Sequence record: NC_054917.1
Source of the DNA: Escherichia phage vB_EcoM_G50
Direction: 5' to 3' (one strand)
DNA: 64,000 nt
In this document: one piece after another, positions 1 through 64,000 of the stretch
How the letters are laid out: each line of letters begins with the position of its first letter
Numbering within the stretch: the first letter of the stretch is position 1
Program-made: the position numbers and the translations under genes
The notes under the pieces: generated by a model
Databases searched by the model: none
What the model was told of the DNA's origin: nothing
The model's input: only the letters and a program-made list of their open reading frames with translations

Positions 1-260
1 TAGGTTATAAAGGTCCGAACGAAATGGATGCAGGTATTTACTATGCTCCATATGTAGCTCTGACTCCGCTGCGTGGTTCCGATCCGAAGAACTTCCAACC
101 AGTAATGGGATTCAAAACTCGTTACGGTATCGGTATCAACCCATTTGCAGAATCCGCTGCTCAGGCTCCGGCTTCTCGCATCCAGAGCGGTATGCCTTCT
201 ATTCTGAATAGCCTTGGTAAAAACGCTTACTTCCGCCGTGTATATGTTAAAGGTATCTAA
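1..260 (+). CDS. 23: Major capsid protein gp23, C-terminal fragment (gene starts upstream of window; stop at 258-260)
   Basis: Translation ...GIYYAPYVALTPLRGSDPKNFQPVMGFKTRYGIGINPFAESAAQ... matches remembered T4 gp23 C-terminus; followed by terminator hairpin and gene 24 as in T4. Confidence 0.85.
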   Translation, partial: GYKGPNEMDAGIYYAPYVALTPLRGSDPKNFQPVMGFKTRYGIGINPFAESAAQAPASRIQSGMPSILNSLGKNAYFRRVYVKGI

Positions 261-275
261 TCTTTGACGATTTAA

Positions 276-291
276 GGGACCTTCGGGTCCC
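276..291 (+). terminator. Rho-independent terminator hairpin after gene 23
   Basis: gggacc-ttcg-ggtccc stem-loop followed by T-rich tract. Confidence 0.6.
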
Positions 292-308
292 TTTAGTTGT
301 TTTTATGG

Positions 309-316
309 TATAAATA
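309..316 (+). promoter_or_regulatory. Late promoter (TATAAATA) for gene 24
   Basis: Exact TATAAATA ~28 nt upstream of gene 24 ATG. Confidence 0.6.
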
Positions 317-343
317 AATCATATAAACCAAAAGGAAAGCGCA

Positions 344-1627
344 ATGGCTAAAATCAACGAACTTCTGCGCGAATCAACCACAACGAATAGCAACTCAATC
401 GGTCGCCCAAATCTCGTTGCTTTGACTCGCGCTACCACTAAATTAATATATTCTGACATTGTAGCAACACAAAGAACTAATCAACCTGTTGCTGCTTTTT
501 ATGGTATCAAATACCTTAACCCAGACAACGAATTTACGTTTAAAACTGGTGCTACTTACGCTGGCGAAGCTGGGTACGTAGACCGAGAACAAATCACAGA
601 ATTAACAGAAGAGTCTAAATTAACTCTCAATAAAGGCGATTTATTCAAATATAATAATATCGTTTATAAAGTATTAGAAGATACACCATTTGCTGATATT
701 GAAGAAAGCGATTTAGAATTAGCTCTTCAGATTGCAATTGTTCTTTTAAAGGTTCGTCTATTTTCTGATGCAGCATCAACAAGCAAATTTGAAAGCTCTG
801 ATAGCGAAATTGCGGATGCTAGATTCCAGATTAATAAATGGCAAACCGCAGTTAAATCTCGTAAACTTAAAACTGGCATTACAGTTGAATTAGCACAAGA
901 TTTAGAAGCAAATGGATTCGATGCTCCTAATTTCTTGGAAGATTTGCTTGCAACTGAAATGGCGGATGAAATCAATAAAGATATTCTGCAATCTTTGATT
1001 ACAGTATCAAAACGCTATAAAGTTACAGGAATTACTGATACTGGATTCATTGATTTGAGTTATGCATCTGCACCTGAAGCTGGTCGTTCATTATACCGAA
1101 TGGTGTGTGAAATGGTTTCGCATATCCAAAAAGAATCAACTTATACTGCAACGTTCTGTGTTGCTTCAGCTCGTGCCGCTGCGATTCTTGCTGCATCAGG
1201 TTGGTTAAAACATAAACCAGAAGATGATAAATATCTTTCACAAAATGCCTATGGGTTCTTAGCTAATGGTTTACCGCTTTATTGCGATACTAACAGCCCA
1301 TTAGATTATGTAATCGTTGGCGTAGTAGAAAATATTGGTGAAAAAGAAATTGTCGGATCAATTTTCTATGCTCCGTATACAGAAGGTCTTGACTTAGATG
1401 ACCCTGAACATGTAGGTGCATTTAAAGTTGTAGTTGATCCAGAAAGCTTACAACCATCTATCGGTTTATTGGTTAGATATGCTTTATCTGCAAATCCTTA
1501 CACTGTAGCAAAAGATGAAAAAGAAGCAAGAATAATTGATGGTGGAGACATGGATAAAATGGCGGGTCGTTCAGATTTGTCTGTTTTATTAGGTGTTAAA
1601 TTACCAAAAATTATCGTTGATGAATAA
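344..1627 (+). CDS. 24: Head vertex protein gp24
   Basis: 427 aa, MAKINELLRESTTTNSNSIGRPNLVALTRATTKL...; same length and N-terminus as T4 gp24; ATG with AAAGGAAAG Shine-Dalgarno; late promoter upstream. Confidence 0.95.
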   Translation: MAKINELLRESTTTNSNSIGRPNLVALTRATTKLIYSDIVATQRTNQPVAAFYGIKYLNPDNEFTFKTGATYAGEAGYVDREQITELTEESKLTLNKGDLFKYNNIVYKVLEDTPFADIEESDLELALQIAIVLLKVRLFSDAASTSKFESSDSEIADARFQINKWQTAVKSRKLKTGITVELAQDLEANGFDAPNFLEDLLATEMADEINKDILQSLITVSKRYKVTGITDTGFIDLSYASAPEAGRSLYRMVCEMVSHIQKESTYTATFCVASARAAAILAASGWLKHKPEDDKYLSQNAYGFLANGLPLYCDTNSPLDYVIVGVVENIGEKEIVGSIFYAPYTEGLDLDDPEHVGAFKVVVDPESLQPSIGLLVRYALSANPYTVAKDEKEARIIDGGDMDKMAGRSDLSVLLGVKLPKIIVDE

Positions 1628-1633
1628 AACAAA

Positions 1634-1656
1634 GGGACCAAAAGGTCCCTTTTTAT
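1634..1656. terminator. Bidirectional terminator hairpin between gene 24 and rnlB
   Basis: gggacc-aaaa-ggtccc flanked by A-run and T-run between convergent genes. Confidence 0.55.
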
Positions 1657-2661
1657 TTAACTTACCAATTCAATCCAAGCCGGACGAAGTACATCTTGTA
1701 CCATTTTAACTAATTCCTTTTTAATCAAAGAAGGATTATCTGCTTGAGTTAGAGTAATACCTTCACGAGAAGTTTCTTCCAAAATATCTTGAACAGTTAG
1801 TCCCATCACCTTTCCAAAATCTTTTGGACCAATTTCGCCAATTTTAGAAATAACGTTATTTACCCGGTTCAGTGTAACGTAGCAAGCTAAAATTCCCAGC
1901 AATTTATTATCAGCTTCTGACAGCTCAACTTTAGCTTTAATAGGCTTATCAGACTTTTTCTTTTCGCTAAATTTAGAGTTCTTGCATTTAATAGCTACAC
2001 GATTGCCATTAGGCATCCAAGAAGGATAACAAGGTTTCAATACATAACCTTCAGCGGTAAATACTTCGCCTTTTGCTTCGGCATTCCAGACGCATTTATT
2101 TGCATCAACTAATCCAGCATGGTCTACTGTAAAATTATAATCTTGGACGACAGAATCTAAATCATTTGGCAATTTAATAAGCTCTTCAAATTTACCGCGA
2201 CCTAAAAGTGGAGCCATTTTAAATTTAAATGTATTACAGAATGATTCCATCATATAATCATCGACATAAGTCACATCACCACTTTCGGTAGTAACAATAA
2301 TGTCAAATACATAAAAATCTTTATCACCATAATCGACATTCTTCTGAATGCCAGGTCCAGCAAATTCGCCAAAGACTTGATAAGATACAACTGCCGAAGT
2401 TTCCATAATATCTTGTACTGCTTTAATGGAATCAGCGTAATTCTTTAGAATAATTTCATACCCAAAGAAATCTTCAGCAGGAAGAATCGGTCCAGTACGT
2501 TTAGCACAAGTTGCTTTATCGCGTTCAATAATCAGTGAGAAATTTGTGCCATGAATCTTTTCACGAGCTACCCATTCGCCGCCAGTCAATCCTAAACTGT
2601 AAAGTTTTTCAATGAATTTAGAATTGTAATGATTTTCAAGACTGCTATACTTTTTAAACAT
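1657..2661 (-). CDS. rnlB: RNA ligase 2 (Rnl2)
   Basis: 334 aa, [19 protein letters not shown]..., KIHGTNFS nucleotidyltransferase motif I; matches T4 Rnl2 length and sequence. Confidence 0.95.
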
Positions 2662-2670
2662 AATTAATCC

Positions 2671-2949
2671 TCAAAATGTAATTTCTAACCAATCACCATC
2701 ACGCTGATCACTATTGACTTTAAAGCTAAATCCTTCTTTTCTCAGCCAATCACCAATTTCTTCAGTAATCAATTTATCGCGAGCAGTACAATAATAACTA
2801 AAATATGTTTTACCTTGTTCAGCTGCTTTATTAGCAAGTTCCGAAAAATCTTTAATAAAACACTCTAGCTTGAACTGCTTACTTTTAAGTGCTTTTTCGC
2901 GTAATTGATTAGCAAAAGATTCATTTTCATAAAGATCATACTGTTCCAT
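2671..2949 (-). CDS. Hypothetical protein (T4 24.2 position)
   Basis: 92-aa ORF, compact packing between rnlB and hoc, same strand. Confidence 0.65.
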   Translation of the reverse strand: MEQYDLYENESFANQLREKALKSKQFKLECFIKDFSELANKAAEQGKTYFSYYCTARDKLITEEIGDWLRKEGFSFKVNSDQRDGDWLEITF

Positions 2950-3151
2950 TTTTCACCTTTTTATTGATATGTCTTTTTCTATAGACAACTTTTTCTCGAG
3001 TCTCAAATTTATTCTTAGCAGTCATAGCTCGAGCCCATAATACAGCCACTTCTTTCGCCTGTAAATTCAATTCACGAGCAATTTCAATGAATGACTTTCC
3101 AGACTCATGGAGTGTAAACACCACAACCTCAGTTCTCATAATCAATCTCAT
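2936..3151 (-). CDS. Hypothetical small basic protein with possible helix-turn-helix (T4 24.3 position)
   Basis: 71-aa ORF; segment SGKSFIEIARELNLQAKEVAVLW resembles an HTH; overlaps downstream ORF by 14 nt. Confidence 0.55.
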   Translation of the reverse strand: MRLIMRTEVVVFTLHESGKSFIEIARELNLQAKEVAVLWARAMTAKNKFETREKVVYRKRHINKKVKNGTV

Positions 3152-3204
3152 GTTATCGAGTTGGTGCCATTATATACATCGTTTTCTGATTGTGTTTTGT
3201 GTGC

Positions 3205-3234
3205 TTTCAAAATGAAGAAAGGGGCCGAAGCCCC
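3205..3234 (-). terminator. Terminator hairpin downstream of hoc
   Basis: ggggc-cgaa-gcccc followed on minus strand by T-rich tract. Confidence 0.5.
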
Positions 3235-3239
3235 TGAGA

Positions 3240-4400
3240 TTATGGATAGGTATAGATGATACCAGTTTCTAAAGCAGTTTTATGAATGATGTATCCATTA
3301 CGCGATTCTTGAACATCAACTTCTGGATAGTCTTTCATCATCTTCTGAAGAGTGTAACGATGCAGGTAGTATTTACTATCTGGATCTTCAGTTTTCCAAT
3401 CTTTACCTTCTTCAGTCATTTTTTGGATTTCATCCATAACCCACCAACCGCACCAGATATAAGCTGAAGTACGATGTGGAAGAGGATGAACATAAGGCAA
3501 TTCACCTTCCGGTTCCGGAGCAACTTTATCAGTTACCTGAACTTGACCTTCTGCTGTAATAGTTTTGCTATCATAATCAGTGGCAGTAACAGTTGCAGTA
3601 ACTTCAATGGTTTGACTTCCAATAGATGATGTATCAACGGTGTATACATTAGTTGACCCTTCTACAGGAGAAGAATCTTTCTTCCATGAATACGTAATTT
3701 GTGCTTCTTCTGGAGCATCCGTAACGTTAGCAGTAAATGTAGCCGAAGCATCTTGCTGAACATTAATAGAAGGAGGAGTCAATGTAACCTGTGGATTCAT
3801 TGTCTTTTTATTAACCGTTAATGATACTTCATTAGAAGTAACTTCCTTTTCATTATCTTCATTAGAAGTAACTTCCTTTTCATTATAATTTTCTGCAGTT
3901 ACTTGGGCTACACACTTAATTGTTTTAACTCCGCTTGTGGAAGGAGTGTAATTGAATGTAGCAGAAGTTGCTTCGCCTACAGGAGAACCGTCAACGTACC
4001 ATTGATACGTAGCAGTTGCGCCAGATGGCTGTGAAGCTAAGGCAGCAGTAAATTCAACGGCTGTTCCGATTACTCCTTCTGGAGGACTATTAGGAGTTAC
4101 AGCTAAGGTAGTTGTTTGTGTCTTATTTTGAACTGTGATAGTTGTAGTAGCTTCTGCTGTTTCAGCATCAGTATCTGGGACTGGGTTTGTTGCAACTACT
4201 TTAATAGTCTTTTGACCGGCAGGTCCTTTTAATACATAATTAAAAGTTGCTTCAGCTCCATCTTGTGGAAAATCATCTACAGTCCAAGCATATGTAATAG
4301 GTCCATCTCCAGTTTGACCACTGGGTGTAGCAGTAAACTGCTTAGTTTCATCAATAACCCCTGTCGGTGTTTTAGGAGTTATATCAACTGTAAAAGCCAT
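3240..4400 (-). CDS. hoc: Highly immunogenic outer capsid protein Hoc (Ig-like domains), carrying an in-frame 10-aa tandem duplication
   Basis: 386 aa; MAFTVDITPKTPTGVIDETKQFTATPSGQ... and C-terminal ...YVHPLPHRTSAYIWCGWWVMDEIQKMTEEGKDWK match T4 Hoc (376 aa as I recall). Confidence 0.9.
   Translation of the reverse strand: MAFTVDITPKTPTGVIDETKQFTATPSGQTGDGPITYAWTVDDFPQDGAEATFNYVLKGPAGQKTIKVVATNPVPDTDAETAEATTTITVQNKTQTTTLAVTPNSPPEGVIGTAVEFTAALASQPSGATATYQWYVDGSPVGEATSATFNYTPSTSGVKTIKCVAQVTAENYNEKEVTSNEDNEKEVTSNEVSLTVNKKTMNPQVTLTPPSINVQQDASATFTANVTDAPEEAQITYSWKKDSSPVEGSTNVYTVDTSSIGSQTIEVTATVTATDYDSKTITAEGQVQVTDKVAPEPEGELPYVHPLPHRTSAYIWCGWWVMDEIQKMTEEGKDWKTEDPDSKYYLHRYTLQKMMKDYPEVDVQESRNGYIIHKTALETGIIYTYP
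3827..3886 (-). repeat. Perfect 30-bp tandem duplication (2 copies) inside hoc, encoding NEKEVTSNED twice
   Basis: cttcattagaagtaacttccttttcattat at 3827-3856 repeated exactly at 3857-3886. Confidence 0.9.
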
Positions 4401-4409
4401 AAGTTATCC

Positions 4410-5090
4410 TTATTTTAATGTTACGAAAGAAGAATTGCGTGTTTCACGAATTAAAACTGATCCGTCGCGGTTAATGTAATAAATTAAGCTAAATAAAGTT
4501 TGGTGTGCTGACGCATGTTCAAAACTAGTTGGGTGAGATTTCCAATCCGGAGTTTCAGCAATCCATTGATAAATCCACCAAGGAACAGTGCAGAATCCTG
4601 GATTTTTTCCAATCAGCTGAAGATTTGGGCTAAAGTTTTCCGGAAGAGTAAATACAGACAGCTTTTCAGATTCAATAATCTCAGCTACAGCCTGCTCGAA
4701 TTTTTCTTCAACAAAAGGAGTATCTTCAATCAAAACATCGGTATTTTCAGGAATTTTATCCGTTTCTACTACTTCAATTTTAATGTCAGATTTAACCGGA
4801 GAATCAATCAGAAGTGCTGCCTCTGGATTGACTTCTTCATCGTCATATTTTAATCCGTCTGCAGCATCAGCAGCATCAATTAAGTCTTTAATAGATAACC
4901 CATCAGTCTCTGGCATAGGTTCACTAGCGAGCTGCTGGAGGGCTTCTTCAATATCAACAACGATATTATCAAAAGATTTATTCTTTTTGACTTTTATACC
5001 AAACTGTTCAGCATATTCAGCTAATTTAGCCTTAGCTTCTTTATTATCATCAAGAGCCTTCAGCTCTGCAATATAATCTTTATCTATCAT
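4410..5090 (-). CDS. inh: Acidic protein at the T4 inh position (inhibitor of prohead protease gp21)
   Basis: 226-aa acidic ORF between hoc and uvsW as in T4; identity by position and size, not verified residue by residue. Confidence 0.7.
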   Translation of the reverse strand: MIDKDYIAELKALDDNKEAKAKLAEYAEQFGIKVKKNKSFDNIVVDIEEALQQLASEPMPETDGLSIKDLIDAADAADGLKYDDEEVNPEAALLIDSPVKSDIKIEVVETDKIPENTDVLIEDTPFVEEKFEQAVAEIIESEKLSVFTLPENFSPNLQLIGKNPGFCTVPWWIYQWIAETPDWKSHPTSFEHASAHQTLFSLIYYINRDGSVLIRETRNSSFVTLK

Positions 5091-5103
5091 AATATTTCCT
5101 CAG

Positions 5104-5111
5104 TATAAATA
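5104..5111 (+). promoter_or_regulatory. Late promoter (TATAAATA) upstream of uvsW
   Basis: Exact TATAAATA 30 nt upstream of uvsW ATG. Confidence 0.5.
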
Positions 5112-5140
5112 TAGATATATTTATTACATGGTATTTAGAC

Positions 5141-6652
5141 ATGACTGACATTAAAGTACATTTTTATGATTTTAGTCACGTGAGAATTGATTGTGAAGAA
5201 AGTACATTTCATGAACTCCGTGATTTCTTTAGCTTTGAAGCTGATGGATATCGTTTTAATCCGAAATACAAATATGGTCACTGGGATGGACGAATCCGTC
5301 TTTTAGATTATAATCGCCTTCTTCCGTTTGGCTTAGTCGGGCAAATTAAAAAGTTCTGTGATAACTTTGGCTATAAAGCCTGGATTGACCCACAAATTAA
5401 CGAAAAAGAAGAATTATCAAGAAAAGATTTTGATGAATGGCTTTCTAAATTAGAAATCTATTCAGGAAATAAAAGAATTGAACCGCATTGGTATCAAAAA
5501 GACGCAGTGTTCGAAGGGTTAGTTAATCGTCGTAGAATTCTTAATCTTCCAACATCCGCAGGTAAATCTTTAATTCAAGCTTTGCTTGCACGTTATTATT
5601 TGGAAAATTATGAAGGTAAAATTCTTATCATTGTTCCAACAACTGCTCTGACAACTCAGATGGCTGATGACTTTGTTGATTATCGTTTATTCAGTCATGC
5701 AATGATAAAGAAAATTGGCGGCGGAGCATCAAAAGATGATAAATATAAAAATGATGCACCGGTAATTGTTGGTACATGGCAAACTGTAGTAAAACAACCA
5801 AAAGAATGGTTCTCACAGTTTGGAATGATGATGAATGATGAATGCCATCTTGCTACAGGAAAAAGTATTTCATCTATCATATCAGGTTTAAATAACTGCA
5901 TGTTCAAATTCGGTTTGTCTGGTTCATTACGTGATGGCAAAGCCAATATCATGCAGTATGTTGGAATGTTTGGTGAAATATTTAAGCCAGTAACGACTTC
6001 TAAATTAATGGAAGATGGACAAGTAACTGAGCTAAAAATTAATAGTATTTTTCTTCGCTATCCCGATGAGTTCACTACTAAATTAAAGGGAAAAACTTAC
6101 CAAGAAGAAATAAAAATTATTACTGGGCTCAGTAAAAGAAATAAATGGATCGCTAAATTAGCTATTAAACTTGCGCAAAAAGATGAAAACGCTTTTGTCA
6201 TGTTTAAACACGTATCGCACGGTAAAGCTATTTTCGATTTAATTAAAAATGAATACGATAAAGTTTATTACGTATCAGGGGAAGTTGATACCGAAACTCG
6301 AAACATAATGAAAACCTTAGCTGAAAACGGTAAAGGAATAATTATAGTAGCTAGTTATGGTGTATTTTCTACTGGTATTTCAGTTAAAAATCTGCATCAT
6401 GTTGTTTTAGCGCACGGTGTTAAATCTAAAATTATTGTATTGCAAACAATAGGTCGTGTATTACGTAAGCATGGTTCTAAAACAATCGCAACGGTCTGGG
6501 ACCTCATTGATGATTGCGGTGTTAAGCCAAAATCTGCTAATACAAAAAAGAAATATGTTCATTTGAACTATCTTTTAAAACACGGCATTGATCGTATTCA
6601 GCGCTACGCAGATGAAAAATTTAATTACGTAATGAAAACAGTTAATTTATAA
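5141..6652 (+). CDS. uvsW: UvsW RNA-DNA and DNA-DNA helicase (SF2)
   Basis: 503 aa, MTDIKVHFYDFSHVRIDCEESTFHELRDFFSF...; Walker A LPTSAGKS, DECH box; matches T4 UvsW. Confidence 0.95.
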   Translation: MTDIKVHFYDFSHVRIDCEESTFHELRDFFSFEADGYRFNPKYKYGHWDGRIRLLDYNRLLPFGLVGQIKKFCDNFGYKAWIDPQINEKEELSRKDFDEWLSKLEIYSGNKRIEPHWYQKDAVFEGLVNRRRILNLPTSAGKSLIQALLARYYLENYEGKILIIVPTTALTTQMADDFVDYRLFSHAMIKKIGGGASKDDKYKNDAPVIVGTWQTVVKQPKEWFSQFGMMMNDECHLATGKSISSIISGLNNCMFKFGLSGSLRDGKANIMQYVGMFGEIFKPVTTSKLMEDGQVTELKINSIFLRYPDEFTTKLKGKTYQEEIKIITGLSKRNKWIAKLAIKLAQKDENAFVMFKHVSHGKAIFDLIKNEYDKVYYVSGEVDTETRNIMKTLAENGKGIIIVASYGVFSTGISVKNLHHVVLAHGVKSKIIVLQTIGRVLRKHGSKTIATVWDLIDDCGVKPKSANTKKKYVHLNYLLKHGIDRIQRYADEKFNYVMKTVNL

Positions 6653-6677
6653 GGGCTTCGGCCCTTTGGAGAAAAAG

Positions 6678-6908
6678 ATGTTACTAGAATTTAAACAATT
6701 TCTTTATGAAGCTTCTATTGATGAATTTATGGGTAAAATTGCCTCTTGTCAAACATTAGAAGGTCTAGAAGAACTTGAAGCTTATTATAAGAAAAGAGTT
6801 AAAGAAACTGAATTAAAAGATACTGATGACATCTCCGTGAGAGATGCTTTGGCAGGAAAAAGAGCTGAATTAGAAGATTCAGACGATGAAGTAGAAGAAA
6901 GCTTTTAA
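6678..6908 (+). CDS. uvsW.1: UvsW.1 small acidic protein
   Basis: 76 aa from ATG at 6678 with GGAGAAAAAG Shine-Dalgarno; the ORF-track start at 6666 is a TTG codon. Confidence 0.7.
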   Translation: MLLEFKQFLYEASIDEFMGKIASCQTLEGLEELEAYYKKRVKETELKDTDDISVRDALAGKRAELEDSDDEVEESF

Positions 6909-6963
6909 ATTAAAAAAGGCCCAACCAAAAAGGAAGGGCCAAAACTATAGACTAAAGGTCACA

Positions 6964-7131
6964 CTATAGCAAAAGTTGCGTTTCATTTAATTGTTCTTCC
7001 GAACTTTCTGAAACTGGTAGTTCTTTGATGTAATTATAGCAAGGCCCAGGATGTACAGGACCTTTGTCTGTTTCAACAACCAATGCAGAATCGATTGGAG
7101 TTTTACAGACAACACAAATCTTATCTGACAT
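6964..7131 (-). CDS. Small Cys-containing ORF (~55 aa), possible uvsY.-2 equivalent
   Basis: ATG preceded by GAGGAGA Shine-Dalgarno; MSDKICVVCKTPIDSALVVETDKGPVHPGPCYNY...; below ORF-track size cutoff. Confidence 0.4.
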   Translation of the reverse strand: MSDKICVVCKTPIDSALVVETDKGPVHPGPCYNYIKELPVSESSEEQLNETQLLL

Positions 7132-7159
7132 GATTGTCTCCTCTAAATTATATATCTAT

Positions 7160-7384
7160 TTATATAACTCTCATATGCATATCAATGCCCATATCTTTAG
7201 AATAAAAATATTCATCAAGATATCCGGCAAATTTTCCTTTAATATAAAGGACATCTTCACCGCATGGGTGGTCGGCCAGGATACGAATATCCTGACGCTT
7301 GAGATTATACTTTTTCATTAAGAATTGAATTTCCGTTTCGAATTCTTCTTCATAATTAAAAGCATCATCAATGCTATATTTCAT
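7160..7384 (-). CDS. Hypothetical protein (uvsY.-1 position)
   Basis: 74-aa ORF immediately downstream of uvsY on the same strand. Confidence 0.6.
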   Translation of the reverse strand: MKYSIDDAFNYEEEFETEIQFLMKKYNLKRQDIRILADHPCGEDVLYIKGKFAGYLDEYFYSKDMGIDMHMRVI

Positions 7385-7797
7385 TATTTTCCAGCCTCAA
7401 ATGCTCGCATGTCTTGAATATGCTTGATAGCAAATCCACGTGATTTAATAGCATCAAGAGCTCCGCTACAGAAATCCAATAAAATTCCCCAATATTGTAA
7501 TGAAGTATCAACTTTTAAAACATCCTTATCAGCTGATAGAACTGTCTTCATTTCTGATTTCTCATAACGATCCATACTAAATTCATCACCATCTCCTCGT
7601 CCCGAGTAGTAGTCTAATTTAGCTTTAAGAGCAACTTTTTTCTGTGCGTCAATTCTAAGCATTTCCTTTTTAATACTTGAATGCTTATTGAGCCATTTAC
7701 TATATAACATCACATTATTAGCTGCTTCATACTGTAATTTAGTCGAATCTATAAACACATCTTTCTTCAATTCTTCTTGAAGATCTTCTAATCTCAT
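7384..7797 (-). CDS. uvsY: UvsY recombination mediator protein
   Basis: 137 aa, MRLEDLQEELKKDVFIDSTKLQYEAANNVMLYSKWLNKH...; matches T4 UvsY length and sequence. Confidence 0.95.
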   Translation of the reverse strand: MRLEDLQEELKKDVFIDSTKLQYEAANNVMLYSKWLNKHSSIKKEMLRIDAQKKVALKAKLDYYSGRGDGDEFSMDRYEKSEMKTVLSADKDVLKVDTSLQYWGILLDFCSGALDAIKSRGFAIKHIQDMRAFEAGK

Positions 7798-7837
7798 ATT
7801 GTTCTCTATTCAATTGTTATTGGATGGACTTAGATTC

Positions 7838-7866
7838 ATTATACCACGTTTACACGTGAAGCATTA
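7838..7866 (-). promoter_or_regulatory. Candidate MotA-dependent middle promoter for uvsY
   Basis: Minus strand reads AATGCTTCA (MotA-box-like) then 13 nt then TGGTATAAT (extended -10), ~40 nt upstream of uvsY ATG. Confidence 0.45.
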
Positions 7867-8262
7867 TACTCTATTACTGGAAGCCAGTTGTAGTTTTATC
7901 TGCTCAATATCATCAGGGTTATCGATGACCGAAAAGCGTATTTCTACTATCAGAGTATAATCATCATAAACTGGTATTACATTAACTGCTAATTTATCAA
8001 TACGTGGCTCGTAGTTTCTTACTGCGCTTTCAATGTTACGCTCAACAGTATCAGCAGTAAGAGGAGTCATATTCTCAAAAAGCTGATCAGATAAATCACA
8101 TCCAAATTCCGGGTCAAATGGTCTCGACCCTTTTCTAGTTGTAATAATTCCCAAAAGGCTATTTTTAATTGACCTTAATCCAAGGGATCTAGAAACATCT
8201 TTGTCCCAATCCATTTTCATTTCTGGGTCAATGTCAGAATAAAGCTTATTAATATTTGCCAT
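7864..8262 (-). CDS. 25: Baseplate wedge protein gp25
   Basis: 132 aa, [54 protein letters not shown]...; matches T4 gp25. Confidence 0.95.
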   Translation of the reverse strand: MANINKLYSDIDPEMKMDWDKDVSRSLGLRSIKNSLLGIITTRKGSRPFDPEFGCDLSDQLFENMTPLTADTVERNIESAVRNYEPRIDKLAVNVIPVYDDYTLIVEIRFSVIDNPDDIEQIKLQLASSNRV

Positions 8263-8888
8263 TACAATAGCTCAAAGAATTCTTTGAGTCCTCTTATTAC
8301 ATGAGCGTGAGTTTTTCCACACTCTGGACATTTAATTGGAACAGCCAAATAAACAGTAGGCTTTAAAAGCATATCTTTTATAGCTACAATATCTGACTCT
8401 GTGATGATAGAATATAAATCTTCCAACTCTTTTTCATTTAAGTCTTCAATTGGAATGCTTTCCCCGTTAGCATGAATCGTTTCTATACATGATACTATCA
8501 TGTGGGCTATATTTTTATCATCAAAAATTTTAGGGTAATGGAACTTAATTTTAATGTCACCCAGTGTATACCAGAGGTCTTCTGGTGCATCTATTTGTGT
8601 ATGTAATAGATTTATATGGGTTGGTATTTCAGTTCCACAGGTGCACTTCCAGGAGTTTTCGTGATTAACTTCTCCAAGAGAATGCGCCCATAAATGAATC
8701 AGCAGTAGTTCTGATTCTTGGCGGTTTAAATCTTTTGCATTTGTACAGTCTTTGATTAGCTTTTTAACGATCTCTTCTACTGAACCGTTCTTTTTAGCAG
8801 TAATAAGTTCTAGATATTCTTTAAGAGTAAATGCGCGACAGTTGATTATTTTAGAACCAACTCTCACGTCAAATTTGTATTCATACAT
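8262..8888 (-). CDS. 26: Baseplate hub protein gp26
   Basis: 208-aa ORF at the T4 gene 26 position between 25 and 51, correct size. Confidence 0.85.
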
Positions 8889-8909
8889 ATTTAGCTCCTT
8901 TATTTATCA

Positions 8910-8921
8910 TATTTATAAATA
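8910..8921. promoter_or_regulatory. Overlapping divergent late promoters for gene 26 (minus) and gene 51 (plus)
   Basis: Palindromic tatttataaata contains TATAAATA on both strands (8910-8917 minus, 8914-8921 plus). Confidence 0.55.
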
Positions 8922-8938
8922 GAATAAAAGGAGCATCT

Positions 8939-9688
8939 ATGGCAAACATTATTCGTTGTAAATTACCAGATGGTGTTCATCGTTTTAAACCATTTACGGT
9001 AGAAGATTATCGAGATTTTTTGTTAGTTCGAAACGATATAGAACATCGGTCACCACAAGAACAAAAAGAAATAATTGCTGATTTAATTGCTGATTATTTT
9101 GGAGACTATCCGAAGACTTGGCAACCATTTATATTTTTGCAGGTATTTGTAGGGTCAATAGGTAAAACTAAAGTACCGGTCACATTTGTATGTCCAAAAT
9201 GTAAAAAAGAAAAGACAGTTCCATTTGAAATATATCAAAAAGAATTAAAGGAACCTGTTTTTGATGTAGCTAATGTTAAAATTAAATTAAAGTTTCCTTC
9301 TGAGTTTTATGAAAATAAAGCAAAGATGATTACTGAAAATATTCATTCTGTTCAAGTAGATGAAATATGGTATGATTGGAAGGAAATTAGTGAATCAAGT
9401 CAAATAGAACTTGTTGACGCCATCGAGATAGAAACATTAGAAAAAATTCTCGATGCAATGAATCCTATTAATTTAACGCTACACATGTCATGCTGTGATA
9501 AGTATGTAAAAAAATACACTGATATAGTAGATGTGTTTAAGCTATTAGTTAACCCAGATGAGATATTTACTTTTTATCAAATTAATCACACACTCGTAAA
9601 AAGTAATTATAGTTTAAATTCAATAATGAAAATGATTCCTGCCGAGCGCGGATTCGTATTAAAACTGATTGAGAAGGATAAACAATAA
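8939..9688 (+). CDS. 51: Baseplate hub assembly catalyst gp51
   Basis: 249-aa ORF divergent from gene 26, late promoter upstream; size and position as T4 gp51. Confidence 0.85.
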
Positions 9689-10863
9689 TGAGTATGTTGC
9701 AACGCCCAGGATATCCAAATCTCAGCGTTAAATTGTTTGATAGCTACGACGCTTGGAGTAATAATAGATTTGTTGAATTAGCTGCTACTATTACCACATT
9801 AACTATGCGGGATTCTCTTTATGGTCGAAATGAAGGAATGCTGCAGTTTTATGATTCTAAAAACATCCATACAAAAATGGATGGAAATGAAATAATTCAG
9901 ATTTCTGTAGCTAATGCAAACGATATTAATAATGTTAAAACAAGAATTTATGGATGTAAGCATTTTTCCGTGTCAGTAGATTCAAAGGGTGATAACATCA
10001 TTGCTATTGAATTGGGAACTATTCATTCTATAGAAAATCTTAAATTTGGCAGACCGTTTTTCCCTGATGCAGGTGAATCTATAAAGGAAATGCTTGGTGT
10101 CATTTATCAAGACCGTACGCTATTGACTCCACCTATAAATGCTATAAATGCTTATGTTCCTGATATTCCGTGGACTAGTACATTTGAAAACTATTTGTCA
10201 TATGTCAGAGAAGTTGCTCTAGCTGTAGGAAGTGACAAATTTGTGTTTGTGTGGCAAGACATCATGGGAGTTAACATGATGGACTATGATATGATGATAA
10301 ATCAAGAACCGTATCCAATGATTGTCGGTGAGCCATCTTTAATAGGTCAATTCATCCAAGAATTAAAATATCCATTAGCATATGATTTCGTTTGGTTGAC
10401 TAAATCGAATCCTCACAAACGCGACCCAATGAAAAACGCTACCATCTACGCGCATTCATTTTTAGATTCTTCATTGCCAATGATTACTACAGGAAAAGGC
10501 GAAAACTCTATTGTAGTGTCAAGGTCAGGTGCTTATTCTGAAATGACTTATAGGAATGGATATGAAGAAGCTATTCGTCTTCAAACTATGGCGCAATACG
10601 ATGGCTATGCTAAATGTTCTACTGTCGGTAATTTTAACTTGACTCCTGGCGTTAAAATTATTTTTAATGATAGTAAAAACCAATTTAAAACAGAATTTTA
10701 CGTTGATGAAGTCATCCATGAATTATCAAATAATAATTCAGTAACTCATCTATATATGTTCACTAATGCAACGAAACTGGAAACAATAGACCCAGTTAAG
10801 GTTAAAAATGAATTTAAATCTGATACTACCACTGAAGAAAGTAGTTCTTCCAATAAGCAATAA
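9688..10863 (+). CDS. 27: Baseplate hub protein gp27
   Basis: 391 aa, size and position as T4 gp27; start overlaps gene 51 stop. Confidence 0.9.
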
Positions 10864-11341
10864 AGAAGTTTCTATTCCTAAAATGGGTCTTAAACACTAT
10901 AACATTTTAAAAGATGTTAAAGGTCCTGATGAAAATTTAAAACTTCTTATTGATTCTATTTGTCCGAATTTATCACCGGCAGAAGTTGATTTCGTTTCTA
11001 TTCATTTATTGGAATTTAATGGAAAGATTAAATCTCGCAAAGAAATAGATGGTTATACTTATGACATTAATGATGTTTATGTATGCCAAAGATTGGAATT
11101 TCAATACCAAGGAAATACATTTTATTTTAGACCTCCTGGAAAATTTGAACAATTTTTAACGGTGAGCGATATGTTATCCAAATGCTTGCTTAAGGTCAAT
11201 GATGAAGTTAAAGAAATTAATTTTCTTGAGATGCCAGCATTCGTTTTAAAATGGGCAAATGATATTTTTACAACTTTAGCAATTCCTGGCCCTAATGGTC
11301 CAATAACCGGAATTGGCAATATTATTGGATTATTTGAATGA
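10808..11341 (+). CDS. 28: Baseplate hub distal subunit gp28
   Basis: 177 aa, overlaps 3' end of gene 27 in another frame as in T4. Confidence 0.85.
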
Positions 11342-13110
11342 AAAAGCCACAAGAAATGCAAACGATGCGTAGAAAAGTTATTTCAGATAATAAACCAACA
11401 CAGGAAGCGGCTAAATCCGCTTCTAACACTTTATCTGGACTTAACGATATATCTACGAAATTGGATGATGCTCAAGCTGCTTCTGAATTAATTGCTCAAA
11501 CTGTCGAAGAAAAATCGAATGAAATAATTGGAGCAATTGACAACGTAGAAAGCGCAGTGAGTGATACTACTGCCGGTTCTGAGTTAATTGCTGAAACTGT
11601 CGAAATTGGCAATAATATTAATAAAGAAATCGGTGAATCACTCGGGAGCAAATTAGATAAATTAACAAGTTTACTAGAACAAAAAATTCAGACAGCCGGA
11701 ATTCAACAAACAGGAACTAGTTTAGCTACGGTTGAAAGCGCTATTCCTGTTAAAGTTGTTGAGGATGATACAGCTGAATCTGTGGGTCCTTTATTACCGG
11801 CTCCTGAAGCAGTTAATAATGATCCTGATGCTGATTTTTTCCCTACCCCTCAGCCAGTTGAACCTAAACAAGAATCGCCAGAAGAAAAACAGAAAAAAGA
11901 CGCATTTAACTTAAAATTATCTCAAGCTTTAGATAAATTAACAAAGACTGTTGATTTCGGATTTAAGAAATCTATTTCAATTACTGATAAAATATCAAGC
12001 ATGCTATTTAAGTATACCGTCAGTGCTGCTATTGAAGCTGCTAAAATGACTGCAATGATATTGGCTGTTGTTGTTGGAATAGATCTGCTGATGGTTCACT
12101 TTAAATATTGGTCAGATAAATTTTCGCAGGCTTGGGATTTGTTTAGTTCAAACTTTACTAAATTCTCTAGCGAAACCGGAACATGGGGTCCTTTATTACA
12201 GAGCATCTTTAGTTCTATTGATGAAATTAAAAAATTCTGGGAAGAGGGAGATTGGGGCGGTTTGACGGTAGCTATTGTAGAAGGGCTTGGAAAGGTTCTT
12301 TATAATTTAGGTGAACTTATTCAATTAGGTATGGCTAAATTATCTGCGGCAATTCTTCGAGTCATTCCTGGTATGAAGGATACTGCTGATGAAGTAGAAG
12401 GAAGAGCACTAGAAAATTTCCAAAATTCTACTGGAGCATCTCTCAATAAAGAAGACCAGGAAAAAGTTGCAAATTATCAAGATAAACGAATGAACGGAGA
12501 CCTTGGTCCGATAGCAAAAGGATTAGATAAAATTGCTAATTGGAAAACTCGTGCATCTAACTGGATTCGTGGCGTTGATAATAAAGAAGCACTAACTACC
12601 GACGAAGAACGCGCAGCAGAAGAAGAAAAATTAAAGCAACTTTCACCAGAAGAAAGAAAAAATGCTTTAATGAAGGCTAATGAAGCTCGGGCCGCGATGA
12701 TTCGTTTTGAAAAATATGCTGATTCAGCTGATATGAGTAAAGACTCAACGGTTAAATCAGTTGAAGCTGCCTATGAAGACCTTAAAAAACGGATGGATGA
12801 CCCGGATTTAAATAATTCACCGGCAGTTAAAAAAGAACTTGCTGCTAGATTTTCTAAAATTGATGCTACTTATCAAGAGCTCAAGAAAAATCAGCCTAAT
12901 GCCAAACCTGAAACTTCTGCTAAATCGCCAGAAGCAAAACAAGTCCAGGTAATAGAAAAGAACAAAGCACAGCAAGCTCCTGTTCAACAAGCATCTCCTT
13001 CGATCAATAATACTAATAACGTTGTTAAGAAAAATACTGTCGTTCATAATATGACACCCGTAACGAGCACGACTGCTCCTGGTGTATTTGATGCGACTGG
13101 AGTTAATTAA
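11338..13110 (+). CDS. 29: Baseplate hub / tail length determinant gp29
   Basis: 590 aa, same size and position as T4 gp29; internal hydrophobic segment. Confidence 0.9.
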   Translation: MKKPQEMQTMRRKVISDNKPTQEAAKSASNTLSGLNDISTKLDDAQAASELIAQTVEEKSNEIIGAIDNVESAVSDTTAGSELIAETVEIGNNINKEIGESLGSKLDKLTSLLEQKIQTAGIQQTGTSLATVESAIPVKVVEDDTAESVGPLLPAPEAVNNDPDADFFPTPQPVEPKQESPEEKQKKDAFNLKLSQALDKLTKTVDFGFKKSISITDKISSMLFKYTVSAAIEAAKMTAMILAVVVGIDLLMVHFKYWSDKFSQAWDLFSSNFTKFSSETGTWGPLLQSIFSSIDEIKKFWEEGDWGGLTVAIVEGLGKVLYNLGELIQLGMAKLSAAILRVIPGMKDTADEVEGRALENFQNSTGASLNKEDQEKVANYQDKRMNGDLGPIAKGLDKIANWKTRASNWIRGVDNKEALTTDEERAAEEEKLKQLSPEERKNALMKANEARAAMIRFEKYADSADMSKDSTVKSVEAAYEDLKKRMDDPDLNNSPAVKKELAARFSKIDATYQELKKNQPNAKPETSAKSPEAKQVQVIEKNKAQQAPVQQASPSINNTNNVVKKNTVVHNMTPVTSTTAPGVFDATGVN

Positions 13111-13118
13111 GGAATAAT

Positions 13119-14213
13119 ATGGCAATTGTTAAAGAAATAACTGCTGATTTAATTAAAAAGTCCGGTGAGAAAATTTCAGCCGGACAGAGTACTAAATCAG
13201 AAGTAGCAACTAAAACATACACTGCCCAGTTTCCAACTGGGCGTGCTAGTGGTAATGACACTACAGGGGACTTCCAGGTAACAGATCTATATAAGAATGG
13301 ATTATTATTTACTGCATACAATATGTCATCTAGGGATTCTGGAAGTCTTAGATCGATGAGATCTAACTACTCTTCTTCATCTTCGAGTATTTTAAGTACA
13401 GCTAGAAACACTATTAGTAGTACAGTATCAAAACTATCAAATGGATTAATATCAAACAATAATTCAGGAACAATAAGTAAAGCTCCTGTGGCAAATATTC
13501 TTTTACCGAGATCTAAATCTGATGTTGATACATCATCACATAGATTTAATGATGTTCAAGAAAGTCTTATCAGCAGAGGCGGAGGTACTGCTACTGGCGT
13601 GTTAAGTAATATTGCTTCAACTGCAGTATTTGGTGCGCTAGAAAGTATAACACAAGGTATAATGGCTGATAATAATGAACAGATTTATACGACAGCCAGA
13701 AGTATGTATGGCGGTGCTGAGAATAGAACTAAAGTGTTTACATGGGATTTGACTCCACGTTCAACAGAAGATTTAATGGCTATTATTAATATCTATCAAT
13801 ATTTTAACTATTTTTCTTATGGTGAAACGGGTAAATCTCAATATGCTGCTGAAATAAAGGGGTATTTAGATGATTGGTATCGTTCTACGTTAATTGAACC
13901 TTTATCTCCGGAAGACGCGGCTAAAAATAAAACACTATTTGAGAAAATGACATCGAGTTTAACTAACGTTCTAGTAGTTTCAAACCCGACAATTTGGATG
14001 GTGAAAAACTTTGGTGCAACATCTAAGTTTGATGGAAAAACGGAAATATTTGGCCCATGCCAAATACAGAGCATCAGATTTGATAAAACACCTAATGGTA
14101 ACTTTAACGGATTAGCTATTGCTCCAAACCTCCCTAGTACATTTACTCTTGAGATTACTATGAGAGAAATTATCACGTTAAACCGTGCTTCTTTATATGC
14201 GGGGACTTTTTAA
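13119..14213 (+). CDS. 48: Baseplate tail-tube junction protein gp48
   Basis: 364 aa, size and position as T4 gp48. Confidence 0.9.
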   Translation: MAIVKEITADLIKKSGEKISAGQSTKSEVATKTYTAQFPTGRASGNDTTGDFQVTDLYKNGLLFTAYNMSSRDSGSLRSMRSNYSSSSSSILSTARNTISSTVSKLSNGLISNNNSGTISKAPVANILLPRSKSDVDTSSHRFNDVQESLISRGGGTATGVLSNIASTAVFGALESITQGIMADNNEQIYTTARSMYGGAENRTKVFTWDLTPRSTEDLMAIINIYQYFNYFSYGETGKSQYAAEIKGYLDDWYRSTLIEPLSPEDAAKNKTLFEKMTSSLTNVLVVSNPTIWMVKNFGATSKFDGKTEIFGPCQIQSIRFDKTPNGNFNGLAIAPNLPSTFTLEITMREIITLNRASLYAGTF

Positions 14214-15178
14214 TGTATTCTTTAGAGGAATTTAATAATCAAGCAATAAACGCAGATTTCCAACGTAATAATATGTTTAGCTGCGTTTTTGCGACAACTC
14301 CATCAACTAAAAGCTCTTCGTTGATAAGTTCAATTAGCAACTTTTCTTATAATAACTTGGGCCTAAATTCAGATTGGTTAGGATTAACTCAAGGCGATAT
14401 TAATCAGGGAATTACCACGCTAATTACTGCTGGCACACAAAAACTGATAAGAAAATCAGGGGTTAGTAAATATCTTATTGGTGCCATGAGTCAACGCACA
14501 GTTCAAAGTTTATTGGGCTCATTTACAGTTGGTACATATTTAATTGATTTCTTTAATATGGCATATAACTCATCTGGATTGATGATATACTCTGTAAAAA
14601 TGCCAGAGAATAGATTATCCTATGAAACTGACTGGAACTATAATTCTCCTAATATTCGTATAACTGGGAGAGAATTAGACCCTTTGGTTATTTCATTTAG
14701 AATGGATTCAGAAGCTTGTAACTATCGTGCAATGCAAGACTGGGTTAACGCTGTTCAAGACCCAGTAACTGGATTGCGTGCTTTGCCGCAAGATGTCGAG
14801 GCAGATATTCAGGTTAATCTTCATGCTCGTAATGGATTACCTCATACTGCTGTGATGTTCACTGGATGCATTCCAGTGTCAGTGAGTGCTCCTGAGTTAT
14901 CATATGATGGAGATAACCAAATAACTACATTTGATGTTACTTTTGCGTATAGAGTCATGCAGGCTGGGTCAGTTGATAGACAAGCTGCGCTTGAATGGCT
15001 TGAATCTGCTGCTATAAATGGCATTCAAAGCGTTCTCGGAAATAGTGGAGGTGTTACTGGACTATCTAATTCGCTTTCACGACTTAGTAGATTAGGAGGA
15101 ACTGCGGGAAGCATTTCAAACATTAATACTATGACGGGAATTGTCAACTCGCAAAGTAAAATATTAGGAGCAATATAA
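14213..15178 (+). CDS. 54: Baseplate tail-tube initiator gp54
   Basis: 321-aa ORF following gene 48, size and position as T4 gp54. Confidence 0.9.
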   Translation: MYSLEEFNNQAINADFQRNNMFSCVFATTPSTKSSSLISSISNFSYNNLGLNSDWLGLTQGDINQGITTLITAGTQKLIRKSGVSKYLIGAMSQRTVQSLLGSFTVGTYLIDFFNMAYNSSGLMIYSVKMPENRLSYETDWNYNSPNIRITGRELDPLVISFRMDSEACNYRAMQDWVNAVQDPVTGLRALPQDVEADIQVNLHARNGLPHTAVMFTGCIPVSVSAPELSYDGDNQITTFDVTFAYRVMQAGSVDRQAALEWLESAAINGIQSVLGNSGGVTGLSNSLSRLSRLGGTAGSISNINTMTGIVNSQSKILGAI

Positions 15179-15182
15179 CAAT

Positions 15183-15210
15183 GGGGACCGAAAGGTCCCC
15201 ATATTTTTAT
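15183..15210. terminator. Bidirectional terminator hairpin between gene 54 and the 96-aa ORF
   Basis: ggggacc-gaaa-ggtcccc followed by T-rich tract. Confidence 0.55.
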
Positions 15211-15497
15211 TTACGGAATGAAATAAAAGCAGCAACTGAAGCAACTAAACTGTCTTCAATATAAACTTCAATTTTTACCGGAGCTTCTGACTCAAATTTA
15301 CCTGTTACTACACCTTGGAAAATACTTTCAGTCTGCTCTGGCTTTGAAAAATTTTCAGAAGGAAAAATTCCGAACTTTTTATCTGTTCCAAAAATTTTGA
15401 TAAATTCATCGTAAACTGCTTCATTAAAAGCATTATCAGCAGGAATAACGCCTTCAACTACAAGTTCTTGACCTAAAAAGCGTAAAGAAGATTTCAT
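15207..15497 (-). CDS. Hypothetical protein (T4 alt.-3 position)
   Basis: 96-aa ORF with GAGGAA Shine-Dalgarno; early-type promoter immediately upstream. Confidence 0.65.
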   Translation of the reverse strand: MKSSLRFLGQELVVEGVIPADNAFNEAVYDEFIKIFGTDKKFGIFPSENFSKPEQTESIFQGVVTGKFESEAPVKIEVYIEDSLVASVAAFISFRK

Positions 15498-15528
15498 TTT
15501 GTGTTCCTCATGTTATGTAAGTAAAATT

Positions 15529-15558
15529 ATTATAACACAACACGAGGGACTTGTAAAC
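15529..15558 (-). promoter_or_regulatory. Early-type promoter (-10 TATAAT, -35 GTTTAC) for the 96-aa ORF
   Basis: Plus strand attata ... 18 nt ... gtaaac; part of a ~56-bp segment nearly identical to 31281-31336. Confidence 0.45.
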
Positions 15559-17615
15559 TACATTTTGAACTTTTTAGACATTCCGTTGATGTTAACCAAA
15601 GAAGCCAAGATTTGAGAAACTTCGTTTTCCTCTTCTTTTGATTCTTCTACAAGGAATTGATTAAATCCAGCCATTGGACGAACTTCACCAGTTTCCATCA
15701 GATGATCGCCATCATATACCGATTCTTCTAATTGTTCAGAAGGAGGAACGATTGTGCCTTCGATTAAATACTTGTTATAAGCAGTTTCTTTCATCATGTA
15801 CGTGCTCACTTTATTAATCTTCAGCAAAATTCCACGCGGTAAAATAACTTCAGCTTCTGATGGAAATCCTGATAAATGACCTGGAACGATAACTTTGATT
15901 CGCTCAGCTCCTTTTATTACCATACCTACGCTAGTTTCAGCATCTTCATTAGCATATGCGGAATGACTACCCGTATGCATTAAATCTTCAGCATCAACTG
16001 AACCTTCTCCTTCACCAGAAAATACTGCACTGGAATCATCTAGGGCCATATAGTTTTTACCATACTCACCGAAGATATTTGGTTTAAGCGATGTGGATAC
16101 GAAGTTCTTGAAATAGAACATTTTATTTTCAATATTATGACGTAAAGTTTTAAAGGTAACTTCTTGTCCACGGTAAAGTGTAGTTCCTGGAGGAAGAACT
16201 GATCCTTTGGCAAAGGCAGAATCCATTGTCTCGATGTGTTTAATAGCTCGTTCCATGTATTCTTCACGGGTAGAATCTGGTTTACCCAAGAGGAACGAGT
16301 TCATTTCAACATATGAATCTGCACAATAATCTTCAATTACATCGGACTCAGCCTGAGTTAATCCTTTTGGGGGTACTTCAGTACTTGCATATTCATACGC
16401 TTGAGAAGCAGACTCATTAATCAATTTATAAATGCCATTCATGACAAATTGAATAATAGCTACCTTTTCATCTGGCGTGGCTTTAGAACCTTTAACTAAA
16501 TCATTGACAATTTTCTTAATAACATCAAAGCTATTAGAAATATTAATGTCAGCGAGATCGCTTAAAATTTTATCAGTTTTATAATCAAAAAATTCTTTAT
16601 TCTTTAAATATTCCTGAGAACCTTGATATGTTATATCGCTCTGTAACTTGATAGATGGATCACGTAAACGTGCATGAGCCAATGCAATATGATTTCGGAA
16701 GCTTTCTAATTCATAATCGCTAGATTTAAAACGAGAAGCACTTCTCATACCACCGATAGCTCCTTTGCTGAAGTTTGAACCAACCTGAATAACGCCAGAG
16801 TTCATTGGTCCTTCTGCTTTATATACCGGAACTTTAGATTCAAACTCTTGATATTTCTTAGCAGCGAAGCTATCACCCTGAAGTGAAGCATCGACAGTAG
16901 AATATTGAGCTTGTGCTGCTAATCGACGACTAATTTTAGTTTTCTGAATAACAGCTTGATCCGTACGCTTATCATTTTCTAAAGCAATAGAAGCAGCAAC
17001 AGCAACAGCTTTAGGAACAGCATTACCTGTTTTAACGTCTACATAAACATCACCAACCTTTGATTCAACCTTTGTGAATAACTCAGTTGAAATAGGAGGT
17101 ACACCTGGAATGTCTTCTAAATTGGCATTTTTACGGTAAACCATAATATATGTGTACTTTTTATCGTAATCCCAGATTTCCTTTAAAAGAACATATCGAC
17201 CTGCTCCTTTAGTACGCACTAAACGATCGGCAATAACTTGCATTTGACGAGCTGCACCGTTTGTTTTACTCTTTAATACGCGGAATAGGCATGCGTCAAT
17301 TTTGTACTGTTTCATTGTCTGAAGAGCAGTATCAAAAACCGCATTAATGACACCAATTGGATTTCCACCTAAGTTTTTAAGTTTAACTAATGATAGTTTC
17401 TCATTAACGCCTATCATTACGATATGCATCATTTTATCGCCTGGCTTAACGTTTTTATTTGTATCACCGCCAGAGGTGTATGTACAAAATCTAAATCCAG
17501 GAAGCACACTTTCTTCACCGGCTTGAATAGCAAAAATTTGAGGTATTTTATGCTTAGGATTTAAGTTAACAACCGGCGCCGAAGCGCCGTCAAATAATTC
17601 TGTAATAAGTTCCAT
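15558..17615 (-). CDS. Alt-like ADP-ribosyltransferase, second full-length paralog
   Basis: 685 aa; N-terminal ~300 aa closely parallel the adjacent Alt (MELITELFD..., CTYTSGGDTN, YKIDAC, QVIADRL); C-terminal ART signature YRG ... NFVSTSL ... AEVILPRG. Confidence 0.85.
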   Translation of the reverse strand: MELITELFDGASAPVVNLNPKHKIPQIFAIQAGEESVLPGFRFCTYTSGGDTNKNVKPGDKMMHIVMIGVNEKLSLVKLKNLGGNPIGVINAVFDTALQTMKQYKIDACLFRVLKSKTNGAARQMQVIADRLVRTKGAGRYVLLKEIWDYDKKYTYIMVYRKNANLEDIPGVPPISTELFTKVESKVGDVYVDVKTGNAVPKAVAVAASIALENDKRTDQAVIQKTKISRRLAAQAQYSTVDASLQGDSFAAKKYQEFESKVPVYKAEGPMNSGVIQVGSNFSKGAIGGMRSASRFKSSDYELESFRNHIALAHARLRDPSIKLQSDITYQGSQEYLKNKEFFDYKTDKILSDLADINISNSFDVIKKIVNDLVKGSKATPDEKVAIIQFVMNGIYKLINESASQAYEYASTEVPPKGLTQAESDVIEDYCADSYVEMNSFLLGKPDSTREEYMERAIKHIETMDSAFAKGSVLPPGTTLYRGQEVTFKTLRHNIENKMFYFKNFVSTSLKPNIFGEYGKNYMALDDSSAVFSGEGEGSVDAEDLMHTGSHSAYANEDAETSVGMVIKGAERIKVIVPGHLSGFPSEAEVILPRGILLKINKVSTYMMKETAYNKYLIEGTIVPPSEQLEESVYDGDHLMETGEVRPMAGFNQFLVEESKEEENEVSQILASLVNINGMSKKFKM

Positions 17616-17618
17616 GAT

Positions 17619-19715
17619 TTATCCTTGAACGAACTTGTAAGGCATGTTTGTAATATCTATGCAAGACGCAATAATTCCAAGAGATGATTCTACTTTCTGT
17701 TTAACATTTGATGAAACAAACGATGCAAAGTCAACTCTGTCTTCTATTTCAATATCATCTGTCATTGCAACTACTTCACCGGTTTCCATTAGACGGTCAC
17801 CGTCATAAATGACTGATTCGGTGAGCTCTTCTGTAGTCATAACTTCAGCTTGAATGAGTTTTGTATTATTAGATGTTGTTCCGTCATTATTAGAAGCATC
17901 AGTTATTTTATTAACTTTGACCATCAATCCGCGTGGTAGAATAACTTCAGCTTCTGTTGCTATTCCGAGACTTCCTGGATATACAACATTAACTTTATGA
18001 GCTCCATCAATTGCCCATCCTATTTGAACTTTAACGTATTCAGGATTTTCTTTATACGCTCTTATTTCGTTTGGATTAATAGTTATTCCTTCTTCATTTT
18101 TATCAACTGTTAATTCATTACGAGCTTCTGGTTCTAAAAGACCAATACCAGCATGCGTAATTCCAAAACGTCCAAAAATGATAGGAGTTAAAGAAGTAGA
18201 TACAAAATTTCTGAAATAGAACACTTTATTTTTAACTAGCGCTTCGTATATAGGAGCAGTCATACTTTGAGCACGATAAACTGTAATGCCTTCTGGTATA
18301 CGGTCACCATTTTCAAAAGCTGAATCTAAATTATTTATCGCAGATTCAATTTCTTTTTCACTCATTACATCATATCGTTCTGGATTGTAGCGGCCTAAAA
18401 GAAGATTATTGATGTCAGTATATCCTGATCCACAATACTCTCTAATGCCGCGCTTTTGTGATGGAGTATATTTAGAACCATCACGGGCAATAGTAATATC
18501 AATCATTGGACCTGCACCAATTCCAGAAAAGCTATAAATCATTCGTTTGAGGAATTTAGTTTTTGCTGCGTTCCAGGAATTTTTAGTTATTTCTTCCCAG
18601 ACTTCATCTGGCTGTCCTTTACGGGTTTTATTATGTTTATCAAGCCAATTATCTTTATATTCTTCAAAGAATTGATTAACAGCTGCTGCGTATTTCTCTA
18701 AACATTTTATTGAAGTGGTTGGTTCATTTTTAATCGCATTAAGAATTACATCTTTAATTTTTTCAGAAACTTCATTAACCTCACTTTTTGAAAAGAATTT
18801 ATAGTCATAGTGAAGTTCATCTGCGGTTCCTTCGGCAATGATTTTTGCTGCCTTAGTTTTAGAAGCTAATGAATTAATTCCAAGCTTCATTTCTTCTGCT
18901 TCGGGAATTAAAGGAGCTGTAGCAGGTTTATTGAAATTAGCTGCGGTAGATTCATATTTCTGGAATAATTCACTTTCAAATCTAGAAGATTCCAATGACT
19001 GACTTTGCGCAATTGCTCTACGGGAAATTTTAACTTTAACGATTACAGCTTGGTCAGAACGTTTATCGTTTTCTTGCGCAATAGATGCCGCAATTGCCTC
19101 ATTTTTAGTTACTTGAGCTCCAGTATCTTTATTGATATAAACATCGCCGACTTTCGATTCAACTTTAGTAAAGAGCTCGGTACTAATTTCCGGAACTCCT
19201 GGAATGTCTTCTAGTGATACATTTTTGCGATGTATAAGAATATATGCATACTTTTTATCGTAATCCCAGAGTTCCTTAAGAAGGACGTATCTGCCACCTG
19301 AACGACTGCGGATAAGTCTATCAGCAATAACTTGAATTTGTCGAGCTTGACCAGCAGTTTTAGACTTAAGAATACGAAGCATACAGGCATCAATTTTATA
19401 CTGACGCATCGTTTGCATCGCAACAGTAAAAACTGAATTGATGTAATTAATTGGGCTTGGACCGAGACCTTTCAATTTAGCAATTGAACCTTTAGCAGTT
19501 AATGTAAAAGGAACAATGTGCATCATTTTATCGCCCATCTTTAGATCACGGTTAGTATCACCTCCAGATGTATAGGTACATAAACGAAAGCCTGGTTGTT
19601 CAATTGCGTCATCAACATGAACTGAAAAAATTTGCGGTATTTTCTTCTTTGGATTTAAGTTTGTAATCGGAAGAGTAGTATCTTCGTCAAATAATTCTGT
19701 AATGAGTTCCATCAT
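17619..19715 (-). CDS. alt: Alt ADP-ribosyltransferase (head-packaged; modifies host RNA polymerase alpha)
   Basis: 698 aa, MMELITELFDEDTTLPITNLNPKKKIPQIF...; R-S-E type ART motifs (VYRAQ, FVSTSLTP, EAEVILPRG); position upstream of ligase as in T4; late promoter upstream. Confidence 0.9.
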   Translation of the reverse strand: MMELITELFDEDTTLPITNLNPKKKIPQIFSVHVDDAIEQPGFRLCTYTSGGDTNRDLKMGDKMMHIVPFTLTAKGSIAKLKGLGPSPINYINSVFTVAMQTMRQYKIDACMLRILKSKTAGQARQIQVIADRLIRSRSGGRYVLLKELWDYDKKYAYILIHRKNVSLEDIPGVPEISTELFTKVESKVGDVYINKDTGAQVTKNEAIAASIAQENDKRSDQAVIVKVKISRRAIAQSQSLESSRFESELFQKYESTAANFNKPATAPLIPEAEEMKLGINSLASKTKAAKIIAEGTADELHYDYKFFSKSEVNEVSEKIKDVILNAIKNEPTTSIKCLEKYAAAVNQFFEEYKDNWLDKHNKTRKGQPDEVWEEITKNSWNAAKTKFLKRMIYSFSGIGAGPMIDITIARDGSKYTPSQKRGIREYCGSGYTDINNLLLGRYNPERYDVMSEKEIESAINNLDSAFENGDRIPEGITVYRAQSMTAPIYEALVKNKVFYFRNFVSTSLTPIIFGRFGITHAGIGLLEPEARNELTVDKNEEGITINPNEIRAYKENPEYVKVQIGWAIDGAHKVNVVYPGSLGIATEAEVILPRGLMVKVNKITDASNNDGTTSNNTKLIQAEVMTTEELTESVIYDGDRLMETGEVVAMTDDIEIEDRVDFASFVSSNVKQKVESSLGIIASCIDITNMPYKFVQG

Positions 19716-19735
19716 ATCCTCTCTAGTGTTTATTC

Positions 19736-19743
19736 TATTTATA
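19736..19743 (-). promoter_or_regulatory. Late promoter (TATAAATA on minus strand) for alt
   Basis: Plus-strand tatttata ~20 nt upstream of alt start. Confidence 0.55.
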
Positions 19744-19748
19744 AAATT

Positions 19749-19766
19749 AAAGGCCCGAAGGCCTTT
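19749..19766 (-). terminator. Hairpin between ligase operon and alt
   Basis: aaaggcc-cgaa-ggccttt. Confidence 0.45.
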
Positions 19767-19953
19767 AATAATCTAATGGTAAGAGAGTACGATATATTTC
19801 AAACTTTGGACCTTTTTCATAGGCATCAAATGTTTCTGTGAATTTATTATAAGCATATGCATCTATAAATTCAATCATAATTTGTGATACAGAAGTAGAA
19901 ACATCTCCACCTTCTTTTTGAGCAACGACAATTGTTTCTAAGTAAGCTTTCAT
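19765..19953 (-). CDS. Hypothetical protein
   Basis: 62-aa ORF whose start overlaps the ligase stop; terminator hairpin just downstream. Confidence 0.5.
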   Translation of the reverse strand: MKAYLETIVVAQKEGGDVSTSVSQIMIEFIDAYAYNKFTETFDAYEKGPKFEIYRTLLPLDY

Positions 19954-21413
19954 AGACCAGTTACCTCATGAAAATCACCAAATACATCCTCGAATGTATT
20001 AGCTTTAGTTTTATCTTCACGTAAACGAATCGCAATCGGAAGAAATAATTTAACGTAATCAGTGCGGCCATCAGATTTTAACCAACCGTTGCATTCGCAC
20101 TCTAGAATTTTTCCAATATAATAATTTTGGTTTTCCATAATGCGAGTACGGTCAAGTTCATGCGATTTTACACCGGCTTTATCTTTTAAGCCTGAACCTG
20201 CATTTACTTTAATTTTTCCACACTCTGATTCAAGAATAAATCCACCAGCTTTAGTAGGGTCTTTACGGTGAGGATAAATTCCTACAATTTTTAAATCAAC
20301 ATCAATTACTTCTTTAAATTTATAGAGATTTTTTGAACGAGCATTTTCCCACAATCCGTCGGTATTTTTGAGAATAATACCTTCAAAACCTTGGTCAATA
20401 TATTTTTTATAAATTACCTTAGCTTCATCTAGGTTATTTACTACTTGGTTTTCAATTAAAATTACTTTATCATATCCTGATGTCATTTGTTCTAGTTTAG
20501 AAAAACGTACATCATATTTTAAACGAAACGCCGGAAGACCGTATATTTCTACCAACGGGACATAATCCCAGACCTGAAACTTCATGCATTTGGCTTCTTT
20601 TTCGGAAATGGTTCCTTTTAAGGATTTATTAGCGATTCCATTAGAAGTAGTACGAGATTCCGCTACTTCGGCGAATTCTTTAGCTTTACTAATTTCAGGA
20701 TAAGCATCAAAAAGAAAATCTAGGCCTTCTGGTTCCTTTTTAACTTGCTCATGGTATACCAATTCGCCATCAATTAACACACCTTCTGGATGAATCTGGC
20801 GGGCTTCAGCAGTCATTTTGATTAATTCTTCCTTAAGAAGATCTAATCCTAGATATTCATTACCAGCTCGTGATAAAAGACGAACATCATCTAATTCATC
20901 ACCTCGAACTTCAGCAAAACACCGAGATCCATCTGCTTTTAACTGTGCAAAAGCTGGAAACTTGATATTCTTACTAATGCCTTTTTCATCATAAGAACTT
21001 GCCAGCATTTGAGGTTGTTCAGGAATTAAACCTGGCCAAACTTTGTTTGCAATAGATACTGAAGCACCGCATTCAAGGTCTCGCATCATCACTCGACGCA
21101 AAACTTCAACATCATCCTTTTTACCATCGGTGATATATCCAGTCAATTCCTCAATTGCAGCATTTCCAGTCAATTTCCGAGTAGCTAACGTGAATTCAAT
21201 GAAGTCAAGCATATCGGTAATAGTCAGCATTCCAAAACTCTGGGTAGCAATACCAGGTTTAGGCCATTTCTTTATATAATACTGTAACCCACGAGAATAA
21301 GTCAGACGATATACCCGTTTAAGCAATTCATTATCTTTATTCTTTTCAAGAATTGCTTGCTTCTGCTTAGTTGATCCAATAGATGCTATTTCATTCAGAA
21401 TTTTAAGAATCAT
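19950..21413 (-). CDS. 30: ATP-dependent DNA ligase gp30
   Basis: 487 aa, MILKILNEIASIGSTKQKQAILEKNKDNELLKRVYRLTYSRGLQYYIKKWPKPG...; KADG adenylation motif; near-identical to remembered T4 DNA ligase. Confidence 0.97.
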   Translation of the reverse strand: MILKILNEIASIGSTKQKQAILEKNKDNELLKRVYRLTYSRGLQYYIKKWPKPGIATQSFGMLTITDMLDFIEFTLATRKLTGNAAIEELTGYITDGKKDDVEVLRRVMMRDLECGASVSIANKVWPGLIPEQPQMLASSYDEKGISKNIKFPAFAQLKADGSRCFAEVRGDELDDVRLLSRAGNEYLGLDLLKEELIKMTAEARQIHPEGVLIDGELVYHEQVKKEPEGLDFLFDAYPEISKAKEFAEVAESRTTSNGIANKSLKGTISEKEAKCMKFQVWDYVPLVEIYGLPAFRLKYDVRFSKLEQMTSGYDKVILIENQVVNNLDEAKVIYKKYIDQGFEGIILKNTDGLWENARSKNLYKFKEVIDVDLKIVGIYPHRKDPTKAGGFILESECGKIKVNAGSGLKDKAGVKSHELDRTRIMENQNYYIGKILECECNGWLKSDGRTDYVKLFLPIAIRLREDKTKANTFEDVFGDFHEVTGL

Positions 21414-21679
21414 TGTTCATCCTTCAGAGTTTGATTTACAGCTCTATTATAAATCAATTCATCATTAAGCTCAGGCAAAGACTTATGATATGTAGTTCTA
21501 ACTTTATTTCCTTGCATCCAGTGCTTGACATAAATGAAACCTTGCTCTACACATTTTTTAAAAATTCGTTCGTCTTTTTGAGCTCGGAATTCTGGATTGC
21601 ATCTAAAAAATTGATTTACGTGACCGTAATCACGTGTAGTATTACCTTCATTTTCATAAATAGTGTGAACGACAAACAT
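21410..21679 (-). CDS. Hypothetical protein (T4 30.1 position)
   Basis: 89-aa ORF, start overlaps next ORF stop. Confidence 0.65.
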   Translation of the reverse strand: MFVVHTIYENEGNTTRDYGHVNQFFRCNPEFRAQKDERIFKKCVEQGFIYVKHWMQGNKVRTTYHKSLPELNDELIYNRAVNQTLKDEQ

Positions 21680-22542
21680 TAGAATGCTCCTTGGAAAATA
21701 TTATCACCACTAGTAAATCTATTAAAATACCCTGCATCGCCAGGCTTGGTATAACTCCACGTATGGAATGGATTCATATGATATGGGTGTGTATAATATG
21801 GATTATATGGATGTGTATAATATGGATTATACGGATTAAATCCAGGAGTTCTCCAGGTAGTGTTCCAACGAAAAGAATCGTTTTTAACCATCTTCTCAAT
21901 TACATCTTTTATAGCTTTTTCACTATCAAAACTTTCTTTATTTTCCTTTGGTGAAAAAAGCTTATTTTCTACATCATTCCATGTATAAACTCGCTGAGCG
22001 GTTTTTGGAATATTGTCACGCTCTCCTCGCGCCATCCAATAAACAGGAACATTTAATATTTCACTCGCATGATCGCAATGGTGAGCGAGATCGTCAATGT
22101 AACAAATTACGTTATATTTCTCTTTTGCCTTTTTGAACAACTCTTCTTTTGAAGAATCATGACCACACATCATTACTTCTGAGAAGGCACCAGGAAAAAG
22201 AGCATTCAAATTAAATTGACGATTCAACAGAGCGTCAATAGAATCACCCAATGCTGTAACAGCTACAAAATTATAATCTTCTTTTAATTTGTTAATTACA
22301 CACAGGGCATCTTTATACGGAGACAAATAACGAATAAAATCTGAACGATTGTATTTTTCAATTAACTTGACGCCAAGTTCTTCATCACAATTAAAGAGTT
22401 TACCTGGAGAAATAAATTTCTCATCTTGGATCATTTTTAAAATATGTTCTAACGGAAGATTATATTTCTGAGCAAAATAAGGAAGGCCTGATTGCCAGCT
22501 TAAACATACTCCATCAATATCAGTTAAAATAGTAGGCTTCAT
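21679..22542 (-). CDS. HAD-superfamily-like hydrolase (T4 30.2 position) with C-terminal Tyr/Pro-rich tandem repeat
   Basis: 287 aa; N-terminal DIDGV (HAD motif I-like), YIDD late motif; C-terminus NPYNPYYTHPYNPYYTHPYHMNPF. Confidence 0.7.
   Translation of the reverse strand: MKPTILTDIDGVCLSWQSGLPYFAQKYNLPLEHILKMIQDEKFISPGKLFNCDEELGVKLIEKYNRSDFIRYLSPYKDALCVINKLKEDYNFVAVTALGDSIDALLNRQFNLNALFPGAFSEVMMCGHDSSKEELFKKAKEKYNVICYIDDLAHHCDHASEILNVPVYWMARGERDNIPKTAQRVYTWNDVENKLFSPKENKESFDSEKAIKDVIEKMVKNDSFRWNTTWRTPGFNPYNPYYTHPYNPYYTHPYHMNPFHTWSYTKPGDAGYFNRFTSGDNIFQGAF
21784..21831 (-). repeat. 24-bp tandem repeat (2 copies, 1 mismatch) within the HAD-like ORF
   Basis: tgggtgtgtataatatggattata followed by tggatgtgtataatatggattata. 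Confidence 0.8.
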
Positions 22543-23003
22543 AGAGAGTCTCTTAATAGATTTAACACATCAATAAATTCAGCTTCGGTTAGTATTGTAT
22601 CATCTTTTGTTAGACCACTAGCCATGCTGTGCTTCAAAACTTTTCCTTTCGAGGCTTGTAATGCATCGCGAAAGCCCTTGTTTTGGAACGCTGCTTCAAA
22701 ATATGCATTTGTGTATAATTCTTTCCATGCTTCGGAATATCTTGAAAACGGAGTTCCAAGCCAGAACAACGTGCCACGGTCCTGAGCTCTTGCATAAGAC
22801 CTTCCAGCTTGTTGGGCGGCAAGCCCGGATAACCCAAATATACGACGCTGTTGTTCAACATTTTTCACCTTGCATCCTTGGAGGAATCCTTCGAGACCTC
22901 CAAATTGGATACCATCCATAACAAAAGGCCATTGGGCGAAATTACTTAATGCACATGATGGCCATCTAAAATTGCTTCTAATCTCTAACTCAGACATTTT
23001 CAA
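22539..23003 (-). CDS. NADAR / YbiA-like (DUF1768) protein (T4 30.3 position)
   Basis: 154 aa; SNFAQWPF..DG..F...EGFLQGCK pattern resembles E. coli YbiA SNFAAWPI..DG....SEHYFQAQK. Confidence 0.7.
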   Translation of the reverse strand: MKMSELEIRSNFRWPSCALSNFAQWPFVMDGIQFGGLEGFLQGCKVKNVEQQRRIFGLSGLAAQQAGRSYARAQDRGTLFWLGTPFSRYSEAWKELYTNAYFEAAFQNKGFRDALQASKGKVLKHSMASGLTKDDTILTEAEFIDVLNLLRDSL

Positions 23004-23196
23004 TACTTATAATTTCAACATCAGCCCAATGACCATAGCAAGGAAGACGAAATTCAACTGGCCAGTTAGGGTCCTTTTCTAATATAATAGACTGAACTTG
23101 TGGCTCTTCATGTTCATCGGTATACGGACCTTTATACGTTACTTTATATGTGACCTTAATGTACTGAATTCCAAAAATCTTATTAATTATATTCAT
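22990..23196 (-). CDS. Hypothetical protein
   Basis: 68-aa ORF in operon-like array. Confidence 0.55.
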   Translation of the reverse strand: MNIINKIFGIQYIKVTYKVTYKGPYTDEHEEPQVQSIILEKDPNWPVEFRLPCYGHWADVEIISIENV

Positions 23197-23390
23197 ATTA
23201 ATTCCTTTAATCCATAGATAGGAGATAATTCATCACCCATACGAAGGTCTTCATTTCCATCTACCCAGGAAACAATATAAGCCTCTTTTATTTGAATACC
23301 ACTCCATTTAAATGGAGGTAGAACCTTAGAAATTAATCCAGGTATACCAACTCCCTTTAATTCAACAGTTTGACCTAAAAAGAATTTCAT
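23193..23390 (-). CDS. Hypothetical protein
   Basis: 65-aa ORF, overlapping start/stop with neighbours. Confidence 0.55.
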   Translation of the reverse strand: MKFFLGQTVELKGVGIPGLISKVLPPFKWSGIQIKEAYIVSWVDGNEDLRMGDELSPIYGLKELI

Positions 23391-23677
23391 TAAAACCTCA
23401 TCTGAAAACCGTGCGATTTAACATTACCGCCGCCAATATCAGAAATATTAATTTCGCGCGCAATTGAAGGGTCAATGTCAATTTCACGATTGAGTTTAGT
23501 AATAGCTAGAGTATCACGCCCATTTACAGTACGGAACTCTAAAGGGCAGACTACATTAACGTAGTTTTTAATTGATTCACTGGTAGGTTGCAAATGAGCA
23601 GGAAGGTCTTTAGGTGCCTTAGAGAAAACCACTTCACAGAAATTTTTGCGGGTATCAAAATAAGTAGTCATAAACAT
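23390..23677 (-). CDS. Hypothetical protein
   Basis: 95-aa ORF. Confidence 0.6.
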   Translation of the reverse strand: MFMTTYFDTRKNFCEVVFSKAPKDLPAHLQPTSESIKNYVNVVCPLEFRTVNGRDTLAITKLNREIDIDPSIAREINISDIGGGNVKSHGFQMRF

Positions 23678-23694
23678 AGTATTTTCCTCAGTAA

Positions 23695-23710
23695 GGGGCC
23701 GAAGCCCCTC
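23695..23710 (-). terminator. Hairpin in 30.x cluster
   Basis: aggggc-cgaa-gcccct followed on minus strand by T-rich tract. Confidence 0.45.
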
Positions 23711-23718
23711 ATTTTATT

Positions 23719-24084
23719 TTAAATATCAAATTCGTTAAGAACTACATCAAAGATCGCTTCAAGATGCTCAGGTTTAGCTCTGTTACTCAGAATATGACGA
23801 ATCCAAGTTTTAACCAGAAGCTTACGATTGACGCCATTCCAGCAAGGATGAGTACCTAAATCGCGTTGACGGAAATCATCATCTAATGCGATTTTAAAAG
23901 AAGAACCTTCTTTCGTGATTGAAACCGTGATGCCATTTTCAAATCGCATATAAACGTAGTTAGGAGTCATATACTGTTCAATTTCGCATACTGATCCATT
24001 TTGATGTTTCCAAAGGCAGATAGTATCAATAGAACCTGCAATACCATTAGAAACATATTTACGTTCAAAGTTGATGTAGTTCAT
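23719..24084 (-). CDS. Hypothetical protein
   Basis: 121-aa ORF preceded by terminator hairpin and promoter-like region. Confidence 0.65.
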   Translation of the reverse strand: MNYINFERKYVSNGIAGSIDTICLWKHQNGSVCEIEQYMTPNYVYMRFENGITVSITKEGSSFKIALDDDFRQRDLGTHPCWNGVNRKLLVKTWIRHILSNRAKPEHLEAIFDVVLNEFDI

Positions 24085-24152
24085 TTTTATTCTCCGAGAT
24101 GTTTAATTGCGGTACAGGTATATAATATCATATCCTGTACCAAAGTAAACAA

Positions 24153-24485
24153 TTATTTTACTACTTTCCAATGTTGCATGTCAAGTTTACCAACTTTTTT
24201 CATCTTCTCAATTAAGCGTTCGGCACGTTGGCGGGCTGTAACATAATACCATTCACCCAATTCATTTTGTTCAATTTTTCCAACGATTACTGTATTCAAT
24301 TCATAAATCCAACCAGTAAAGAAATTATGAACTTGAATTGTAAAGGTGAAATCTGTTCCCATACCTTCTGTTGTTTCTACTTCAATAATATCACCTTCAA
24401 CTGCCATTAAGAACCACATAGTTTCATCATATTTACCATTGAAGCATTTAGTTTTAACTGTAGCGTTCAGATTAATCGTTTTCAT
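24153..24485 (-). CDS. Hypothetical protein
   Basis: 110-aa ORF. Confidence 0.65.
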   Translation of the reverse strand: MKTINLNATVKTKCFNGKYDETMWFLMAVEGDIIEVETTEGMGTDFTFTIQVHNFFTGWIYELNTVIVGKIEQNELGEWYYVTARQRAERLIEKMKKVGKLDMQHWKVVK

Positions 24486-24512
24486 TTTATTCTCCTTTGT
24501 TTGTGTAAGATA

Positions 24513-24542
24513 ATACTATCACAAAGGAACTATACTGTAAAC
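24513..24542 (-). promoter_or_regulatory. Early-type promoter upstream of the 110-aa ORF
   Basis: Plus-strand atacta ... 18 nt ... gtaaac; flanking inverted repeat tttgtg/cacaaa. Confidence 0.4.
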
Positions 24543-24571
24543 AACTTTATGCAATCTTTGGAAAATAAAAA

Positions 24572-24591
24572 AGGACTCCCGAAGGAGTCCT
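24572..24591 (-). terminator. Terminator hairpin
   Basis: aggactcc-cgaa-ggagtcct followed on minus strand by TTTTTTATTTT. Confidence 0.55.
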
Positions 24592-24595
24592 CAAC

Positions 24596-24772
24596 TTATG
24601 CTTTCTGCTTACCAAAACGAGAAGCATCATCTCGAAGAACCGCACGTGCTCGGCGCATGATCTTCTCAACAGTTTGATTGATACGAGAGTTCGACCCACG
24701 CTTGTAACCAGCGCGTTTAGAATCACCAACTTTCTTTTCAACTGCTTTCTTTGCTTTAGCTTGTTTTGCCAT
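24596..24772 (-). CDS. Small highly basic protein (Lys/Arg-rich), possibly nucleic-acid binding
   Basis: MAKQAKAKKAVEKKVGDSKRAGYKRGSNSRINQ...; start placed at internal ATG with better Shine-Dalgarno than the upstream ATG at 24814. Confidence 0.5.
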   Translation of the reverse strand: MAKQAKAKKAVEKKVGDSKRAGYKRGSNSRINQTVEKIMRRARAVLRDDASRFGKQKA

Positions 24773-24966
24773 TATAAATTCTCTTTTAAATGAAAATGCA
24801 GGACTTATTGGCATTGCCTGCGAAAGCCCTCAAGGGGTACTTAGGTTTTGAATATTTACCGACAGGATAACCATAAACCTCGTCAACATTCAAGAGGTAC
24901 ACCGTAAAACAAAGTTCGACGGCTCCTCGTTTTAACTTCACACTAAGGCAGTGACTCTCCAATAAA

Positions 24967-25215
24967 TTACTTCAGTGTTACCACAAAGTGACGAACTGCT
25001 TTTCGTGCAGCAGAAGCCAGAGGCTTAGCATACTTAAGTTCATCTTTTTCCTGAAGCTCAGCGGCTAATGCAGTTTGAGCAGGATTCAGATGTTTGAAAT
25101 AACGCAGGATTTCAAGAGCTTCGGCTTCAACATCAATAGATGCGCCATAGTTTTCGTGACCATTATTCCATGCGTTTCGTTGCAGTTCAAGAGCGTGTTG
25201 TAATTGTTTAATCAT
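24967..25215 (-). CDS. rIII: rIII lysis-inhibition accessory protein
   Basis: 82 aa, MIKQLQHALELQRNAWNNGHENYGASIDVEAEALEILRYFKHL...; size and position (just before gene 31) as T4 rIII. Confidence 0.85.
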   Translation of the reverse strand: MIKQLQHALELQRNAWNNGHENYGASIDVEAEALEILRYFKHLNPAQTALAAELQEKDELKYAKPLASAARKAVRHFVVTLK

Positions 25216-25354
25216 TTAAAAATTCTCGTTAGAGATTAAAACTCGGTAGTCACGTTCTTCTGAATTTCATCTTCTTTCGACAGATCTCTCAGTTGTAGAC
25301 TACCACATAGAATTGTTCGGTTAACTTATTATTCCGACACCCAATTCATATTAT

Positions 25355-25362
25355 TATTTATA
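25355..25362 (-). promoter_or_regulatory. Candidate late promoter (TATAAATA on minus strand) upstream of rIII
   Basis: Plus-strand tatttata overlapping the gene 31 stop region. Confidence 0.4.
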
Positions 25363-25698
25363 TCACTTATAAAGACACGGAATAGCTTTATAGTGACAGG
25401 TTACGAATTTTTGTTTAATTTCTTTTGGCTGCTTAAGACCCAGAGCTACAAAAGGATGAGGAACGTTTCGAATTTGACCAACTGGAAGAGAAGTCAAATC
25501 ACCAACTTCGCAGAAACCTTCAGGAACATCAGGACCAACAGAGTGAACTACACACAGTTCAGGAACTTCACCTTGGACACGTTTACCAATAATAAGTCCT
25601 GATTCTGTAACTTCTTCATCACCGGCTTGCGCAGGTTCAGAAACTAAAATAACATATTCACCGACAGCACGAATTGGTAGCTGTTGTACTTCAGACAT
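25363..25698 (-). CDS. 31: Co-chaperonin gp31 (GroES functional analogue)
   Basis: 111 aa, [61 protein letters not shown]...; matches T4 gp31. Confidence 0.95.
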
Positions 25699-25754
25699 CG
25701 TTTTTCCTTTTTGTTAACAGATGAATTAATAATAACAAATAATTCTTAAAGCAT

Positions 25755-26063
25755 TTATTTACCAATAAATTGAAGCAAATGCTCAACTTTCATACCATTA
25801 ACGGAAATCAATTTGTCAATAGAAAAACCTCGCCATGCACCAAGCTCAACATCAAATACTGGAATCATATCAGTAGATTCTTTCCGAGTAGATTCAGTCA
25901 ATTTACCGGTTTGCATAGTTGGCATAAAGTCAGCATCACGAGTGCCTTTCATAGTACGAATAGTACCATCAGACTTTTCAAAAACCACGTTTGAAATACC
26001 CATGGACAATTTAGTTTTCAAAATTTCACGAATTGCTACTTTCTGTTCAGTTGTCAGTTTCAT
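25755..26063 (-). CDS. Hypothetical protein (T4 31.1 position)
   Basis: 102-aa ORF. Confidence 0.65.
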   Translation of the reverse strand: MKLTTEQKVAIREILKTKLSMGISNVVFEKSDGTIRTMKGTRDADFMPTMQTGKLTESTRKESTDMIPVFDVELGAWRGFSIDKLISVNGMKVEHLLQFIGK

Positions 26064-26300
26064 TTATTTACCTATTACAGTTTTAATATGAGTTGTTCCA
26101 CGTTCTTTAAGAGTGGAAAGCAATTTTTGGCATTTTTCTAAATCAGATTTCCAACTATACGGCCTATCAATACAAACCCATTCTGACTTATAATACTGTT
26201 TCCATTTAGAGAAAAAATATTTCTTATACTCTACAGCAAATGAAATGTTCTCGTTAGAATAAGAACTAATTGCTGTGAGCTGTACCAAACGAAATTTCAT
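26064..26300 (-). CDS. Hypothetical protein (T4 31.2 position)
   Basis: 78-aa ORF. Confidence 0.6.
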   Translation of the reverse strand: MKFRLVQLTAISSYSNENISFAVEYKKYFFSKWKQYYKSEWVCIDRPYSWKSDLEKCQKLLSTLKERGTTHIKTVIGK

Positions 26301-26881
26301 TATTCACCACAGAATTCGTTGATATTTTCCCAATTTAACTTATTTAAGTTTTTCTTAGGAACATTAAACACTTCAATACCCGCATTTCGCAGAATATCAT
26401 CCCAGCCAGGTTTATTTTTATCGTATGTTTCGCAATAAACCAGCTTTTTAATTCCAGATTGAGCTATCGCTTTTGCACAATCTGGGCAAGGAGAAAGTGT
26501 TACATACATAGTAGCACCTTCAATTGAAGAACCATTTCGCGCAGCAAACAAAATCGCATTTAGTTCAGCATGAATTTCATTTTTAGACGACCACTCAGAG
26601 TGAGCACTACGATATTCTTTCGCCAAGACAAAACGATCAGTTGAACCAAATGATACACATTCAGGCTTATGACCTTGAATGATAGTATGTTTAGGCTTAT
26701 TTAGCAACCAACCTTGCTCAACAGCATAATCGCAGCAATTCACACCCCCGGCAGGTGAACCATTATATCCGGTAGAAATAATACGTCCATTCTTTTCAAT
26801 TACCGCTCCTACCTTCCAGGAGCAACATTTTGATTCTTGTGATACTAAATATGCAATTTGAAGTACTGTACTCGCTTTCAT
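26300..26881 (-). CDS. cd: dCMP deaminase
   Basis: 193 aa; cytidine/dCMP deaminase zinc motifs HAELNAI and PCPDCAKAI; size and position as T4 Cd. Confidence 0.95.
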   Translation of the reverse strand: MKASTVLQIAYLVSQESKCCSWKVGAVIEKNGRIISTGYNGSPAGGVNCCDYAVEQGWLLNKPKHTIIQGHKPECVSFGSTDRFVLAKEYRSAHSEWSSKNEIHAELNAILFAARNGSSIEGATMYVTLSPCPDCAKAIAQSGIKKLVYCETYDKNKPGWDDILRNAGIEVFNVPKKNLNKLNWENINEFCGE

Positions 26882-27216
26882 TTCATAATCACCAGATAAG
26901 CAGATTTAGCAGTTTCAACACGATAAATTTCGTGACGAAGTTTAGTTATACTTTTAATAACAGAACTAATTATATTCTGCCCATCTTTAAAGCGGTTTTT
27001 CTTATCAATAAAAATTGCACCAACCATCTTTTTGTGAAGCTCAACAGGATACTTCGTCACAATAATAGCATCATACACAGAAGGATGAATACTGTTCACC
27101 AGAGTATCGTTCATTAAAGTTATTCTAATGAACTGTGCTGTTTCAGAATCAAGCGCTCTATGATCGCCAGTATCATTTTCAAGACAATTATCAATTATAT
27201 CAGTTAAATTCATCAT
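26878..27216 (-). CDS. Hypothetical protein (cd.1 position)
   Basis: 112-aa ORF. Confidence 0.6.
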   Translation of the reverse strand: MMNLTDIIDNCLENDTGDHRALDSETAQFIRITLMNDTLVNSIHPSVYDAIIVTKYPVELHKKMVGAIFIDKKNRFKDGQNIISSVIKSITKLRHEIYRVETAKSAYLVIMK

Positions 27217-27449
27217 AGTACGCCATACACCCTTTGTGCTTCAACTAATCCATCAAAATCCAGTTTAAGATGTGTTATTTGGTCACCATCACCTGGATTC
27301 ACAATTACTAATACTGAACGAGGAGTTTCGGTAATGACACGAACCGATGTTTCAGGAAATCGTTCAGAAACCTTATTTACCAATTCCTGAGCAAATAGTT
27401 TAACTTTTTCTTGGAATTCTTTAGTAGTAATTGGTTTTTCACTTAGCAT
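27213..27449 (-). CDS. Hypothetical protein
   Basis: 78-aa ORF. Confidence 0.6.
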   Translation of the reverse strand: MLSEKPITTKEFQEKVKLFAQELVNKVSERFPETSVRVITETPRSVLVIVNPGDGDQITHLKLDFDGLVEAQRVYGVL

Positions 27450-27970
27450 GTTGATCCCAGCTCCTTACTTTCAACGTTTTTAACTAATTTGACAGAAACT
27501 AATTCGGCATCTTGGGTAATCATTACCGGGCCTTCTTCATACTCTTCAAGATATTCTAGAGCTTTCTTTTTAGCTTCTTCCTTCGTATCAGTTTGAGCAT
27601 AGATATAAAACATACAACCAGTAATACCTACTACTTTCCACTTAATTTCTTTATCAGTTTTAATTTCAAATTTACTGATAGAGTCATCTTTTTGAACTTC
27701 TTCGAAAAAATAATATTCTGACATATAAGTAATTGAAAATAGCGGGCTTTCTTTATAAGATTCGCCCATTACATCAACAGCTTTATACCAGCAATCGTCA
27801 ATTTCGCGTTTAATGCTAATAACATTTTTCGCAGGATCTATTTTTACTTTAAATGAATTTTCCCCAATAAACTGAGCAATTCGTTTATTAGCCCCACAAG
27901 TTTCATTAAAAATATCTTTATATCCAGCTTTAAAGCGATAAACCTTATCTTCTTCAAACCATTCGCTCAT
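27443..27970 (-). CDS. Hypothetical protein
   Basis: 175-aa ORF with Shine-Dalgarno; promoter-like element upstream. Confidence 0.65.
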   Translation of the reverse strand: MSEWFEEDKVYRFKAGYKDIFNETCGANKRIAQFIGENSFKVKIDPAKNVISIKREIDDCWYKAVDVMGESYKESPLFSITYMSEYYFFEEVQKDDSISKFEIKTDKEIKWKVVGITGCMFYIYAQTDTKEEAKKKALEYLEEYEEGPVMITQDAELVSVKLVKNVESKELGSTC

Positions 27971-27991
27971 TTCAATTTCCTCATTTGTTTT

Positions 27992-28030
27992 GGTAGAGCT
28001 ATAATATCACAACTCTACCGTAAAGTAAAC
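27992..28030 (-). promoter_or_regulatory. Early-type promoter with inverted repeat around the -10 element
   Basis: ggtagag-N14-ctctacc inverted repeat enclosing ataata; gtaaac at 28025-28030. Confidence 0.4.
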
Positions 28031-28032
28031 TA

Positions 28033-28308
28033 TTAAATTGCTTTGAATTCTGATGTCTGTGATTCAAAGCGAATATCGCCTTTGATGACTAGCTCAGCAT
28101 CAAGACCGAATACGACAATAATATGAGCAGAACCTGGATACAGAGTAATTGCAATAGAATCTACCTGGTCTGGAAGCAAAGTATTCAATACATGAGTCAC
28201 TTGAGCATGAATTCGAAGCTCAGCTGCATTATCAAGCTTTTCAAACATATTATTAGCAATAATTTGGCTAAACACTACTTCTACGATTTTAGAGTAAGTC
28301 GGAAACAT
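28033..28308 (-). CDS. Hypothetical protein
   Basis: 91-aa ORF. Confidence 0.6.
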   Translation of the reverse strand: MFPTYSKIVEVVFSQIIANNMFEKLDNAAELRIHAQVTHVLNTLLPDQVDSIAITLYPGSAHIIVVFGLDAELVIKGDIRFESQTSEFKAI

Positions 28309-28310
28309 AT

Positions 28311-28511
28311 TTACCTCACATAATTTTCTTCAAGCCAATTAATAACATCCAAAGCGTTATCAAAAATTGAACCATCTACTTTGTCTTCTGTTTCATAATC
28401 AAGAACATCTAAGCCTACTCTTCCGTCAACAATAGGCCATAAACAAAATAGATATTTCTTTTCTTTTTCAATCTTATCGCAAAGACGATAAATCTTTTCT
28501 ATGTTATTCAT
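28311..28511 (-). CDS. Hypothetical protein
   Basis: 66-aa ORF. Confidence 0.55.
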   Translation of the reverse strand: MNNIEKIYRLCDKIEKEKKYLFCLWPIVDGRVGLDVLDYETEDKVDGSIFDNALDVINWLEENYVR

Positions 28512-28700
28512 AAGTTTTCCATGGTAAAGGCAGTTTAGTTTTCTTTACTGTTAGTTCAACATCAGGATTCTTTTCTCTTAATTTAAGGCATTCCTCCCAA
28601 GCTCTGATTTCACTAGTGAATACACAAAATTGTCCATTACTAGTACCAACTAAACCACTATTTACAATAACAATAGACCAAGTTTCATGATGCCACGCCA

Positions 28701-28701
<1 letters not shown>
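28504..28701 (-). CDS. Hypothetical protein
   Basis: 65-aa ORF directly downstream of pseT. Confidence 0.55.
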
Positions 28702-29904
<1,203 letters not shown>

Positions 29905-29908
<4 letters not shown>

Positions 29909-30141
29909 TTATTTTTCTCAACTAATGATTGAATATAATCATGCAGGTCTTTAGATGCTTTACCCCACTTATTTTGATATTCATTTTTAAGATTAGCACG
30001 TGATTGAGCTAATAAAACATCATTGGTTGGAGGTAAAGATTCTAATCGTTGAATCTGGCGTCCATAAATCATTGCAGCCATCTCGGATTCATAAATCAAT
30101 CCTTTGAGATGTTCAAATTGATGCCATGAAATCATTTGCAT
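29905..30141 (-). CDS. Hypothetical protein
   Basis: 78-aa ORF. Confidence 0.55.
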
Positions 30142-30431
30142 TTATCCTCTTTTAACTCTTGGCGATAATAACATATCATAGTTTTTTGGTCATGTACATA
30201 TCGTTTTACATCATTAAGCCAAATACGAAATTCCTGGGAATCTTCGAATGGCATACCGACCCAAGCTTTACCATCAATAACTTTAACTTGCCAGGATAGT
30301 TTAGCTTCATCATATGACTTTATCTGCACAGGCCAATTAGGATGAACTGTTTCTTTCTTTACTTCTAGAGGCTTTGTCGAACAACCAACTAGAAGACCAA
30401 TAGATAATATTACTGCTGATAGTTTAATCAT
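30132..30431 (-). CDS. Putative o-spanin (outer-membrane lipoprotein; T4 PseT.2 equivalent)
   Basis: 99 aa; N-terminal lipoprotein signal MIKLSAVILSIGLLVGCS (lipobox LVGC); immediately follows the i-spanin-like ORF. Confidence 0.65.
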   Translation of the reverse strand: MIKLSAVILSIGLLVGCSTKPLEVKKETVHPNWPVQIKSYDEAKLSWQVKVIDGKAWVGMPFEDSQEFRIWLNDVKRYVHDQKTMICYYRQELKEDKCK

Positions 30432-30781
30432 TTAGAAAGGTCCTGGATGTCTTCTGCGAACTTGTTGAAGGAGTTGTTGATTTGTTTTTCAACCAATCCT
30501 GGCTTATGAGCCACCACATCCGCCTTCTTTGCGTCTTTGCGCAGTTTTTCATTTTCACGCTCAATAGCAGCAATTGCCTCACGATTTTTATTATTCATCG
30601 CATCAATATAATTATACTGAATTCGCAAATTATCTAATGCTAAAGCGTTTTCATTGGCCGTTTTTGTAATTTCTACAACAGACGTTTCTAATCTTTCAAT
30701 TTTACTTTTTAAAATTAAAGAAGTTCCGCCCAATGCAATTACAATTAATAGCAAGCCTGCTGTCGTATTACTTAATTGCAT
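30428..30781 (-). CDS. Putative i-spanin (T4 PseT.3 equivalent)
   Basis: 117 aa; N-terminal transmembrane helix TAGLLLIVIALGGTSLIL followed by coiled-coil-like charged domain. Confidence 0.65.
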   Translation of the reverse strand: MQLSNTTAGLLLIVIALGGTSLILKSKIERLETSVVEITKTANENALALDNLRIQYNYIDAMNNKNREAIAAIERENEKLRKDAKKADVVAHKPGLVEKQINNSFNKFAEDIQDLSK

Positions 30782-31278
30782 AAAGTTTTAATAACCTCTA
30801 TAATATCGTCTTGAGAAAGACCGTTAATTAAAATATGATGTTCAGCAGGAGATTTAGAAATTTTAAAGCATGCCTCAACATCTTCTGCCATATCCGATGC
30901 GCTACGATTTGGATTACTAATTCCAAGACGATGTTTTCCCGTTAAAGGATTAACGATGATATAGCATTTACAGTTGTTAATATGAACATTAGGTTGAGTC
31001 TGATTAATGAACACATCACAATCATATTTCGCAAGCTGATTTTCTAAAAAGACTTTCATCTCCTCAACTGCATCAGGAAGCATATCACGAGCTTGCTCAA
31101 GACGACGATTTCGATATTCTTTAATGGTCGTTTTCCGCTTGACTTGCTTAGCTAAATCTTTCTTAAGATCGGTGATATATCCAACTCGACGATTTCCTTT
31201 AAATACAGAAATACCATCTGTAGTATCACCGTATGCTTCAACGACCATTTCAGTAGTAATAAGCTGTAAATCCATCAT
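30772..31278 (-). CDS. alc: Alc-position protein (T4 Alc blocks elongation on cytosine-containing DNA)
   Basis: 168-aa ORF (167 from second Met) between spanins and rnlA; call by position and size only. Confidence 0.7.
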   Translation of the reverse strand: MMDLQLITTEMVVEAYGDTTDGISVFKGNRRVGYITDLKKDLAKQVKRKTTIKEYRNRRLEQARDMLPDAVEEMKVFLENQLAKYDCDVFINQTQPNVHINNCKCYIIVNPLTGKHRLGISNPNRSASDMAEDVEACFKISKSPAEHHILINGLSQDDIIEVIKTLCN

Positions 31279-31306
31279 AAAGTCCTCATGTTATGTCAGT
31301 AAGACT

Positions 31307-31336
31307 ACTGTAACACAACACGAGGGACTTGTAAAC
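31307..31336 (-). promoter_or_regulatory. Promoter upstream of the alc-position ORF
   Basis: actgta ... 18 nt ... gtaaac; ~56-bp segment nearly identical to 15503-15558. Confidence 0.45.
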
Positions 31337-31339
31337 AGC

Positions 31340-32927
<1,588 letters not shown>

Positions 32928-32934
32928 AATAAAA

Positions 32935-32950
32935 TGGGCCTTGCGGCCCA
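32935..32950 (-). terminator. Hairpin between nrdB and denA
   Basis: tgggcc-ttgc-ggccca followed on minus strand by TTTTATT. Confidence 0.4.
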
Positions 32951-32954
32951 CTCC

Positions 32955-34133
32955 TTAAAAATATTTTTTAAAACTCATCATAACTTTATCATCAACATCA
33001 TTATCAATCTGTGCAACAAGATAAGATGACAGTTCTACTTCTTGTGGCGCGGATTGAACATTATCAGAATTAAGATATTCACGAATCCAAGGATATGGGT
33101 GTTTAACCGGAGCATCGGTAATTGGGCATGGAAGACCACACTGTTTCATACGAGATACAGTTAAGTAATCAATAAAGCTCCACATGCTATTTGTATTTAA
33201 TCCAGGAACATCGCCATCTTTAAATAAATGAACTGCCCAATCTTTTTCTTGGCGGTTAACTTCCATGAAAATATCAACTGCTTCTTGTTCACACTCTTGA
33301 GCAATTTTAACCCATTCATCGCCATCAGTGCCAAGTTGAAGTTGACGAATAATATATTGGGTGCCTTTAAGGTGAAGCTGCTCATCACGTGCAATGAACT
33401 TCATAATCTTGGCATTACCTTCCATGATTTCCATGTTCTTATGGAAGTTAAAGGTACACGCGAAAGATACATAAAAACGAATAGCTTCTAAGGCATTAAT
33501 AACGTGCAAACAGAGGTAAAGAGATTTCATTAGCTCACGCTTCCAATATGTCTCATGCTCAATAGCATCTTCAATAACGTCTTCGTCTGCATTAATTTCT
33601 TTTTGGTATTCGATATCAGCTTTAGCGTTTTCCCAATAACGAGTTTTAATCAGAACATCATCATAATAACGTCCAATGGATTCAGCACGTTTCATAATAG
33701 CTTCATCTAATACAATTTCATCAAATACCTTCGATGGATCAGTATAAAGATTTCGCATGATATGTGTATATGAACGGCTGTGAATAGTTTCACTAAAAGT
33801 CCATGTAGCAACCCATGTATCAAGGCTTGGGTCTGAAATTAATGACATAAGTACAGCAGACGGTGCACGACCCTGAATGCTATCCAAAAGTGATTGATAC
33901 TTCAGGTTATTAGTAAAAATATTTTGCTGATACTGAGGAAGCTTATTAAACTGTGCAGCATCCATCATTAAGTTTACTTCTTCAGGACGCCAGAAAAATG
34001 ATAATTGCTTTTCGGTCAAATCTTCAAAAACTTTATGGCGTTGAATATCATAACGCGCAATACCAAGACCTGAACCAAAAAACATAGGTTCTTTTAAAAC
34101 ATCAACTGGATTTGTATTAAAAACTGTAGACAT
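32955..34133 (-). CDS. nrdB: Ribonucleotide reductase small subunit NrdB, uninterrupted (no intron)
   Basis: 392 aa from MSTVFNTNPVDVLKEPMFFGSG... (GAGGA Shine-Dalgarno); di-iron/tyrosyl radical family; continuous reading frame. Confidence 0.95.
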   Translation of the reverse strand: MSTVFNTNPVDVLKEPMFFGSGLGIARYDIQRHKVFEDLTEKQLSFFWRPEEVNLMMDAAQFNKLPQYQQNIFTNNLKYQSLLDSIQGRAPSAVLMSLISDPSLDTWVATWTFSETIHSRSYTHIMRNLYTDPSKVFDEIVLDEAIMKRAESIGRYYDDVLIKTRYWENAKADIEYQKEINADEDVIEDAIEHETYWKRELMKSLYLCLHVINALEAIRFYVSFACTFNFHKNMEIMEGNAKIMKFIARDEQLHLKGTQYIIRQLQLGTDGDEWVKIAQECEQEAVDIFMEVNRQEKDWAVHLFKDGDVPGLNTNSMWSFIDYLTVSRMKQCGLPCPITDAPVKHPYPWIREYLNSDNVQSAPQEVELSSYLVAQIDNDVDDKVMMSFKKYF

Positions 34134-34864
34134 TAATTTTTCCTCTTTAAAATTCTGCCGTGTTTCCAACCTGGCGGTATAATATCATCTTTACCTATAA
34201 GCGTGCATTCACTTCCATTATTAATCCATTTCTTACCGCGGATTCCTTTATAATCTCTTGGTTTTATTTTGTCAAACTTTGCATCAAGTTGATATGACCA
34301 TCTAAATCCATAAGCATATTGAAATTTACCCTCGGCACAATATTTGATATTTGACCCGTTTCCATTAACTGACCGGGACGCTGCCGCAATAGAGTGAAAG
34401 GTTTCTATGAAATCCCCATCTAATGAGAATTTATGTATTTCTACAGATGGGCACGCATATCTATTCACGTTAGATACATGCTGTTTAGTTTCGTTTTTAT
34501 GATGCTTGCCTAGCATCCCTTTAGGATGAGGATTATTTTTCCAATATTTCTTAAAGAACTCAGAATTAGCTTTAGCAAATAATTTTCTGTGTAAGCTGTA
34601 CAATCTGTTATTAATTCTATTGCCAGCTTTATCTGTTGCCATTAACGTTAACGCAGAGGCAAGACCAAAATGGCCTTCATTTATCTTACATAGTAATAGA
34701 TGAGCTATAAAATGTTCTCTGGCTGTTAATTCAACTAAATTTTCCTTATCATCAGAACCTCCCATACATTTAGGGATTATATGATGTGTCTCTTTATATT
34801 CTAGTAAAGATTCCCGAGCCTGAGCTCGGGAAATTAGGTCGTTATAGATTTTTTGATAATTCAT
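34133..34864 (-). CDS. mobE: Free-standing HNH homing endonuclease (MobE-like)
   Basis: 243 aa; HNH motif HHIIPKCMGGSDDKENLVELTAREHFIAH; C-terminal GFRWSY; sits between nrdA and nrdB where T4 carries mobE. Confidence 0.8.
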   Translation of the reverse strand: MNYQKIYNDLISRAQARESLLEYKETHHIIPKCMGGSDDKENLVELTAREHFIAHLLLCKINEGHFGLASALTLMATDKAGNRINNRLYSLHRKLFAKANSEFFKKYWKNNPHPKGMLGKHHKNETKQHVSNVNRYACPSVEIHKFSLDGDFIETFHSIAAASRSVNGNGSNIKYCAEGKFQYAYGFRWSYQLDAKFDKIKPRDYKGIRGKKWINNGSECTLIGKDDIIPPGWKHGRILKRKN

Positions 34865-37128
34865 TACAATTTACACGCTGCGCAATCATCGGCTTTTGGA
34901 GTTTCTATTTCATAATCATCAGTACCGGAACCATCACGAGTATTATGATAATAGAAGTTTTTAATGCCATAATACCATCCGTATAGCATGTCATCAATCA
35001 TTATTGACATTGGAACCTTTCCTTTTGGAAAAATCTGCGGGTCATAGTATGTATTCGCTGAAGCTGATTGACATACCCATTTCAGCATAATAGCTACCTG
35101 CGTAAGATAAGGTTTATTACCTTTCTTAGCTAATTTCCATGTATAATCATAGAGGTCTATGTTATGCTCAATATTGGGCACGACTTGATTAAAGGAGCCC
35201 TCTTTTGATTCTTTAACAGAGACTGGTCCACGTGGAGGCTCGATACCGTTTGTACTGTTAGAAACTTGGGAAGATGACTCACATGGCATAAGTGCTGATA
35301 ATGTGCTATTACGGATGCCAAAGAGCTTAAGGTCTTCCCGCAGCGACGACCAGTCACAAACGTATTTTGGAGCTGCGATTTGGTCAATCTTTTTATTGTA
35401 CCAGTCGATAGGTAATTCGCCTCGAGACCAACGAGTGTCTGAATAATATTCGCAAGGTCCTTTTTCTTTGGCGAGCTTAATGGATGCTTTAATGAGTCCA
35501 TACTGTAATCTCTCAAATAGTTCATGTGTTAAATCGTTAGCATCTTCATAAGAAGCAAAGTTACTTGCCAGCCAAGCTGCATAGTTGGTAACACCTACAC
35601 CGAGGTTACGACGCTTTTTAGCTTTTTCTGCTTCAGGAACTGGATATCCTTGATAATCCAAAAGATTATCAAGAGCACGAACTTGAACTTCTGCCAATTC
35701 ATTAATTTTATCTTGGTCTTGCCAGTCAAAATTATCTAGTACGAATGCAGAGAGAGTACACAATCCAATTTCAGCATCAGGACTGTTCACATCATTTGTT
35801 GGAATAGCAATTTCACAGCACAAGTTACTCTGACGAATAGGTGCCTTTTCACGAATAAACGGAGTATAGTTATTCGTATTATCAATGAACTGCACATAAA
35901 TCCTTGCTGTTCCTGAACGTTCAGTCATGAGCAATTCAAATAGTTCACGAGCTTTAATACGCTTTTTGCGAATATTAGGGTCTTTTTCTGCTGCTTCGTA
36001 TAATTCACGGAAACGGTCTTGGTCTTTAAAATAAGAATAATAAAGCTCGCCACCCATTTCATGCGGGCTGAACAAAGTAATGTAATCATTCTTTCCGAAT
36101 CGTTCCATCATCAAATCATTCAGCTGAACACCATAATCCATATGACGAATGCGGTTTTCTTCTACGCCTTTGTTATTTTTCAAAACGAGAAGATTTTCAA
36201 CTTCCAAATGCCAAATAGGATAATAAGCAGTAGCAGCGCCGCCACGAATTCCACCCTGTGAACATGATTTAACAGCAGTCTGAAAATGTTTCCAAAAAGG
36301 AATAACACCGGTATGGCGTACTTCACCCATGCCAATCTTAGAACCTTCGGCACGAATCATACCAACGTTAATACCAATTCCAGCGCGTTTAGAGATATAT
36401 TCAACAATTGAAGCAGAAGCCTTATTGATAGACTTCAGCGAATCACCTGCCTCAATAACAACACATGAACTAAACTGTCGAGTCGGAGTACGGCAACCAG
36501 CCATAATAGGAGTTGGCAATGAAATCTGTCGAGTAGATACTGCTTCATAAAAACGGATAACATGTTTTAGTCTATCAACAGGTTCATCTTGATGCAATGC
36601 CATTCCAATAGTCATAAATGCAAACTGTGGAGTTTCATAAATTTGACCAGTGGTTTTATCTTTAACTAGATATTTTTCTTTTAATTGCATCGCCCCGGAA
36701 TAAGTAAATTCCATATCCCGCTCATGCTTAATTTTTGATTCTAAAAATGTAATTTCTTCGGCAGAATATTTTGACAACAATTCAGGGTCGTATTTACCTT
36801 CATTTACACAGTAAGAAATATGATCAATAAATGAACGTGGTTCATACTGCCCATAAACATGCTTACGAAGAGCGAACATTAAACAGCGTGCAGCTACATA
36901 TTGATAATCAGGCTCTTCAACTGAAATAGAATTCGCAGCAGCCTTAATGACAATGGTTTGAATGTCATCAGTTGTCATTCCATCACGGAGATATGATTTA
37001 ATATTTTCATATAATTCATAAGGATCTACAGATGTTCCTTCAGCTGCCCAAGATAAAACTTTAATAATTTTTTGCGGGTCAAAGCTCTGAGAAACACCAC
37101 TACTTTTGATAACATTAATTAATTGCAT
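34864..37128 (-). CDS. nrdA: Ribonucleotide reductase large subunit NrdA (class Ia)
   Basis: 754 aa; N-terminal ATP-cone, active-site region NLCCEI, C-terminal Cys pair; same length as T4 NrdA. Confidence 0.97.
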   Translation of the reverse strand: MQLINVIKSSGVSQSFDPQKIIKVLSWAAEGTSVDPYELYENIKSYLRDGMTTDDIQTIVIKAAANSISVEEPDYQYVAARCLMFALRKHVYGQYEPRSFIDHISYCVNEGKYDPELLSKYSAEEITFLESKIKHERDMEFTYSGAMQLKEKYLVKDKTTGQIYETPQFAFMTIGMALHQDEPVDRLKHVIRFYEAVSTRQISLPTPIMAGCRTPTRQFSSCVVIEAGDSLKSINKASASIVEYISKRAGIGINVGMIRAEGSKIGMGEVRHTGVIPFWKHFQTAVKSCSQGGIRGGAATAYYPIWHLEVENLLVLKNNKGVEENRIRHMDYGVQLNDLMMERFGKNDYITLFSPHEMGGELYYSYFKDQDRFRELYEAAEKDPNIRKKRIKARELFELLMTERSGTARIYVQFIDNTNNYTPFIREKAPIRQSNLCCEIAIPTNDVNSPDAEIGLCTLSAFVLDNFDWQDQDKINELAEVQVRALDNLLDYQGYPVPEAEKAKKRRNLGVGVTNYAAWLASNFASYEDANDLTHELFERLQYGLIKASIKLAKEKGPCEYYSDTRWSRGELPIDWYNKKIDQIAAPKYVCDWSSLREDLKLFGIRNSTLSALMPCESSSQVSNSTNGIEPPRGPVSVKESKEGSFNQVVPNIEHNIDLYDYTWKLAKKGNKPYLTQVAIMLKWVCQSASANTYYDPQIFPKGKVPMSIMIDDMLYGWYYGIKNFYYHNTRDGSGTDDYEIETPKADDCAACKL

Positions 37129-37445
37129 AAGTCCTCAACTTGAAAATCGTCTTTAAACAATCGGTTAACTATATGAGCTATTATATCACCATGACACGGC
37201 TTTGGTTTACATGTGCATCCTAGCCTCATTCCACGTAAAGGCTCTAAATGTGCTTTAGTTATTTCTCCGGATTTAATTCGACGTATAAAATCTTTTTTGA
37301 ATAATTCAATGGCAGCCTCCCGGCTGCCAGCATCTTTACCGACGTAATTTCCCCAAAATGTACCACGGTGAATATTAACATCAAAGTCGGATTTATATTT
37401 ATTCACTACCCGGCATAGACGGCCCGCGCGGTAATAGTTCGTCAT
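37119..37445 (-). CDS. Hypothetical protein with Cys/His cluster (nrdA.1 position)
   Basis: 108 aa; [11 protein letters not shown] motif suggests metal binding. Confidence 0.65.
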
Positions 37446-37674
37446 ATTGTTTTTCCGTTAAAACAGTAATATCATAATAACAATCTGAAGAAGTTTTAAC
37501 TGTAGAAATTTTATTGTCAAAATACTCACGAGTCATTTTATGAGTATAATATTTTTTGCCATAAATGATAATAGGCTGTTCTGGCCCTGGAACTTCTAAC
37601 TCGCTTGGATTAGGAAGTGTAAAAAGAACAACACCAGAAGTATCCTTAAATCGTAAAATCATATATCCTCTCAA
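37399..37674 (-). CDS. Hypothetical protein (nrdA.2 position)
   Basis: 91-aa ORF overlapping neighbour. Confidence 0.55.
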
Positions 37675-37685
37675 TTAAATTAAAA

Positions 37686-38546
37686 TTACACCGCCATCTT
37701 TCCTTTCAAGACACCATGGGACTGATAATCTTTGAGAACGAAATCTCGTGCTGTCATATATTCAGTTAACCAATACATTTGAGTTTCAGTATCGCATTGA
37801 CTGAATCCATTAGGCCAATTAATACTAAGTTTGCATAGATCCATAGGAGTTCTATTTAATATCTCTTTGCATTGCTCAATATGGTTAGAATAAATGTGTG
37901 TATTACCACCCGAGAATACCAAATCGCCCGGAACTAGTTCACACATATCAGCAACAATATGCAAAAGAGCAGCATAACTCGCGATGTTAAATGGAAGACC
38001 GAGGAAAACATCTACCGAACGTTGATACCATTGGAGGTCAAGGTATCCGTTACGCACATTAAACTGATAGAACATATGACAAGGAGGTAATGCCATCTGC
38101 TTGAGTTCAGCTGGATTCCATGCCGACACAATTTGACGCCTATCGTTGGGAAATGTTTTAATACGATTAACAACTTCTACAATTTGATCTACACCACCAA
38201 AATCACGCCACTGTTTTCCGTAAATTGGACCAAGTTCACCGCTATGATAACCTAAGTCTTTGGCCTGGTTTTCGTAGTTTTCATCCCAAATTGTTTTTCC
38301 TGCAATTAAAGATCCATGAGTACGTTGACGTAAATCATTTACGTTAGTACTTCCTGATAAGAACCACAATAACTCAGAAATACATGCATTCCAGGCGAGC
38401 TTCTTAGTCGTTACTGCAGGAAAACCTTTAGTTAAATCCCAGCGTAATTTAGTACCGAACAAAGCAATTGTTCCTGTGCCTGTTCGGTCATCAGTTTCAT
38501 AGCCATTTTCAAAAATGTCTTTAATTAAATCTTGGTATTGTTTCAT
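37686..38546 (-). CDS. td: Thymidylate synthase, uninterrupted (no group I intron)
   Basis: 286 aa, MKQYQDLIKDIFENGYETDDRTGTGTIALFG...; active-site PPCH; continuous ORF. Confidence 0.97.
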   Translation of the reverse strand: MKQYQDLIKDIFENGYETDDRTGTGTIALFGTKLRWDLTKGFPAVTTKKLAWNACISELLWFLSGSTNVNDLRQRTHGSLIAGKTIWDENYENQAKDLGYHSGELGPIYGKQWRDFGGVDQIVEVVNRIKTFPNDRRQIVSAWNPAELKQMALPPCHMFYQFNVRNGYLDLQWYQRSVDVFLGLPFNIASYAALLHIVADMCELVPGDLVFSGGNTHIYSNHIEQCKEILNRTPMDLCKLSINWPNGFSQCDTETQMYWLTEYMTARDFVLKDYQSHGVLKGKMAV

Positions 38547-38590
38547 TTAGTACCTTATATAAATTATAATACATTTTATGAAGCTAATAA

Positions 38591-38938
38591 TCAATACGGT
38601 TTAGCATCAAATTTTCTTTCAATTTCAGGCGTAAAATACAATTCTTTACCACGCTTGGAAAAGCGACCAATAATATGATAATTATTCTCATCAAACGTGA
38701 TATTGCCGATATCCATAGCTTTCAACCAAATATCGATATTTCTGTCAAGCTTTATATCAAAATTCCAATACGGAGAACTATTACCGAAAATACTACAAGC
38801 GGATTCAGTGAAACAACTGCTATAAATCTTGTCTTTAGGAACTACTAATTGATAGACGCCTTTAATAAACTGAGGACCCTGCCAATTTGGTTGTTTCGCG
38901 TCTTTTTCTAATAGAATAGGGTAATAATTAAAATTCAT
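38591..38938 (-). CDS. Hypothetical protein encoded in an insertion between frd and td
   Basis: 115-aa ORF; no recognisable motif; located where T4 frd and td overlap directly. Confidence 0.6.
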   Translation of the reverse strand: MNFNYYPILLEKDAKQPNWQGPQFIKGVYQLVVPKDKIYSSCFTESACSIFGNSSPYWNFDIKLDRNIDIWLKAMDIGNITFDENNYHIIGRFSKRGKELYFTPEIERKFDAKPY

Positions 38939-38957
38939 ATTTTCCGTCAGTGTTATT

Positions 38958-39784
<827 letters not shown>

Positions 39785-39792
39785 ATTATCTC

Positions 39793-40128
39793 CTAATATA
39801 AAGGATCGGGAACATATCCACTGGCTTTAATCATTTTGATTAACGTTAGCAGTCCTTTATTAACTGCTTGTGAGATTTCATTAAAAACTTCATCACTAAA
39901 AAGTTCTAGCACACCCTTCTGAACTTTTAATTTACAGCCAACAATTTCGTCATCGCCTATAGTAAATTCGTTTCCGCCAATTCCACCGAAAAACTTAATT
40001 ACGCCAGTTAACTGTGTTCCACGAGAATATGGGTCGTGTGATAAAGTAATATGAGTCACCCCAGGTACAGTTTTAAATTGACAGCGGATGTTTACTTGAG
40101 CAATTCCAGTTACATGAATGTCAGACAT
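39793..40128 (-). CDS. Hypothetical protein (frd.2 position)
   Basis: 111-aa ORF. Confidence 0.6.
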   Translation of the reverse strand: MSDIHVTGIAQVNIRCQFKTVPGVTHITLSHDPYSRGTQLTGVIKFFGGIGGNEFTIGDDEIVGCKLKVQKGVLELFSDEVFNEISQAVNKGLLTLIKMIKASGYVPDPLY

Positions 40129-40138
40129 AATATTTTCC

Positions 40139-40381
40139 TCAAACAGACTTTTTCACAATTTTCCAATCAGCTTTAAACTGATCAACGTCAGAATGGTAAA
40201 TCCAGAATCCTGCGCTTTCTCCATCCTCATAAAGAGGGCATCCATCGCATTCATCTTCCCATCCCATATCACGCAAAAGACGTTCAGCTTTTTCAACAAG
40301 TTCAGAATCTTTACCGATGATATTAAAATACCATTTACCTCTAACTTCTGAATCTTTAATGCTCTGACGTTGTAATCTCAT
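40139..40381 (-). CDS. Hypothetical protein (frd.3 position)
   Basis: 80-aa ORF; promoter-like element upstream. Confidence 0.6.
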   Translation of the reverse strand: MRLQRQSIKDSEVRGKWYFNIIGKDSELVEKAERLLRDMGWEDECDGCPLYEDGESAGFWIYHSDVDQFKADWKIVKKSV

Positions 40382-40406
40382 TTTATTCTCCTTAGTTGAT
40401 AGGGTA

Positions 40407-40436
40407 ATAGTATCACACTACTACCCTTCTGTAAAC
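40407..40436 (-). promoter_or_regulatory. Early-type promoter upstream of the 80-aa ORF
   Basis: atagta ... 18 nt ... gtaaac with inverted repeat agggta/taccct around the -10. Confidence 0.45.
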
Positions 40437-40816
40437 TACTTTTTGAAAGTTTTTCGCAAAAGTTCAATGATTTCGTCTACATTATTTTCGTCAACAATGC
40501 AGTGAATTTTTGTTACGCCAGAAACCTTGTCTTTGACTTCATCTTCTTCAGAAGTCGGTTCTTTATACTCACGAAAACAATGAAATTCATCTTCGCAAAT
40601 TTCTAAAAGTCTATCTTTGAGGTAAAAATGCTTTCCATTAGCACATTCAATATGTTTTACCGCTTTAAATCCATTAGTAAAGAAAACTTCTTTAACTTCA
40701 AACCACCCGCCATTTTCTCGAATAATTTTAACTATTGACGCGTTGGATCGTGGGCTATAATTAATAAATGTATCAATAAGTCTTGGAACAAGTTCATACT
40801 TTTTGCCAATATACAT
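40436..40816 (-). CDS. Hypothetical protein
   Basis: 126-aa ORF, several Cys/His. Confidence 0.6.
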   Translation of the reverse strand: MYIGKKYELVPRLIDTFINYSPRSNASIVKIIRENGGWFEVKEVFFTNGFKAVKHIECANGKHFYLKDRLLEICEDEFHCFREYKEPTSEEDEVKDKVSGVTKIHCIVDENNVDEIIELLRKTFKK

Positions 40817-40860
40817 TACGTTTTCCTCATTTTAACGGGGCTGTAATAGCCCCTTGATAA

Positions 40861-41091
40861 TTATTGTTCAATCAGTCCCATGTAAAATTCTGCATCTTCA
40901 GAATCCATGCCGTCACAATACTCATTAGCCATAAAGCGGGTGAGGTCTTCAAGAGGACCTTCAATGACAATAGAAAAATTGCAATAATTGGGATCATCGT
41001 GAATACTTGTGATACTAAGTTCAGGATAACGATTACGAATAATTTCTTCAATATATTCAAAATCAACGATGTCAATATCAACTTTAGCCAT
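40861..41091 (-). CDS. Hypothetical acidic protein
   Basis: 76 aa from internal ATG with AAAGAGGAAAA Shine-Dalgarno (MAKVDIDIV...); early promoter and gene 32 terminator upstream. Confidence 0.55.
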
Positions 41092-41134
41092 ATTATTTTC
41101 CTCTTTAATCATCAGCAGTATTGCCGATAGTTGT

Positions 41135-41164
41135 ATAGTACCATAGTCCTTGATGTATGTAAAC
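41135..41164 (-). promoter_or_regulatory. Early-type promoter downstream of the gene 32 terminator
   Basis: gatagttgtatagtaccatagtccttgatgtatgtaaac plus A/T-rich upstream tract; family shared with 58264, 62126, 61401. Confidence 0.5.
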
Positions 41165-41195
41165 TGTTTTGTGAAAAAATTTTTGAAATAAAAAA

Positions 41196-41214
41196 GGGGA
41201 CCTCTAGGGTCCCC
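41196..41214 (-). terminator. Rho-independent terminator of gene 32
   Basis: ggggacc-tcta-gggtcccc followed on minus strand by TTTTTTATTTC. Confidence 0.6.
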
Positions 41215-41236
41215 AATTAATTAGTAATATAATCTA

Positions 41237-42145
41237 TTAAAGGTCATTCAAAAGGTCATCCAGGTCCGTGTCATCAGCACTAGATGAACTGCCAGAGCTT
41301 GAGCTCATAAAATCGTCTTCAGTTTTTGTATTGAAGTCATCAACATTGAATGCATCCAAATCATCAGCAACTTTATCAGCTTTCTTAGCGGCAGTCGCTG
41401 CGGCACCACCCATAGCAGCAGTTCCCATAACTTGACTAAACTTAGTGCTCAGTTCTTCAAACGATTTGAATTTATCTTTAGAAGTCATTTCAGAAAGGTC
41501 AACCATTTGTTCGAACAGTTCTTTCTGGAAAGATTCATCATCAATGTTTGGAATCGCAGATTGATTCAGGAATTTAGATTCGTCGTAGTTACTAAAACCA
41601 GAAACTTGTTTAACTTTCAGTACAAAGTTAGCACCTTCCCACGGACAAGTTACATCAACCGGAGTTTCACCCATTTCAACATCAACTGCAATCATTGCAT
41701 TGATTTTATCCCAGATTTTCTTACCGAAACGGTATTTAAATACTTTACCTTCATTTTCTGGAGCAGCTGGGTCTTTTACTACAAGAATGTTAGCCCAGTA
41801 AGAAGTTTTACGTTTAACAAGACCGTACTCTTTATTGTCAGTGTTATACAAATCATTTTTACTGATGTACTGGCATACTGGACAAGAATCGTAATCACCG
41901 TGGGTAGATGAACAGTTTTCAATATACCATTTACCATTTTTCTTGAAACCGTGATTTACAAGAATTGCGAATGGTGCTTGTTCATCATTTTTAGACGGAA
42001 GAAAACGAATTACTGCTTGACCGTTACCCGCATTGTCGAGTTTCAGTTTCCACTCGCCTTTATCTTCAGAAGAAAAACCACCTTTATTTCCAGCCAGTTT
42101 AGCCATTTGTGCAGCGAGTTCAGCAGTAGATTTACGTTTAAACAT
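41237..42145 (-). CDS. 32: Single-stranded DNA-binding protein gp32
   Basis: 302-aa [53 protein letters not shown]...; acidic Ser/Asp-rich C-terminus; matches T4 gp32. Confidence 0.97.
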
Positions 42146-42215
42146 TTTTATTTCCTTTTTAATTTAATTAACAGTTGGTGCTATGACGATGTATGACCTC
42201 ATAGCTGGTCAGTGA
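42146..42215 (-). promoter_or_regulatory. Gene 32 mRNA leader / autoregulatory translational operator
   Basis: Minus strand ends ...TTAAATTAAAAAGGAAATAAAAATG, the A/U-rich unstructured leader I recall for T4 gene 32, preceded by a GC-richer structured segment. Confidence 0.55.
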
Positions 42216-42244
42216 GCTAATTATAATCTATTTATAATAAGCAA

Positions 42245-42898
42245 TTAATACTTGCAAGATTTCACAGTTTCAATGAAAACACTTTTGGCTTTCTGTGAAT
42301 CAATATTTAAAATTTTTCTATAAGCTTTTAACTTTATAGAATAATTATTCCAGACTAAATTATCAGTCTGTTCATCGTGTTTATCGATTATATTTAAAAA
42401 CGAATCAAGCAAGATAAACGTCTCAAACGAAATTATATTCGATTGAAGTAGTTTAAAAATATAACTTGATTGAACTTTTGGATTATATTCAAAGATTTCT
42501 TTAAAAGCAGAAACTTCAACTTTTTTACTAAAATAGTAAATATTGCGAATATCTTCTTCAAACTTAAATTTAATTTGCTTTAAGCGTCCGATATATTCAC
42601 GATAAAACACAAGTGCATCAGCGTCAGAGATGTCACCAATCCAAGCATCCTGGTTAGCAACAAGATTGCTTATAAAGATTAAAGCAAGTTCCTTTAATTT
42701 ATATTTTTCTGATAACTTCTGGAAAAAATACTTATCCCTTCGCTTTTGATAAGCGGCATCAGACACCCGCATGCACCAATTATACTTAATTACATCATAC
42801 TTTCCATTCATATGTTGTTTTATCATTAAGTATAATTTATAAACTGATTTACCATCAATATATCTTTCACCACCAGCAGGCATGCGGAGTTTAATCAT
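42245..42898 (-). CDS. 59: Helicase loader gp59
   Basis: 217 aa, MIKLRMPAGGERYIDGKSVYKLYLMIKQHMNGKYDVIKYNW...; matches T4 gp59. Confidence 0.95.
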   Translation of the reverse strand: MIKLRMPAGGERYIDGKSVYKLYLMIKQHMNGKYDVIKYNWCMRVSDAAYQKRRDKYFFQKLSEKYKLKELALIFISNLVANQDAWIGDISDADALVFYREYIGRLKQIKFKFEEDIRNIYYFSKKVEVSAFKEIFEYNPKVQSSYIFKLLQSNIISFETFILLDSFLNIIDKHDEQTDNLVWNNYSIKLKAYRKILNIDSQKAKSVFIETVKSCKY

Positions 42899-43233
42899 AA
42901 TAGAAAATCTAATGTATTAGTTTTTTCACAACGAACAACAGAAGGACGTAAAAGATTTTCGTCAATAGCTTCTGACTGAATTTTTTCAATTATACCCGAA
43001 GGAATAAATTTAGCAAATTGAGTTTCAGGAATAGAATTTTCTTCCAAGAATGCTGTTGTAGCTTCAAGATAACTCATTCCAAACTCTTCTACCATTTTTT
43101 CAATAATAAATCCATTTTCTTGACGATCAAGAAGCTTTGCTATTTCATCCTTTTCTTTCTTAATTGAAAGTTCTTTTTCTGAAAGACCGGTCTCATCGAC
43201 CGGACGAATATCATTTAGAGAAAACTGTGTCAT
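42895..43233 (-). CDS. 33: Late transcription co-activator gp33
   Basis: 112 aa from MTQFSLNDIRPVDETGLSEKELS...; T4 gp33 length. Confidence 0.9.
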   Translation of the reverse strand: MTQFSLNDIRPVDETGLSEKELSIKKEKDEIAKLLDRQENGFIIEKMVEEFGMSYLEATTAFLEENSIPETQFAKFIPSGIIEKIQSEAIDENLLRPSVVRCEKTNTLDFLL

Positions 43234-43480
43234 AAAGTTCAACTACCTCTTCGGTTTCAGCTTCAAACACATCACGGTTATCTTTATGATACAAAGCTAA
43301 TAGACGATTAAACATCTTACCATCAACGCCAAGTTCATCTTTAGCACGAATTCGAATATCTTTAATCAATTCATTATAACCAGAAATTTTCAGTTTATGG
43401 TCAGATGCTTCTTTGATAAATTTGGCCAAGTCTTCGCCATGGATAGCTTCATCAAATTCAACCATTTCTTTTTTAGCCAT
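43211..43480 (-). CDS. dsbA: Double-stranded DNA-binding protein DsbA
   Basis: 89 aa, MAKKEMVEFDEAIHGEDLAKFIKEASDHKLKISGYNELIKDIRIRAKDELG...; size and position as T4 DsbA. Confidence 0.9.
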   Translation of the reverse strand: MAKKEMVEFDEAIHGEDLAKFIKEASDHKLKISGYNELIKDIRIRAKDELGVDGKMFNRLLALYHKDNRDVFEAETEEVVELYDTVFSK

Positions 43481-43488
43481 TATTCACC

Positions 43489-44406
43489 TCAAAATTCATT
43501 AATGCTATTAGTTAATTTAGAAAGACCCGCTTTTACAAAATATGAATAAATTTTGCCACGCGGTGGTAATTTATATGAATTATAGTAATTCACAATGTTT
43601 GAAGCAATATTATCAGGAATATAATCAAAATCAATTAAAACTAAATTTTCTTTATAACGATTATATTCAGATTCGGTAAGAAGCACCTTAGCTTGCTCAC
43701 GGTCATTAGCAATAGCTTCAACAATAGAGGTTTTCATTGAAGGAGTTCGTTCACCTTCAACTCTTGTAAACCAAAAGTCAGATCGTACTTTAACTGAAGC
43801 AACGTTATCCTTTTTGTCGCCTTTAAGGATTTTAGTCATACAGTCAATTTCAGCAGAACCGCTTTTAATTTTAACCCATTTCTTGTGCATCGGTGACCAT
43901 TGCTTAACATTTGGGTATTTGTGAAGTTGAGTAAAGTCACCATCCGATGAAATGATTAAAATCTTATGTCCTTCTAAAGAGAACTTTTTAACAAGAACAG
44001 CAATATGGTCATCTGCTTCATACTTATCAATATCCATAACAATGTATGGCATATAAGCTTTCAATTCATCTATAACTTTATGACTGGATTCAAAATAACC
44101 TTCCCAATCCCAAGTAGATTCTTCTCGTGCTTTTCCACGGTTTTTCTTATAATAATAAGCAAAATCACGACGCCAGTATCCAGATTTCGCGTTATCGATA
44201 CACAGTACAATTTTAGTGTATCCAAGAGTTTTTGCTTTTTTGACATTAAACTTAATTGAGTTCAATATCAAATGACGAACCATTGATAAATTAATTTTTT
44301 CTTTATCTGGGAAGTTTACCAGAGCAGTTGAAAGCGCAATTTGACTAAAGTCAATTAAGCAGATTCCTTCTTTGTAATCTTCATCCAGCATCATTTCTAA
44401 ATCCAT
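43489..44406 (-). CDS. rnh: RNase H (5'-3' exonuclease / flap endonuclease)
   Basis: 305 aa from MDLEMMLDEDYKEGICLIDFSQIALSTALVNF...; matches T4 RNase H; ORF-track 5-aa extension rejected. Confidence 0.95.
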   Translation of the reverse strand: MDLEMMLDEDYKEGICLIDFSQIALSTALVNFPDKEKINLSMVRHLILNSIKFNVKKAKTLGYTKIVLCIDNAKSGYWRRDFAYYYKKNRGKAREESTWDWEGYFESSHKVIDELKAYMPYIVMDIDKYEADDHIAVLVKKFSLEGHKILIISSDGDFTQLHKYPNVKQWSPMHKKWVKIKSGSAEIDCMTKILKGDKKDNVASVKVRSDFWFTRVEGERTPSMKTSIVEAIANDREQAKVLLTESEYNRYKENLVLIDFDYIPDNIASNIVNYYNSYKLPPRGKIYSYFVKAGLSKLTNSINEF

Positions 44407-44435
44407 ATGAACCTCGTTCAATTAGTGAGATTTCT

Positions 44436-44465
44436 ATTATATACCATCCGAATCTTAAAGTAAAC
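44436..44465 (-). promoter_or_regulatory. Early-type promoter for rnh
   Basis: attata ... 18 nt ... gtaaac ~30 nt upstream of rnh ATG. Confidence 0.45.
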
Positions 44466-44468
44466 AAG

Positions 44469-44476
44469 TATAAATA
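44469..44476 (+). promoter_or_regulatory. Late promoter (TATAAATA) for gene 34
   Basis: Exact TATAAATA ~35 nt upstream of gene 34 ATG. Confidence 0.6.
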
Positions 44477-44510
44477 CTTATTATTGAAAACACAATAGGA
44501 GCCCGGGAGA

Positions 44511-47500
44511 ATGGCCGAGATTAAAAGAAAGTTCAGAGCAGAAGATGGTCTGGACGCAGGTGGCGATAAAATAATCAACGTAGCTTTAGCTGATCGTACC
44601 GTAGGAACTGACGGTGTTAACGTTGATTACCTAATTCAAGAAAACACAGTTCAACAATACGATCCAACTCGTGGATATTTAAAAGATTTTGTAATCATTT
44701 ATGATAACCGCTTTTGGGCTGCTATAAATGATATTCCAAAACCGGCAGGAACTTTTAATAGTGGACGCTGGAGAGCATTGCGTACTGATGCTAACTGGAT
44801 CACAGTCTCATCTGGTTCATATCAATTAAAATCCGGTGAAGCTATTTCGGTTAACACTGCAGCTGGTAATGATATTACATTTACTTTACCATCTTCCCCA
44901 ATTGACGGTGATACTATCGTTCTCCAAGATATTGGAGGAAAACCTGGAGTTAACCAAGTTTTAATTGTAGCTCCAGTGCAAAGTATTGTAAACTTCAGAG
45001 GTGAACAAGTACGATCAGTACTAATGACTCATCCAAAATCACAGTTGGTTTTAATTTTTAGTAATCGTCTGTGGCAAATGTATGTTGCTGATTATAGTAG
45101 AGAAGCTGTAATTGCGACACCAGCGAATACTTATCAAGCGCAATCCAATGATTTTATCGTACGTAGATTTACTTCTGCCGCACCGATTAATATTAAACTT
45201 CCGAGATTTGCTAATCACGGTGATATTATTAATTTCGTCGATTTGGACAAATTAAATCCACTTTATCATACAATTGTCACAACATACGATGAAACTACTT
45301 CAGTACAAGAAGATGGAACTCATTCTATTGAAGGCCGTACATCAATTGACGGTTTCTTGATGTATGATGATAATGAAAAATTGTGGAGATTGTTTGACGG
45401 GGACAGTAAAGCACGTTTACGTATTATAACGACTAATTCAAACATTCGTCCAAATGAAGAAGTTATGGTATTTGGTGCGAATAATGGAATAACTCAAACA
45501 ATTGAACTCCAGCTTCCAACTAATATTTCTGTTGGTGATACTGTTAAAATTTCCATGAATTACATGAGAAAAGGACAAACAGTTAAAATCAAAGCTGCCG
45601 GTGAAGATAAAATTGCTTCTTCAGTTCAATTGCTGCAATTCCCAAAACGTTCAGAATATCCGCCTGAAGCTGAATGGGTGACTGTTCAAGAATTAGTTTT
45701 TAACGGTGAAACTAATTATGTTCCAGTTTTACAACTTGCTTATATAGAAGATTCTGACGGAAAATACTGGGTAGTACAGCAAAACGTTCCAACCGTAGAA
45801 AGAGTTGATTCTTTAAATGATTCTACTAGAGCGAGATTAGGCGTAATTGCTTTAGCTACACAAGCTCAAGCTAACGTCGATTTAGAAAATTCTCCGCAAA
45901 AAGAATTAGCAATTACACCAGAAACATTAGCTAACCGTACTGCTACAGAAACTCGCAGAGGTATCGCAAGAATAGCAACAACTGCTCAAGTGAATCAGAA
46001 CACCACATTCTCTTTTGCTGACGATATTATCATCACTCCTAAAAAGCTGAATGAAAGAACTGCTACAGAAACTCGCAGAGGCGTTGCTGAAATTGCTACG
46101 CAACAGGAAACTAATGCAGGTACTGATGATACTACAATCATCACTCCTAAAAAGCTTCAAGCTCGACAAGGTTCTGAATCATTATCAGGTATTGTAACCT
46201 TTGTATCTACTACAGGAGCTACTCCAGCTTCTAGTCGTGAATTAAATGGTACAAACGTTTATAATAAAAACACTAATAATTTAGTCGTTTCGCCTAAAGC
46301 TTTGGATCAGTATAAAGCTACTCCAACGCAACAAGGTGCAGTAATTTTAGCAGTTGAAAGTGAAGTAATTGCTGGACAAAGCCAAGAAGGATGGGCAAAT
46401 GCGGTTGTAACGCCAGAAACGTTACACAAAAAGACATCGACTGATGGAAGAATTGGTTTAATTGAAATTGCTACGCAAAGTGAAGTTAATACAGGAACTG
46501 ATTATACTCGTGCAGTCACTCCTAAAACTTTAAATGACCGTATAGCAACTGAAAGTTTAAGTGGTATAGCTGAAATTGCTACGCAAGTTGAATTCGACGC
46601 AGGCGTCGACGATACTCGTATCTCTACACCATTAAAAATTAAAACCAGATTTAATAGTACTGATCGTACTTCTGTTGTTGCTCTATCTGGATTAGTTGAA
46701 TCAGGAACTCTCTGGGACCATTATACCCTTAATATTCTTGAAGCAAATGAGACACAGCGTGGTACACTTCGTGTAGCTACACAAGTTGAAGCTGCTGCAG
46801 GAACATTAGATAATGTTTTAATAACTCCTAAAAAGCTTTTAGGTACTAAATCTACCGAATCGCAGGAAGGTGTTATTAAAGTTGCAACTCAGTCTGAAAC
46901 TGTAACTGGAACGTCAGCAAATACTGCTGTATCTCCAAAAAATTTAAAATGGATTGTGCAGAGTGAACCTACTTGGGCAGCTACTACTGCGATAAGAGGT
47001 TTTGTTAAAACTTCATCCGGTTCAATTACATTCGTTGGTAATGATACAGTTGGTTCTACACAGAGCTTAGAGCTATACGAGAAAAATAGCTATGCAGTAT
47101 CACCGTACGAATTAAACCGTGTATTAGCAAATTATTTGCCGTTAAAAGCAAAAGCCGCTGACGCGAATTTATTAGATGGTCTAGATTCATCCCAGTTCAT
47201 TCGTAGGGATATTGCACAGACGGTTAATGGTTCACTAACCTTAACCCAACAAACGAATCTAAGTGCCCCTCTTGTATCATCTAGTACTGCTACGTTTGGT
47301 GGATCAGTTTCGGCAAATAGTACATTAACTATTTCTAATACTGGAACGGCAACTCGTCTGATTTTTGAGAAAGGACCTCAAACTGGAACTAACCCAGTAC
47401 AGACGATGACTATCAGAGTTTGGGGAAATCAGTTTGGTGGCGGTTCAGATACAACACGTTCTACTGTATTTGAAGTTGGTGATGAAACGTCTAATCACTT

Positions 47501-48380
47501 TTATTCTCAACGTAATAAAGCTGGGAATATAACGTTTAGTATCAATGGTACTGTAATGCCGATAAATGTTAACGCTTCAGGTTCTTTGAATGCGAATGGC
47601 GTTGCAACATTTGGTAGTTCAGTTACTGCTAATGGTGAATTCATCAGCAAGTCTGCAAATGCTTTTAGAGCAATAAGTGGTAATTATGGATTCTTTATTC
47701 GCAATGATGCTGCTAACACCTATTTTATGCTCACTGCATCGGGTGATCAGACTGGCGGATTTAATGGATTACGTCCTTTAGCTATTAATAATGCATCTGG
47801 TCAAGTAACGATTGGTGAAAGCTTAATCATTGCCAAAGGTGCTACTATAAATTCAGGTGGTTTAACTGTTAACTCGAGAATTCGTTCTCAGGGCACTAAA
47901 ACATCTGACTTATATACCCGTGCGCCAACATCTGATACCGTAGGATTCTGGTCAATTGACATTAATGATTCAGCTACTTATAATCAGTTCCCAGGTTATT
48001 TTAAAATGGTTGAAAAAACTAATGAAGTGACTGGACTTCCATACTTAGAACGTGGTGAAGAAGTTAAATCTCCTGGTACATTGACTCAGTTTGGTAACAC
48101 ACTTGATTCGCTTTACCAAGATTGGATTACTTATCCAACGACTCCAGAAGCGCGTACCACTCGCTGGACACGCACATGGCAGAAAACCAAAAACTCCTGG
48201 TCAAGTTTTGTTCAGGTATTTGATGGAGGTAACCCTCCTCAACCGTCTGATATCGGTGCTTTACCATCTGATAATGCTACAATGGGGAATCTTACTATTC
48301 GTGATTTCTTACGAATTGGTAATGTTCGCATTATTCCTGACCCAGTGAATAAAACGGTTAAATTTGAATGGGTTGAATAA
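44511..48380 (+). CDS. 34: Long tail fibre proximal subunit gp34
   Basis: 1289 aa, same length as T4 gp34; late promoter upstream. Confidence 0.95.
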   Translation: MAEIKRKFRAEDGLDAGGDKIINVALADRTVGTDGVNVDYLIQENTVQQYDPTRGYLKDFVIIYDNRFWAAINDIPKPAGTFNSGRWRALRTDANWITVSSGSYQLKSGEAISVNTAAGNDITFTLPSSPIDGDTIVLQDIGGKPGVNQVLIVAPVQSIVNFRGEQVRSVLMTHPKSQLVLIFSNRLWQMYVADYSREAVIATPANTYQAQSNDFIVRRFTSAAPINIKLPRFANHGDIINFVDLDKLNPLYHTIVTTYDETTSVQEDGTHSIEGRTSIDGFLMYDDNEKLWRLFDGDSKARLRIITTNSNIRPNEEVMVFGANNGITQTIELQLPTNISVGDTVKISMNYMRKGQTVKIKAAGEDKIASSVQLLQFPKRSEYPPEAEWVTVQELVFNGETNYVPVLQLAYIEDSDGKYWVVQQNVPTVERVDSLNDSTRARLGVIALATQAQANVDLENSPQKELAITPETLANRTATETRRGIARIATTAQVNQNTTFSFADDIIITPKKLNERTATETRRGVAEIATQQETNAGTDDTTIITPKKLQARQGSESLSGIVTFVSTTGATPASSRELNGTNVYNKNTNNLVVSPKALDQYKATPTQQGAVILAVESEVIAGQSQEGWANAVVTPETLHKKTSTDGRIGLIEIATQSEVNTGTDYTRAVTPKTLNDRIATESLSGIAEIATQVEFDAGVDDTRISTPLKIKTRFNSTDRTSVVALSGLVESGTLWDHYTLNILEANETQRGTLRVATQVEAAAGTLDNVLITPKKLLGTKSTESQEGVIKVATQSETVTGTSANTAVSPKNLKWIVQSEPTWAATTAIRGFVKTSSGSITFVGNDTVGSTQSLELYEKNSYAVSPYELNRVLANYLPLKAKAADANLLDGLDSSQFIRRDIAQTVNGSLTLTQQTNLSAPLVSSSTATFGGSVSANSTLTISNTGTATRLIFEKGPQTGTNPVQTMTIRVWGNQFGGGSDTTRSTVFEVGDETSNHFYSQRNKAGNITFSINGTVMPINVNASGSLNANGVATFGSSVTANGEFISKSANAFRAISGNYGFFIRNDAANTYFMLTASGDQTGGFNGLRPLAINNASGQVTIGESLIIAKGATINSGGLTVNSRIRSQGTKTSDLYTRAPTSDTVGFWSIDINDSATYNQFPGYFKMVEKTNEVTGLPYLERGEEVKSPGTLTQFGNTLDSLYQDWITYPTTPEARTTRWTRTWQKTKNSWSSFVQVFDGGNPPQPSDIGALPSDNATMGNLTIRDFLRIGNVRIIPDPVNKTVKFEWVE

Positions 48381-48388
48381 GAGGTATT

Positions 48389-49504
48389 ATGGAAAAATTT
48401 ATGGCAGAGTTTGGACAAGGATACGTCCAAACGCCATTTTTATCGGAAAGTAATTCAGTAAGATATAAAATAAGTATAGCGGGTTCTTGCCCGCTTTCTA
48501 CTGCAGGACCATACGTTAAATTTCAGGATAATCCTGTCGGAAATCAAACATTTAACGCAGGTCTTCATTTAAGAGTTTTTGACCCTTCCACAGGAGCATT
48601 AGTTGATAGTAAGTCATATGCTTTTTCGACTTCAAATGATACTACATCAGCTGCTTTTGTTAGTTTCATGAATTCTTTGGCGAATAATAGACTTGTTGCT
48701 ATATTAACTAGCGGAAAGGTTAATTTTCCTCCTGAAGTAGTATCTTGGCTAAGAGCCGCAGGAACGTCTGCTTTTCCATCTGATTCTATATTGTCAAGAT
48801 TCGACGTATCATATGCTGCTTTTTACACTTCTTCTAAAAGAGCTATTGCATTAGAGCATGTTAAATTAAGTAATAGAAAAAGCACAGATGATTATCAAAC
48901 TATTTTAGATGTTGTATTTGACAGTTTAGAAGATGTTGGAGCTACCGGCTTTCCAAGAAGAACATATGAAAGCATCGAGCAATTTATGTCAGCAGTCGGT
49001 GGAACTAATAACGAAATTGCGCGATTGCCAACTTCAGCTGCCATAAGTAAATTATCTGACTATAATTTAATCCCTGGTGATGTTCTTTATCTTAAAGCAC
49101 AGTTATATGCTGATGCCGATTTACTTGCGCTTGGAACCACAAATATATCTATCCGTTTTTATAACGCATCAAATGGATATATTTCTTCAACACAAGCTGA
49201 GTTTACCGGACAAGCTGGGTCTTGGGAATTAAAGGAAGATTATGTAGTTGTTCCAGAAAACGCTGTGGGATTTACGATATATGCACAAAGAACTGCACAA
49301 GCTGGTCAAGGTGGCATGAGAAATTTAAGCTTTTCTGAAGTGTCAAGAAATGGAGGTATTTCGAAACCTGCTGAATTTGGCGTCAACGGCATTCGCGTTA
49401 ATTATATCTGTGAATCTGCTTCACCTCCGGATATAATGGTACTTCCTACACAAGCATCGTCTAAAACTGGTAAAGTGTTTGGGCAAGAATTTAGAGAAGT
49501 ATAA
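48389..49504 (+). CDS. 35: Long tail fibre hinge protein gp35
   Basis: 371 aa; GAGG Shine-Dalgarno; position as T4 gp35. Confidence 0.9.
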   Translation: MEKFMAEFGQGYVQTPFLSESNSVRYKISIAGSCPLSTAGPYVKFQDNPVGNQTFNAGLHLRVFDPSTGALVDSKSYAFSTSNDTTSAAFVSFMNSLANNRLVAILTSGKVNFPPEVVSWLRAAGTSAFPSDSILSRFDVSYAAFYTSSKRAIALEHVKLSNRKSTDDYQTILDVVFDSLEDVGATGFPRRTYESIEQFMSAVGGTNNEIARLPTSAAISKLSDYNLIPGDVLYLKAQLYADADLLALGTTNISIRFYNASNGYISSTQAEFTGQAGSWELKEDYVVVPENAVGFTIYAQRTAQAGQGGMRNLSFSEVSRNGGISKPAEFGVNGIRVNYICESASPPDIMVLPTQASSKTGKVFGQEFREV

Positions 49505-49509
49505 ATTGA

Positions 49510-49527
49510 GGGAGCCTTCGGGTTCCC
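49510..49527 (+). terminator. Terminator hairpin after gene 35
   Basis: gggagcc-ttcg-ggttccc followed by TTTTTCTTT. Confidence 0.55.
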
Positions 49528-49535
49528 TTTTTCTT

Positions 49536-49543
49536 TATAAATA
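49536..49543 (+). promoter_or_regulatory. Late promoter (TATAAATA) for gene 36
   Basis: Exact TATAAATA ~24 nt upstream of gene 36 ATG. Confidence 0.6.
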
Positions 49544-49566
49544 CTATTAAAATAAAGGGGCATACA

Positions 49567-50232
49567 ATGGCTGATTTAAAAGTAGGTTCAACAACCGGAG
49601 GCTCTGTCATTTGGCATCAAGGAAATTTTCCATTGAATCCAGCCGGTGACGATGTACTCTATAAATCATTTAAAATATATTCAGAATACAATAAACCACA
49701 AGCTGCTGATAACGATTTCGTTTCTAAAGCTAATGGTGGTACTTATGCGTCAAAGGTAACATTTAACAGTGGCGTGCAAATACCATATGCTATAAACAAC
49801 ACAAACCAAAGCGGTATTTATCCTGGCAATGGTGATGCTGCTACTTTTGATACAGCAAATATTGATATTGTTTCATGGTATGGCATTGGTTTTAAATCAT
49901 CGCAAGGATCTGCAGGTAGAACTGTTGTTGTTAACACTCGTACTGGTGATATCAGCACTAAGGGTGGTATTTATGCAATCGGACCCGTCCGTTCTAACGT
50001 TACCGCTCCAGTTGCAGCAAATGATCTTACTAGAAAAGACTATGTTGATGGAGCAATAAATACTGTTACGGCAAATGCGAACTCTAGAGTGTTACGATCT
50101 GGTGACACTATGACGGGAAACTTAACCGCACCAAACTTTTTCTCGCAGAATCCTGCATCTCAACCTTCACATGTTCCACGATTTGACCAAATCGTAATTA
50201 AGGATTCTGTTCAAGATTTCGGCTATTATTAA
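49567..50232 (+). CDS. 36: Long tail fibre distal connector gp36
   Basis: 221 aa, size as T4 gp36; late promoter and terminator hairpin upstream. Confidence 0.9.
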   Translation: MADLKVGSTTGGSVIWHQGNFPLNPAGDDVLYKSFKIYSEYNKPQAADNDFVSKANGGTYASKVTFNSGVQIPYAINNTNQSGIYPGNGDAATFDTANIDIVSWYGIGFKSSQGSAGRTVVVNTRTGDISTKGGIYAIGPVRSNVTAPVAANDLTRKDYVDGAINTVTANANSRVLRSGDTMTGNLTAPNFFSQNPASQPSHVPRFDQIVIKDSVQDFGYY

Positions 50233-50240
50233 GAGGACTT

Positions 50241-53200
50241 ATGGCTACTTTAAAACAAATACAATTTAAAAGAAGCAAAACCGCAGGTGCACGTCCTGCT
50301 GCTTCAGTATTAGCCGAAGGTGAATTGGCTATAAACTTAAAAGATAGAACAATTTTTACTAAAGATGATTCAGGAAATATCATTGACTTAAGCATTTCCG
50401 CTGGCGGTAATATCAGTGGTAATATCACTCAAACTGGTGATTATACACAGACTGGAAAATTTAATTTAATTGGTCCGCAAATTGTAGCAAGCGGTGGATA
50501 TATTGAGTTTAATTATCGTACTACTGGAAGTGGGGTTTGGTCCGGTCAACACACTGCAAAAGCTCCAATTTTTGTAGATTTAAGCTCAGCTACTTCCACA
50601 TCTGAATATAATCCTATAATTAAACAGCGCTTTAAAGACGGAACTTTTTCATTAGGTACTTTAGTTTCTGAAGGTTCGTTGAAGATTCATTATATTGATG
50701 AAACTGGTCAATCTAAATATTGGACATTTGCGCGCTCAGGTAATTTTCAAGTTGATTCTGGTAATTTATTAGTATCTGGTGGGTATTTAGTCGCTCAGAG
50801 TAATATTGAAACAAGAACAGGTTCTTTGATTGGTCCATCTGTTGTAACTAAAAATATTTCATTTGATACGAAAGCGTTTGGACAATACGATTCGCAGTCA
50901 TTAGTTCAATATGTTTATCCTGGAACAGGCGAAGAAAATGGTATAAACTATCTTCGTAAAGTTCGAGCTAAATCAGGTGGAACTATTTACCATGAAATTG
51001 CTTCTGCGCAGACTGGTAAGAATGATGAAATTTCTTGGTGGACCGGAAACTCGCTTACCACTAAATTAATGGGTCTTCGTAATGATGGCGCAATGGTATT
51101 ACGTCGTTCACTTGCTATTGGCACAATTACCGCTGATGAAAATACTAACAACTATGGTTCTCCTACTCCAATGGGAGAAAGATATATTGCTTTGGGTGAT
51201 GCTGCAACCGGTTTAAAATATATTAAGCAAGGTGTTTATGATTTAGTAGGTAATTGGAATTCTGTTGCTTCTATTACTCCTGATAGTTTCCGTAGTACTC
51301 GTAAAGCATTATTTGGACGTTCAGAAGATCAAGGCGGAACCTGGACAATGCCTGGAACGAACGCTGCTCTCTTGTCTGTTCAAACCCAGGCAGATGTGAA
51401 TAACGCAGGCGATGGTCAAACCCACATTGGATATAATTCTGGCGGTAAATTTTCCCATTATTTCCGCGGTAAAGGCCAAACCAACATTAATACACAGGAA
51501 GGTATGGAAATTAACCCTGGTATTTTGAAATTGGTAACTGGCTCTAATAACGTACAGTTTTATGCTAATGGAACAGTATCTTCAATACAAAGAATTAAAT
51601 TTGATAACGGATTAGTTCTTACTGGTGCTAGACCTGACGGTATTCAACTTGACGCTCCTACATCAGCAGATGGCACTAAAACTATACTGTGGGCTGGTGG
51701 TACTCGCGCAGGTCAGAATAAAAGTTATGTATCTATTAAAGCGTGGGGTAATTCATTTAACGCATCTGGCGATCGTGCTCGTGAAACAGTTTTTGAAGTG
51801 GCTGACGGGCAGGGATATTATTTTTATGCACAACGCACTACTCCTGCATCAGGTCAAACAGTAGGTCCGGTTAACTTTAAATTTAACGGAACTGTCGAAA
51901 CAGGCCATATCATAGGCCTTGGAAATATAAGTGCCTCCGGTACAGGTTCTTTTGGTGGCAATGTTACCATGTCTAACGGTTTGTTTGTCCAAGGTGGTTC
52001 TTCTATTACTGGACAAGTTAAAATCGGCGGAACATCAGATGCATTAAGAATTTGGAATGCTGAATATGGTGCTATTTTCCGTCGTTCTGAAGATAAGTTT
52101 TATATTATTCCAACCCCACAGAATGCGGGTGAATCAGGCGGCATTTCTAATTTACGTCCGTTCTATATTGCATTAAGTAATGGTAAAGTTTCCATGGATC
52201 ATGATGTAGATATCGGCGGCGGTAGATTTAAAGTAGAAGTGGCTGGAACTACTTCTAATCAACGTATAACACTAAATATGGCATCAGATGCTATTAGAAT
52301 AAATGCTCCAACGCAAGAGTCTTCTAACTTCATCCAAGGACGTAAAGCAGATGTCCCAAAATGGTATTTGGGTATTGGCGATGGCGGAAACGTCGTTCGT
52401 ATGCATAGTTACACTTACTCCCATGGTATTGCATTAAACTCTGATACTGTCGATATTACTAAGCCCCTTAAAATTAATAATATTCGAATTGGTACAGATG
52501 GCAACATCACAGGTGGTACTGATAATTTTGCCAACTTAAATACAACGTTAAATCGTAAAGTTAATTCTGGATTTATTACTTATGGAGCAACTGCTGGATG
52601 GTATAAGTTTGCAACAGTAACAATGCCACAATCCACTTCTACAGTCTTCTTTAAAATAGCCGGTGGTTCTGGATTTAATAGCGGATTATTCACACAGTGC
52701 AATATTGCTGAAATTGTTTTACGTACTAGTAATGAAAGACCTGCTGACTTAAATGCTGTATTATACACAAGAACAATTGCAGCTGCATTTAAAAATATTG
52801 CAGTTAATAACGTCTCTGGAGATACATATGACATTTATGTTTATGCCGGAACATATTGCAATCAATTAACTTGTGAATGGTCATGTACCGAAAATGCTGC
52901 TGTTAGCGTTATTGGTATTAACTCATCGACCCAATCACCTGTGGATGCTCTTCCAGATACAGCAGTTGATGGGCAAGTTGCTAATGTTCTTAATAACTTG
53001 GTTGATCGCGGCAAAGGTAAGCGTTATGAAGCCGATTCTGAAATAGCTATTAATAGCCAAACTGGTATTCGTATTAGAAGCAACAGCGATAAAACTGGTT
53101 CTGTTGCTACAATGCTACGAAATGATGGCGGTAGTTTTTATATTCTGTTTACAGATAAAAATGCCACCGATGGCGAAGCGACTGTTAACGGTGAATGGAA

Positions 53201-53996
53201 TAGTAAGCGTCCTTTCGCTATTAACTTAACAACCGGTGAAGTGATGATGAATAATGGCATAGCTGTTCGCAGCGCTGCTTTATTCTATAATAGCATAAAC
53301 GTCAAAGATAATGGTTCTATTAACTTTGATAAATCAGGTGCTAACCCGAGAAATATGAGAATATTTCATGCTGGCGATGCTTCTCGCGGTAACCGTATTG
53401 AAATTGCCGATGAAACTAACTATATTGCTTACTTTGAAAAAGCTCCAGGTGGAGCTAACCGCTTTGTAGTAAATAATGCTACTGTAGCTGGTGTTAACCA
53501 AATGAATTCATTTGGTATTAATATCAATAACGCACTTGGTGGAAATAGTATAGCATTTGGTGATAGCGATACTGGTATTAAGCAAAATGGCGATGGATTA
53601 TTAGACATATATGCGAACAGCGTACAAGTATTCCGTTTCCAAAACGGTGATTTGTACTCATACAAAAATATAAATGCTCCAAACGTTTATATTCGTTCTG
53701 ATATTCGTTTAAAATCCAACTTTAAACCTATCGAAAATGCACTTGATAAAGTTGAAAAACTTAACGGTGTCATTTACGATAAAGCTGAATACATTGGTGG
53801 AGAGGCAATTGAAACTGAAGCGGGTATTGTGGCTCAAACGCTACAAGACGTTTTACCAGAAGCTGTCCGTGAAACAGAAGACAGTAAGGGTAATAAAATA
53901 CTCACTGTTTCTTCTCAAGCCCAGATTGCTCTTCTGGTTGAAGCTGTGAAAACACTTTCTGCTCGTGTAAAAGAACTTGAATCTAAACTTATGTAA
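50241..53996 (+). CDS. 37: Long tail fibre distal subunit gp37, T2-type with C-terminal intramolecular chaperone domain
   Basis: 1251 aa (T4 gp37 is ~1026 as I recall); N-terminal [43 protein letters not shown] conserved; C-terminal ~100 aa begin with SDIRLK (S74-like Ser/Lys autocleavage motif). Confidence 0.9.
   Translation: [1251 protein letters not shown]
53697..53993 (+). other. Predicted intramolecular chaperone / autoproteolytic (peptidase S74-like) C-terminal domain of gp37
   Basis: Motif [28 protein letters not shown]... followed by helical C-terminus, as in endosialidase and T5 pb1 IMC domains. Confidence 0.6.
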
Positions 53997-53997
53997 A

Positions 53998-54015
53998 AGA
54001 GGGCTTCGGCCCTCT
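53998..54015 (+). terminator. Hairpin between genes 37 and 38 (possible attenuator)
   Basis: agagggc-ttcg-gccctct immediately after gene 37 stop; weak T-tract. Confidence 0.4.
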
Positions 54016-54026
54016 AAGGATTTTTA

Positions 54027-54818
54027 ATGGCAATTGTAGGTGTTCCTGGCTGGATTGGCGAATCTGCCGTGAATGAAACTGGACAACGTTGGATGGATGC
54101 TGCAATGAAAGCAGTTCGCGTTTCAGTTCCTGGTTGGATGAGCTCAATGGCTGGACAATCTAAAGAAGTATATTACAGTATTGGTGCTAGCAATTCTTAT
54201 AATAAAGACACGCTAATAAATTGGATAAAAGCCCAAGGAAGCACTCCTGTTGTTATTACAATTACAGGCAATATCGTTTCTTCATCGACAGGTCAACCAT
54301 GCTTAGATTTTCCTAGCTCATTAACTAATGCATACGTTACCTTAAACATTAATAGTGGGGTTCATGTATTAGGTCGGGGAGGAAATGGCGGAAGTAACTC
54401 TGCTGGTAGAGCAGGCGGAACTGCAATAAATAACGGAATTGGAACTCGTTTAAGAATAAACAATAATGGTATTATTGGCGGTGGCGGCGGTGGCGGCGCA
54501 GGCGCTAGATACAATCCTTTCCCTCAAATGGATATGATATTTGGCGGTGGCGGAGGTCGTCCATTTGGTGCAGCCGGTGCAGCTGGAGGCGGTGCCGCGG
54601 CAGCATCGGCTGGTACAATTTCTGCTCCTGGTAAAGGCACTGTTTCTGGGGTTCACCACGGAGGAGATGGTGGAGATTTGGGAGCTGCTGGCAAATCTTC
54701 ATATATTCAAGGCGGTACTGGAGGAACTATTTACTCGGGTGGCGCTGCTGGTAAAGCTGTTACTGGAAACGCTCCAACTTGGACTAAAGTTGGTACAATA
54801 TATGGTGCAAGGGTATAA
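54027..54818 (+). CDS. 38: Receptor-recognising adhesin gp38, T2-type with glycine-rich motifs
   Basis: 263 aa (T4 gp38 chaperone is 183 aa); poly-Gly tracts IIGGGGGGGAGA, FGGGGGRPFGAAGAAGGGAAAAS separated by variable segments. Confidence 0.88.
   Translation: MAIVGVPGWIGESAVNETGQRWMDAAMKAVRVSVPGWMSSMAGQSKEVYYSIGASNSYNKDTLINWIKAQGSTPVVITITGNIVSSSTGQPCLDFPSSLTNAYVTLNINSGVHVLGRGGNGGSNSAGRAGGTAINNGIGTRLRINNNGIIGGGGGGGAGARYNPFPQMDMIFGGGGGRPFGAAGAAGGGAAAASAGTISAPGKGTVSGVHHGGDGGDLGAAGKSSYIQGGTGGTIYSGGAAGKAVTGNAPTWTKVGTIYGARV
54478..54600 (+). repeat. GGN-codon low-complexity repeats encoding the glycine-rich motifs of gp38
   Basis: Runs of ggcggtggcggcggtggcggcgcaggc and ggcggtggcggaggt; these generate the spurious overlapping ORFs in other frames. 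Confidence 0.7.
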
Positions 54819-54849
54819 TTTTGAATAAATATCCTTAAAAGGAGGGTCT

Positions 54850-55506
54850 ATGGCAGCACCTAGAATATCATTTTCGCCCTCTGATATTCTGTTGGGTGTT
54901 CTAGATCGCTTGTTCAAAGATAACGCTACCGGGAAAGTTCTTGCTTCCCGGGTAGCTGTCGTAATTCTTTTGTTTATAATGGCGATTGTTTGGTATAGGG
55001 GAGATAGTTTCTTTGAGTACTATAAGCAATCAAAGTATGAAACATACAGTGAAATTATTGAAAAGGAAAGAAATGCACGCTTTGAATCTGTCGCCCTGGA
55101 ACAACTCCAGATAGTTCACATATCATCTGAGGCAGACTTTAGTGCGGTGTATTCTTTCCGCCCTAAAAACTTAAACTATTTTGTTGATATTATAGCATAT
55201 GAAGGAAAATTACCTTCAACAATAAGTGAAAAATCACTTGGAGGATATCCTGTTGATAAAACTATGGATGAATACACAGTTCATTTAAATGGACGTCATT
55301 ATTATTCCAACTCAAAATTTGCTTTTTTACCAACTAAAAAGCCTACTCCCGAAATAAATTACATGTACAGTTGTCCATATTTTAATTTGGATAACATCTA
55401 TGCTGGAACAATAACCATGTACTGGTATAGAAATGATCATATAAGTAATGACCGCCTTGAATCAATATGTTCTCAGGCGGCCAGAATATTAGGAAGGGCT
55501 AAATAA
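54850..55506 (+). CDS. t: Holin T
   Basis: 218 aa, MAAPRISFSPSDILLGVLDRLFKDNATGKVLASRVAVVILLFIMAIVWYRG...; single TM near N-terminus with large periplasmic domain; matches T4 T. Confidence 0.95.
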   Translation: MAAPRISFSPSDILLGVLDRLFKDNATGKVLASRVAVVILLFIMAIVWYRGDSFFEYYKQSKYETYSEIIEKERNARFESVALEQLQIVHISSEADFSAVYSFRPKNLNYFVDIIAYEGKLPSTISEKSLGGYPVDKTMDEYTVHLNGRHYYSNSKFAFLPTKKPTPEINYMYSCPYFNLDNIYAGTITMYWYRNDHISNDRLESICSQAARILGRAK

Positions 55507-55779
55507 TTATTTGTTTGTATACATCTCTAGATATCGATATACACCCTCAAAACCCTCGTTGAATTCGTCGATGAGGGTTTTCTTATCTTCTTGAGTTAAT
55601 TCAGAAACAATTTTACGGAATGAATTCTGATTTAACTTTCTACCTTCATGCGTTACTCCAATCTCATTCAGAAATGCAATAAAATTAGCACGATTCTCAA
55701 CAATATCTTCTCTGGAAAATTTAATCAAAATAGACGCAACAGTAATAATTTCACGAACTGTATCAATGTTTTTATTCAT
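55507..55779 (-). CDS. asiA: Anti-sigma-70 factor AsiA
   Basis: 90 aa, MNKNIDTVREIITVASILIKFSREDIVENRANFIAFLNEIGVTHEGRKLNQNSFRKIVSELTQEDKKTLIDEFNEGFEGVYRYLEMYTNK. Confidence 0.95.
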   Translation of the reverse strand: MNKNIDTVREIITVASILIKFSREDIVENRANFIAFLNEIGVTHEGRKLNQNSFRKIVSELTQEDKKTLIDEFNEGFEGVYRYLEMYTNK

Positions 55780-55791
55780 TAACTATACCAC

Positions 55792-55944
55792 TCAATTAGT
55801 TGACTTTATTATAATATCATCAGACACTTGATTTGTAAACTGGTCTGTGTTATTTTCTTCAAAAATTTTTTCTACGAATTCTTTGAACGACTCACGTTCC
55901 TGAGCTACATTATGCTCGATTACCTTTTCAAGATTATGACTCAT
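55792..55944 (-). CDS. Small acidic ORF (~50 aa)
   Basis: ATG overlaps stop of upstream ORF (ATGA); MSHNLEKVIEHNVAQERESFKEFVEKIFEENNTDQFTN...; below ORF-track cutoff. Confidence 0.4.
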   Translation of the reverse strand: MSHNLEKVIEHNVAQERESFKEFVEKIFEENNTDQFTNQVSDDIIIKSTN

Positions 55945-56219
55945 TCGAAATAATCTTCAATTTCGTAATCATGGACGTAAATCATTATAGTTTTTAATAC
56001 ATCATCAATACTTTTTCCTGGAGCTGGAATTACGTAAAAATATCCCGCCTTTGAGTTATCTTTATAAGTTCCAACCAAGAAATCATTATTCTCAAGATGT
56101 AGTTCTTCAACTAATTCATCGACAATTGAGTGGTATAAATTTGGTAGAAACTTATATAGCTTTTCTAGAATATCAATTTTGATTGTATATTGAACCACAG
56201 ATTGAGAATCAATAATCAT
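55941..56219 (-). CDS. arn: Arn-position protein (T4 Arn is an anti-restriction DNA mimic)
   Basis: 92-aa acidic ORF next to asiA; call by position, size and acidity only. Confidence 0.6.
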   Translation of the reverse strand: MIIDSQSVVQYTIKIDILEKLYKFLPNLYHSIVDELVEELHLENNDFLVGTYKDNSKAGYFYVIPAPGKSIDDVLKTIMIYVHDYEIEDYFE

Positions 56220-56302
56220 AGACCTTCCCCTTATGTTTCTGTTTGCGATTAGATTCTTTAAACGCTTTCTTCTTATCCTTATGGACAGAAGCTCTATTAA
56301 AA

Positions 56303-56521
56303 TTATGTTTTGCGACTAAATTGTTCATAATGCTGAATTACCTCTCTTAAACATTTGCATGTGAATGAAAACTTTTTAGCTACACCACATTCAAATATAT
56401 GTTCTCTTAAATCACGTGTGTCAGTATATCCCATCTCAACGATAAAATGCCGTATTAGATTTTTATCTTTATCATTGAGAGAATTAAAATAATCGGATTT
56501 TGAATTAATTTCCCTGGCCAA
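56303..56521 (-). CDS. Hypothetical protein
   Basis: 72-aa ORF. Confidence 0.55.
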   Translation of the reverse strand: MAREINSKSDYFNSLNDKDKNLIRHFIVEMGYTDTRDLREHIFECGVAKKFSFTCKCLREVIQHYEQFSRKT

Positions 56522-56801
56522 ATTGAATCACCTTCAGTTGACGTTTTAGTTCTTTTATCATTTCTTCGTTCATCGCAATATAAAGATCGCGTAAAGCAGG
56601 TTTTAGCATTCCATTTACTGGAGAACTAAATGGACATACATAATCTTTTCCTACGAGCTTTTTAGTGAATTCCATATTACAGAACTGAAATGCCGGTTCA
56701 TTGGCATAAATTCCCCATTTGGTTGACATCATTTTATTGGCATATTCCAATGCCTGGATTTGATTCATAATTCCATCAATTTGAAACTTTTTAATATTCA
56801 T
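56505..56801 (-). CDS. Hypothetical protein
   Basis: 98-aa ORF. Confidence 0.6.
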   Translation of the reverse strand: MNIKKFQIDGIMNQIQALEYANKMMSTKWGIYANEPAFQFCNMEFTKKLVGKDYVCPFSSPVNGMLKPALRDLYIAMNEEMIKELKRQLKVIQFGQGN

Positions 56802-57262
56802 TAGTAAAGGTCCTCAGAGTAAAGTTCTTTTTCACTACCACCACGTTCAATACGTACTTGTCCAGCGTAAGTTGCAATAATCATTGCTTCTTCACGTGTC
56901 CAATAATTACTATATTGGTCAATAAATCCTTGGTCATCATCACAAACTTGCTGAGTAACTAATTGAGGTTTAACTACATCTAAAACTGCTGCCATATCTT
57001 TAGAATAATGACGAGCACCTGGAATAACAAGAGTTCGTCCATCTTTTAATTTAAAACGGTTGGCTGCACAAACAATTCGTCGTTGATACTTTTGGTTTTC
57101 ATCCCAGTATGCAGACTGCCAACAGATTTCAGGAACTTCTTTTAGAATATCTTCTTCTGCGCATTTATAACCATGCGCTTTAAATTTTTCAGCAAGACTT
57201 TCTGGAGTTTCACGAGATAAAGGAACATTTAGCATTTTTAAACGATTAATAAATGGGTTCAT
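56801..57262 (-). CDS. Hypothetical protein
   Basis: 153-aa ORF. Confidence 0.65.
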
Positions 57263-57588
57263 TTAAACCATCCTTTAATACGCTGCCATAAAGTTTTCTG
57301 CTGAGCTTTGTTAACACCAATTGAGCGAATAACTGGTTGAGATTCTTGGAATTCTTTATAATCAGCCAGGTAAATTTCGTAAGCTGAATCTGTAAAGGAA
57401 CTTATCGCTGCCATGAAATTATTGCGAATACCTACTGGAGCATCTTTACTTTCACGAATAATCATGTATTTGCCAGTCTTAATCTTTACGATAGTTCCAA
57501 GATAAGCCCCGTGGTACCAGATGTCCCAACCCTCTTGAGTGGGTTCTGCGCAACGACGAAGTTCATTGATAATTTCTAACTTGTTCAT
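57259..57588 (-). CDS. Hypothetical protein
   Basis: 109-aa ORF. Confidence 0.6.
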
Positions 57589-57598
57589 TATTTATTCC

Positions 57599-58234
57599 TC
57601 ACAGTTCAGATGCCACGATGATTACAGCTTCAATGTTTTCTGCCGAGCGTTTAATGTCAAGATACACATTACCGTTTTTAGCGATTTTACATGACATTCC
57701 GATATCAGTAAATTTCTGAATATGATGTTCCATCATTTTGTATCCAAAAATTCGCATATTTCCATTGTTGTTAATTTCAAAATTGCGAATTCCGTGAGTG
57801 CGTTTTTCTAAAATAGCGAGATAGTTACTACGATAAGTTTCAACCTTTTTAAGAACAAATCCATTTTCATCTAAAAGTTTTAACATAAAGTCTTTATCTT
57901 CTTCCATATCAGAAGTAATCTCGCGAGCTTTACGAGTTGCTCGTTTTTTAAGTAGTTCAGGAGCATTTTCCTGCGCATATAAAGTTGCTGCATTTGAAAT
58001 AATATCCTGAGCTTCACCTGTAATGATTAATCCATCACCAGATTTCTCCACCAGGCCTTTTTTAATCAATACCCCAATATTACTATTAACTACTGCATTA
58101 CCTAAATCTGGATGCACCTCACGAACTTCTGCAGCTGTAATGAAATCTTTCTTAGCAATGGTAATTAAAATCGCAGCAGTTTTTTCATTCAGAACATCGT
58201 TAGAAGCTTTGATGATGTAAGTTACTTTAGACAT
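57599..58234 (-). CDS. motA: Middle-mode transcription activator MotA
   Basis: 211 aa, MSKVTYIIKASNDVLNEKTAAILITIAKKDFITAAEVREVHPDLG...; matches T4 MotA. Confidence 0.95.
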   Translation of the reverse strand: MSKVTYIIKASNDVLNEKTAAILITIAKKDFITAAEVREVHPDLGNAVVNSNIGVLIKKGLVEKSGDGLIITGEAQDIISNAATLYAQENAPELLKKRATRKAREITSDMEEDKDFMLKLLDENGFVLKKVETYRSNYLAILEKRTHGIRNFEINNNGNMRIFGYKMMEHHIQKFTDIGMSCKIAKNGNVYLDIKRSAENIEAVIIVASEL

Positions 58235-58275
58235 TTTCTAATCTCCGTAATTCTGTATCAGTAGTTGATAGTTGT

Positions 58276-58305
58276 ATAATACCACAGTATGCTTTGGTTG
58301 TAAAC
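58276..58305 (-). promoter_or_regulatory. Early-type promoter for motA
   Basis: gttgatagttgtataataccacagtatgctttggttgtaaac with A/T-rich upstream tract. Confidence 0.5.
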
Positions 58306-58335
58306 CGTTTTGTGAAAAAAATTTTGAAATAAAAA

Positions 58336-58355
58336 AGGGAGAGCCTCGGCTCTCC
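58336..58355 (-). terminator. Rho-independent terminator after the gene 52 operon
   Basis: gggagagcc-tc-ggctctccc followed on minus strand by TTTTTTATTTC. Confidence 0.6.
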
Positions 58356-58361
58356 CTAAAA

Positions 58362-58511
58362 TTACTGCATGACTGTGATAACTGTCATGATAACACGTTG
58401 AATGCCGAACGCAAGAAGACCTCCTGCTACGGCTGGAACAACACCTAAACCCGCCAGTAAAATGCTACCAGATACTAATGCCGCGCTTGTAATACCTATA
58501 AATGGACTCAT
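58362..58511 (-). CDS. Small hydrophobic membrane peptide (~49 aa)
   Basis: ATG overlaps gene 52 stop (ATGA); MSPFIGITSAALVSGSILLAGLGVVPAVAGGLLAFGIQRVIMTVITVMQ; followed by strong terminator hairpin. Confidence 0.5.
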   Translation of the reverse strand: MSPFIGITSAALVSGSILLAGLGVVPAVAGGLLAFGIQRVIMTVITVMQ

Positions 58512-59836
58512 TTGATTTCCTCTAAATCTTTGGTGTATTCTGTAACTACATCAGTAGTTTTCCAATATTCGTTTTCTTCTTTCTTAGCTTTAGCTTCTTC
58601 AGCAAGTTTCTTTGCTTCATCAGAAGTCATATGAAAAATATTCATTCCGACTAGTTTATCAACATAAGAAGAATACATATCAATTTTAGAAAGTTCTTCG
58701 GTCAGTTCTTTGCGAGTTTTACCTTGCACAACAATTTCACCTGAAATTACTTTCTTAATGAAATGTGCCTTGGCAAAGGCTAAACGAAATGCTGATTCAG
58801 TTTCTTTGATTTTGTTATCAATTCGCTTTTGGACATAAGTTTTACGAACTTCAACAAAGTCTTTAATTAAATCAACTACGTTATCGTAAACTTGTAGCTT
58901 TCCTTTCTCATTAATAACAGTAATATTCTGGGAACGACGCTCAATCAACCCGAAGTCTTTCATGATTTTTGCATGGCGTTCTTCTTCGTTATCGCTCAAA
59001 GAATATTCTTTACGGAATTTAACTTTAAAGCCAAAGCCATGCTCACCACAAGCATCATCCCATGTAATGAAGCCTTTATCTTCAAGCGGGTCTAAGATTT
59101 TACTCACATAAGTTTCACGATCATACTTATACGGAATCTCAGTGATATTCATTTGAGTTCGTGAAGTAAACTTGTACGTTCCACGAATTTCATATTGACC
59201 GTCAATTTCAACGACTTCACCACGAAATTCTGGGAATTCTACCTTCGGTTTAGTTACTTTCTTTCCTTGAAGAGCTTGTAATACAGCTTTCTTAACAGAA
59301 GAAACGCTATGAGGAAGAATGTAAGTTGCATAACCAGTTGCAATACCGGAAACACCATTAAGAAGAACAGTAGGAATAATAGGCAAATAGAAAGCAGGAG
59401 GAATGTGTTCTTTATCTTGATGTACCGGAGCATATTCAGTATCTTTATATACACTATAGAAATTTTTACTTACACGAGCAAAAATATAACGACTTGCTGC
59501 TGCTTTTTGGACAGTACGAGAACCAAAGTTTCCTTGACCATCTAACAAAGGAAAGTTATTATTCCAAGTATTAGCCATCAAAGCCCCCGCGTCTTGCGCA
59601 GAGTTTTCACCATGATGATATCCAAGGTCAGCTACACCACCTGCAATAGAAGCGAGTTTGTGAAACTTATCTTTATTTCCTCGCGCCAAATCAAGAGCTC
59701 GAGCAATAACAAATCGTTGGACTGGCTTAAATCCATCAATCATATTTGGAATAGCACGATTTTCAACCGTGTACATAGCATAAGCCAGTGCTTCATTATC
59801 AATGATACTTTTTAAATCGCGATTATTCAGTTGCAT
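58508..59836 (-). CDS. 52: DNA topoisomerase II medium subunit gp52
   Basis: 442 aa, MQLNNRDLKSIIDNEALAYAMYTVENRAIPNMIDGFKPVQRFVIARAL...; matches T4 gp52. Confidence 0.95.
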   Translation of the reverse strand: MQLNNRDLKSIIDNEALAYAMYTVENRAIPNMIDGFKPVQRFVIARALDLARGNKDKFHKLASIAGGVADLGYHHGENSAQDAGALMANTWNNNFPLLDGQGNFGSRTVQKAAASRYIFARVSKNFYSVYKDTEYAPVHQDKEHIPPAFYLPIIPTVLLNGVSGIATGYATYILPHSVSSVKKAVLQALQGKKVTKPKVEFPEFRGEVVEIDGQYEIRGTYKFTSRTQMNITEIPYKYDRETYVSKILDPLEDKGFITWDDACGEHGFGFKVKFRKEYSLSDNEEERHAKIMKDFGLIERRSQNITVINEKGKLQVYDNVVDLIKDFVEVRKTYVQKRIDNKIKETESAFRLAFAKAHFIKKVISGEIVVQGKTRKELTEELSKIDMYSSYVDKLVGMNIFHMTSDEAKKLAEEAKAKKEENEYWKTTDVVTEYTKDLEEIK

Positions 59837-59840
59837 AAAT

Positions 59841-59981
59841 TTACCATACTAGTGAATGTAGTGCCATAATAACATCAGAAATGAAAAGCACGACTTGAAT
59901 TAATCCGAACATTACTCCATAATATAGTGCTATCAATAAAATAGCAAGGGCTACCGAGTAGCCCAAGATTTTCTTAATCAT
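59841..59981 (-). CDS. Small hydrophobic peptide (~46 aa)
   Basis: MIKKILGYSVALAILLIALYYGVMFGLIQVVLFISDVIMALHSLVW; overlaps stop of upstream ORF. Confidence 0.45.
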   Translation of the reverse strand: MIKKILGYSVALAILLIALYYGVMFGLIQVVLFISDVIMALHSLVW

Positions 59982-60132
59982 TAGTAGATAACAACACAAA
60001 TGTTAAATATGCACACATACCCTGGGCTAAAGCTTGTGAAAACACACTGCTAGCATCGATACAGATAGTTAAAACACATGCTACTATCCAACAAATAAAT
60101 GAAATAACTCCTAATAATTTTGCGATATTCAT
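59974..60132 (-). CDS. Small membrane protein (~52 aa), candidate equivalent of T4 ac
   Basis: MNIAKLLGVISFICWIVACVLTICIDASSVFSQALAQGMCAYLTFVLLSTND; position between stp and gene 52. Confidence 0.45.
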   Translation of the reverse strand: MNIAKLLGVISFICWIVACVLTICIDASSVFSQALAQGMCAYLTFVLLSTND

Positions 60133-60139
60133 ATTTTCC

Positions 60140-60220
60140 TCACTGGCGTCCGAAGACGCCTTTAGTTTTAAGATTGTTACGATAGAACTGCATCACATGT
60201 TCGTTATGGAAATTGCTCAT
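60140..60220 (-). CDS. stp: Stp peptide (activator of the host PrrC anticodon nuclease)
   Basis: 26 aa, [26 protein letters not shown], matches remembered T4 Stp; start overlaps ndd stop (TAATG). Confidence 0.75.
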
Positions 60221-60675
60221 TAATATGCCTGCAAAACAAATTTAAAATTATCAGCCAACATACGGTTCATTTCTTCAAGTGTTTGATACTCAGAATGATG
60301 ATTACGAGTAAACGCCAAAGCTAACTGACCCTTTCCAAATCCCGTCGTCAGAGGTTTCATCTTAGAAGCAGGCAAATAAAATACTGTATATGGAACATTG
60401 TTATTTGCAATAGTACGCGCAAGCTGAGATCGACGCTGGCGAATATGACTTAGAACTGCACTGAATCCTTGCTTAGAACGCTGATTACCTACATAAAATC
60501 GTGCAGATACACACGGATTATCAAATGGACCGCCAAATTTGCTCACTAAAAAGTAAAATCCAGGGTTAGACAAAATGTCTTTATGCGGAGTTCCAAAAAC
60601 CCATTCACCACCCTTGATTGTACCAATAACAGTTGCGCCTGCATTATTCAGATCAGTAACAGTCATATATTTCAT
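60220..60675 (-). CDS. ndd: Ndd-position protein (T4 Ndd disrupts the host nucleoid)
   Basis: 151-aa ORF at the T4 ndd position upstream of stp; call by position and size. Confidence 0.7.
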
Positions 60676-60734
60676 TTTAATTTCCTCTAATTATTTTCTA
60701 CTCCAAGGCCGCATGAATACATACGGCCGATAAA

Positions 60735-60950
60735 TTAATCGTCGCAGTCGACGCTCAATTCCCAAAACTCTTCTACAGTATAAGTTTCAGTATCATTTTC
60801 AATACAGAAACGTTCATTGCTGTTATTTGCTAAAGTAGCGTTAACTGTCATTTTCTCGCTAGTGCTCTTAAGAGGTGAAATACGAATTAACTGATCACCA
60901 TTATCTAAACAGAAAATTTCACCAACTTTTACATCTTTAAAAATTTTCAT
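60735..60950 (-). CDS. Hypothetical protein
   Basis: 71-aa ORF. Confidence 0.55.
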   Translation of the reverse strand: MKIFKDVKVGEIFCLDNGDQLIRISPLKSTSEKMTVNATLANNSNERFCIENDTETYTVEEFWELSVDCDD

Positions 60951-61065
60951 AATTCACCTCAAGGAGTATAAAATCCAAATGCAGTTGTTGACCATCCCAT
61001 CCAATATGGGATATTTGCGCCAATGTAAAATACAAGAATATAAAACCAAATGCTTAGTAAATTCA

Positions 61066-61284
61066 TTATTTTACACCATTCCAAATTGTTTCAACCACAG
61101 ATTTCAAACCATTTTGGTGAATATCCATTCCGACAACCGCCATCAAATAGATTCCAACCACAACTGAACCCAAGGCGAAAATCAACATGAAAATGAATAA
61201 AGCCGGAAAAATATTATCGAAAAACCATTCAATAAATGTAAAAGCACTACGTTTACGCTTCATATTTTCCTCACATAAATCCAA
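61066..61284 (-). CDS. Hypothetical membrane protein
   Basis: 72-aa ORF with two hydrophobic segments. Confidence 0.55.
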   Translation of the reverse strand: MDLCEENMKRKRSAFTFIEWFFDNIFPALFIFMLIFALGSVVVGIYLMAVVGMDIHQNGLKSVVETIWNGVK

Positions 61285-61384
61285 AGTAAGCGTTTAATAC
61301 ATCAATCATTAAAACGATTGGGAATATACTCAAAACTACTAGTATTATAACTACATTCCATATAGCTTTAACAATCTTTTTCAT
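61271..61384 (-). CDS. Small hydrophobic peptide (37 aa)
   Basis: Internal ATG with GGAGGAA Shine-Dalgarno; MKKIVKAIWNVVIILVVLSIFPIVLMIDVLNAYFGFM; early promoter upstream overlaps the ORF-track N-terminal extension. Confidence 0.45.
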   Translation of the reverse strand: MKKIVKAIWNVVIILVVLSIFPIVLMIDVLNAYFGFM

Positions 61385-61412
61385 TTTCTGTTCCTCCGTA
61401 GTTGATAAGATA

Positions 61413-61442
61413 ATAATACCACAGAGGAACAGTCTTGTAAAC
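61413..61442 (-). promoter_or_regulatory. Early-type promoter upstream of the 37-aa hydrophobic ORF
   Basis: gttgataagataataataccacagaggaacagtcttgtaaac. Confidence 0.4.
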
Positions 61443-61627
61443 AACTTTTTTAAAAATATTCGTAATAAATGTGAATGCCAATCACTACTGCCGAAACTTG
61501 CGCAACCCACCACGCACACGCAATAAGTACAGAATTAAAAATTTTCATAATAACCTCATCACAAAAGTAAATGTTAAACAAATTAATGGAATACTAATTA
61601 ACCAAACGAAACACCACCATAATGAAC

Positions 61628-61900
61628 TCATAGTTCAATCTCAGCGATTTTCATTTCATTACTACTAATAGACGCTTTAAGACTATCTGAAAGAATTACA
61701 TTCCAGTGGTCATTCATATGACCATTAACTAAGCGTGTAATTTCTTCGGGAGTTGAAAAATAAGGCGTATCAGACTCCCAGTGCGATAGTCCCAAGCGAG
61801 TATAAATCATACCTTCATCATCGCTAGAATATTCAACTGACACAAACTCATCAGTTATTTTATGCTTAGCGTAATAAAATTTAAATTTCATTTTACTCAA
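61628..61900 (-). CDS. Hypothetical protein
   Basis: 90-aa ORF. Confidence 0.6.
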   Translation of the reverse strand: MSKMKFKFYYAKHKITDEFVSVEYSSDDEGMIYTRLGLSHWESDTPYFSTPEEITRLVNGHMNDHWNVILSDSLKASISSNEMKIAEIEL

Positions 61901-62103
61901 TAATCCGCTAAAAGATCGACGATTGCATCACGAAGACACTTATTCGCAATACGTTTAAGAGCAATTTCAGTTTCTGGAGCATTTTGAATAATCATTGAAT
62001 TCAATTCAGCCTCAGCAAACTGAAGTTCTTTAACTAATTCAGCTTTATATTTTCCTTGCCCTTTCTTAGCTTTTGCTCGTTTTAATTCAACTGTAGTAAA
62101 CAT
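61897..62103 (-). CDS. Hypothetical basic protein
   Basis: 68 aa from internal ATG with GGAGAA Shine-Dalgarno (MFTTVELKRAKAKKGQ...); the longer ORF-track version would include the upstream promoter. Confidence 0.55.
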   Translation of the reverse strand: MFTTVELKRAKAKKGQGKYKAELVKELQFAEAELNSMIIQNAPETEIALKRIANKCLRDAIVDLLADY

Positions 62104-62137
62104 TTTATTCTCCAAATCCGTATCAGTTGATAGTTGT

Positions 62138-62167
62138 ATAGTACCACAGTCCTTGTGGTATGTAAAC
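62138..62167 (-). promoter_or_regulatory. Early-type promoter downstream of denB
   Basis: gttgatagttgtatagtaccacagtccttgtggtatgtaaac; near-palindrome ccacagtccttgtgg in the spacer. Confidence 0.45.
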
Positions 62168-62183
62168 CGTTTTGTGAAAATTT

Positions 62184-62741
62184 TTAAATGGAAAGATACC
62201 ATCCGTTGTAGTTGCTTTTTCTTACAACCTTACGAAGGTCTTCTCTATCACCGATGAACTTCGGAGTGTACTGGATGACACCTGGATGAATTTCTTTAGT
62301 GTTGAATATAATTATACAGTCAGCGACCTGATGATTCAGAATGGGCCCTAGATTTATTCCAGAACCGTATGGATACTCCCCGCTGCATCCGGTTGTTACC
62401 GAAATCCAACGTGAGTCAGTTTGATGTGTTTTGACTTCTACACGAAGCCCACAGTATTTTGGATGCGCCAATACATCCCATGCGTATGTATACGGGTCAT
62501 TAACATCCTCTTGGCCTTTGTTAACATACCCGCTTAGCCAATCTGCTACAAAAAACTCTGCGTACACAGCGATACGACATCTTTCAATAACTTCTGCTTT
62601 ATCCTGGTTCGGGTTTTGTTTTAGAGAGTATCTTGCTGTATCAGCAATTTTGACCTTCATTTCACTAGTCAAGTCACTGTTCGATAGGGTAAATGTCGGA
62701 ATCTGAAATAGTCTCTGTAAACCTGGATTCGTTTTCTGCAT
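62184..62741 (-). CDS. denB: Endonuclease IV-position protein
   Basis: 185-aa ORF directly upstream of the ndd.x cluster and downstream of rIIB, size as T4 DenB. Confidence 0.8.
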   Translation of the reverse strand: MQKTNPGLQRLFQIPTFTLSNSDLTSEMKVKIADTARYSLKQNPNQDKAEVIERCRIAVYAEFFVADWLSGYVNKGQEDVNDPYTYAWDVLAHPKYCGLRVEVKTHQTDSRWISVTTGCSGEYPYGSGINLGPILNHQVADCIIIFNTKEIHPGVIQYTPKFIGDREDLRKVVRKSNYNGWYLSI

Positions 62742-62808
62742 TAAACTTTCCTTTTACGTCGGAATCACTGATATTCATATAATAAATCATAGTTTCCCTT
62801 AAAACAAA

Positions 62809-62822
62809 AGGGCCGAAGCCCT
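62809..62822. terminator. Hairpin between denB and the 64-aa ORF
   Basis: agggc-cgaa-gccct flanked by A-run and T-run. Confidence 0.4.
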
Positions 62823-62827
62823 TTATT

Positions 62828-63022
62828 TTATTTGAATTGTGCAATTCTTTTCTCTAAACAATCTGCGTAAGATTTCATTGAGATGAATTGTGAAAGCAGT
62901 AATTCTTGCTCAACTTCATTAATCGTTATAAACTTTGTGCTTTCTAAAAATTTGCTCAGCGCATTAATTTTGAGCATTAATTGATCGTATTCTTCTTTTA
63001 CTCGTGCTTGATAACCTAACAT
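62828..63022 (-). CDS. Hypothetical protein (denB.1 position)
   Basis: 64-aa ORF flanked by hairpins. Confidence 0.55.
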   Translation of the reverse strand: MLGYQARVKEEYDQLMLKINALSKFLESTKFITINEVEQELLLSQFISMKSYADCLEKRIAQFK

Positions 63023-63036
63023 AATTTTCCTTAGTT

Positions 63037-63052
63037 AAGGGCCGAAGCCCTT
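63037..63052. terminator. Hairpin at the rIIB stop
   Basis: aagggc-cgaa-gccctt. Confidence 0.4.
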
Positions 63053-63989
63053 ATTTAAATTGTTCAGTAACGTCTTCAACTACTTCGTATTGGCAGGTAC
63101 GCATTTTAGCATCGTTGTAATCAATCGGAATTGATACTACATCGCGAGGATGTACTTTAACTTTTACAACTCGGCTGGTTGAACTGCCAAAGTGCCGAAT
63201 ATAAGATTTAGAACACACATGCAGACCACGAGAACAAGTTTGTGTATCATCGTCATTCACACGAGTACGTGGCATTTTAACTACTTTACCAGGACTGTTA
63301 TCAAAAGTATTTGAATGGCAGTCAAAGTAATTACTGCGAACTACTTTCCAAGCATAGAAGTAACCGTCTTCTGTAATTTCAATATCGTTTGCTACCAAGA
63401 AATCAAAGAGTCGAGATACCGCTTTTTGGCTCGGGTTTTCCAACAGATTTTCCAAGAACGGAAAATAAAATTCAAAGTTTTCGCCTTTTTCCATCGAATC
63501 GAGAATACGATCAACTAAACCAGATCGCAATTCAATATTTTGATAGAACAAGCTTCCACCTTCAATTCGAACATCACCGGAAATATATTTTTCAACAGCG
63601 CGACGAACGTTAATTTTTTGTGCTGCTTCTTCCAATTTATCTGCAACAAGCAGGTTAAGAATTTCCTGGAAGTTTGAATGAGTATTAGGAGTTGCGTTAT
63701 AAGTTACGCCGTCAACAGTAATTGAAATGAATTTTTTAGATGCATTCCAAATAATGTCAGATTTAGCAACTGGAGCAATAGCTACATCGCTCTTAACTTC
63801 AACTGTAATGTCACCGCTAATAGTAACTTTGGAGCGTTTAGCTTCTTCAGCATTTTTCAAAACACGACGGATGGTGTCAACCGATACATCTTTCCAATAA
63901 GCCAATTCCTGTTGGGTATAATTACCGCTTGAATACAGTTTAACAATTTCAGCTTGTTCGTTTTTGGTCAGGCATTTAATATTGTACAT
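63051..63989 (-). CDS. rIIB: rIIB protein
   Basis: 312 aa, MYNIKCLTKNEQAEIVKLYSSGNYTQQELAYWKDVSVDTIRRVLKNAEE...; matches T4 rIIB. Confidence 0.95.
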   Translation of the reverse strand: MYNIKCLTKNEQAEIVKLYSSGNYTQQELAYWKDVSVDTIRRVLKNAEEAKRSKVTISGDITVEVKSDVAIAPVAKSDIIWNASKKFISITVDGVTYNATPNTHSNFQEILNLLVADKLEEAAQKINVRRAVEKYISGDVRIEGGSLFYQNIELRSGLVDRILDSMEKGENFEFYFPFLENLLENPSQKAVSRLFDFLVANDIEITEDGYFYAWKVVRSNYFDCHSNTFDNSPGKVVKMPRTRVNDDDTQTCSRGLHVCSKSYIRHFGSSTSRVVKVKVHPRDVVSIPIDYNDAKMRTCQYEVVEDVTEQFK

Positions 63990-64000
63990 AATTTTCCTTA

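What the first reader, a model, noticed from the sequence alone, without database searches (positions are those of the whole stretch)
15503..15558. Near-identical ~56-bp promoter/leader cassette present at two distant loci
The segment covering the Shine-Dalgarno, -10 and -35 (GTTTAC) region upstream of the 96-aa ORF (15503-15558) is almost identical to the segment upstream of the alc-position ORF (31281-31336): both read (g/a)t(t/c)cctcatgttatgt(a/c)agtaa, then 8 divergent nt, then the identical 26-mer taacacaacacgagggacttgtaaac. Conservation well beyond promoter consensus suggests duplication, recombination between the loci, or a shared regulatory or RNA-structural role.
Basis: seen in the sequence. 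Interest (0 to 1): 0.45.

Follow-up and report, generated by a model that had tools for sequence, protein, structure and literature searches.

The report
Duplicated early-promoter hairpin cassette (alc, alt.-3)
A 54-base promoter-plus-leader unit sits in front of two unrelated early genes of this T4-like phage, and it is conserved beyond promoter consensus because its two halves form a hairpin that should hide the ribosome-binding site on RNAs made from upstream, but not on RNAs started at its own promoter.

Summary
Window 15505-15558 and 31283-31336 (sense strand is minus) share 49/54 bases, including an exact 26-mer. Other early-promoter pairs in the window share 25.5/54 on average.

The window is a Tequatrovirus. 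Copy A lies between an Alt-like paralogue and alt.-3. Copy B lies between rnlA (gene 63) and alc. T4 has the same pair (53/54), and 498 database genomes hold two copies each.

Each copy runs from the -35 (GTTTAC) to the Shine-Dalgarno. The extra conservation fits an inverted repeat: the -35/-10 spacer (CCCTCGTGTTGTG) pairs with the leader (CATAACATGAGG). The -10 and the predicted start site fall in the loop.

At the rnlA-alc junction, 13 of 18 other Tevenvirinae lineages keep this architecture with different, compensating stem sequences. Cognate arms pair at -17.5 kcal/mol against -9.6 for non-cognate arms (0 of 100,000 permutations).

The likely effect is that read-through RNA masks the ribosome-binding site (12-14 kcal/mol to open, against 3.6 for promoter-started RNA). 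The alt.-3 copy was probably taken from alc in the genus ancestor.

Closest known kinds are PeSL cassettes and the T4 e/soc/49/I-TevI hairpins, which use late promoters. The function is inferred, not shown. I rate it a new variant of a known kind.

The parts
15505..15558 (-). Repeat copy A: early promoter plus 5' leader cassette, from the -35 to the Shine-Dalgarno, upstream of alt.-3
   Evidence: 54-nt direct repeat, 49/54 identical to copy B (D11)
31283..31336 (-). Repeat copy B: the same cassette upstream of alc
15553..15558 (-). Copy A -35 element GTTTAC. Its G is the last base of the TAG stop of the upstream Alt-like ORF.
15529..15534 (-). Copy A -10 hexamer TATAAT, preceded by TGT (extended -10). 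It lies in the hairpin loop.
   Evidence: TTTACA-17-TATAAT, 11/12, TG yes; fold
15535..15550 (-). Copy A 5' arm of the hairpin, which is the promoter spacer (GT.CCCTCGTGTTGTG)
   Evidence: RNA fold -19 kcal/mol, z -4.4, 0/200 shuffles as good
15503..15518 (-). Copy A 3' arm of the hairpin, which is the 5' leader (ACATAACATGAGG.AC). It contains the SD GAGG at 15506-15509.
15522..15522 (-). Predicted transcription start of copy A (an A, 7 nt after the -10), between the two arms
   Evidence: Inferred from sigma-70 geometry; not measured
15207..15497 (-). alt.-3 (96 aa), the gene served by copy A
   Evidence: T4 omics: early RNA, early protein
15558..17615 (-). Alt-like ADP-ribosyltransferase paralogue (685 aa), whose transcripts read into copy A
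   Evidence: No minus-strand terminator is predicted between it and alt.-3
19736..19743 (-). TATAAATA late-promoter motif just upstream of alt. It is a likely source of late read-through RNA across copy A.
   Evidence: alt is a late gene in T4
15181..15202 (.). Bidirectional terminator-like hairpin between gene 54 and alt.-3; end of the transcription unit
31331..31336 (-). Copy B -35 element GTTTAC, 3 nt after the rnlA stop codon
31307..31312 (-). Copy B -10 hexamer TACAGT, preceded by TGT, in the loop
   Evidence: TTTACA-17-TACAGT, 9/12, TG yes
31313..31330 (-). Copy B 5' arm (AAGTCC.CTCGTGTTGTG)
   Evidence: RNA fold -25.7 kcal/mol, z -4.75, 0/200 shuffles as good
31280..31296 (-). Copy B 3' arm (ACATAACATGAGGACTT). 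It contains the SD GAGG at 31284-31287.
31300..31300 (-). Predicted transcription start of copy B
   Evidence: Inferred from geometry; not measured
30772..31278 (-). alc (168 aa), inhibitor of host transcription, the gene served by copy B
   Evidence: T4 omics: early RNA, early protein
31340..32500 (-). rnlA (gene 63, RNA ligase 1), whose transcripts read into copy B
   Evidence: No terminator is predicted between it and alc

Best explanation
One early-promoter/5'-leader cassette, running from the -35 GTTTAC to the Shine-Dalgarno GAGGA, is present twice in direct orientation. One copy lies in front of alc and the other in front of alt.-3.

The alc copy is ancestral. The alt.-3 copy was created in the ancestor of Tequatrovirus, when the alc cassette replaced the native alt.-3 promoter by recombination. 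The shared -35 and the shared ...CATGAGGA leader were the likely end-points. Exchange between the two loci still occurs occasionally.

The cassette is conserved beyond promoter consensus because it encodes a hairpin. The 17-nt promoter spacer is the 5' arm. The leader, including the SD, is the 3' arm. The -10 box and the start site lie in the loop.

RNA that reads in from the upstream gene (the late alt genes, or rnlA) contains both arms, folds, and buries the ribosome-binding site. RNA started at the embedded early promoter contains only the 3' arm and is translatable.

The net effect is that translation of alc and alt.-3 is tied to their own immediate-early promoter and insulated from upstream transcription.

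Shown: the repeat, the promoter match, the complementarity, its co-variation across genera, and its spread through the genus. Inferred: the start site, the masking in vivo, and the selective reason.
For: - Repeat. The repeat is real and far beyond promoter consensus.
- Promoter. Both copies match sigma-70/T4 early promoters with an extended -10. Depositors annotate the alc copy as a predicted early promoter.
- Expression in T4. alc and alt.-3 are early-RNA/early-protein genes. Their upstream neighbours fall in other classes: alt late, alt.-1/-2 middle, rnlA early RNA with late protein.
- Fold. Sense-strand folds are -19 to -28.6 kcal/mol, z -3.9 to -4.95, with 0/200 shuffles as good.
- Masking. 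Opening SD..AUG costs 12.1-13.6 kcal/mol in read-through RNA against 3.6 in promoter-started RNA.
- Other lineages. At the rnlA-alc junction, 13 of 18 Tevenvirinae lineage representatives keep the layout -35 / anti-SD arm / -10 in loop / SD arm with different stem sequences. The difference in opening cost is 8-15 kcal/mol.
- Co-evolution of the arms. Cognate arm pairs average -17.5 kcal/mol against -9.6 for non-cognate pairs, with 0 of 100,000 permutations as good.
- Pair counts. On an unfitted MAFFT alignment of 10 sequences, 92.9% of cells pair, against 37-46% when the partners are slid. Four pairs change on both sides, two of them inside the SD (U-A/C-G and C-G/U-A).
- Variants within Tequatrovirus. 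Natural variants in the 5' arm are mostly pair-preserving transitions (G:U to A:U; C:G to U:G). One haplotype lengthens the alt.-3 stem to 18 bp by pairing with the alt.-3-specific flank. No change was seen in the 3' arm.
- Wobble pairs. The T4-type stem has 2-3 G:U pairs, which are valid only in the sense RNA (-23.9 sense against -14.6 antisense).
- Direction of the copy. alt.-3 promoters of five other genera have a short spacer hairpin instead.
- Fixation. 498 genomes hold 995 copies.
- Read-through. No terminator separates the cassettes from the upstream genes, and a late-promoter motif precedes alt.
Against: - No transcription start, RNA structure or translation measurement was available.
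- Across genera the inverted repeat folds equally well on either strand (mean -19.9 sense against -20.0 antisense). Comparative data alone do not prove that the sense RNA is the active form.
- Five of 18 alc lineages lack SD masking. L044 and L050 have a long hairpin that stops just before the SD. Mosigvirus and L061 have only a short spacer hairpin. L060 is unclear.
- Three other early promoters in the window have strong hairpins enclosing the -10 that leave the SD free. So do the 30.7 promoters of T4, Mosigvirus and EcS1. At that junction, masking and non-masking versions replace each other between genera. The hairpin may therefore have a more general role, with SD masking as a by-product.
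- In other genera the stem begins 7 nt after the upstream stop codon. A terminating ribosome could open it, which would give coupling rather than silencing.
Confidence: 0.55

Rival explanations
1. Generic PeSL-type insulator. The stem-loop acts on upstream transcripts, not through the SD. It attenuates or terminates read-through, or it forms a protective 3' end for the upstream mRNA. The near-identity of the two copies simply reflects recombination between such linker cassettes.
For: - Arbiol et al. [quoted passage not shown] Their stem-loops lie between the -35 and -10 or overlap the -10, and one of them cut lacZ expression like a strong terminator.
- Seven of 13 early promoters in the window have hairpins enclosing the -10 with z of -3 or lower, and three of these do not touch the SD.
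- Masking and non-masking hairpins replace each other at orthologous junctions.
- There is no strand asymmetry across genera.
Against: - No U-tract follows the stem in either copy or in other genera (A-rich SD-AUG spacers). The terminator scan finds nothing there.
- Downstream of alc lie pseT.3/pseT.2 and further genes, with no promoter of their own seen here. Strong termination would starve them.
- The outermost pairs are SD:anti-SD in 13 of 18 lineages, and they co-vary with the SD variant.
Confidence: 0.22
2. Translational coupling device. On read-through RNA the hairpin keeps the SD closed until a ribosome finishing the upstream ORF melts the 5' arm. Downstream translation is then coupled to upstream translation rather than silenced.
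For: The upstream stop codon abuts or overlaps the -35 in every lineague examined (TAGTTTACA in most). The 5' arm therefore begins only 7-13 nt after the stop, which is within or near the reach of a terminating ribosome. That reach is established knowledge of ribosome footprints, not a measurement made here.
Against: - In the two Tequatrovirus copies the core stem (CCTCG...) starts 12-16 nt after the stop, beyond the roughly 9 nt covered downstream of the A site.
- In T4, rnlA protein appears late while Alc appears early. This is the opposite of simple coupling.
Confidence: 0.1
3. DNA-level element. The inverted repeat around the -10 acts in DNA. It could be a cruciform or a single-strand hairpin that modulates promoter opening, a binding site for a factor that shuts off early promoters, or a recombination hot spot.
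For: - The symmetry is strand-neutral across genera.
- How T4 shuts off its early promoters is unknown (review text seen).
- PeSL recombination is documented.
Against: - Stem sequences differ completely between promoters and between genera, so there is no common protein recognition sequence.
- The T4-type stem holds 2-3 G:T/A:C mismatches as DNA, and its variants add U:G wobbles. This is poor for a cruciform.
Confidence: 0.08
4. No function beyond an ordinary promoter and ribosome-binding site. On this view the identity is left over from a duplication and is kept uniform by gene conversion alone.
For: The same variant haplotype at both loci shows that exchange occurs. Most genomes have nearly identical copies.
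Against: - Differences between copies and between phages concentrate in the loop and spare both arms.
- The hairpin at alc is kept with compensatory changes in lineages that have no second copy.
Confidence: 0.05

Closest known systems
PeSL (promoter-early stem-loop) cassettes of T4-type phages (Arbiol et al. 2010, PMC2839356; Comeau et al. 2014, PMC4122927)
   Same: [quoted passage not shown]
- A strong sigma-70-type early promoter, a stem-loop placed between the -35 and -10 or overlapping the -10, and the SD at the 3' end.
- Several similar copies per genome, which serve as substrates for recombination that reshuffles genes.
- Copy A borders an indel: the Alt paralogue is full-length here and reduced to alt.-1/alt.-2 in T4.
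   Different: - PeSL stem-loops were interpreted as terminators or attenuators. In the T4/PST pair they were described as lying just upstream of the promoter.
- Pairing of the spacer with the SD was not proposed.
- Here the two copies are 15.8 kb apart with essential genes between them, not flanking an ORFan.
- The stem is long (13-18 bp), has no U-tract, and co-varies at one orthologous locus across genera.
RBS-sequestering hairpins with an internal promoter in T4 genes e, soc, 49 and I-TevI (reviewed in PMC3014915, section 29)
   Same: The SD lies in a helix whose 5' strand is upstream of a promoter embedded in the structure. Long read-through transcripts are therefore translationally silent, and short promoter-proximal transcripts are active.
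   Different: - The known cases use late promoters (TATAAATA). They keep late or harmful proteins from being made from early or middle read-through RNA.
- Here the embedded promoter is an immediate-early one. The logic is reversed: early proteins are not made from later read-through RNA.
- alc and alt.-3 are not among the listed cases.
- There is no experimental proof here.
T4 early promoter consensus (GTTTAC-N14-gtggTAttaT; Miller et al. 2003 as quoted in a GenBank note; Hinton 2010, PMC2988021)
   Same: The -35 GTTTAC, 17-bp spacing, TGn extended -10, and a -10 of the form TAnnnT. The location is in front of early genes.
   Different: The consensus does not specify the spacer or the leader. 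This pair is identical at 17/17 spacer positions, against a mean of 6 for other promoter pairs.
Hairpin-mediated translational coupling (for example RNA coliphage cistrons)
   Same: The SD of a downstream cistron is closed in a hairpin next to the end of the upstream cistron.
   Different: A promoter sits inside the hairpin. In Tequatrovirus the core stem lies slightly beyond the reach of a terminating ribosome.

Membership tests
T4-type early (sigma-70) promoter | -35 GTTTAC/TTTACA, 17 +/- 1 bp spacer, -10 TAnnnT | tested here: met
   Copy A TTTACA-17-TATAAT (11/12). Copy B TTTACA-17-TACAGT (9/12).
T4-type early (sigma-70) promoter | Extended -10 TGn | tested here: met
   TGT precedes both hexamers.
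T4-type early (sigma-70) promoter | Drives transcription immediately after infection; 5' end mapped | not testable with these tools
   Indirect evidence only: alc and alt.-3 are early-RNA genes in T4. No TSS map was found in the library.
PeSL cassette | [quoted passage not shown] | tested here: met
   In copy A the stop TAG overlaps the -35. In copy B the stop is 3 nt before it. The SD is 5-8 nt before the ATG.
PeSL cassette | Stable stem-loop within or next to the promoter | tested here: met
   13-18 bp stem enclosing the -10, z -4.4 and -4.75.
PeSL cassette | Stem-loop works as a transcription terminator or attenuator | tested here: inconclusive
   No U-tract and no terminator call. Attenuation in vivo cannot be tested here.
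PeSL cassette | Repeated copies that mediate recombination or indels | tested here: met
   There are two copies per genome. The same variant haplotype occurs at both loci. Copy A abuts the Alt-paralogue indel that separates this phage from T4.
RBS-sequestering hairpin with an internal promoter (T4 e/soc/49/I-TevI type) | SD and/or AUG base-paired in the long transcript | tested here: met
   Prediction only: P(unpaired) of GAGG is 0.00 in read-through RNA, and the opening cost is 12-14 kcal/mol.
RBS-sequestering hairpin with an internal promoter (T4 e/soc/49/I-TevI type) | Transcription start lies between the two strands of the helix | tested here: inconclusive
   Promoter geometry predicts +1 at 15522 and 31300, in the loop. 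Not measured.
RBS-sequestering hairpin with an internal promoter (T4 e/soc/49/I-TevI type) | The internal promoter is a late promoter (TATAAATA) | tested here: not met
   The internal promoter is of the early sigma-70 type. There is no TATAAATA in either cassette.
RBS-sequestering hairpin with an internal promoter (T4 e/soc/49/I-TevI type) | Demonstrated block of translation on the long RNA | not testable with these tools
   Needs toeprinting or reporter fusions.
Intrinsic (Rho-independent) terminator | GC-rich stem followed by a run of U | tested here: not met
   The tails are AACACAAAAUG and CUUUAUGAUG. Other genera have A-rich tails.
Any curated RNA family (Rfam 15) | Match at the gathering threshold | tested here: not met
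   0 matches in the whole window.

The most novel reading that the evidence does not exclude
Promoter-embedded hairpins may be a general, conserved design of T-even immediate-early promoters. Seven of 13 promoters in this window have one, and it co-varies at two orthologous junctions across genera.

On this reading the hairpin makes each small early gene translatable only from its own promoter. Once early initiation stops, read-through RNA keeps flowing but the early proteins are no longer made.

This would be the mirror image of the late-gene hairpins of e, soc and 49. It could account for part of the still unexplained decline of early protein synthesis about 3 min after infection, which is independent of AsiA and ModA.
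Probability: 0.25. Interest if true: 0.7.

Novelty: new variant of a known kind. Interest (0 to 1): 0.52.

Why it matters
T4 is the reference system for phage gene regulation. Even so, the available reviews list RBS-masking hairpins only for a few late or selfish genes. They describe extra consensus in early promoters as unexplained 'other bits of information'.

The analysis gives a concrete and testable reason for that extra conservation at two early genes of current interest. Alc shuts off host transcription. Alt.-3 is the gene whose extension mutants escape the CmdTAC defence system. The analysis also shows the same architecture at other early promoters.

If the masking is real, it adds an early-only translational gate to T4's temporal programme. 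It would also matter for engineering T4-like phages: inserting genes behind these cassettes, or reading into them from upstream, would not give the expected expression.

The pair is also a clean natural example of a regulatory cassette being copied between loci and then kept alike.

Tried and rejected
- **RNAalifold.** Run on a MAFFT alignment of 28 alc upstream regions, it gave no consensus structure. The loop lengths shift the register by 1-3 nt between genera. I replaced it with an alignment-free test of cognate against non-cognate arms and with pair counts on a sub-alignment that is in register.
- **Covariance model.** A model built from the Karam/Gelderland-type cassettes did find both window copies and two further SD-masking promoters (61442 and 24542). 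Its alignment mixed in reverse-strand hits and mis-registered the T4 type, so I did not use it for counting.
- **Strand asymmetry.** I expected G:U pairs to favour the sense strand. This holds only within Tequatrovirus, not across genera.
- **Extension into coding sequence.** Alt.-3 and Alc show no similarity.
- **Intrinsic terminator.** Rejected.
- **Known RNA family.** None found.
- **RegB target.** I read both copies and found no GGAG motif in this phage's cassette: the SD is GAGGA. Some other genera do have GGAG in the stem.
- **Related loci.** Single-protein searches of IMG/VR returned only a handful of close relatives. An alignment-based search was needed.
- **Literature.** Searches for a prior description of this repeat, or of an alc/alt.-3 hairpin, found none. 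Miller et al. 2003 could not be read, so an earlier mention there or in the 1994 T4 book cannot be excluded.

Full report
**1. What is there**

The window is a T4-like phage of the genus Tequatrovirus. A 2-kb stretch around the first locus is 99.3% identical to Shigella phage vb_GEC_SH_GT and 97-98% identical to hundreds of others. The second locus behaves the same way.

All relevant genes are on the minus strand.
- Copy A of the repeat lies between the stop codon of a 685-aa Alt-like ADP-ribosyltransferase paralogue (15558..17615) and the 96-aa gene alt.-3 (15207..15497).
- Copy B lies between rnlA/gene 63 (31340..32500) and alc (30772..31278).

The repeat is 54 nt long (15505-15558 and 31283-31336) and 49/54 identical. 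It includes an exact 26-mer found nowhere else in the window.

Read on the sense strand, it runs:
- GTTTAC (-35);
- AAGTCCCTCGTGTTGTG (spacer, with an extended -10 TGT);
- TATAAT or TACAGT (-10);
- about 10 variable nt;
- ACATAACATGAGGA (leader with the Shine-Dalgarno).

Each copy continues with its own 5-8 nt and then the ATG.

Both copies are called as sigma-70-type promoters with a TG extension. The two proteins are unrelated, so the repeat is purely regulatory.

**2. More than promoter consensus**

Thirteen sites in the window, all on the minus strand, fit GTTTAC-N17-19-TAnnnT. Aligned at the -35, the other 77 pairs share on average 25.5 of 54 positions (maximum 39) and 6 of 17 spacer positions (maximum 14). 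Copies A and B share 49/54 and 17/17.

**3. Spread**

T4 itself has the pair, 53/54 identical. In the phage collection, 498 records hold 995 copies. That is two per genome, with no third locus. The duplication is therefore fixed in the genus.

Most genomes, like T4, carry the alc-type loop at alt.-3 as well: 353 of 498 fall in the same identity band as T4. The loop of this window's copy A (perfect TATAAT, AATTTTACTTAC) is a minority variant.

**4. The hairpin**

The spacer CCCTCGTGTTGTG(TTA) is complementary to the leader (TAA)CATAACATGAGG, with two or three G:U pairs. As RNA, the sense strand folds at -19 to -28.6 kcal/mol. The z-scores are -3.9 to -4.95, and none of 200 shuffles does as well. 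The antisense strand is clearly weaker in this genus.

The -10 box sits in the loop. The start site predicted from promoter geometry (15522 and 31300) sits there too. A transcript started at the cassette's own promoter therefore has only the 3' arm.

With 150 nt of upstream context, the SD is fully paired, and opening SD..AUG costs 12.1-13.6 kcal/mol. In the promoter-started RNA it costs 3.6.

No terminator separates the cassettes from the upstream genes. A TATAAATA late-promoter motif sits just upstream of alt. Read-through RNA across copy A is therefore expected late in infection.

**5. Comparative evidence**

I collected the rnlA-alc junction from other Tevenvirinae. Of 33 distinct sequences with a GTTTAC, most keep the same layout with quite different stems:

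| Lineage | 5' arm | 3' arm |
|---|---|---|
| Karamvirus | TCTCCATTTGGTT | AACCAAATGGAGA |
| Gelderlandvirus | TCTCCGTTT | AAACGGAGA |
| a Klebsiella group | TCCTCATCAG | CTGATGAGGA |
| Bragavirus | ACCTCTCATTTT | AAAATGAGAGGT |
| Dhakavirus | TCTCCTCAT | ATGAGGAGA |

Further variants are listed.

Among 18 lineage representatives, 13 show a difference of 8-15 kcal/mol between read-through and promoter-started RNA in the cost of opening the ribosome-binding site.

An alignment-free test paired each 5' arm with every 3' region. Cognate pairs average -17.5 kcal/mol and non-cognate pairs -9.6. None of 100,000 permutations reached the observed mean.

On an unfitted MAFFT alignment of ten sequences that are in register, 92.9% of cells pair, against 37-46% when the partners are slid. 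Four pairs change on both sides, two of them inside the SD.

The arms therefore co-evolve, and the SD is part of the selected helix.

**6. Origin of the second copy**

In Dhakavirus, Mosigvirus, Marfavirus, Karamvirus and Gelderlandvirus, alt.-3 also follows an Alt gene directly and has an early promoter. There the spacer holds a short hairpin of its own (for example CCACA-TGGA-TGTGG), and the SD is free. The long hairpin is therefore native to alc and was imported at alt.-3 in the Tequatrovirus ancestor.

The end-points coincide with motifs that both promoters already shared: GTTTACA, and the leader ...AACATGAGGA, which alt.-3 has in other genera as well.

The T4 5' arm is a perfect Watson-Crick match to the Mosigvirus alc leader CAACAACACGAGG (-20.6 kcal/mol). 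This suggests that the G:U pairs arose when the leader changed. That last step is inference.

Exchange continues. A three-substitution 5'-arm haplotype (GTTCCTTATG) is found at alt.-3 in five sampled phages and at alc in phage JB75.

Those substitutions keep or extend pairing in the sense RNA: C:G becomes U:G, G:U becomes A:U, and a new pair forms with the alt.-3-specific flank. Two other variants each break one pair. No change was seen in the 3' arm. Most variation lies in the loop.

**7. Mechanism and its limits**

The best-supported reading is an insulator. On RNAs that enter from the upstream gene, the ribosome-binding site is buried. On RNAs started at the embedded early promoter, it is open. 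Alc and Alt.-3 are then made only while their own immediate-early promoter fires.

Published T4 data fit this reading. alc and alt.-3 are early at both the RNA and the protein level. alt is late, alt.-1/-2 are middle, and RnlA protein appears late.

Four points count against it.
- Nothing has been measured at these sites.
- Across genera the repeat folds equally well on either strand.
- Five of 18 alc lineages do not mask the SD.
- Other early promoters have equally significant hairpins that enclose the -10 but leave the SD free.

On the last point, 7 of the 13 promoters in the window have z of -3 or lower. At the 30.8-30.7 junction, masking versions (Enterobacter phage id4496, Salmonella phage S16) and non-masking versions (T4 type, Mosigvirus, EcS1) replace each other between genera.

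This leaves room for a more general role of promoter-embedded hairpins. The main candidate is attenuation or 3'-end formation, as proposed for PeSLs. Coupling to upstream translation and a DNA-level effect are also possible. SD masking would then be only one implementation of that role.

**8. Relation to what is known**

Arbiol et al. (2010) defined PeSLs in RB49/phi1 as cassettes running from stop codon to ATG. They contain a strong early promoter and an SD, plus a stem-loop that may sit between the -35 and -10 or overlap the -10. The authors interpreted the stem-loops as terminators and as recombination linkers.

Comeau et al. (2014) extended the idea to the T4/PST pair, where they placed the stem-loops just upstream of the promoter.

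The post-transcriptional review lists RBS-masking hairpins with an internal promoter only for e, soc, 49, I-TevI and some homing-endonuclease genes. All of these use late promoters.

The element here combines both ideas. It is a PeSL-like early cassette whose stem-loop is an RBS mask.

I found no description of the alc/alt.-3 repeat or of this hairpin. There is no Rfam family. The T4 records carry no annotation for it, and other records mark only a 'predicted early promoter'. Miller et al. 2003 could not be consulted.

**9. Verdict**

The element is a duplicated early-promoter/leader cassette with a conserved, co-varying hairpin between the spacer and the SD. It is a new variant of known kinds, and its functional claim is testable but untested.

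Noticed in passing
window 61376-61442, 24483-24542, 24086-24150, 27966-28030, 40372-40436 (all minus strand): Five further early-promoter-like sites have strong inverted repeats that pair the -35/-10 spacer with sequence just after the -10 (z -3.0 to -6.1).
- At 61442 a 15-bp stem buries the SD (CTGTTCCTCTGTGGT/ACTACGGAGGAACAG).
- At 24542 (T4 30.8) the SD is also in the stem.
- At 24150 (T4 30.7), 28030 (T4 Pe133295 region) and 40436 (T4 frd.1) the stem encloses the -10 but leaves the SD free.

A covariance model built only from alc cassettes of other genera picks out exactly the four SD-masking sites in the window.
   Followed up: partly
L069-L073 (30.8-30.7 junction of Mosigvirus, EcS1, Enterobacter phage id4496, Klebsiella phage Roth20, Salmonella phage S16): The hairpin embedded in the 30.7 promoter is kept with different stems in other genera. 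In id4496 and S16 the stem TCCTCCGTTGTAT/ATACAACGGAGA masks the SD. In the T4 type, Mosigvirus and EcS1 it does not.
   Followed up: partly
window 62103-62167 and 41100-41164; L020-L024 (alt.-3 promoters of other genera); L018, L048, L061, L062 (alc promoters): There is a second promoter type, with a short hairpin wholly inside the -35/-10 spacer. Examples are ACCACA-AGGAC-TGTGGT, CCACA-TGGA-TGTGG, ACATCC-ATGGAA-GGATGT and ACAACC-ATGGAA-GGTTGT. The stems show compensatory changes, and the 3' half overlaps the conserved gtggTA element.
   Followed up: no
window 41126-41223, 58267-58364, 62129-62226: A 98-nt repeat family (63-76% identical) combines a GC-rich terminator stem-loop (GGGGACCCTAGAGGTCCCC followed by a T run on the sense strand), an A/T-rich tract and an early promoter. 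This is the classic PeSL layout, with the stem-loop upstream of the -35 (family D1).
   Followed up: no
window 15558-17615 and about 17619-19712: There are two tandem full-length alt genes; repeat families spaced about 2,094-2,103 nt apart show the duplication (D3, D9, D10, D13, D20). T4 keeps only the remnants alt.-1/alt.-2 of the second gene, and its deletion ends about 22 nt upstream of cassette A (...AAAAAGTTCAAAATGTAG is retained).
   Followed up: partly
L018/L048 (Mosigvirus rnlA-alc junction): The Mosigvirus alc leader CAACAACACGAGG is a perfect complement of the Tequatrovirus 5' arm CCTCGTGTTG(TTG), although Mosigvirus itself has a spacer-hairpin promoter there (-20.6 kcal/mol). This suggests that the promoter halves of these cassettes are swapped independently of the leader halves.
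   Followed up: no
L016, L036, L037, L063 (VR7-like Gaprivervirus): These phages have an extra 77-aa ORF between rnlA and alc, annotated as Alc-like. It is preceded by a GC-rich terminator-like hairpin and has no GTTTAC promoter in front of alc.
   Followed up: no
window 3827-3886: A perfect tandem duplication of a 30-nt unit (CTTCATTAGAAGTAACTTCCTTTTCATTAT, two copies) (D19).
   Followed up: no
window 45939-46837: Several families of 33-46-nt imperfect repeats lie within about 900 nt, presumably repeated motifs inside one coding sequence (D2, D7, D8).
   Followed up: no
window 30772-30781: The end of alc overlaps the start of pseT.3 (i-spanin, 30428..30781) by 10 nt. Anything that silences alc translation on read-through RNA could therefore also affect coupled translation of the spanin genes.
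   Followed up: no

Follow-up and report, generated by a model that had tools for sequence, protein, structure and literature searches.

[quoted passage not shown] It belongs to the R-S-E enzymes, in which the E-x-E motif is an established signature of arginine-directed members. T4 alt is one of the late genes (PMC9697503). Mass spectrometry found its product to be cleaved at ITE-6 and LTE-619, with the C-terminal cut dropping 63 aa (PMC5694885). Enzymatic assays of ADP-ribosyl transfer cover T4 Alt only; its E577A variant is inactive, so the Glu equivalent to the second Glu in the E-x-E motif of the paralog described below is essential (PMC11404850). Downstream of alt, the T4 annotation has two short open reading frames (ORFs), alt.-1 (61 aa) and alt.-2 (67 aa), which, according to a note in the record, stem from an old duplication of the initial part of alt. 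Here, we describe the corresponding locus of Escherichia phage vB_EcoM_G50 in a 64,000-nt stretch of record NC_054917.1 (the window).

Organization of the alt-Alt2 locus

The first-pass annotation of the window had placed two full-length Alt-type genes in tandem, 3 nt apart, with ORFs of 698 aa (17619..19715) and 685 aa (15558..17615), giving no strand. Both ORFs are present with that spacing, and both are on the minus strand. The downstream paralog, referred to here as Alt2, occupies 15558..17615 (685 aa plus the stop codon) and corresponds, in intact form, to T4 alt.-1/alt.-2. The length of the upstream gene, alt, needs a small correction, as translation most likely starts at the second ATG (19710-19712), yielding a gene at 17619..19712 and a protein of 697 aa: T4 alt is annotated from that Met, the spacing of the GAGG box suits the second ATG better, and phage HEMP5 lacks the first one. 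The TAA stop codon of alt (17619-17621) is followed by the spacer at 17616-17618 and the ATG of Alt2 at 17613-17615; the Shine-Dalgarno sequence of Alt2, AAGGA (17622..17626, minus strand), lies within the last alt codons, 6 nt before its ATG. The gene order, with DNA ligase (gp30) and alt.1 on one side of the pair and alt.-3 and gp54 on the other, matches that of T4, T2, T6, RB18, and JS10. The alt.-3 gene (15207..15497, minus strand), which encodes a 96-aa DUF5498 protein, is the conserved neighbor downstream of the pair.

The alt-Alt2-alt.-3 locus contains a single copy of the T4-type late promoter box, TATAAATA (19736..19743, minus strand), located upstream of alt, 20 nt from its first ATG. 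Just upstream of it, a terminator-like G+C-rich hairpin, AAAGGCC-TTCG-GGCCTTT (19749..19766, minus strand), overlaps the alt.1 stop codon and is followed by a T-rich run; this hairpin was seen by direct reading of the sequence and was absent from the output of the consensus scan. There is no terminator between alt and Alt2, and the transcription unit ends at a bidirectional hairpin terminator (15181..15202) between the convergent gp54 and alt.-3. Directly after the Alt2 stop codon is a sigma-70-type promoter, TTTACA-17 nt-TATAAT (15529..15557, minus strand), which has an extended -10 TG, matches at 11 of 12 positions, and presumably drives alt.-3. Given the single late promoter upstream of alt, the 3-nt gap, the ribosome-binding site of Alt2's own, and the lack of an intervening terminator, alt and Alt2 would be transcribed together late from the TATAAATA promoter.

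Conservation of Alt2 and its remnant in T4

The two proteins are 40% identical over their full lengths (BLASTP, E = 7e-157), far above chance, with the highest similarity in the N-terminal part. Both match PF03496 (ADPrib_exo_Tox), Alt at 129 bits (1.8e-37) and Alt2 at 73 bits (2.7e-20), against a curated cutoff of 23.4, and PHROG 802 (phrog_802) matches Alt2 over residues 1-685 (E = 2.8e-255). The closely similar N-terminal region, initially put at ~300 aa, measures ~238 aa and is ~70% identical. Synonymous divergence (dS) has reached saturation between the two genes (1.1-3.3). In the natural recombinants PST and NIC06P2, the N-domain or the C-tail has been exchanged between alt and Alt2; thus, these modules are interchangeable between the two genes.

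Full-length Alt2 is found in ~400 of the ~500-540 Tequatrovirus records, including T2, T6, and RB18, and the second gene already carries several names in GenBank: “Alt-like” (twice), “alt_2,” “Alt2,” and “altb.” The intact tandem pair, whose rarity had been implied in the first-pass annotation, is carried by most of the genus and is already annotated, and T4 is a minority exception; what the window contains is the real and ordinary arrangement of most relatives, not a new one. The T4-type deletion junction is seen in 91 records (T4 and 90 others), which indicates that Alt2 is dispensable in at least some backgrounds. As the first-pass annotation stated, the T4 locus consists of shorter ORFs, and its suspicion of a decayed paralog proved correct. 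At the DNA level, T4 alt.-1/alt.-2 (NP_049810, NP_049809) are near-identical to the first ~117 codons of Alt2 and correspond to these codons only, whereas the window gene is whole. In the T4 remnant, the loss of 1 nt from an A-run splits the reading frame, and downstream of it a 1.69-kb deletion takes out the whole ART domain; the Alt2 segment missing in T4 (15579..17266, minus strand) is flanked by imperfect microhomology, TTAAAGAGT / CTAAAAAGT. This comparison shows that T4 alt.-1/alt.-2 are a decayed remnant of Alt2.

The downstream ORF of the window has the catalytic triad and no frameshift. The 10 Alt2 orthologs compared are all exactly 685 aa long and align without gaps at dS values of up to 0.27; the median dN/dS is 0.041, with 0.014 for the N-domain, 0.069 for the center, 0.037 for the ART domain, and 0.029 for the C-tail. 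Alt2 is intact, as initially described, and all four of its regions are under strong purifying selection. The gene can evidently be lost, since T4 and the 90 other records hold only the frameshifted and deleted remnant, but it is extremely improbable that Alt2 is a decaying or nonfunctional duplicate that by chance is still open in this genome. Decay is at odds with the uniform length of the orthologs, the dN/dS of no more than 0.07 in every region, the invariance of the catalytic residues across genera, the conserved ortholog in the Dhakavirus JS10, and the under-representation of insertions in the Bas37 ortholog, and it is effectively refuted by the selection analysis.

The tandem pair is also found in JS10 and in one metagenomic contig. 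In neighbor-joining trees of the ART domain and of the center (without bootstrap), Alt2, L017_down, JS10 altb, P0011, and P0013/14 cluster as downstream copies, and Alt2 lies directly after alt and before alt.-3, the position by which members of the Alt2/altb orthologous group are recognized. Alt2 is shown by these data to be orthologous to the downstream copy of other T-even genera.

Domain architecture and proposed role of Alt2

The N-terminal alpha/beta domain of Alt2 (aa 7-238; 16902..17597, minus strand) belongs to the Tevenvirinae_ADPRT family (Pfam ID PF26846), according to the precomputed annotation of all close homologs and of the two genes each of L017 and L018; we infer that it serves as a head-core or packaging adapter. 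It is followed by a central all-helical domain (aa 239-470; 16206..16901, minus strand). The first-pass annotation had Alt and Alt2 diverging in a central linker. The centers have indeed diverged, with no profile-profile similarity of Alt2 residues 239-420 to the Alt center although the helix patterns are alike, but in the AlphaFold models this part is a folded helical domain in both proteins (pLDDT of ~80-90 in Alt2 and ~72-90 in Alt), and the ART domains, too, are only ~35-45% identical.

As the first-pass annotation had proposed, both proteins end in an R-S-E ART domain with complete R, S-T-S, and E-x-E motifs. In the ART core of Alt2 (aa 471-628; 15732..16205, minus strand), these are YRGQ (R482, codon 16170-16172), FVSTSL (S507-T508-S509, 16089-16097), and EAEVILPRG (E587-A588-E589, 15849-15857); the motifs of Alt are YRAQ (R480), FVSTSL (S505-T-S507), and EAEVILPRG (E587-A-E589). 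In 20 of 20 family members, including those from other genera, the Arg, the two Ser residues of S-T-S, and both Glu residues are invariant; the Thr is kept in at least 90% of them, JS10 altb having S-A-S. The 77-residue stretch of Alt2 from S-T-S to E-x-E carries a copy-type-specific acidic insert that is absent from the classical toxins. The AlphaFold model of Alt2 (mean pLDDT, 76.9) has the ART fold, and the structure that matches it best is Vis, an arginine-specific toxin crystallized with agmatine, a small guanidino compound. Judging solely by the E-x-E motif and the fold neighbors, Alt2 would be arginine specific.

Low confidence in the model is confined to the two predicted propeptides, the C-terminal one being low-confidence or disordered. 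The N-terminal propeptide, MELITE (codons 1-6; 17598..17615, minus strand), ends in the gp21 motif ITE-6 and is the same as that of Alt, the first 9 residues of the two proteins being identical. At the other end, the gp21-type motif LEE-631 (15723-15731) precedes a predicted 54-aa propeptide (motif and propeptide together, 15561..15731, minus strand), with the family-invariant E-S-x-YDGD-x-LMETGE and a terminal K-F. The respective motifs of Alt are ITE-6 and LTE-632. Both Alt2 motifs align with the T4 Alt cleavage sites, and cleavage at them is predicted from motif presence.

Alt2 is probably a functional, anciently duplicated paralog of Alt: a late, head-packaged, gp21-trimmed, and injected arginine mono-ADP-ribosyltransferase with its own targets. 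Its precursor would enter the prohead core, like Alt, through the shared N-terminal domain and the terminal propeptides, and cuts by the gp21 prohead protease after ITE-6 and LEE-631 would leave a mature enzyme of ~69 kDa. This enzyme would be carried in the head, injected with the DNA, and mono-ADP-ribosylate arginines on host proteins, with NAD+ as the donor. The searched literature contained no virion proteomics on Alt2 and no direct evidence for its presence in virions, cleavage, injection, or enzyme activity.

Another type of chemistry could be envisaged for an active R-S-E enzyme, such as RNAylation or modification of a nucleic acid or small molecule, or Alt2 could act late in the infected cell instead of upon injection. 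T4 ModB, also an R-S-E enzyme, uses NAD-capped RNA (bioRxiv 10.1101/2021.06.04.446905). The agmatine in the Vis crystals and the acidic insert of Alt2 point the same way. However, the complete Alt architecture, both propeptide motifs, and the late promoter favor the same packaged-and-injected life cycle, and E-x-E is the arginine-directed signature, so that we rate this option as rather unlikely.

Genetic data are available for Escherichia phage Bas37 (KarlGJung; BASEL), whose Alt2 (bas37_0032, “ADP-ribosyltransferase Alt2”) and Alt are 98.4% and 99.6% identical, respectively, to those of the window. In the published HIDEN-SEQ transposon data, Bas37 Alt2 has a TA-site saturation of 0.71 and mean reads of 44.5 (class “Intermediate”), and Alt has a saturation of 0.92 and mean reads of 203.6 (class “Non-essential”). 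There is a baseline cost of Alt2 insertions on K-12; on strain CFE331, insertions in Alt are depleted (log2FC, -1.56; adjusted p = 0), but those in Alt2 are not (+0.12). These data show that alt and Alt2 of Bas37 are not redundant, and they agree with the earlier suggestion of different host targets. Because the helical center and the ART core of Alt2 diverge strongly from those of Alt, its target set most likely differs as well, making the two enzymes complementary.

The lowered transposon tolerance of Bas37 Alt2 could reflect harmful truncated products that upset head assembly, not lost enzyme function. A mainly structural or scaffolding role in the prohead core, with ART activity irrelevant or lost and the fitness effect coming from head assembly, would suit the intermediate tolerance on laboratory K-12, which lacks most defense systems; moreover, the N-domain is the most constrained region of Alt2, and Alt is described as a core protein as well as an enzyme (PMC11404850). 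Such a role is nevertheless unlikely: the ART core is itself under strong purifying selection, with R, S-T-S, and E-x-E kept invariant, T4 heads are normal without Alt2, and alt is nonessential (PMC9026906).

Comparison with known systems

T4 Alt consists of the same four parts as Alt2 (Tevenvirinae_ADPRT domain, helical center, R-S-E ART core, and C-terminal propeptide), has the same first 9 residues with ITE-6 and an aligned C-terminal L-x-E, and its gene is found in the same slot between DNA ligase/alt.1 and alt.-3/gp54. However, it is only ~42% identical to Alt2, with no detectable sequence homology in the center, ~35-45% identity in the ART core, and a different insert in the stretch from S-T-S to E-x-E; the Bas37 ortholog of Alt2 also has a distinct genetic phenotype. 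The Alt protein of the window shares 70-72% identity with T4 Alt, since its center and ART domain represent another allele class, the 697-aa class common to T2, T6, RB18, and Bas37.

The second genes of Bas37, T2, T6, RB18, and ime09 (where it is called “alt.-2”) start 3 nt after alt and encode 685-aa proteins that are 97-99% identical to Alt2; those of T2, T6, and RB18 are annotated as “Alt-like,” without a name of their own. There is no substantive difference between Alt2 of the Bas37 type and that of the window, which is another allele. The altb genes of the Dhakavirus phages JS10 and IME08 share with Alt2 the tandem arrangement and the downstream DUF5498 neighbor. In the ART and center trees, JS10 altb falls with Alt2, but the two are only 48% identical, and the altb N-domain is closer to that of JS10's own alt than to that of Alt2.

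The bacterial R-S-E toxins Vis, C3, VIP2, iota Ia, and CDTa have the ART fold and the three catalytic motifs of Alt2 at ~15-22% sequence identity. These toxins are delivered by secretion or through a binary toxin pore, whereas T4 Alt is delivered in the phage head, as Alt2 would be; only the T-even proteins have, in addition, an N-terminal and a helical domain and propeptides that a protease removes.

The alt locus and its remnant in T4

The window is a Tequatrovirus (T4-like) segment with ~98% identity to several Escherichia and Shigella phages, none of which it matches exactly. Its alt cluster lies on the minus strand and consists of the DNA ligase gene gp30 (19950..21413), alt.1 (19765..19953), alt (a 698-aa ORF, 17619..19715), Alt2 (a 685-aa ORF, 15558..17615), and alt.-3, which encodes a DUF5498 protein (15207..15497); the cluster converges on the plus-strand baseplate genes gp29-gp48-gp54. 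The Shine-Dalgarno sequence of Alt2, AAGGA, sits within the 3' end of alt. The first-pass annotation, which gave no strand for either gene, had described two full-length Alt-type ADP-ribosyltransferase (ART) ORFs in tandem, separated by 3 nt, and this description holds. Both ORFs are present with the 3-nt gap, their products align end to end with 40% identity (E = 7e-157) in the proposed pairwise alignment, both match Pfam PF03496 and PHROG 802 (“Alt-like RNA polymerase ADP-ribosyltransferase”), and both contain the catalytic motifs that had been quoted (YRG/YRA, FVSTSL, and EVILPRG). None of the NCBIfam models matched either Alt or Alt2. The upstream ORF is open over 698 aa as listed, but translation probably starts at the second ATG, giving a 697-aa product.

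In T4 (NC_000866), two short ORFs, alt.-1 (61 aa) and alt.-2 (67 aa), lie downstream of alt (682 aa); the annotators of that genome took them for an old duplicate of the initial part of alt (NC_000866 annotation). The earlier suggestion that these ORFs are a decayed paralog that is intact in the window is borne out. In the alignment, codons 1 to ~117 of the 685-aa ORF are almost identical to alt.-1 and alt.-2, and DNA comparison with the window shows that T4 alt.-1 is terminated by a 1-nt deletion within an A-run. A second T4 deletion, of 1.69 kb and flanked by two imperfect 9-bp repeats, TTAAAGAGT and CTAAAAAGT, joins codon ~117, out of frame, to the final few codons of the gene. Thus, the window carries the intact gene and T4 a stub.

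Because a scan of IMG/VR yielded only 5 loci, the census of this arrangement was done on the GenBank phage collection. At the DNA level, a full-length paralog is found in ~400 phage records, T2, T6, and RB18 among them, and 395 records encode the Alt2 N-domain at ≥95% identity; a contiguous T4-type deletion junction is found in only 91 of 498 records. The intact pair is the rule, not the exception. In GenBank, the second gene goes by “Alt-like RNA polymerase ADP-ribosyltransferase” (twice), “alt_2,” or “alt.-2,” and in the BASEL phage Bas37 (KarlGJung) it is named “ADP-ribosyltransferase Alt2”; the Bas37 proteins are 98.4% (Alt2) and 99.6% (Alt) identical to those of the window. Alt paralogs in T4-like phages had already been listed by Nolan et al. 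in 2006 (PMC1524935). Hundreds of genomes carry annotations of the pair, and T4's annotators had recognized the remnant in that phage; as a sequence feature, the arrangement is already known and will not surprise specialists.

Divergence, constraint, and fold of the two copies

The first-pass annotation had also placed the similarity of the two proteins in the N-terminal ~300 aa and their divergence in a central linker. The N-terminal parts are indeed strongly similar, but over ~238 aa; the center diverges as described, but so does the ART core, and AlphaFold models the center as a folded helical domain. The ART cores are ~35 to 45% identical and carry, between the S-T-S and E-x-E motifs, an insert specific to the copy type. 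The centers of Alt and Alt2 display no profile-profile similarity (hhalign probability, 0.45%), as might be expected of a non-homologous insertion. We did not settle on that explanation, since in the AlphaFold models of both proteins these regions form similar helix bundles with the same run of helices; judging from the models, extreme divergence of one fold appears at least as likely.

Between alt and Alt2, dS is saturated throughout (1.1 to 3.3), even in the N-domain, so that recent duplication or ongoing gene conversion can be rejected, for the recent past, as the source of the N-terminal similarity. The same tandem pair is found in the Dhakavirus JS10, where the second gene is called “altb,” and on one metagenomic contig, and in neighbor-joining trees (no bootstrap) of the ART and center regions the downstream copies cluster together. 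These sequence comparisons indicate an old duplication with both copies retained. Over longer times, in contrast to the recent past, the N-domains of the two copies do group by genus, copies within a genome being more alike than orthologs from different genera.

The 10 Alt2 orthologs compared are all exactly 685 aa long and align without gaps, with pairwise dS of up to 0.27 and dN near 0.01. The median dN/dS is 0.041 (N-domain, 0.014; center, 0.069; ART, 0.037; C-tail, 0.029), and every part of Alt2 is under strong purifying selection. A family alignment of 20 sequences (42 to 96% identity) shows no variation at the catalytic Arg, at residues 1 and 3 of S-T-S, or at either Glu of E-x-E. The Alt2 counterpart of the T4 E-x-E motif is encoded at 15849..15857 of the window. 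As for residue numbering, the inactive T4 Alt mutant is named E577A (PMC11404850), and in the 682-aa NP_049811 the E-x-E motif has its second Glu at position 576; this one-residue offset fits counting from the upstream ATG (“MMELITE”) and is immaterial.

The AlphaFold model of Alt2 (mean pLDDT, 76.9) has four parts: an alpha/beta N-domain (residues 12 to 238), an all-helical domain (residues 239 to 470), an ART beta-core (residues 480 to 622), and low-confidence segments at the two ends (residues 1 to 11 and 630 to 685), the only such segments in the model. Every feature that could be assessed places Alt2 within the R-S-E clade of ARTs, in the Alt family of T-even phages, and among the Alt2/altb orthologs. 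A sequence search for solved structures matching Alt2 returned none. The Alt family as a whole is small; among 1.8 billion representatives, it accounts for 114 clusters (50% identity).

Transposon insertion profiles in Bas37 and neighboring genes

Direct genetic evidence comes from a preprint describing HIDEN-SEQ, transposon sequencing on Bas37 (10.1101/2025.11.20.689424, the source of all data in this paragraph). [quoted passage not shown] Alt (bas37_0033) is Non-essential, with 164 of 179 TA sites hit (saturation, 0.92), mean K-12 reads of 203.6, and a log2FC of -1.56 on CFE331 (adjusted p = 0). The neighbors alt.-3 and alt.1 are likewise Non-essential (19 of 20 and 17 of 18 TA sites hit; saturation, 0.95 and 0.94; mean K-12 reads, 170 to 198; CFE331 log2FC, +0.24 and +0.03). 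T4 Alt complements against Mokosh type I, whereas Bas37 Alt does not. Alt variants are not interchangeable against this system, and Alt2 makes a separate fitness contribution. Given the profiles of both genes, Alt and Alt2 are not redundant.

Several nearby genes deserve mention in their own right. Immediately beyond the Alt2 stop codon lies a strong sigma-70-type promoter (TTTACA-17-TATAAT, extended-10 TG) that belongs to alt.-3; gene and promoter together span 15207..15557. The Bas37 ortholog of alt.-3, bas37_0031, shows depletion on the uropathogenic strain E. coli CFT073 (log2FC, -2.70; adjusted p = 0.02; HIDEN-SEQ supplement), which hints at a host-specific function. A 30.2-like ORF (21679..22542, minus strand) encodes a 287-aa protein with the direct peptide repeat NPYNPYYTHPY NPYYTHPY in its C-terminal part; the coding length of T4 gp30.2 is 837 nt. 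The ortholog of T4 30.3 (22539..23003, minus strand), named adfN (anti-DarTG1 NADAR) in the same preprint (10.1101/2025.11.20.689424), has a TTG start in the window and contains an out-of-frame 75-aa ORF (22634..22861, minus strand), the counterpart of T4's annotated 30.3'.

Proposed delivery of Alt2 and modularity of the locus

T4 Alt is a late protein (PMC9697503), found in the prohead core in ~40 copies and injected along with the DNA (PMC9026906); the prohead protease gp21 cuts it after ITE-6 and after LTE-619 (PMC5694885). Alt2 resembles it in having the same first nine residues, ITE-6 included, an N-domain ~70% identical to that of Alt, a C-terminal L-x-E motif (LEE-631) that aligns with the one in Alt, and the invariant tail motif E-S-x-YDGD-x-LMETGE...K-F. 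The segments predicted to be removed from Alt2 are exactly the disordered ends of its model. The locus has a single late-promoter box, TATAAATA, which follows a hairpin and lies 20 nt ahead of the first alt ATG, and a site scan of the locus found no terminator-like site between alt and Alt2. Finally, in two phages the pair is replaced by a single chimeric gene: Yersinia phage PST joins Alt residues 1 to ~90 to the rest of Alt2 (locus L009, 3001-5061), and Tequatrovirus NIC06P2 joins Alt residues 1 to ~635 to the Alt2 C-terminal tail (locus L010, 3001-5064). By their sequences, both look like recombination deletions between the homologous ends of alt and Alt2, and they show that the N- and C-terminal modules of the two proteins are interchangeable.

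From the Alt-like ends and N-domain, the sole late promoter before alt, the lack of an intervening terminator, and these recombinants, we infer that alt and Alt2 would be co-transcribed late in infection and that Alt2 would be packaged in the head, processed to ~69 kDa, and injected in its mature form into the host. There it would act as a mono-ADP-ribosyltransferase, and the E-x-E motif and Vis-like fold suggest that it is directed to arginine. The literature searched, including under “Alt2” and “altB,” contained nothing on the function, targets, or virion proteomics of Alt2; an “altB” match was rejected as a text artifact of “Alt^Bas37.”

Exchange may also reach beyond the locus. Alt of the window (17619..19712) belongs to a 697-aa allele class common to T2, T6, RB18, and Bas37. 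Its center and ART are 85 to 97% identical to those of the JS10 upstream alt product over residues ~400 to 640 (80% DNA identity over nt 681-1937), whereas the N-domains are only 32 to 55% identical; this pattern suggests an effector cassette swapped between genera, with the N-domain staying genus-specific. We give slightly less than an even chance to the alt locus being an “adapter plus swappable warhead” system in which Alt2 serves as another injected effector, aimed at a host target of its own. In such a system, the genus-specific N-domain and propeptides may load the cargo into the head, and helical-center-plus-ART cassettes may be traded among genes, as the PST and NIC06P2 chimeras indicate within the locus, among alleles, and even among genera. 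Alt2 might act on a housekeeping process or on a defense other than the Mokosh type I system countered by Alt; if Alt2 does have its own target, this would account for the fitness cost of its disruption even on E. coli K-12. Since Alt variants are not interchangeable and Alt2 has a separate fitness role, identifying the target would fill a real gap in the understanding of host takeover and counter-defense.

Most natural T4-like phages, many therapy candidates among them, probably inject two different ADP-ribosyltransferases. What is known of Alt was learned almost entirely from T4, which alone among the well-studied T-even phages has lost the second enzyme, and the window Alt allele is unlike that of T4 across the whole effector part: the N-domains are 100% identical, the centers ~30%, and the ART cores ~53%.

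Follow-up and report, generated by a model that had tools for sequence, protein, structure and literature searches.

Seven of the twelve early-type promoters predicted in the window, by which we mean the whole 64-kb stretch of phage DNA analyzed here, lie within conserved hairpin-forming sequences that enclose the -10 element, and this hairpin pattern is real and under selection. Based on comparison of related sequences and on modeled folds, we consider it probable that these elements are composite promoter/hairpin cassettes, in which RNA hairpins would form only in read-through transcripts, with those of one class (class A) masking the Shine-Dalgarno (SD) sequence and those of the other (class B) marking a cistron boundary.

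Early-type promoters in the window

Hundreds of Tequatrovirus (T4-like) genomes match a 4-kb piece around 24111-24141 at 97-99% identity, and we have taken gene names from the annotation of SA20RB and T4. According to these annotated relatives, the minus-strand early regions correspond to 14-45 kb and 56-64 kb of the window. The first block of genes is ordered alt paralogues, 30, 30.1-30.9, rIII, 31, cd, cd.1-cd.5, pseT, alc and rnlA, which is followed by denA, nrd, td, frd, frd.1-3 and 32 through rnh, and then by asiA through motA to 52. A search of the whole 64-kb window with Rfam gathering thresholds returned zero matches; by this measure the group I introns of td and nrdB and other curated RNAs are lacking in the stretch, in contrast to T4.

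We scanned both strands for GTTTAC followed by a 16-18 nt spacer, a -10 element, an SD and an ATG, with at least four of six matches to TATAAT and with A2 and T6 required in the -10. The scan of the 64-kb window yielded twelve promoters, every one on the minus strand, which we designate by the position of the -35 G (15558, 24150, 24542, 28030, 31336, 40436, 41164, 44465, 55840, 58305, 61442 and 62167). Permitting one mismatch in the -35 element revealed no further promoters in the window. Promoters and start sites are consensus predictions, with the start site taken to be ~7 nt past the -10. A preliminary description of this DNA had cited five inverted repeats flanking the -10 regions of putative minus-strand promoters, and all five were found on that strand, each inside a GTTTAC-N17/18-TAnnnT promoter that precedes an SD and ATG. 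Its list of promoters was incomplete, as it lacked those at 31336 and 61442, which bear the strongest stems.

Seven promoters are enclosed by predicted hairpins of two classes

When each segment from the spacer to +36 was folded as RNA, the cited repeats proved to be the cores of longer stems. Seven of the twelve promoters form 9-18 bp hairpins that enclose the -10 when G-U pairs are permitted, with minimum free energies (MFE) of -12 to -25 kcal/mol and z of -3.2 to -6.7, and the remaining five have z between -1.5 and +0.9. The arms of 6-8 bp separated by a 14-15 nt spacer that had been described are therefore real, but they understate the size of the structures, whose predicted stems contain 9-18 pairs. 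In all seven, the 5' arm is in the spacer and the -10 is in the loop or 3' arm, so that the structure invariably surrounds the -10 and, with it, the start site, and the stems show pair probabilities of 0.89-0.99 within a 220-nt read-through context. The geometry that had been described as constant across sites actually comprises two classes, one of which takes in the SD, and the stems are longer and include G-U pairs.

In the class B promoters at 24150, 28030 and 40436, the stem is centered on the -10 and ends 9-17 nt ahead of a free SD, which has a predicted unpaired probability of 0.47-0.84 that is alike in read-through RNA and in the promoter's own transcript. The promoter of the gp30.7 homologue (24122-24150, minus strand) consists of GTTTAC (24150-24145), a 17-nt spacer and TATTAT (24127-24122), with the stop of the upstream ORF, a gp30.8 homologue, located 2 nt ahead of the -35 and the gp30.7 homologue ATG at 24084. 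Its hairpin (24110-24142, minus strand) has 14 pairs and one bulge around the core GGTACAGG/CCTGTACC, an MFE of -16.1 kcal/mol (z -4.1) and an in-context pair probability of 0.95. The repeat ggtacagg/cctgtacc is present here as cited, with arms at 24141-24134 and 24118-24111, and the 15-nt gap that contains TATTAT is itself mostly paired, leaving a 4-nt loop. The -10 lies within the inner stem and loop, and the SD (GGAG) is free, 17 nt downstream. Among 16 homologues, the arms are invariant save for one C-to-U change that yields a G-U pair, and the loop and flanks, including the downstream flank, diverge freely.

The second class B promoter, downstream of cd.3 (28001-28030, minus strand), consists of GTTTAC (28030-28025), an 18-nt spacer and TATTAT (28006-28001), and the cd.3 stop ends 2 nt ahead of its -35. 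The hairpin (27992-28019, minus strand) features 12 pairs, GGTAGAGTTGTG/TATAGCTCTACC, a 4-nt loop and a free SD, with an MFE of -16.3 kcal/mol (z -4.8); the reported repeat ggtagag/ctctacc forms arms at 28019-28013 and 27998-27992 with a gap of 14. This hairpin also occurs in T4, where the promoter is named Pe133295 and where hairpins matching those of the window are likewise found at alt.-3, 30.7, 30.8 and alc. Directly behind the promoter is a 175-aa ORF (27443-27970, minus strand; ATG 27970) that is absent in T4, where the promoter drives cd.2 directly. Such an insertion or deletion at a promoter/hairpin cassette is as expected from the model of promoter-early stem-loop (PeSL) cassettes discussed below.

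The third, which precedes the frd.1 homologue (40407-40436, minus strand), consists of GTTTAC (40436-40431), an 18-nt spacer and TACTAT (40412-40407), with an upstream stop that overlaps the -35 G and an ATG at 40381. Its hairpin (40398-40429, minus strand) has approximately 11-14 pairs, AGGGTAGTAGTG/TACTATTACCCT, a 3-5 nt loop, an MFE of -15.9 kcal/mol (z -3.2) and an in-context pair probability of 0.90. The cited agggta/taccct arms were located at 40427-40422 and 40406-40401 with a gap of 15; the -10 belongs to the 3' arm, and the SD (AAGGAG) is free.

In the class A promoters at 15558, 24542, 31336 and 61442, the 5' arm just past the -35 is an anti-SD that pairs with an SD close to the ATG. 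The predicted unpaired probability of the SD is 0.00-0.26 in read-through RNA versus 0.46-0.85 in the transcript of the embedded promoter. At the promoter of the alt.-3 homologue (15529-15558, minus strand; GTTTAC, 18-nt spacer, TATAAT at 15534-15529), the stop of a 685-aa alt paralogue overlaps the -35 G, and the ATG is at 15497. The hairpin (15503-15550, minus strand) has ~15 pairs, GTCCCTCGTGTTGTG/CATAACATGAGGAAC, and an MFE of -19.0 kcal/mol (z -5.3), with the -10 and presumed start site in the loop and the SD (GAGGA) in the 3' arm. For the SD, the predicted unpaired probability is 0.46 in the transcript of the embedded promoter and 0.26 in read-through RNA, and changes in relatives preserve the pairing. 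The repeat tgttat/ataaca was confirmed at 15537-15532 and 15516-15511, where the 5' arm covers the first 3 nt of the -10. Upstream of this site are tandem full-length alt-type ADP-ribosyltransferase paralogues of 685 and 698 aa (15558-17615 and 17619-19715, minus strand) that are 40% identical; T4 has one alt and the short remnants alt.-1 and alt.-2, which its record calls an old partial duplication.

The alc promoter (31307-31336, minus strand; GTTTAC, 18-nt spacer, TACAGT at 31312-31307) follows the rnlA stop by 3 nt and precedes the alc ATG at 31278. Its hairpin (31280-31330, minus strand) has 18 pairs, with the SD (GAGGA) in the 3' arm, an MFE of -25.2 kcal/mol (z -5.3) and a predicted SD unpaired probability of 0.01 in read-through RNA versus 0.67 in its own transcript. 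A 54-nt cassette that extends from GTTTAC to GAGGA is common to this site and that of the alt.-3 homologue (31280-31336 and 15503-15558, minus strand), which are 15.8 kb apart. The two copies are identical at 49 of 54 positions, with all differences between the arms; their flanks are unrelated, as are the downstream genes, and both copies are present in T4 and other relatives.

At promoter 61442 (61413-61442, minus strand; GTTTAC, 18-nt spacer, TATTAT at 61418-61413; ATG 61384), the hairpin (61388-61432, minus strand) has 15 pairs, CTGTTCCTCTGTGGT/ACTACGGAGGAACAG, and an MFE of -23.2 kcal/mol (z -6.7). The -10 is in the loop, and the 3' arm includes the SD (GGAGG), 4 nt ahead of the ATG of a 37-aa membrane-type ORF; the SD has a predicted unpaired probability of 0.00 in read-through RNA versus 0.49 in the promoter's own transcript. 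No ORF of at least 50 aa was detected upstream of this promoter.

The weakest class A hairpin (24492-24529, minus strand) is that of the gp30.8 homologue promoter (24513-24542, minus strand; GTTTAC, 18-nt spacer, TAGTAT at 24518-24513; ATG 24485), at a site whose homologue is annotated as a T4 early promoter in SA20RB. It has 9-10 pairs, TTCCTTTGT/ACAAAGGAG, an MFE of -12.1 kcal/mol (z -3.2) and the SD (AAGGAG) in the 3' arm, which is predicted to be unpaired with probability 0.23 in read-through RNA versus 0.85 in the promoter's own transcript. The repeat tttgtg/cacaaa that had been placed at 24495-24524 does exist, but its true position is 24525-24520 and 24505-24500; it represents a shorter alternative that is mutually exclusive with the predicted fold, ttcctttgt/acaaaggag (24529-24492).

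The hairpins exceed chance and covary among relatives

The preliminary description had proposed that a shuffle test could reveal the repeats to be no more frequent at promoters than in shuffled sequence; when conducted, the test showed that they exceed chance. In 2000 rounds of shuffling the spacer and downstream bases while keeping the -10, Watson-Crick repeats of at least 6 bp centered on the -10 occurred at a mean of 1.31 promoters, compared with 5/12 in the actual sequences (P=0.0035), and repeats of at least 7 bp occurred at 0.35 compared with 3/12 (P=0.0025). With G-U pairs permitted, stems of at least 9 bp are found at 7/12 promoters versus 0.47 in shuffles, and this count was reached in 0/2000. 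A 9-bp stem is found at 5.1% of the 1549 other TAnnnT hexamers on the same strand. Placement of the repeats around the -10 is largely forced, since only the spacer and the region from +1 to +12 can vary. Chance matches in AT-rich sequence do produce 6-bp repeats at ~1.3 of twelve shuffled promoters, but they are almost certainly not the explanation for those observed; this reading is already refuted, because the shuffle test and both covariation counts described below go against it, as does conservation across genera.

We surveyed 57 sources, which comprise the window and 56 loci from T4, SA20RB and 54 IMG/VR phage loci around gp30.7 and cd, with Cd proteins 60-99% identical to that of the window. 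The survey covered 215 promoters and 135 distinct 60-nt segments. These segments have a mean z of -3.0, with 64% below -2 and 50% below -3, compared with a mean of -0.18 for random 60-mers from the same loci, of which 6.5% are below -2 and 0% below -3. Clustering at 75% identity resulted in 51 families, of which 11 are class A, 14 are class B and 26 lack a hairpin. Class A hairpins start 2 nt past the -35, end 6 nt before the ATG and have ~16 pairs, with a median loop of ~12 nt or more and individual loops of up to ~25 nt. In class B, ~13 pairs close a loop of ~6 nt, and the hairpin extends from 4 nt past the -35 to 20 nt short of the ATG. A candidate third class, featuring a 5-6 bp hairpin within the spacer, was rejected, since that stem length occurs in 33% of spacers versus 28% of shuffled spacers. 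A search of metagenomes for further sequences yielded 6 loci, too few to add statistical power.

The arms are unrelated in sequence between promoters and between phage genera, yet pairing is kept. At the cd.3 promoter, for instance, the window has GGTAGAG/CTCTACC and relatives have GGTAGGA/TCCTACC, which amounts to two adjacent double changes. Among ten class B sequences, 95% of cells are paired, compared with 33-67% when the partner is slid, and four pairs show double changes, with a covariation score that was reached in 0/500 shuffles. Among nine class A sequences, 94.8% are paired, and four double-change pairs were found that include SD/anti-SD positions (0/500 shuffles); the compensatory pairs there are GGAG/CTCC, GAGG/CCTC and GGGG/CCCC. 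Kinship alone can let related sequences beat shuffles without any structure; the case for covariation here is made by the control in which the partner was slid and by how many arm sequences are independent. At the alt.-3 and cd.3 positions, the type of promoter has been swapped in relatives, and most other copies of the cassette have only the promoter consensus in common.

These data bear on whether the repeats are palindromic operators through which a phage or host DNA-binding protein shuts early promoters off. The dyads are centered on the -10, several class B arms contain a GGTAG-like core, and according to Uzan and Miller (2010; PMC3014915) it is not fully clear how T4 early promoters are shut off. 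However, the arms are completely different from one promoter or genus to the next, and their evolution shows compensatory change instead of a conserved motif. Moreover, 5/12 promoters lack any dyad, and the GGTAG-like core appears to correspond to the CTAyC initial transcribed sequence, which is conserved, and not to a motif of its own. The absence of a common half-site across promoters refutes the operator reading, to which we assign hardly any credence, and upholds the earlier suggestion of hairpins in place of a single operator site.

Embedded hairpins rarely occur with upstream terminators and lack U-tracts

The hairpins are associated with a cramped genomic context. In the window, the hairpin promoters 15558, 24150, 28030, 31336 and 40436 abut an upstream stop that ends -3 to +1 relative to the -35 G, and 24542 is an exception. 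In the survey, 90-95% of class A and B promoters have their -35 directly against an upstream stop, with a median of -2 nt for hairpin promoters, versus 41% of hairpin-less promoters. Of the hairpin-less promoters in the window, 41164 and 58305 are preceded by canonical terminators with a GC stem and T-run, 55840 has a 100 nt spacer upstream, and 44465 diverges from late gene 34 and has no upstream gene on the same strand. Across the survey, an upstream intrinsic terminator was found for 5/44 class A, 0/40 class B and 24/51 hairpin-less promoters (cluster-level Fisher p=0.004).

Three hairpin-less promoters, 41164, 58305 and 62167, share an upstream block, tttttcacaaaacg/a, before GTTTAC (41165-41190, 58306-58330 and 62168-62190, minus strand) and a downstream block, TAyTATacaactatc. 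A GC-rich terminator precedes two of the three, and the layout of all three matches the 'classical' T4/PST-type PeSL. The spacer of 62167 contains a small hairpin, CCACA-aggac-TGTGG (62146-62161), with the variants CACCA-nGGA-TGGTG and GCACA-tggaa-GTGTG. This motif recurs across genera (also in survey loci L007, L012-14, L027, L032, L035, L046 and L048), with a stem that varies and a conserved loop containing GGA.

The hairpins could act on read-through transcription as terminators or attenuators at the point where the next transcript begins, which is the role proposed by the authors who described PeSLs. The stem-loop of PeSL211/210 from RB49/phi1 cut lacZ expression like a strong terminator (PMC2839356), and the mutual exclusivity with canonical upstream terminators fits such a role. 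Furthermore, the WebGeSTer/TransTermHP annotation of SA20RB labels three of these hairpins terminators. In our survey, however, a U-tract, defined as at least 5 T in 8 nt, follows 0/84 class A and B hairpins, whose tails are 55-63% A, and the terminator scan of the window did not call the embedded hairpins, identifying separate terminators only (e.g., 24571-24592). The hairpins are thus unlike an intrinsic terminator, in which a GC-rich hairpin is followed by a U-tract; the loops of class A also have terminator-unlike lengths, and downstream genes such as alc would forfeit all read-through expression. Taken together, we consider termination a rather unlikely function. The three SA20RB elements (2497-2546, 11101-11143 and 14983-15020 of survey locus L001) are annotated as rho-independent terminators despite lacking a U-tract, and one of these annotations overlaps an annotated early promoter.

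Evidence on action at the RNA or DNA level

All seven window hairpins have a sense fold that is more stable than the antisense fold, and the class B clusters differ by 4.4 kcal/mol (p=1e-4). This asymmetry was considered as proof of sense RNA and rejected, since it vanishes once the comparison is limited to the outer stems; it arises because the GT-rich extended -10 pairs with the -10, and we therefore gave it no weight. In the outer stems, which are simple Watson-Crick palindromes, there is no strand bias, with 0.4 versus 0.3 G-U per hairpin, and polymorphisms in the stems comprise 10 G-U versus 5 A-C (p=0.30). Because the outer stems are strand-symmetric, the sequence alone does not prove action as sense RNA over DNA or antisense RNA. 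Folded as single-stranded DNA, the same strand reaches -5 to -13 kcal/mol, approximately half the stability of the RNA folds. The coincidence and covariation of class A arms with the SD, the long loops, the short Watson-Crick arms and the weaker DNA folds all favor RNA, as far as sequence can indicate. The tie to upstream genes on the same strand also fits action on read-through RNA.

At the DNA level, cruciforms or single-strand hairpins might modulate promoter opening or the response to supercoiling, or act as hot spots of recombination through which gene cassettes are shuffled, as in the mini-circles of PeSLs. The perfect palindromes of the outer stems without strand bias, the short, AT-rich centers of class B, the occurrence of the 54-nt cassette at two unrelated loci and the swapping of promoter cassettes between relatives are consistent with this reading, and crossovers within PeSL loops have been reported for RB49 (PMC2839356). 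Mutual exclusion of hairpins and terminators is also what a recombination model with a single palindrome in each cassette would lead one to expect. On the other hand, the Watson-Crick-only arms in the window are 6-8 bp with gaps of 14-15 nt, and class B single strands fold as DNA with only -5 to -8 kcal/mol, neither of which is conducive to extrusion. In class A, the loops are long, and the arms show covariation specific to the SD/anti-SD pair, an RNA feature. Hairpins are also lacking where an upstream same-strand gene is missing (e.g., 44465). We therefore regard a DNA-level role as distinctly unlikely. The more specific proposal that class B palindromes are DNA-level switches, which make early promoters sense genome topology or replication state and thereby contribute to the abrupt shut-off that T4 early promoters undergo some minutes into infection, strikes us as very improbable.

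The survey locus from T4 (L016, NC_000866) contains a relevant annotation at 17301-17314, which corresponds to 27999-28012 of the window. A RefSeq note states that these 14 nt are the 'inverted complement of previously reported sequence', correcting Pe133295, and the stretch is exactly the loop between the GGTAGAG/CTCTACC arms. We considered a loop-inversion switch at the cd.3 promoter and rejected it, since the inverted form occurs only in the old partial record X03007.1, which is 1 of 418 matching records, and no inverted 30.7 loop was present among the database records searched. The inverted cd.3 loop therefore most likely reflects an error made in early sequencing through a hairpin and not a natural flip.

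A model for composite promoter/hairpin cassettes

The reading that we favor, in which the cassettes act through RNA hairpins in read-through transcripts, begins with the position of the predicted start site. The 5' arm would be in the promoter spacer, upstream of the start site, and the 3' arm would occupy the first 12-25 transcribed bases. Because the start site is inside the structure, the hairpin can form only in read-through RNA from the upstream gene and never in the transcript of the embedded promoter. We infer that such read-through RNA exists and folds in this manner in vivo, and with it all of the functional consequences. A search of the literature for T4 end-mapping data (Term-seq, cappable-seq) found nothing usable.

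For class A, the 3' arm would be the SD and the 5' arm the anti-SD, such that the SD is masked in read-through RNA. Due to this masking, the read-through RNA would be poorly translatable for that gene, and expression would come essentially from the gene's own early promoter. For class B, the SD would remain free, and the hairpin may serve as a cistron-boundary element on read-through RNA that replaces the terminator hairpin of roomier promoters. Its likeliest role would be as a barrier to 3'-exonucleolytic decay and/or a weak attenuator. This role is the weakest step of the model, because class B shows no predicted effect on the SD, no U-tract and no special link to RegB. The either/or pattern between hairpins and terminators is also broken by 24542, which has a canonical terminator upstream (24571-24592) in addition to its hairpin, with the annotated 30.9 homologue stopping ~53 nt upstream.

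The SD regions of four early genes read GGAGAATAAAA (24088-24098, 24489-24499, 40385-40395 and 62107-62117, minus strand), which perfectly matches the published consensus for strong RegB cleavage, GG*AGRAYARAA. At 24542, the RegB site is partly within the 3' arm of the hairpin, and from its placement the read-through RNA would be protected from RegB. We rejected the possibility that class B acts as a shield beside RegB sites, since GGAGRAYARAA is found at 23% of class A, 23% of class B and 27% of hairpin-less promoters.

In the usual picture, expression of T4 early genes draws on read-through as well as on the promoters of the genes themselves. If class A works as predicted, then a sizeable share of small early genes, including alc, would be translated only from the transcript of their own promoter, and the boundary between immediate-early and delayed-early expression would be sharper. 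Within cramped intergenic spaces, a promoter, a cistron boundary and translation control would be overlaid in ~50 nt. Recognizing these elements is useful for annotation, since automatic tools call such hairpins 'terminators', and for phage engineering, moving such a promoter would mean moving half a hairpin.

Comparison with known systems

Inverted repeats at a core promoter are known from the N4 virion RNA polymerase promoters, which contain 5-7 bp stems with 3-nt loops and are read by a phage polymerase, and from engineered cruciform promoters, which are controlled by DNA hairpins or cruciforms. The inverted repeats described here are likewise at the core promoter, but they surround ordinary sigma70 -35/TGn/-10 elements, with Watson-Crick arms 14-15 nt apart. 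The E. coli REP elements, as in malE-malF, are intercistronic stems free of a U-tract that block 3' exonucleases and uncouple the stability of neighboring cistrons. By analogy, a similar role may apply to class B, which differs in that it has no sequence relationship to REP and is not enriched beside RegB sites. Canonical T4 early terminators, as found upstream of 41164, 58305 and 24542, are likewise intercistronic hairpins right after a gene, and their mutual exclusivity with embedded hairpins suggests that the two are interchangeable. Those terminators have GC-rich stems, tetraloops and T-runs, whereas A-rich tails and an overlap with the -10 characterize the embedded hairpins.

PeSLs are promoter-early stem-loop cassettes of T4-type phages (Arbiol et al., 2010, PMC2839356; Comeau et al., 2014, PMC4122927). 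In RB49/phi1, most stem-loops either occupy the space from the -35 to the -10 or extend over the -10; they are drawn with G-T pairs and have been proposed as terminators/attenuators and recombination sites (PMC2839356). In the T4/PST pair, the stem-loops are just upstream of the promoter according to the legend of Fig. 3 (Comeau et al., 2014, PMC4122927). The cassettes in the window resemble PeSLs in that one intergenic motif beside small variable early genes accommodates an SD and ATG together with a stem-loop and a strong early promoter of the sigma70 type, with the consensus promoter elements and a stable stem-loop present in all seven. They also share a variable position of the stem-loop, including overlap with the -10, and a repetition of cassettes tied to gene gain or loss, which is represented here by the 54-nt cassette, the promoter swaps and the 175-aa ORF. 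The differences are that the arms described here are not Gn/Cn, that there is no U-tract and that our cassettes are known from sequence alone, whereas terminator action and mini-circles belong to the published PeSLs. The -10-overlapping and SD-pairing forms of Tequatrovirus and neighboring genera appear not to be listed in PMC4122927, although older T4 literature may have been missed.

The T4 genes e, soc, 49 and I-TevI have hairpins that sequester the SD, and an internal late promoter makes translatable RNA (Uzan and Miller, 2010, PMC3014915). In these genes, the long transcript pairs the SD and/or AUG, and the shorter RNA from the internal promoter, which does not include the 5' arm, is translated. 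The layout of class A is predicted to be identical, such that class A would represent this logic applied to early promoters. Pairing of the SD is predicted at 15558, 24542, 31336 and 61442 and not at 24150, 28030 and 40436, where class B leaves the SD untouched, and all seven have an internal promoter whose transcript would lack the 5' arm, assuming a start ~7 nt past the -10. The known internal promoter is late (TATAAATA), with a temporal logic of silence early and activity late, whereas the internal promoter here is of the early sigma70 type, which would tie the gene to its own early promoter and leave it silent on read-through RNA. Because the late promoter (TATAAATA) is absent and the timing differs, class A is a variant of this group and not a strict member. 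Taken together, the association of a promoter with a stem-loop is already established in the T4 field through PeSLs and the e/soc/49 hairpins, and the hairpins of the window belong to these described designs, matching both the published PeSL cassettes and the logic of T4 e/soc/49/I-TevI.

Follow-up and report, generated by a model that had tools for sequence, protein, structure and literature searches.

ToxI is the tandem-repeat RNA antitoxin of the type III ToxIN (ToxN/AbiQ) abortive-infection systems. Phages are known to carry solitary CRISPR-repeat RNAs (RNA anti-CRISPRs) and orphan protein antitoxins (Dmd; DarG-like), which share with the element described here the decoy logic of an orphan copy of a host system's component, and which concern other defence systems and other molecules. 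The pseudo-ToxI of phage PhiTE (Blower et al. 2012, PLoS Genet, PMC3475682) suppresses ToxN once it has expanded, and its wild-type form of 1.5 repeats is inactive. In T4-like phages, TifA (gp61.4; PMC9391042, PMC10853763) is a small protein that binds RNA and sequesters ToxN on cellular RNA. It has been reported that wild-type T4 is strongly restricted by E. coli toxIN and that escape occurs through amplification of tifA, the gene for this protein inhibitor (PMC9391042). The rIII-30.9 locus analyzed here is not mentioned in the two TifA papers (PMC9391042, PMC10853763). Among open-access papers and preprints, no description was found of ToxI-like units, either in T4-type phages or in tRNA arrays, and in the literature searched the phage pseudo-ToxI kind was found to be documented for PhiTE only.

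The window, by which we mean the whole stretch of 64,000 nucleotides that was analyzed, belongs to a T4-like phage of the genus Tequatrovirus. Over 24560-25260 it shares 100% identity with Escherichia phage SA20RB, and at least 80% of this region is covered by 651 phage records. On the minus strand the gene order is gp31 (25363-25698), rIII, an intergenic gap, 30.9, a terminator and 30.8. The rIII gene (24967-25215, minus strand, 82 aa, stop codon at 24967-24969) belongs to phrog_1457, lysis inhibition, and gene 30.9 (24596-24772, minus strand), a member of phrog_1427, encodes a very basic protein of 58 aa; both products are 100% identical to their T4 counterparts. Between these two minus-strand genes lies a non-coding gap of 194 bp (24773-24966). 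A solitary 32-nt unit of the ToxI family, GGAGAGUCACUGCCUUAGUGUGAAGUUAAAAC (24929-24960, minus strand), was detected in this gap with a covariance model. It begins six bases 3' of the rIII stop codon, from which it is separated by the spacer UUUAUU (24961-24966, minus strand). A conserved hairpin module, B2 (GAGGAGCCGUCGAAC-UUU-GUUUUACGGUGUACCUC followed by UUGAAUGU; 24886-24928, minus strand), adjoins the unit on its 3' side. The part of the gap proximal to 30.9, module A (24773-24885, minus strand; G+C content of 38.1%), is a conserved untranslated leader of 30.9 that includes a CCCCUUGAGGG hairpin at 24827-24837 and lies outside the ToxI-like module.

A terminator scan detected a strong intrinsic terminator with a 9-bp stem, a UUCG loop and a U-run at 24562-24592 (minus strand), which is also annotated in the SA20RB record, and no minus-strand terminator within the rIII-30.9 gap. 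Since the first terminator downstream of rIII comes after 30.9, the unit should be co-transcribed with both genes: rIII is its upstream neighbor, whose transcript would carry the unit, and 30.9 is its co-oriented downstream neighbor. The 3' end of 30.9 together with the terminator (24557-24640, minus strand) gave a weak Rfam match to Atu_C8, with 31.4 bits against a gathering score of 50. This match recurs in T6 and ECML-123-2 and is probably driven by the terminator hairpin.

An initial annotation of this DNA had flagged the segment 24815-24966 as richer in G+C than its surroundings, which was confirmed by calculation: G+C content is 43.4% versus 35.8% for the window, and the segment falls in the top 4.9% of 152-nt windows (about +1.7 SD). 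The excess is genuine yet modest. A local G+C peak of 51%, above that of the flagged segment, was observed at 22650-22950, in the 30.2/30.3 region. The sequence quoted in the initial annotation and the short stems named there are present as well (ACCTC...GAGGT at 24877-24898 and CCCC..GGG at 24827-24837); the informative part of the ToxI-like module is not these stems.

Other elements of the initial annotation were not confirmed. It had seen no ORF of meaningful length in the segment. However, a 58-aa ORF with a TTG start (24786-24962, minus strand) spans the gap and is annotated in a few GenBank records, including those of SA20RB and PinkRuby, and an ATG-extended version of 30.9 also extends to 24814. 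That this mechanically present ORF is a small protein-coding gene is nevertheless highly improbable. Across the gap, T4 and the window share approximately 91% nucleotide identity, with 12 mismatches and 52 gap columns, whereas the flanking coding sequence is identical at 34 of 34 positions in the 3' end of rIII and at 176 of 177 positions in 30.9. The indels relative to T4 measure 1, 44, 5, 1 and 1 nt, so that no frame survives and we do not regard the 58-aa ORF as a gene; at this level of identity, indels of 1, 5 and 44 nt break its frame in T4, T6 and other phages. In addition, no PHROG family matches the ORF, in contrast to rIII and 30.9, and no Shine-Dalgarno sequence is visible ahead of its TTG start.

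It had also been stated that the 30.x array has one ORF fewer than that of T4, and a decayed gene was offered as one explanation of the segment. All 12 T4 proteins from 30.1 to gp31 were matched full-length in the window (84-100% identity), with 30.1-30.9 all present. In the alignment to the T4 30.9-rIII region, which had been proposed as a check, the homologous gap in T4 is larger (244 bp), with indels that break every ORF frame. The gene count was all that had spoken for a remnant of a decayed 30.x gene; because the T4 gap is larger and no T4 gene is missing, this reading was rejected, and we assign it practically no probability. The further suggestion of a small RNA or a structured 3' UTR came nearest to the truth, in that the module is located in the 3' UTR of rIII, and what it left unrecognized was the relation to ToxI. 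A tRNA or tRNA-like element was considered and dropped, as ARAGORN predicted no tRNA in the window or in the unit-containing spacers of other phages.

The motif next to rIII resembled the 36-nt ToxI repeat, and the relationship to ToxI was therefore tested with a covariance model, R1, built from 20 distinct bacterial ToxI units and no phage units. In the 64-kb window, R1 yielded one significant match, at 24927-24960 on the minus strand (32.6 bits, E = 9e-5); the next match scored 11.7 bits. The annotated and experimentally studied PhiTE pseudo-ToxI, used as a positive control, scored 40.8 bits, and the corresponding sequence of IME340, a close relative that lacks the rIII-proximal module and served as a negative control, scored 6.8 bits. 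Base for base, the unit equals the array units of Pantoea and Idiomarina, except for a loop shorter by 2 nt and the 3' junction. The missing nucleotides fall at U16-U18, where ToxI tolerates changes in loop length (PMC3475682).

Pseudoknot pairs were assigned with the ToxI numbering of PMC3475682. Stem B (9-25, 10-24, 11-23) is 100% paired in the bacterial units, with covariation at two of its pairs, and pairing in the phage copies is likewise 100%. For the window unit, the H-type pseudoknot predicted from these positions has three of three Watson-Crick pairs in stem B and two of three in stem A (G2-C15, G3-C14); its A4/G13 combination occurs in the Pantoea and Idiomarina array units too. The ends of the unit read UUAUU-GGAGAG on the 5' side and AAAAC-GAGGAG on the 3' side, without the AAAU/AAUC junctions of most array boundaries (ToxN processing sites are A-rich junctions of the AA^AU type), and the 6-nt spacer that stands where ToxI has its 5' single-stranded tail is unlike the AAUC/AUUC junction of bacterial units. 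The 3' junction varies elsewhere as well, being AAAUC in T4, GAAAAUC in Mosigvirus and AAAAACA in Vibrio arrays. On the strength of the sequence we regard the homology of the unit to ToxI as secure. A search of Rfam 15 gave no match in the gap at E <= 10, but a classical 5.5-repeat ToxI array (L027) was also unmatched at E <= 1, which renders the null result for the gap uninformative. Rfam 15 appears to be without a usable ToxI model, and the seeming absence of type III antitoxin repeats from this database partly explains why the phage copies are unannotated.

BLAST searches against plasmids identified tandem arrays of a near-identical unit immediately upstream of toxN and on the same strand, where the toxN genes are annotated as ToxN/AbiQ and match the Pfam family ToxN_toxin (PF13958, E about 1e-40). 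Arrays upstream of toxN include 5.9 x 38 nt in Shewanella baltica, 5.8 x 38 nt in Pantoea agglomerans, three units in Serratia nevei, four units in Vibrio navarrensis, and arrays of the classical type in P. atrosepticum and on small E. coli plasmids; on E. coli plasmid pCV839-15-p3, two units stand between a promoter and a terminator, with toxN next. When 185,579 species genomes were scanned with an exact pattern, six matches were obtained, three of which have toxN directly downstream (two single-unit Arsenophonus loci and Idiomarina). On the Arsenophonus chromosomes (L031 1152-1177 and L032 4009-4034), a single ToxI unit is located between a promoter and a terminator upstream of toxN, implying that, if these loci are functional, a bacterial type III locus can naturally have just one unit. 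Matches on Shigella dysenteriae plasmids were discarded as chance occurrences with no array. The ToxN subfamily that corresponds to the unit is distant from the ToxN proteins of known structure (E about 1e-25). The best-matching toxIN subtype, the pCV839 type, occurs on six E. coli plasmids in PLSDB. A megablast search of 5,426 complete E. coli genomes from RefSeq gave no match to it, and the presumed target is therefore rare.

The window unit resembles the PhiTE pseudo-ToxI in being a ToxI-homologous, non-coding sequence on the transcribed strand of a lytic phage with no toxN nearby. Searches by tblastn with five ToxN proteins detected no toxN in the window or in any of the phage loci, which makes the unit an orphan. 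Both elements are sense-oriented (the PhiTE copy is near a tRNA gene), both are scored by the same R1 model (40.8 bits for PhiTE and 32.6 bits for the window), and both are proposed or proven RNA mimics of the antitoxin. They differ in several respects. PhiTE, a Pectobacterium phage of the Vequintavirinae, carries 1.5 repeats of the P. atrosepticum subtype, whereas the window, from a T4-type phage, has a single unit, of the GAGUCACU...GUGUGAAG subtype, which occupies a fixed position 6 nt downstream of rIII and has a conserved hairpin on its 3' side. For PhiTE, activity after expansion has been demonstrated experimentally; for the window unit, activity is proposed. As regards PhiTE itself, its repeat GGTGATTCGCTACCTTAAGTGCGGGACGAAAATCCA (L042 703-761) is identical to that of a 13-copy array upstream of toxN on the P. 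atrosepticum 21A plasmid pPA21A (L026 1564-2039), which suggests that this pseudo-ToxI is the genuine antitoxin of a naturally occurring toxIN variant. Downstream of the PhiTE locus is a sequence resembling the 3' half of a tRNA (..GGTTCGAACCCGTCCAGTTCCACCA). The searches that revealed the other phage units also recovered the annotated PhiTE ncRNA.

With ToxI proper (Fineran 2009; Blower 2011; structures 2XDB and 7D8O), the unit shares the sequence family and the same predicted pseudoknot pairs. However, it is not tandem, consisting of one unit and at most 6 nt (GAGGAG) of a possible second. Instead of the promoter-unit-terminator-toxN arrangement it has rIII and 30.9 as neighbors, with neither a promoter or terminator of its own nor an adjacent toxN; its loop is 2 nt shorter, and the junction or cleavage motifs appear not to be conserved. 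Like TifA, the unit would represent a T-even counter-measure aimed at ToxN, but TifA is a protein, whereas the window element is an RNA homologous to the antitoxin.

The hairpin module B2 accompanies the unit both in T-even phages and in the tRNA arrays of Phapecoctavirus. One compensatory change was observed in its stem (CCGU..ACGG versus CCGC..GCGG). The window lineage and Phapecoctavirus share a short form of B2; in T4, T6 and Mosigvirus the loop contains an additional 44 nt, which lengthen the stem to 13 bp. This insertion (T4, L004 4676-4719; between positions 24910 and 24911 of the window) contains a perfect 8-bp hairpin, UAAUGAUU-UGCG-AAUCAUUA. B2 starts with GAGGAG, resembling the start of a second unit, and may either stabilize the 3' end or represent a decayed second repeat. 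As a second ToxI unit proper it was not retained: its score on R1 is below significance, and the resemblance of GGUG..UACCUCUUGAAUG is suggestive at most. Because the B2 loop has 3 nt in the window, the idea of an anticodon-loop mimic was dropped as well.

Additional non-coding sequences were observed in the same gap of other phages. An extra module of approximately 130-160 nt, GGCAAGTGCATGCTACCCCGAGG...GGAACCTTTAAGCTAACGGTGTGCAAC, is present in ECML-123-2 (L035 about 520-670) and Roth16 (L045 about 535-660); it follows directly after B2 in some Tequatroviruses and directly after the ToxI-like unit in Roth16, and searches for Rfam and tRNA matches in it were negative. At this point T6 and Mosigvirus have a different insert, of approximately 50 nt. 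For small mobile non-coding cassettes, the rIII-30.9 gap has the appearance of a hotspot.

BLAST searches with the gap alone demonstrated its modular composition. Module A (24773-24889 in this comparison) is widely conserved and, in some close relatives including IME340, is the only part left. Module B, the rIII-proximal 75 nt (about 24886-24960), comprises the unit and B2; it is missing from these relatives, whose rIII and 30.9 are intact, and is thus dispensable. It occurs with approximately 85% identity in the unrelated Phapecoctavirus, in a 93-nt spacer between tRNA-Gln and tRNA-Pro and on the tRNA strand. Its 5' third, GG[A/U]GAGUCACU-loop-AGUGUGAAGUU[A/G]AAA, recurs by itself in tRNA-array spacers of ChuuTotoro (Vequintavirinae), TrudiGerster (Epseptimavirus) and several uncultivated phage contigs, and also in intergenic DNA of Vibrio phages. 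In addition, a 1245-bp contig labeled as a Phocaeicola sp. MAG (L028) has tRNAs Trp, Thr and Asn followed by a unit whose core is identical to that of the window, GGAGAGTCACTGCCTTAGTGTGAAGTT; this is probably a phage contig misbinned into a Bacteroidota MAG. Pattern scans of IMG/VR gave 0-1 loci with strict and 12 loci with looser patterns. Five of these 12 loci (L013, L014, L015, L020 and L021) were discarded because they failed E <= 1 on R1. Among them, L013, L014 and L021 are near-identical and seem to match by coincidence, in a different sequence context.

Units of differing ToxI subtype were located downstream of rIII in five T-even groups: Tequatrovirus, Mosigvirus, Karamvirus, Tegunavirus and a Klebsiella T4-like phage. 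Besides the window type, this position is occupied by a diverged subtype in T4 and T6 (GGAGAUUCACUGCCUUAGUGUGAGCUAAAUC; 18.3 bits on R1), the classical subtype in Mosigvirus and TG1 (AGGUGAUUCGCUACCUUAAGUGCGGCUAGAAAA), and a further subtype in Roth16 (GGUGAUUUGCUACC..GUGCAGCUAGAAAU). More than 100 further phage records contain solitary units of the classical type, and the spacer between tRNA-Ser and tRNA-Glu of Erwinia phage IT22 is taken up exactly by one complete, mature ToxI sequence of this type. Phage units are single, with the exception of Klebsiella phage pzk-kv23, which has two tandem units after tRNA-Ile; no natural expansion of the unit was detected in the T-even records sampled. Every phage copy examined, from at least 12 loci of separate lineages, is in the sense orientation, co-oriented with the local tRNAs or genes.

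Within the 32-nt unit, T4 and the window differ by 3 mismatches and 1 indel, compared with 1 difference in 211 nt of flanking coding sequence, and the unit is among the fastest-changing stretches between the two phages. This fast change could reflect decay rather than diversification. The module might then be an inactive relic or recombination scar, left by exchange with toxIN plasmids or other phages and serving at most as raw material for rare expansion or recombination. The single unit, its imperfect junctions and the 2-nt loop deletion would fit such a history, as would the patchy occurrence of the module among close relatives, its greater divergence than that of the flanking genes, and the inactivity of the wild-type PhiTE locus. 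So would the fact that T4, whose copy has diverged to 18.3 bits, is restricted by toxIN (PMC9391042). On the other hand, the unit after rIII has been kept with intact stems in five T-even groups, unrelated phage families have cores almost the same as those of bacterial units, its sense orientation is invariant, units fit tRNA spacers exactly, and single-unit toxIN loci exist in bacteria (Arsenophonus). We consider an inert relic less likely than a decoy, yet of appreciable probability. The sense orientation, the post-rIII slot retained with varying subtypes, and the tRNA-spacer copies in unrelated phages are the signs that argue against a mere scar.

Location could also point to a role in cis, in which the element would serve the rIII-30.9 mRNA as a 3' UTR stabilizer, a processing site or a translational leader, with its likeness to ToxI being coincidental or ancestral. 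The unit is positioned in the rIII 3' UTR and upstream of 30.9, and a stable conserved hairpin lies 3' of it. It also opens with GGAG (24957-24960, minus strand), the recognition motif of the T4 endoribonuclease RegB, and might hence be a processing site. RIII, which is encoded just upstream, is reported to inhibit RegB activation through ribosomal protein S1 (PMC9409239). The T4 gap folds better than shuffled sequences (z = -3.3), whereas folding of the whole gap, a check proposed in the initial annotation, was unexceptional in the window (z = -1.27). Moreover, the unit is also found in the tRNA arrays of phages that have neither rIII nor 30.9, and upstream of bacterial toxN, and relatives without the unit keep rIII and 30.9 intact. 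A cis-acting role accordingly appears improbable to us.

The reading that we favor, by a modest degree of confidence, is that the non-coding module at 24886-24960 (minus strand) was acquired horizontally and that its 32-nt ToxI unit acts as a decoy antitoxin or as a seed for one. The phage probably makes a decoy antidote. With 6 nt between the rIII stop codon and the unit and no terminator before that of 30.9, the unit would be transcribed together with rIII and 30.9. The RNA may adopt a ToxI-type pseudoknot, with stem B formed by C9-G25, A10-U24 and C11-G23 and stem A by G2-C15 and G3-C14, and could then bind a cognate ToxN endoribonuclease, such as those encoded on E. coli pCV839-15-p3 and on Pantoea, Serratia and Shewanella plasmids. 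It would substitute for the labile host ToxI, which is lost upon shutoff of host transcription by the phage; ToxN would be kept inactive, and abortive infection would be averted. In its minimum role, the unit may be a seed able to expand or recombine into an active decoy, as in PhiTE. We infer a decoy function as the best-supported mechanism, and it is likewise by inference that we propose a discrete RNA, its folding into a pseudoknot, binding to ToxN and an anti-defence effect. T4 carries a diverged unit (18.3 bits), and its escape from toxIN does not proceed by expansion of this unit.

A broader proposal, which we put forward tentatively and as a whole, is that solitary ToxI units are widespread and largely unannotated RNA anti-defence decoys of phages. 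The post-rIII slot of T-even phages would swap in the subtype that matches the ToxN variants of their hosts, as exemplified by the window, T4 and classical types, and in tRNA spacers the host RNase P and 3' processing enzymes could free an antitoxin-sized RNA without the need for ToxN or an array.

T4 and its relatives are a reference for phage-host conflict, and ToxIN versus T4 is a current model of abortive infection, for which the TifA protein is the sole known T4 counter-measure. In hundreds of genomes the unit next to rIII has either no annotation or that of a spurious ORF, and the present analysis provides a simple sequence rule by which such decoys can be annotated. If the units are inactive, they still document recurrent exchange between phages and toxIN loci. 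If they are active, they would constitute a second, RNA-based counter-defence in T-even phages, extend the PhiTE precedent to a broad set of phages, and give a function to unexplained spacers in phage tRNA arrays.
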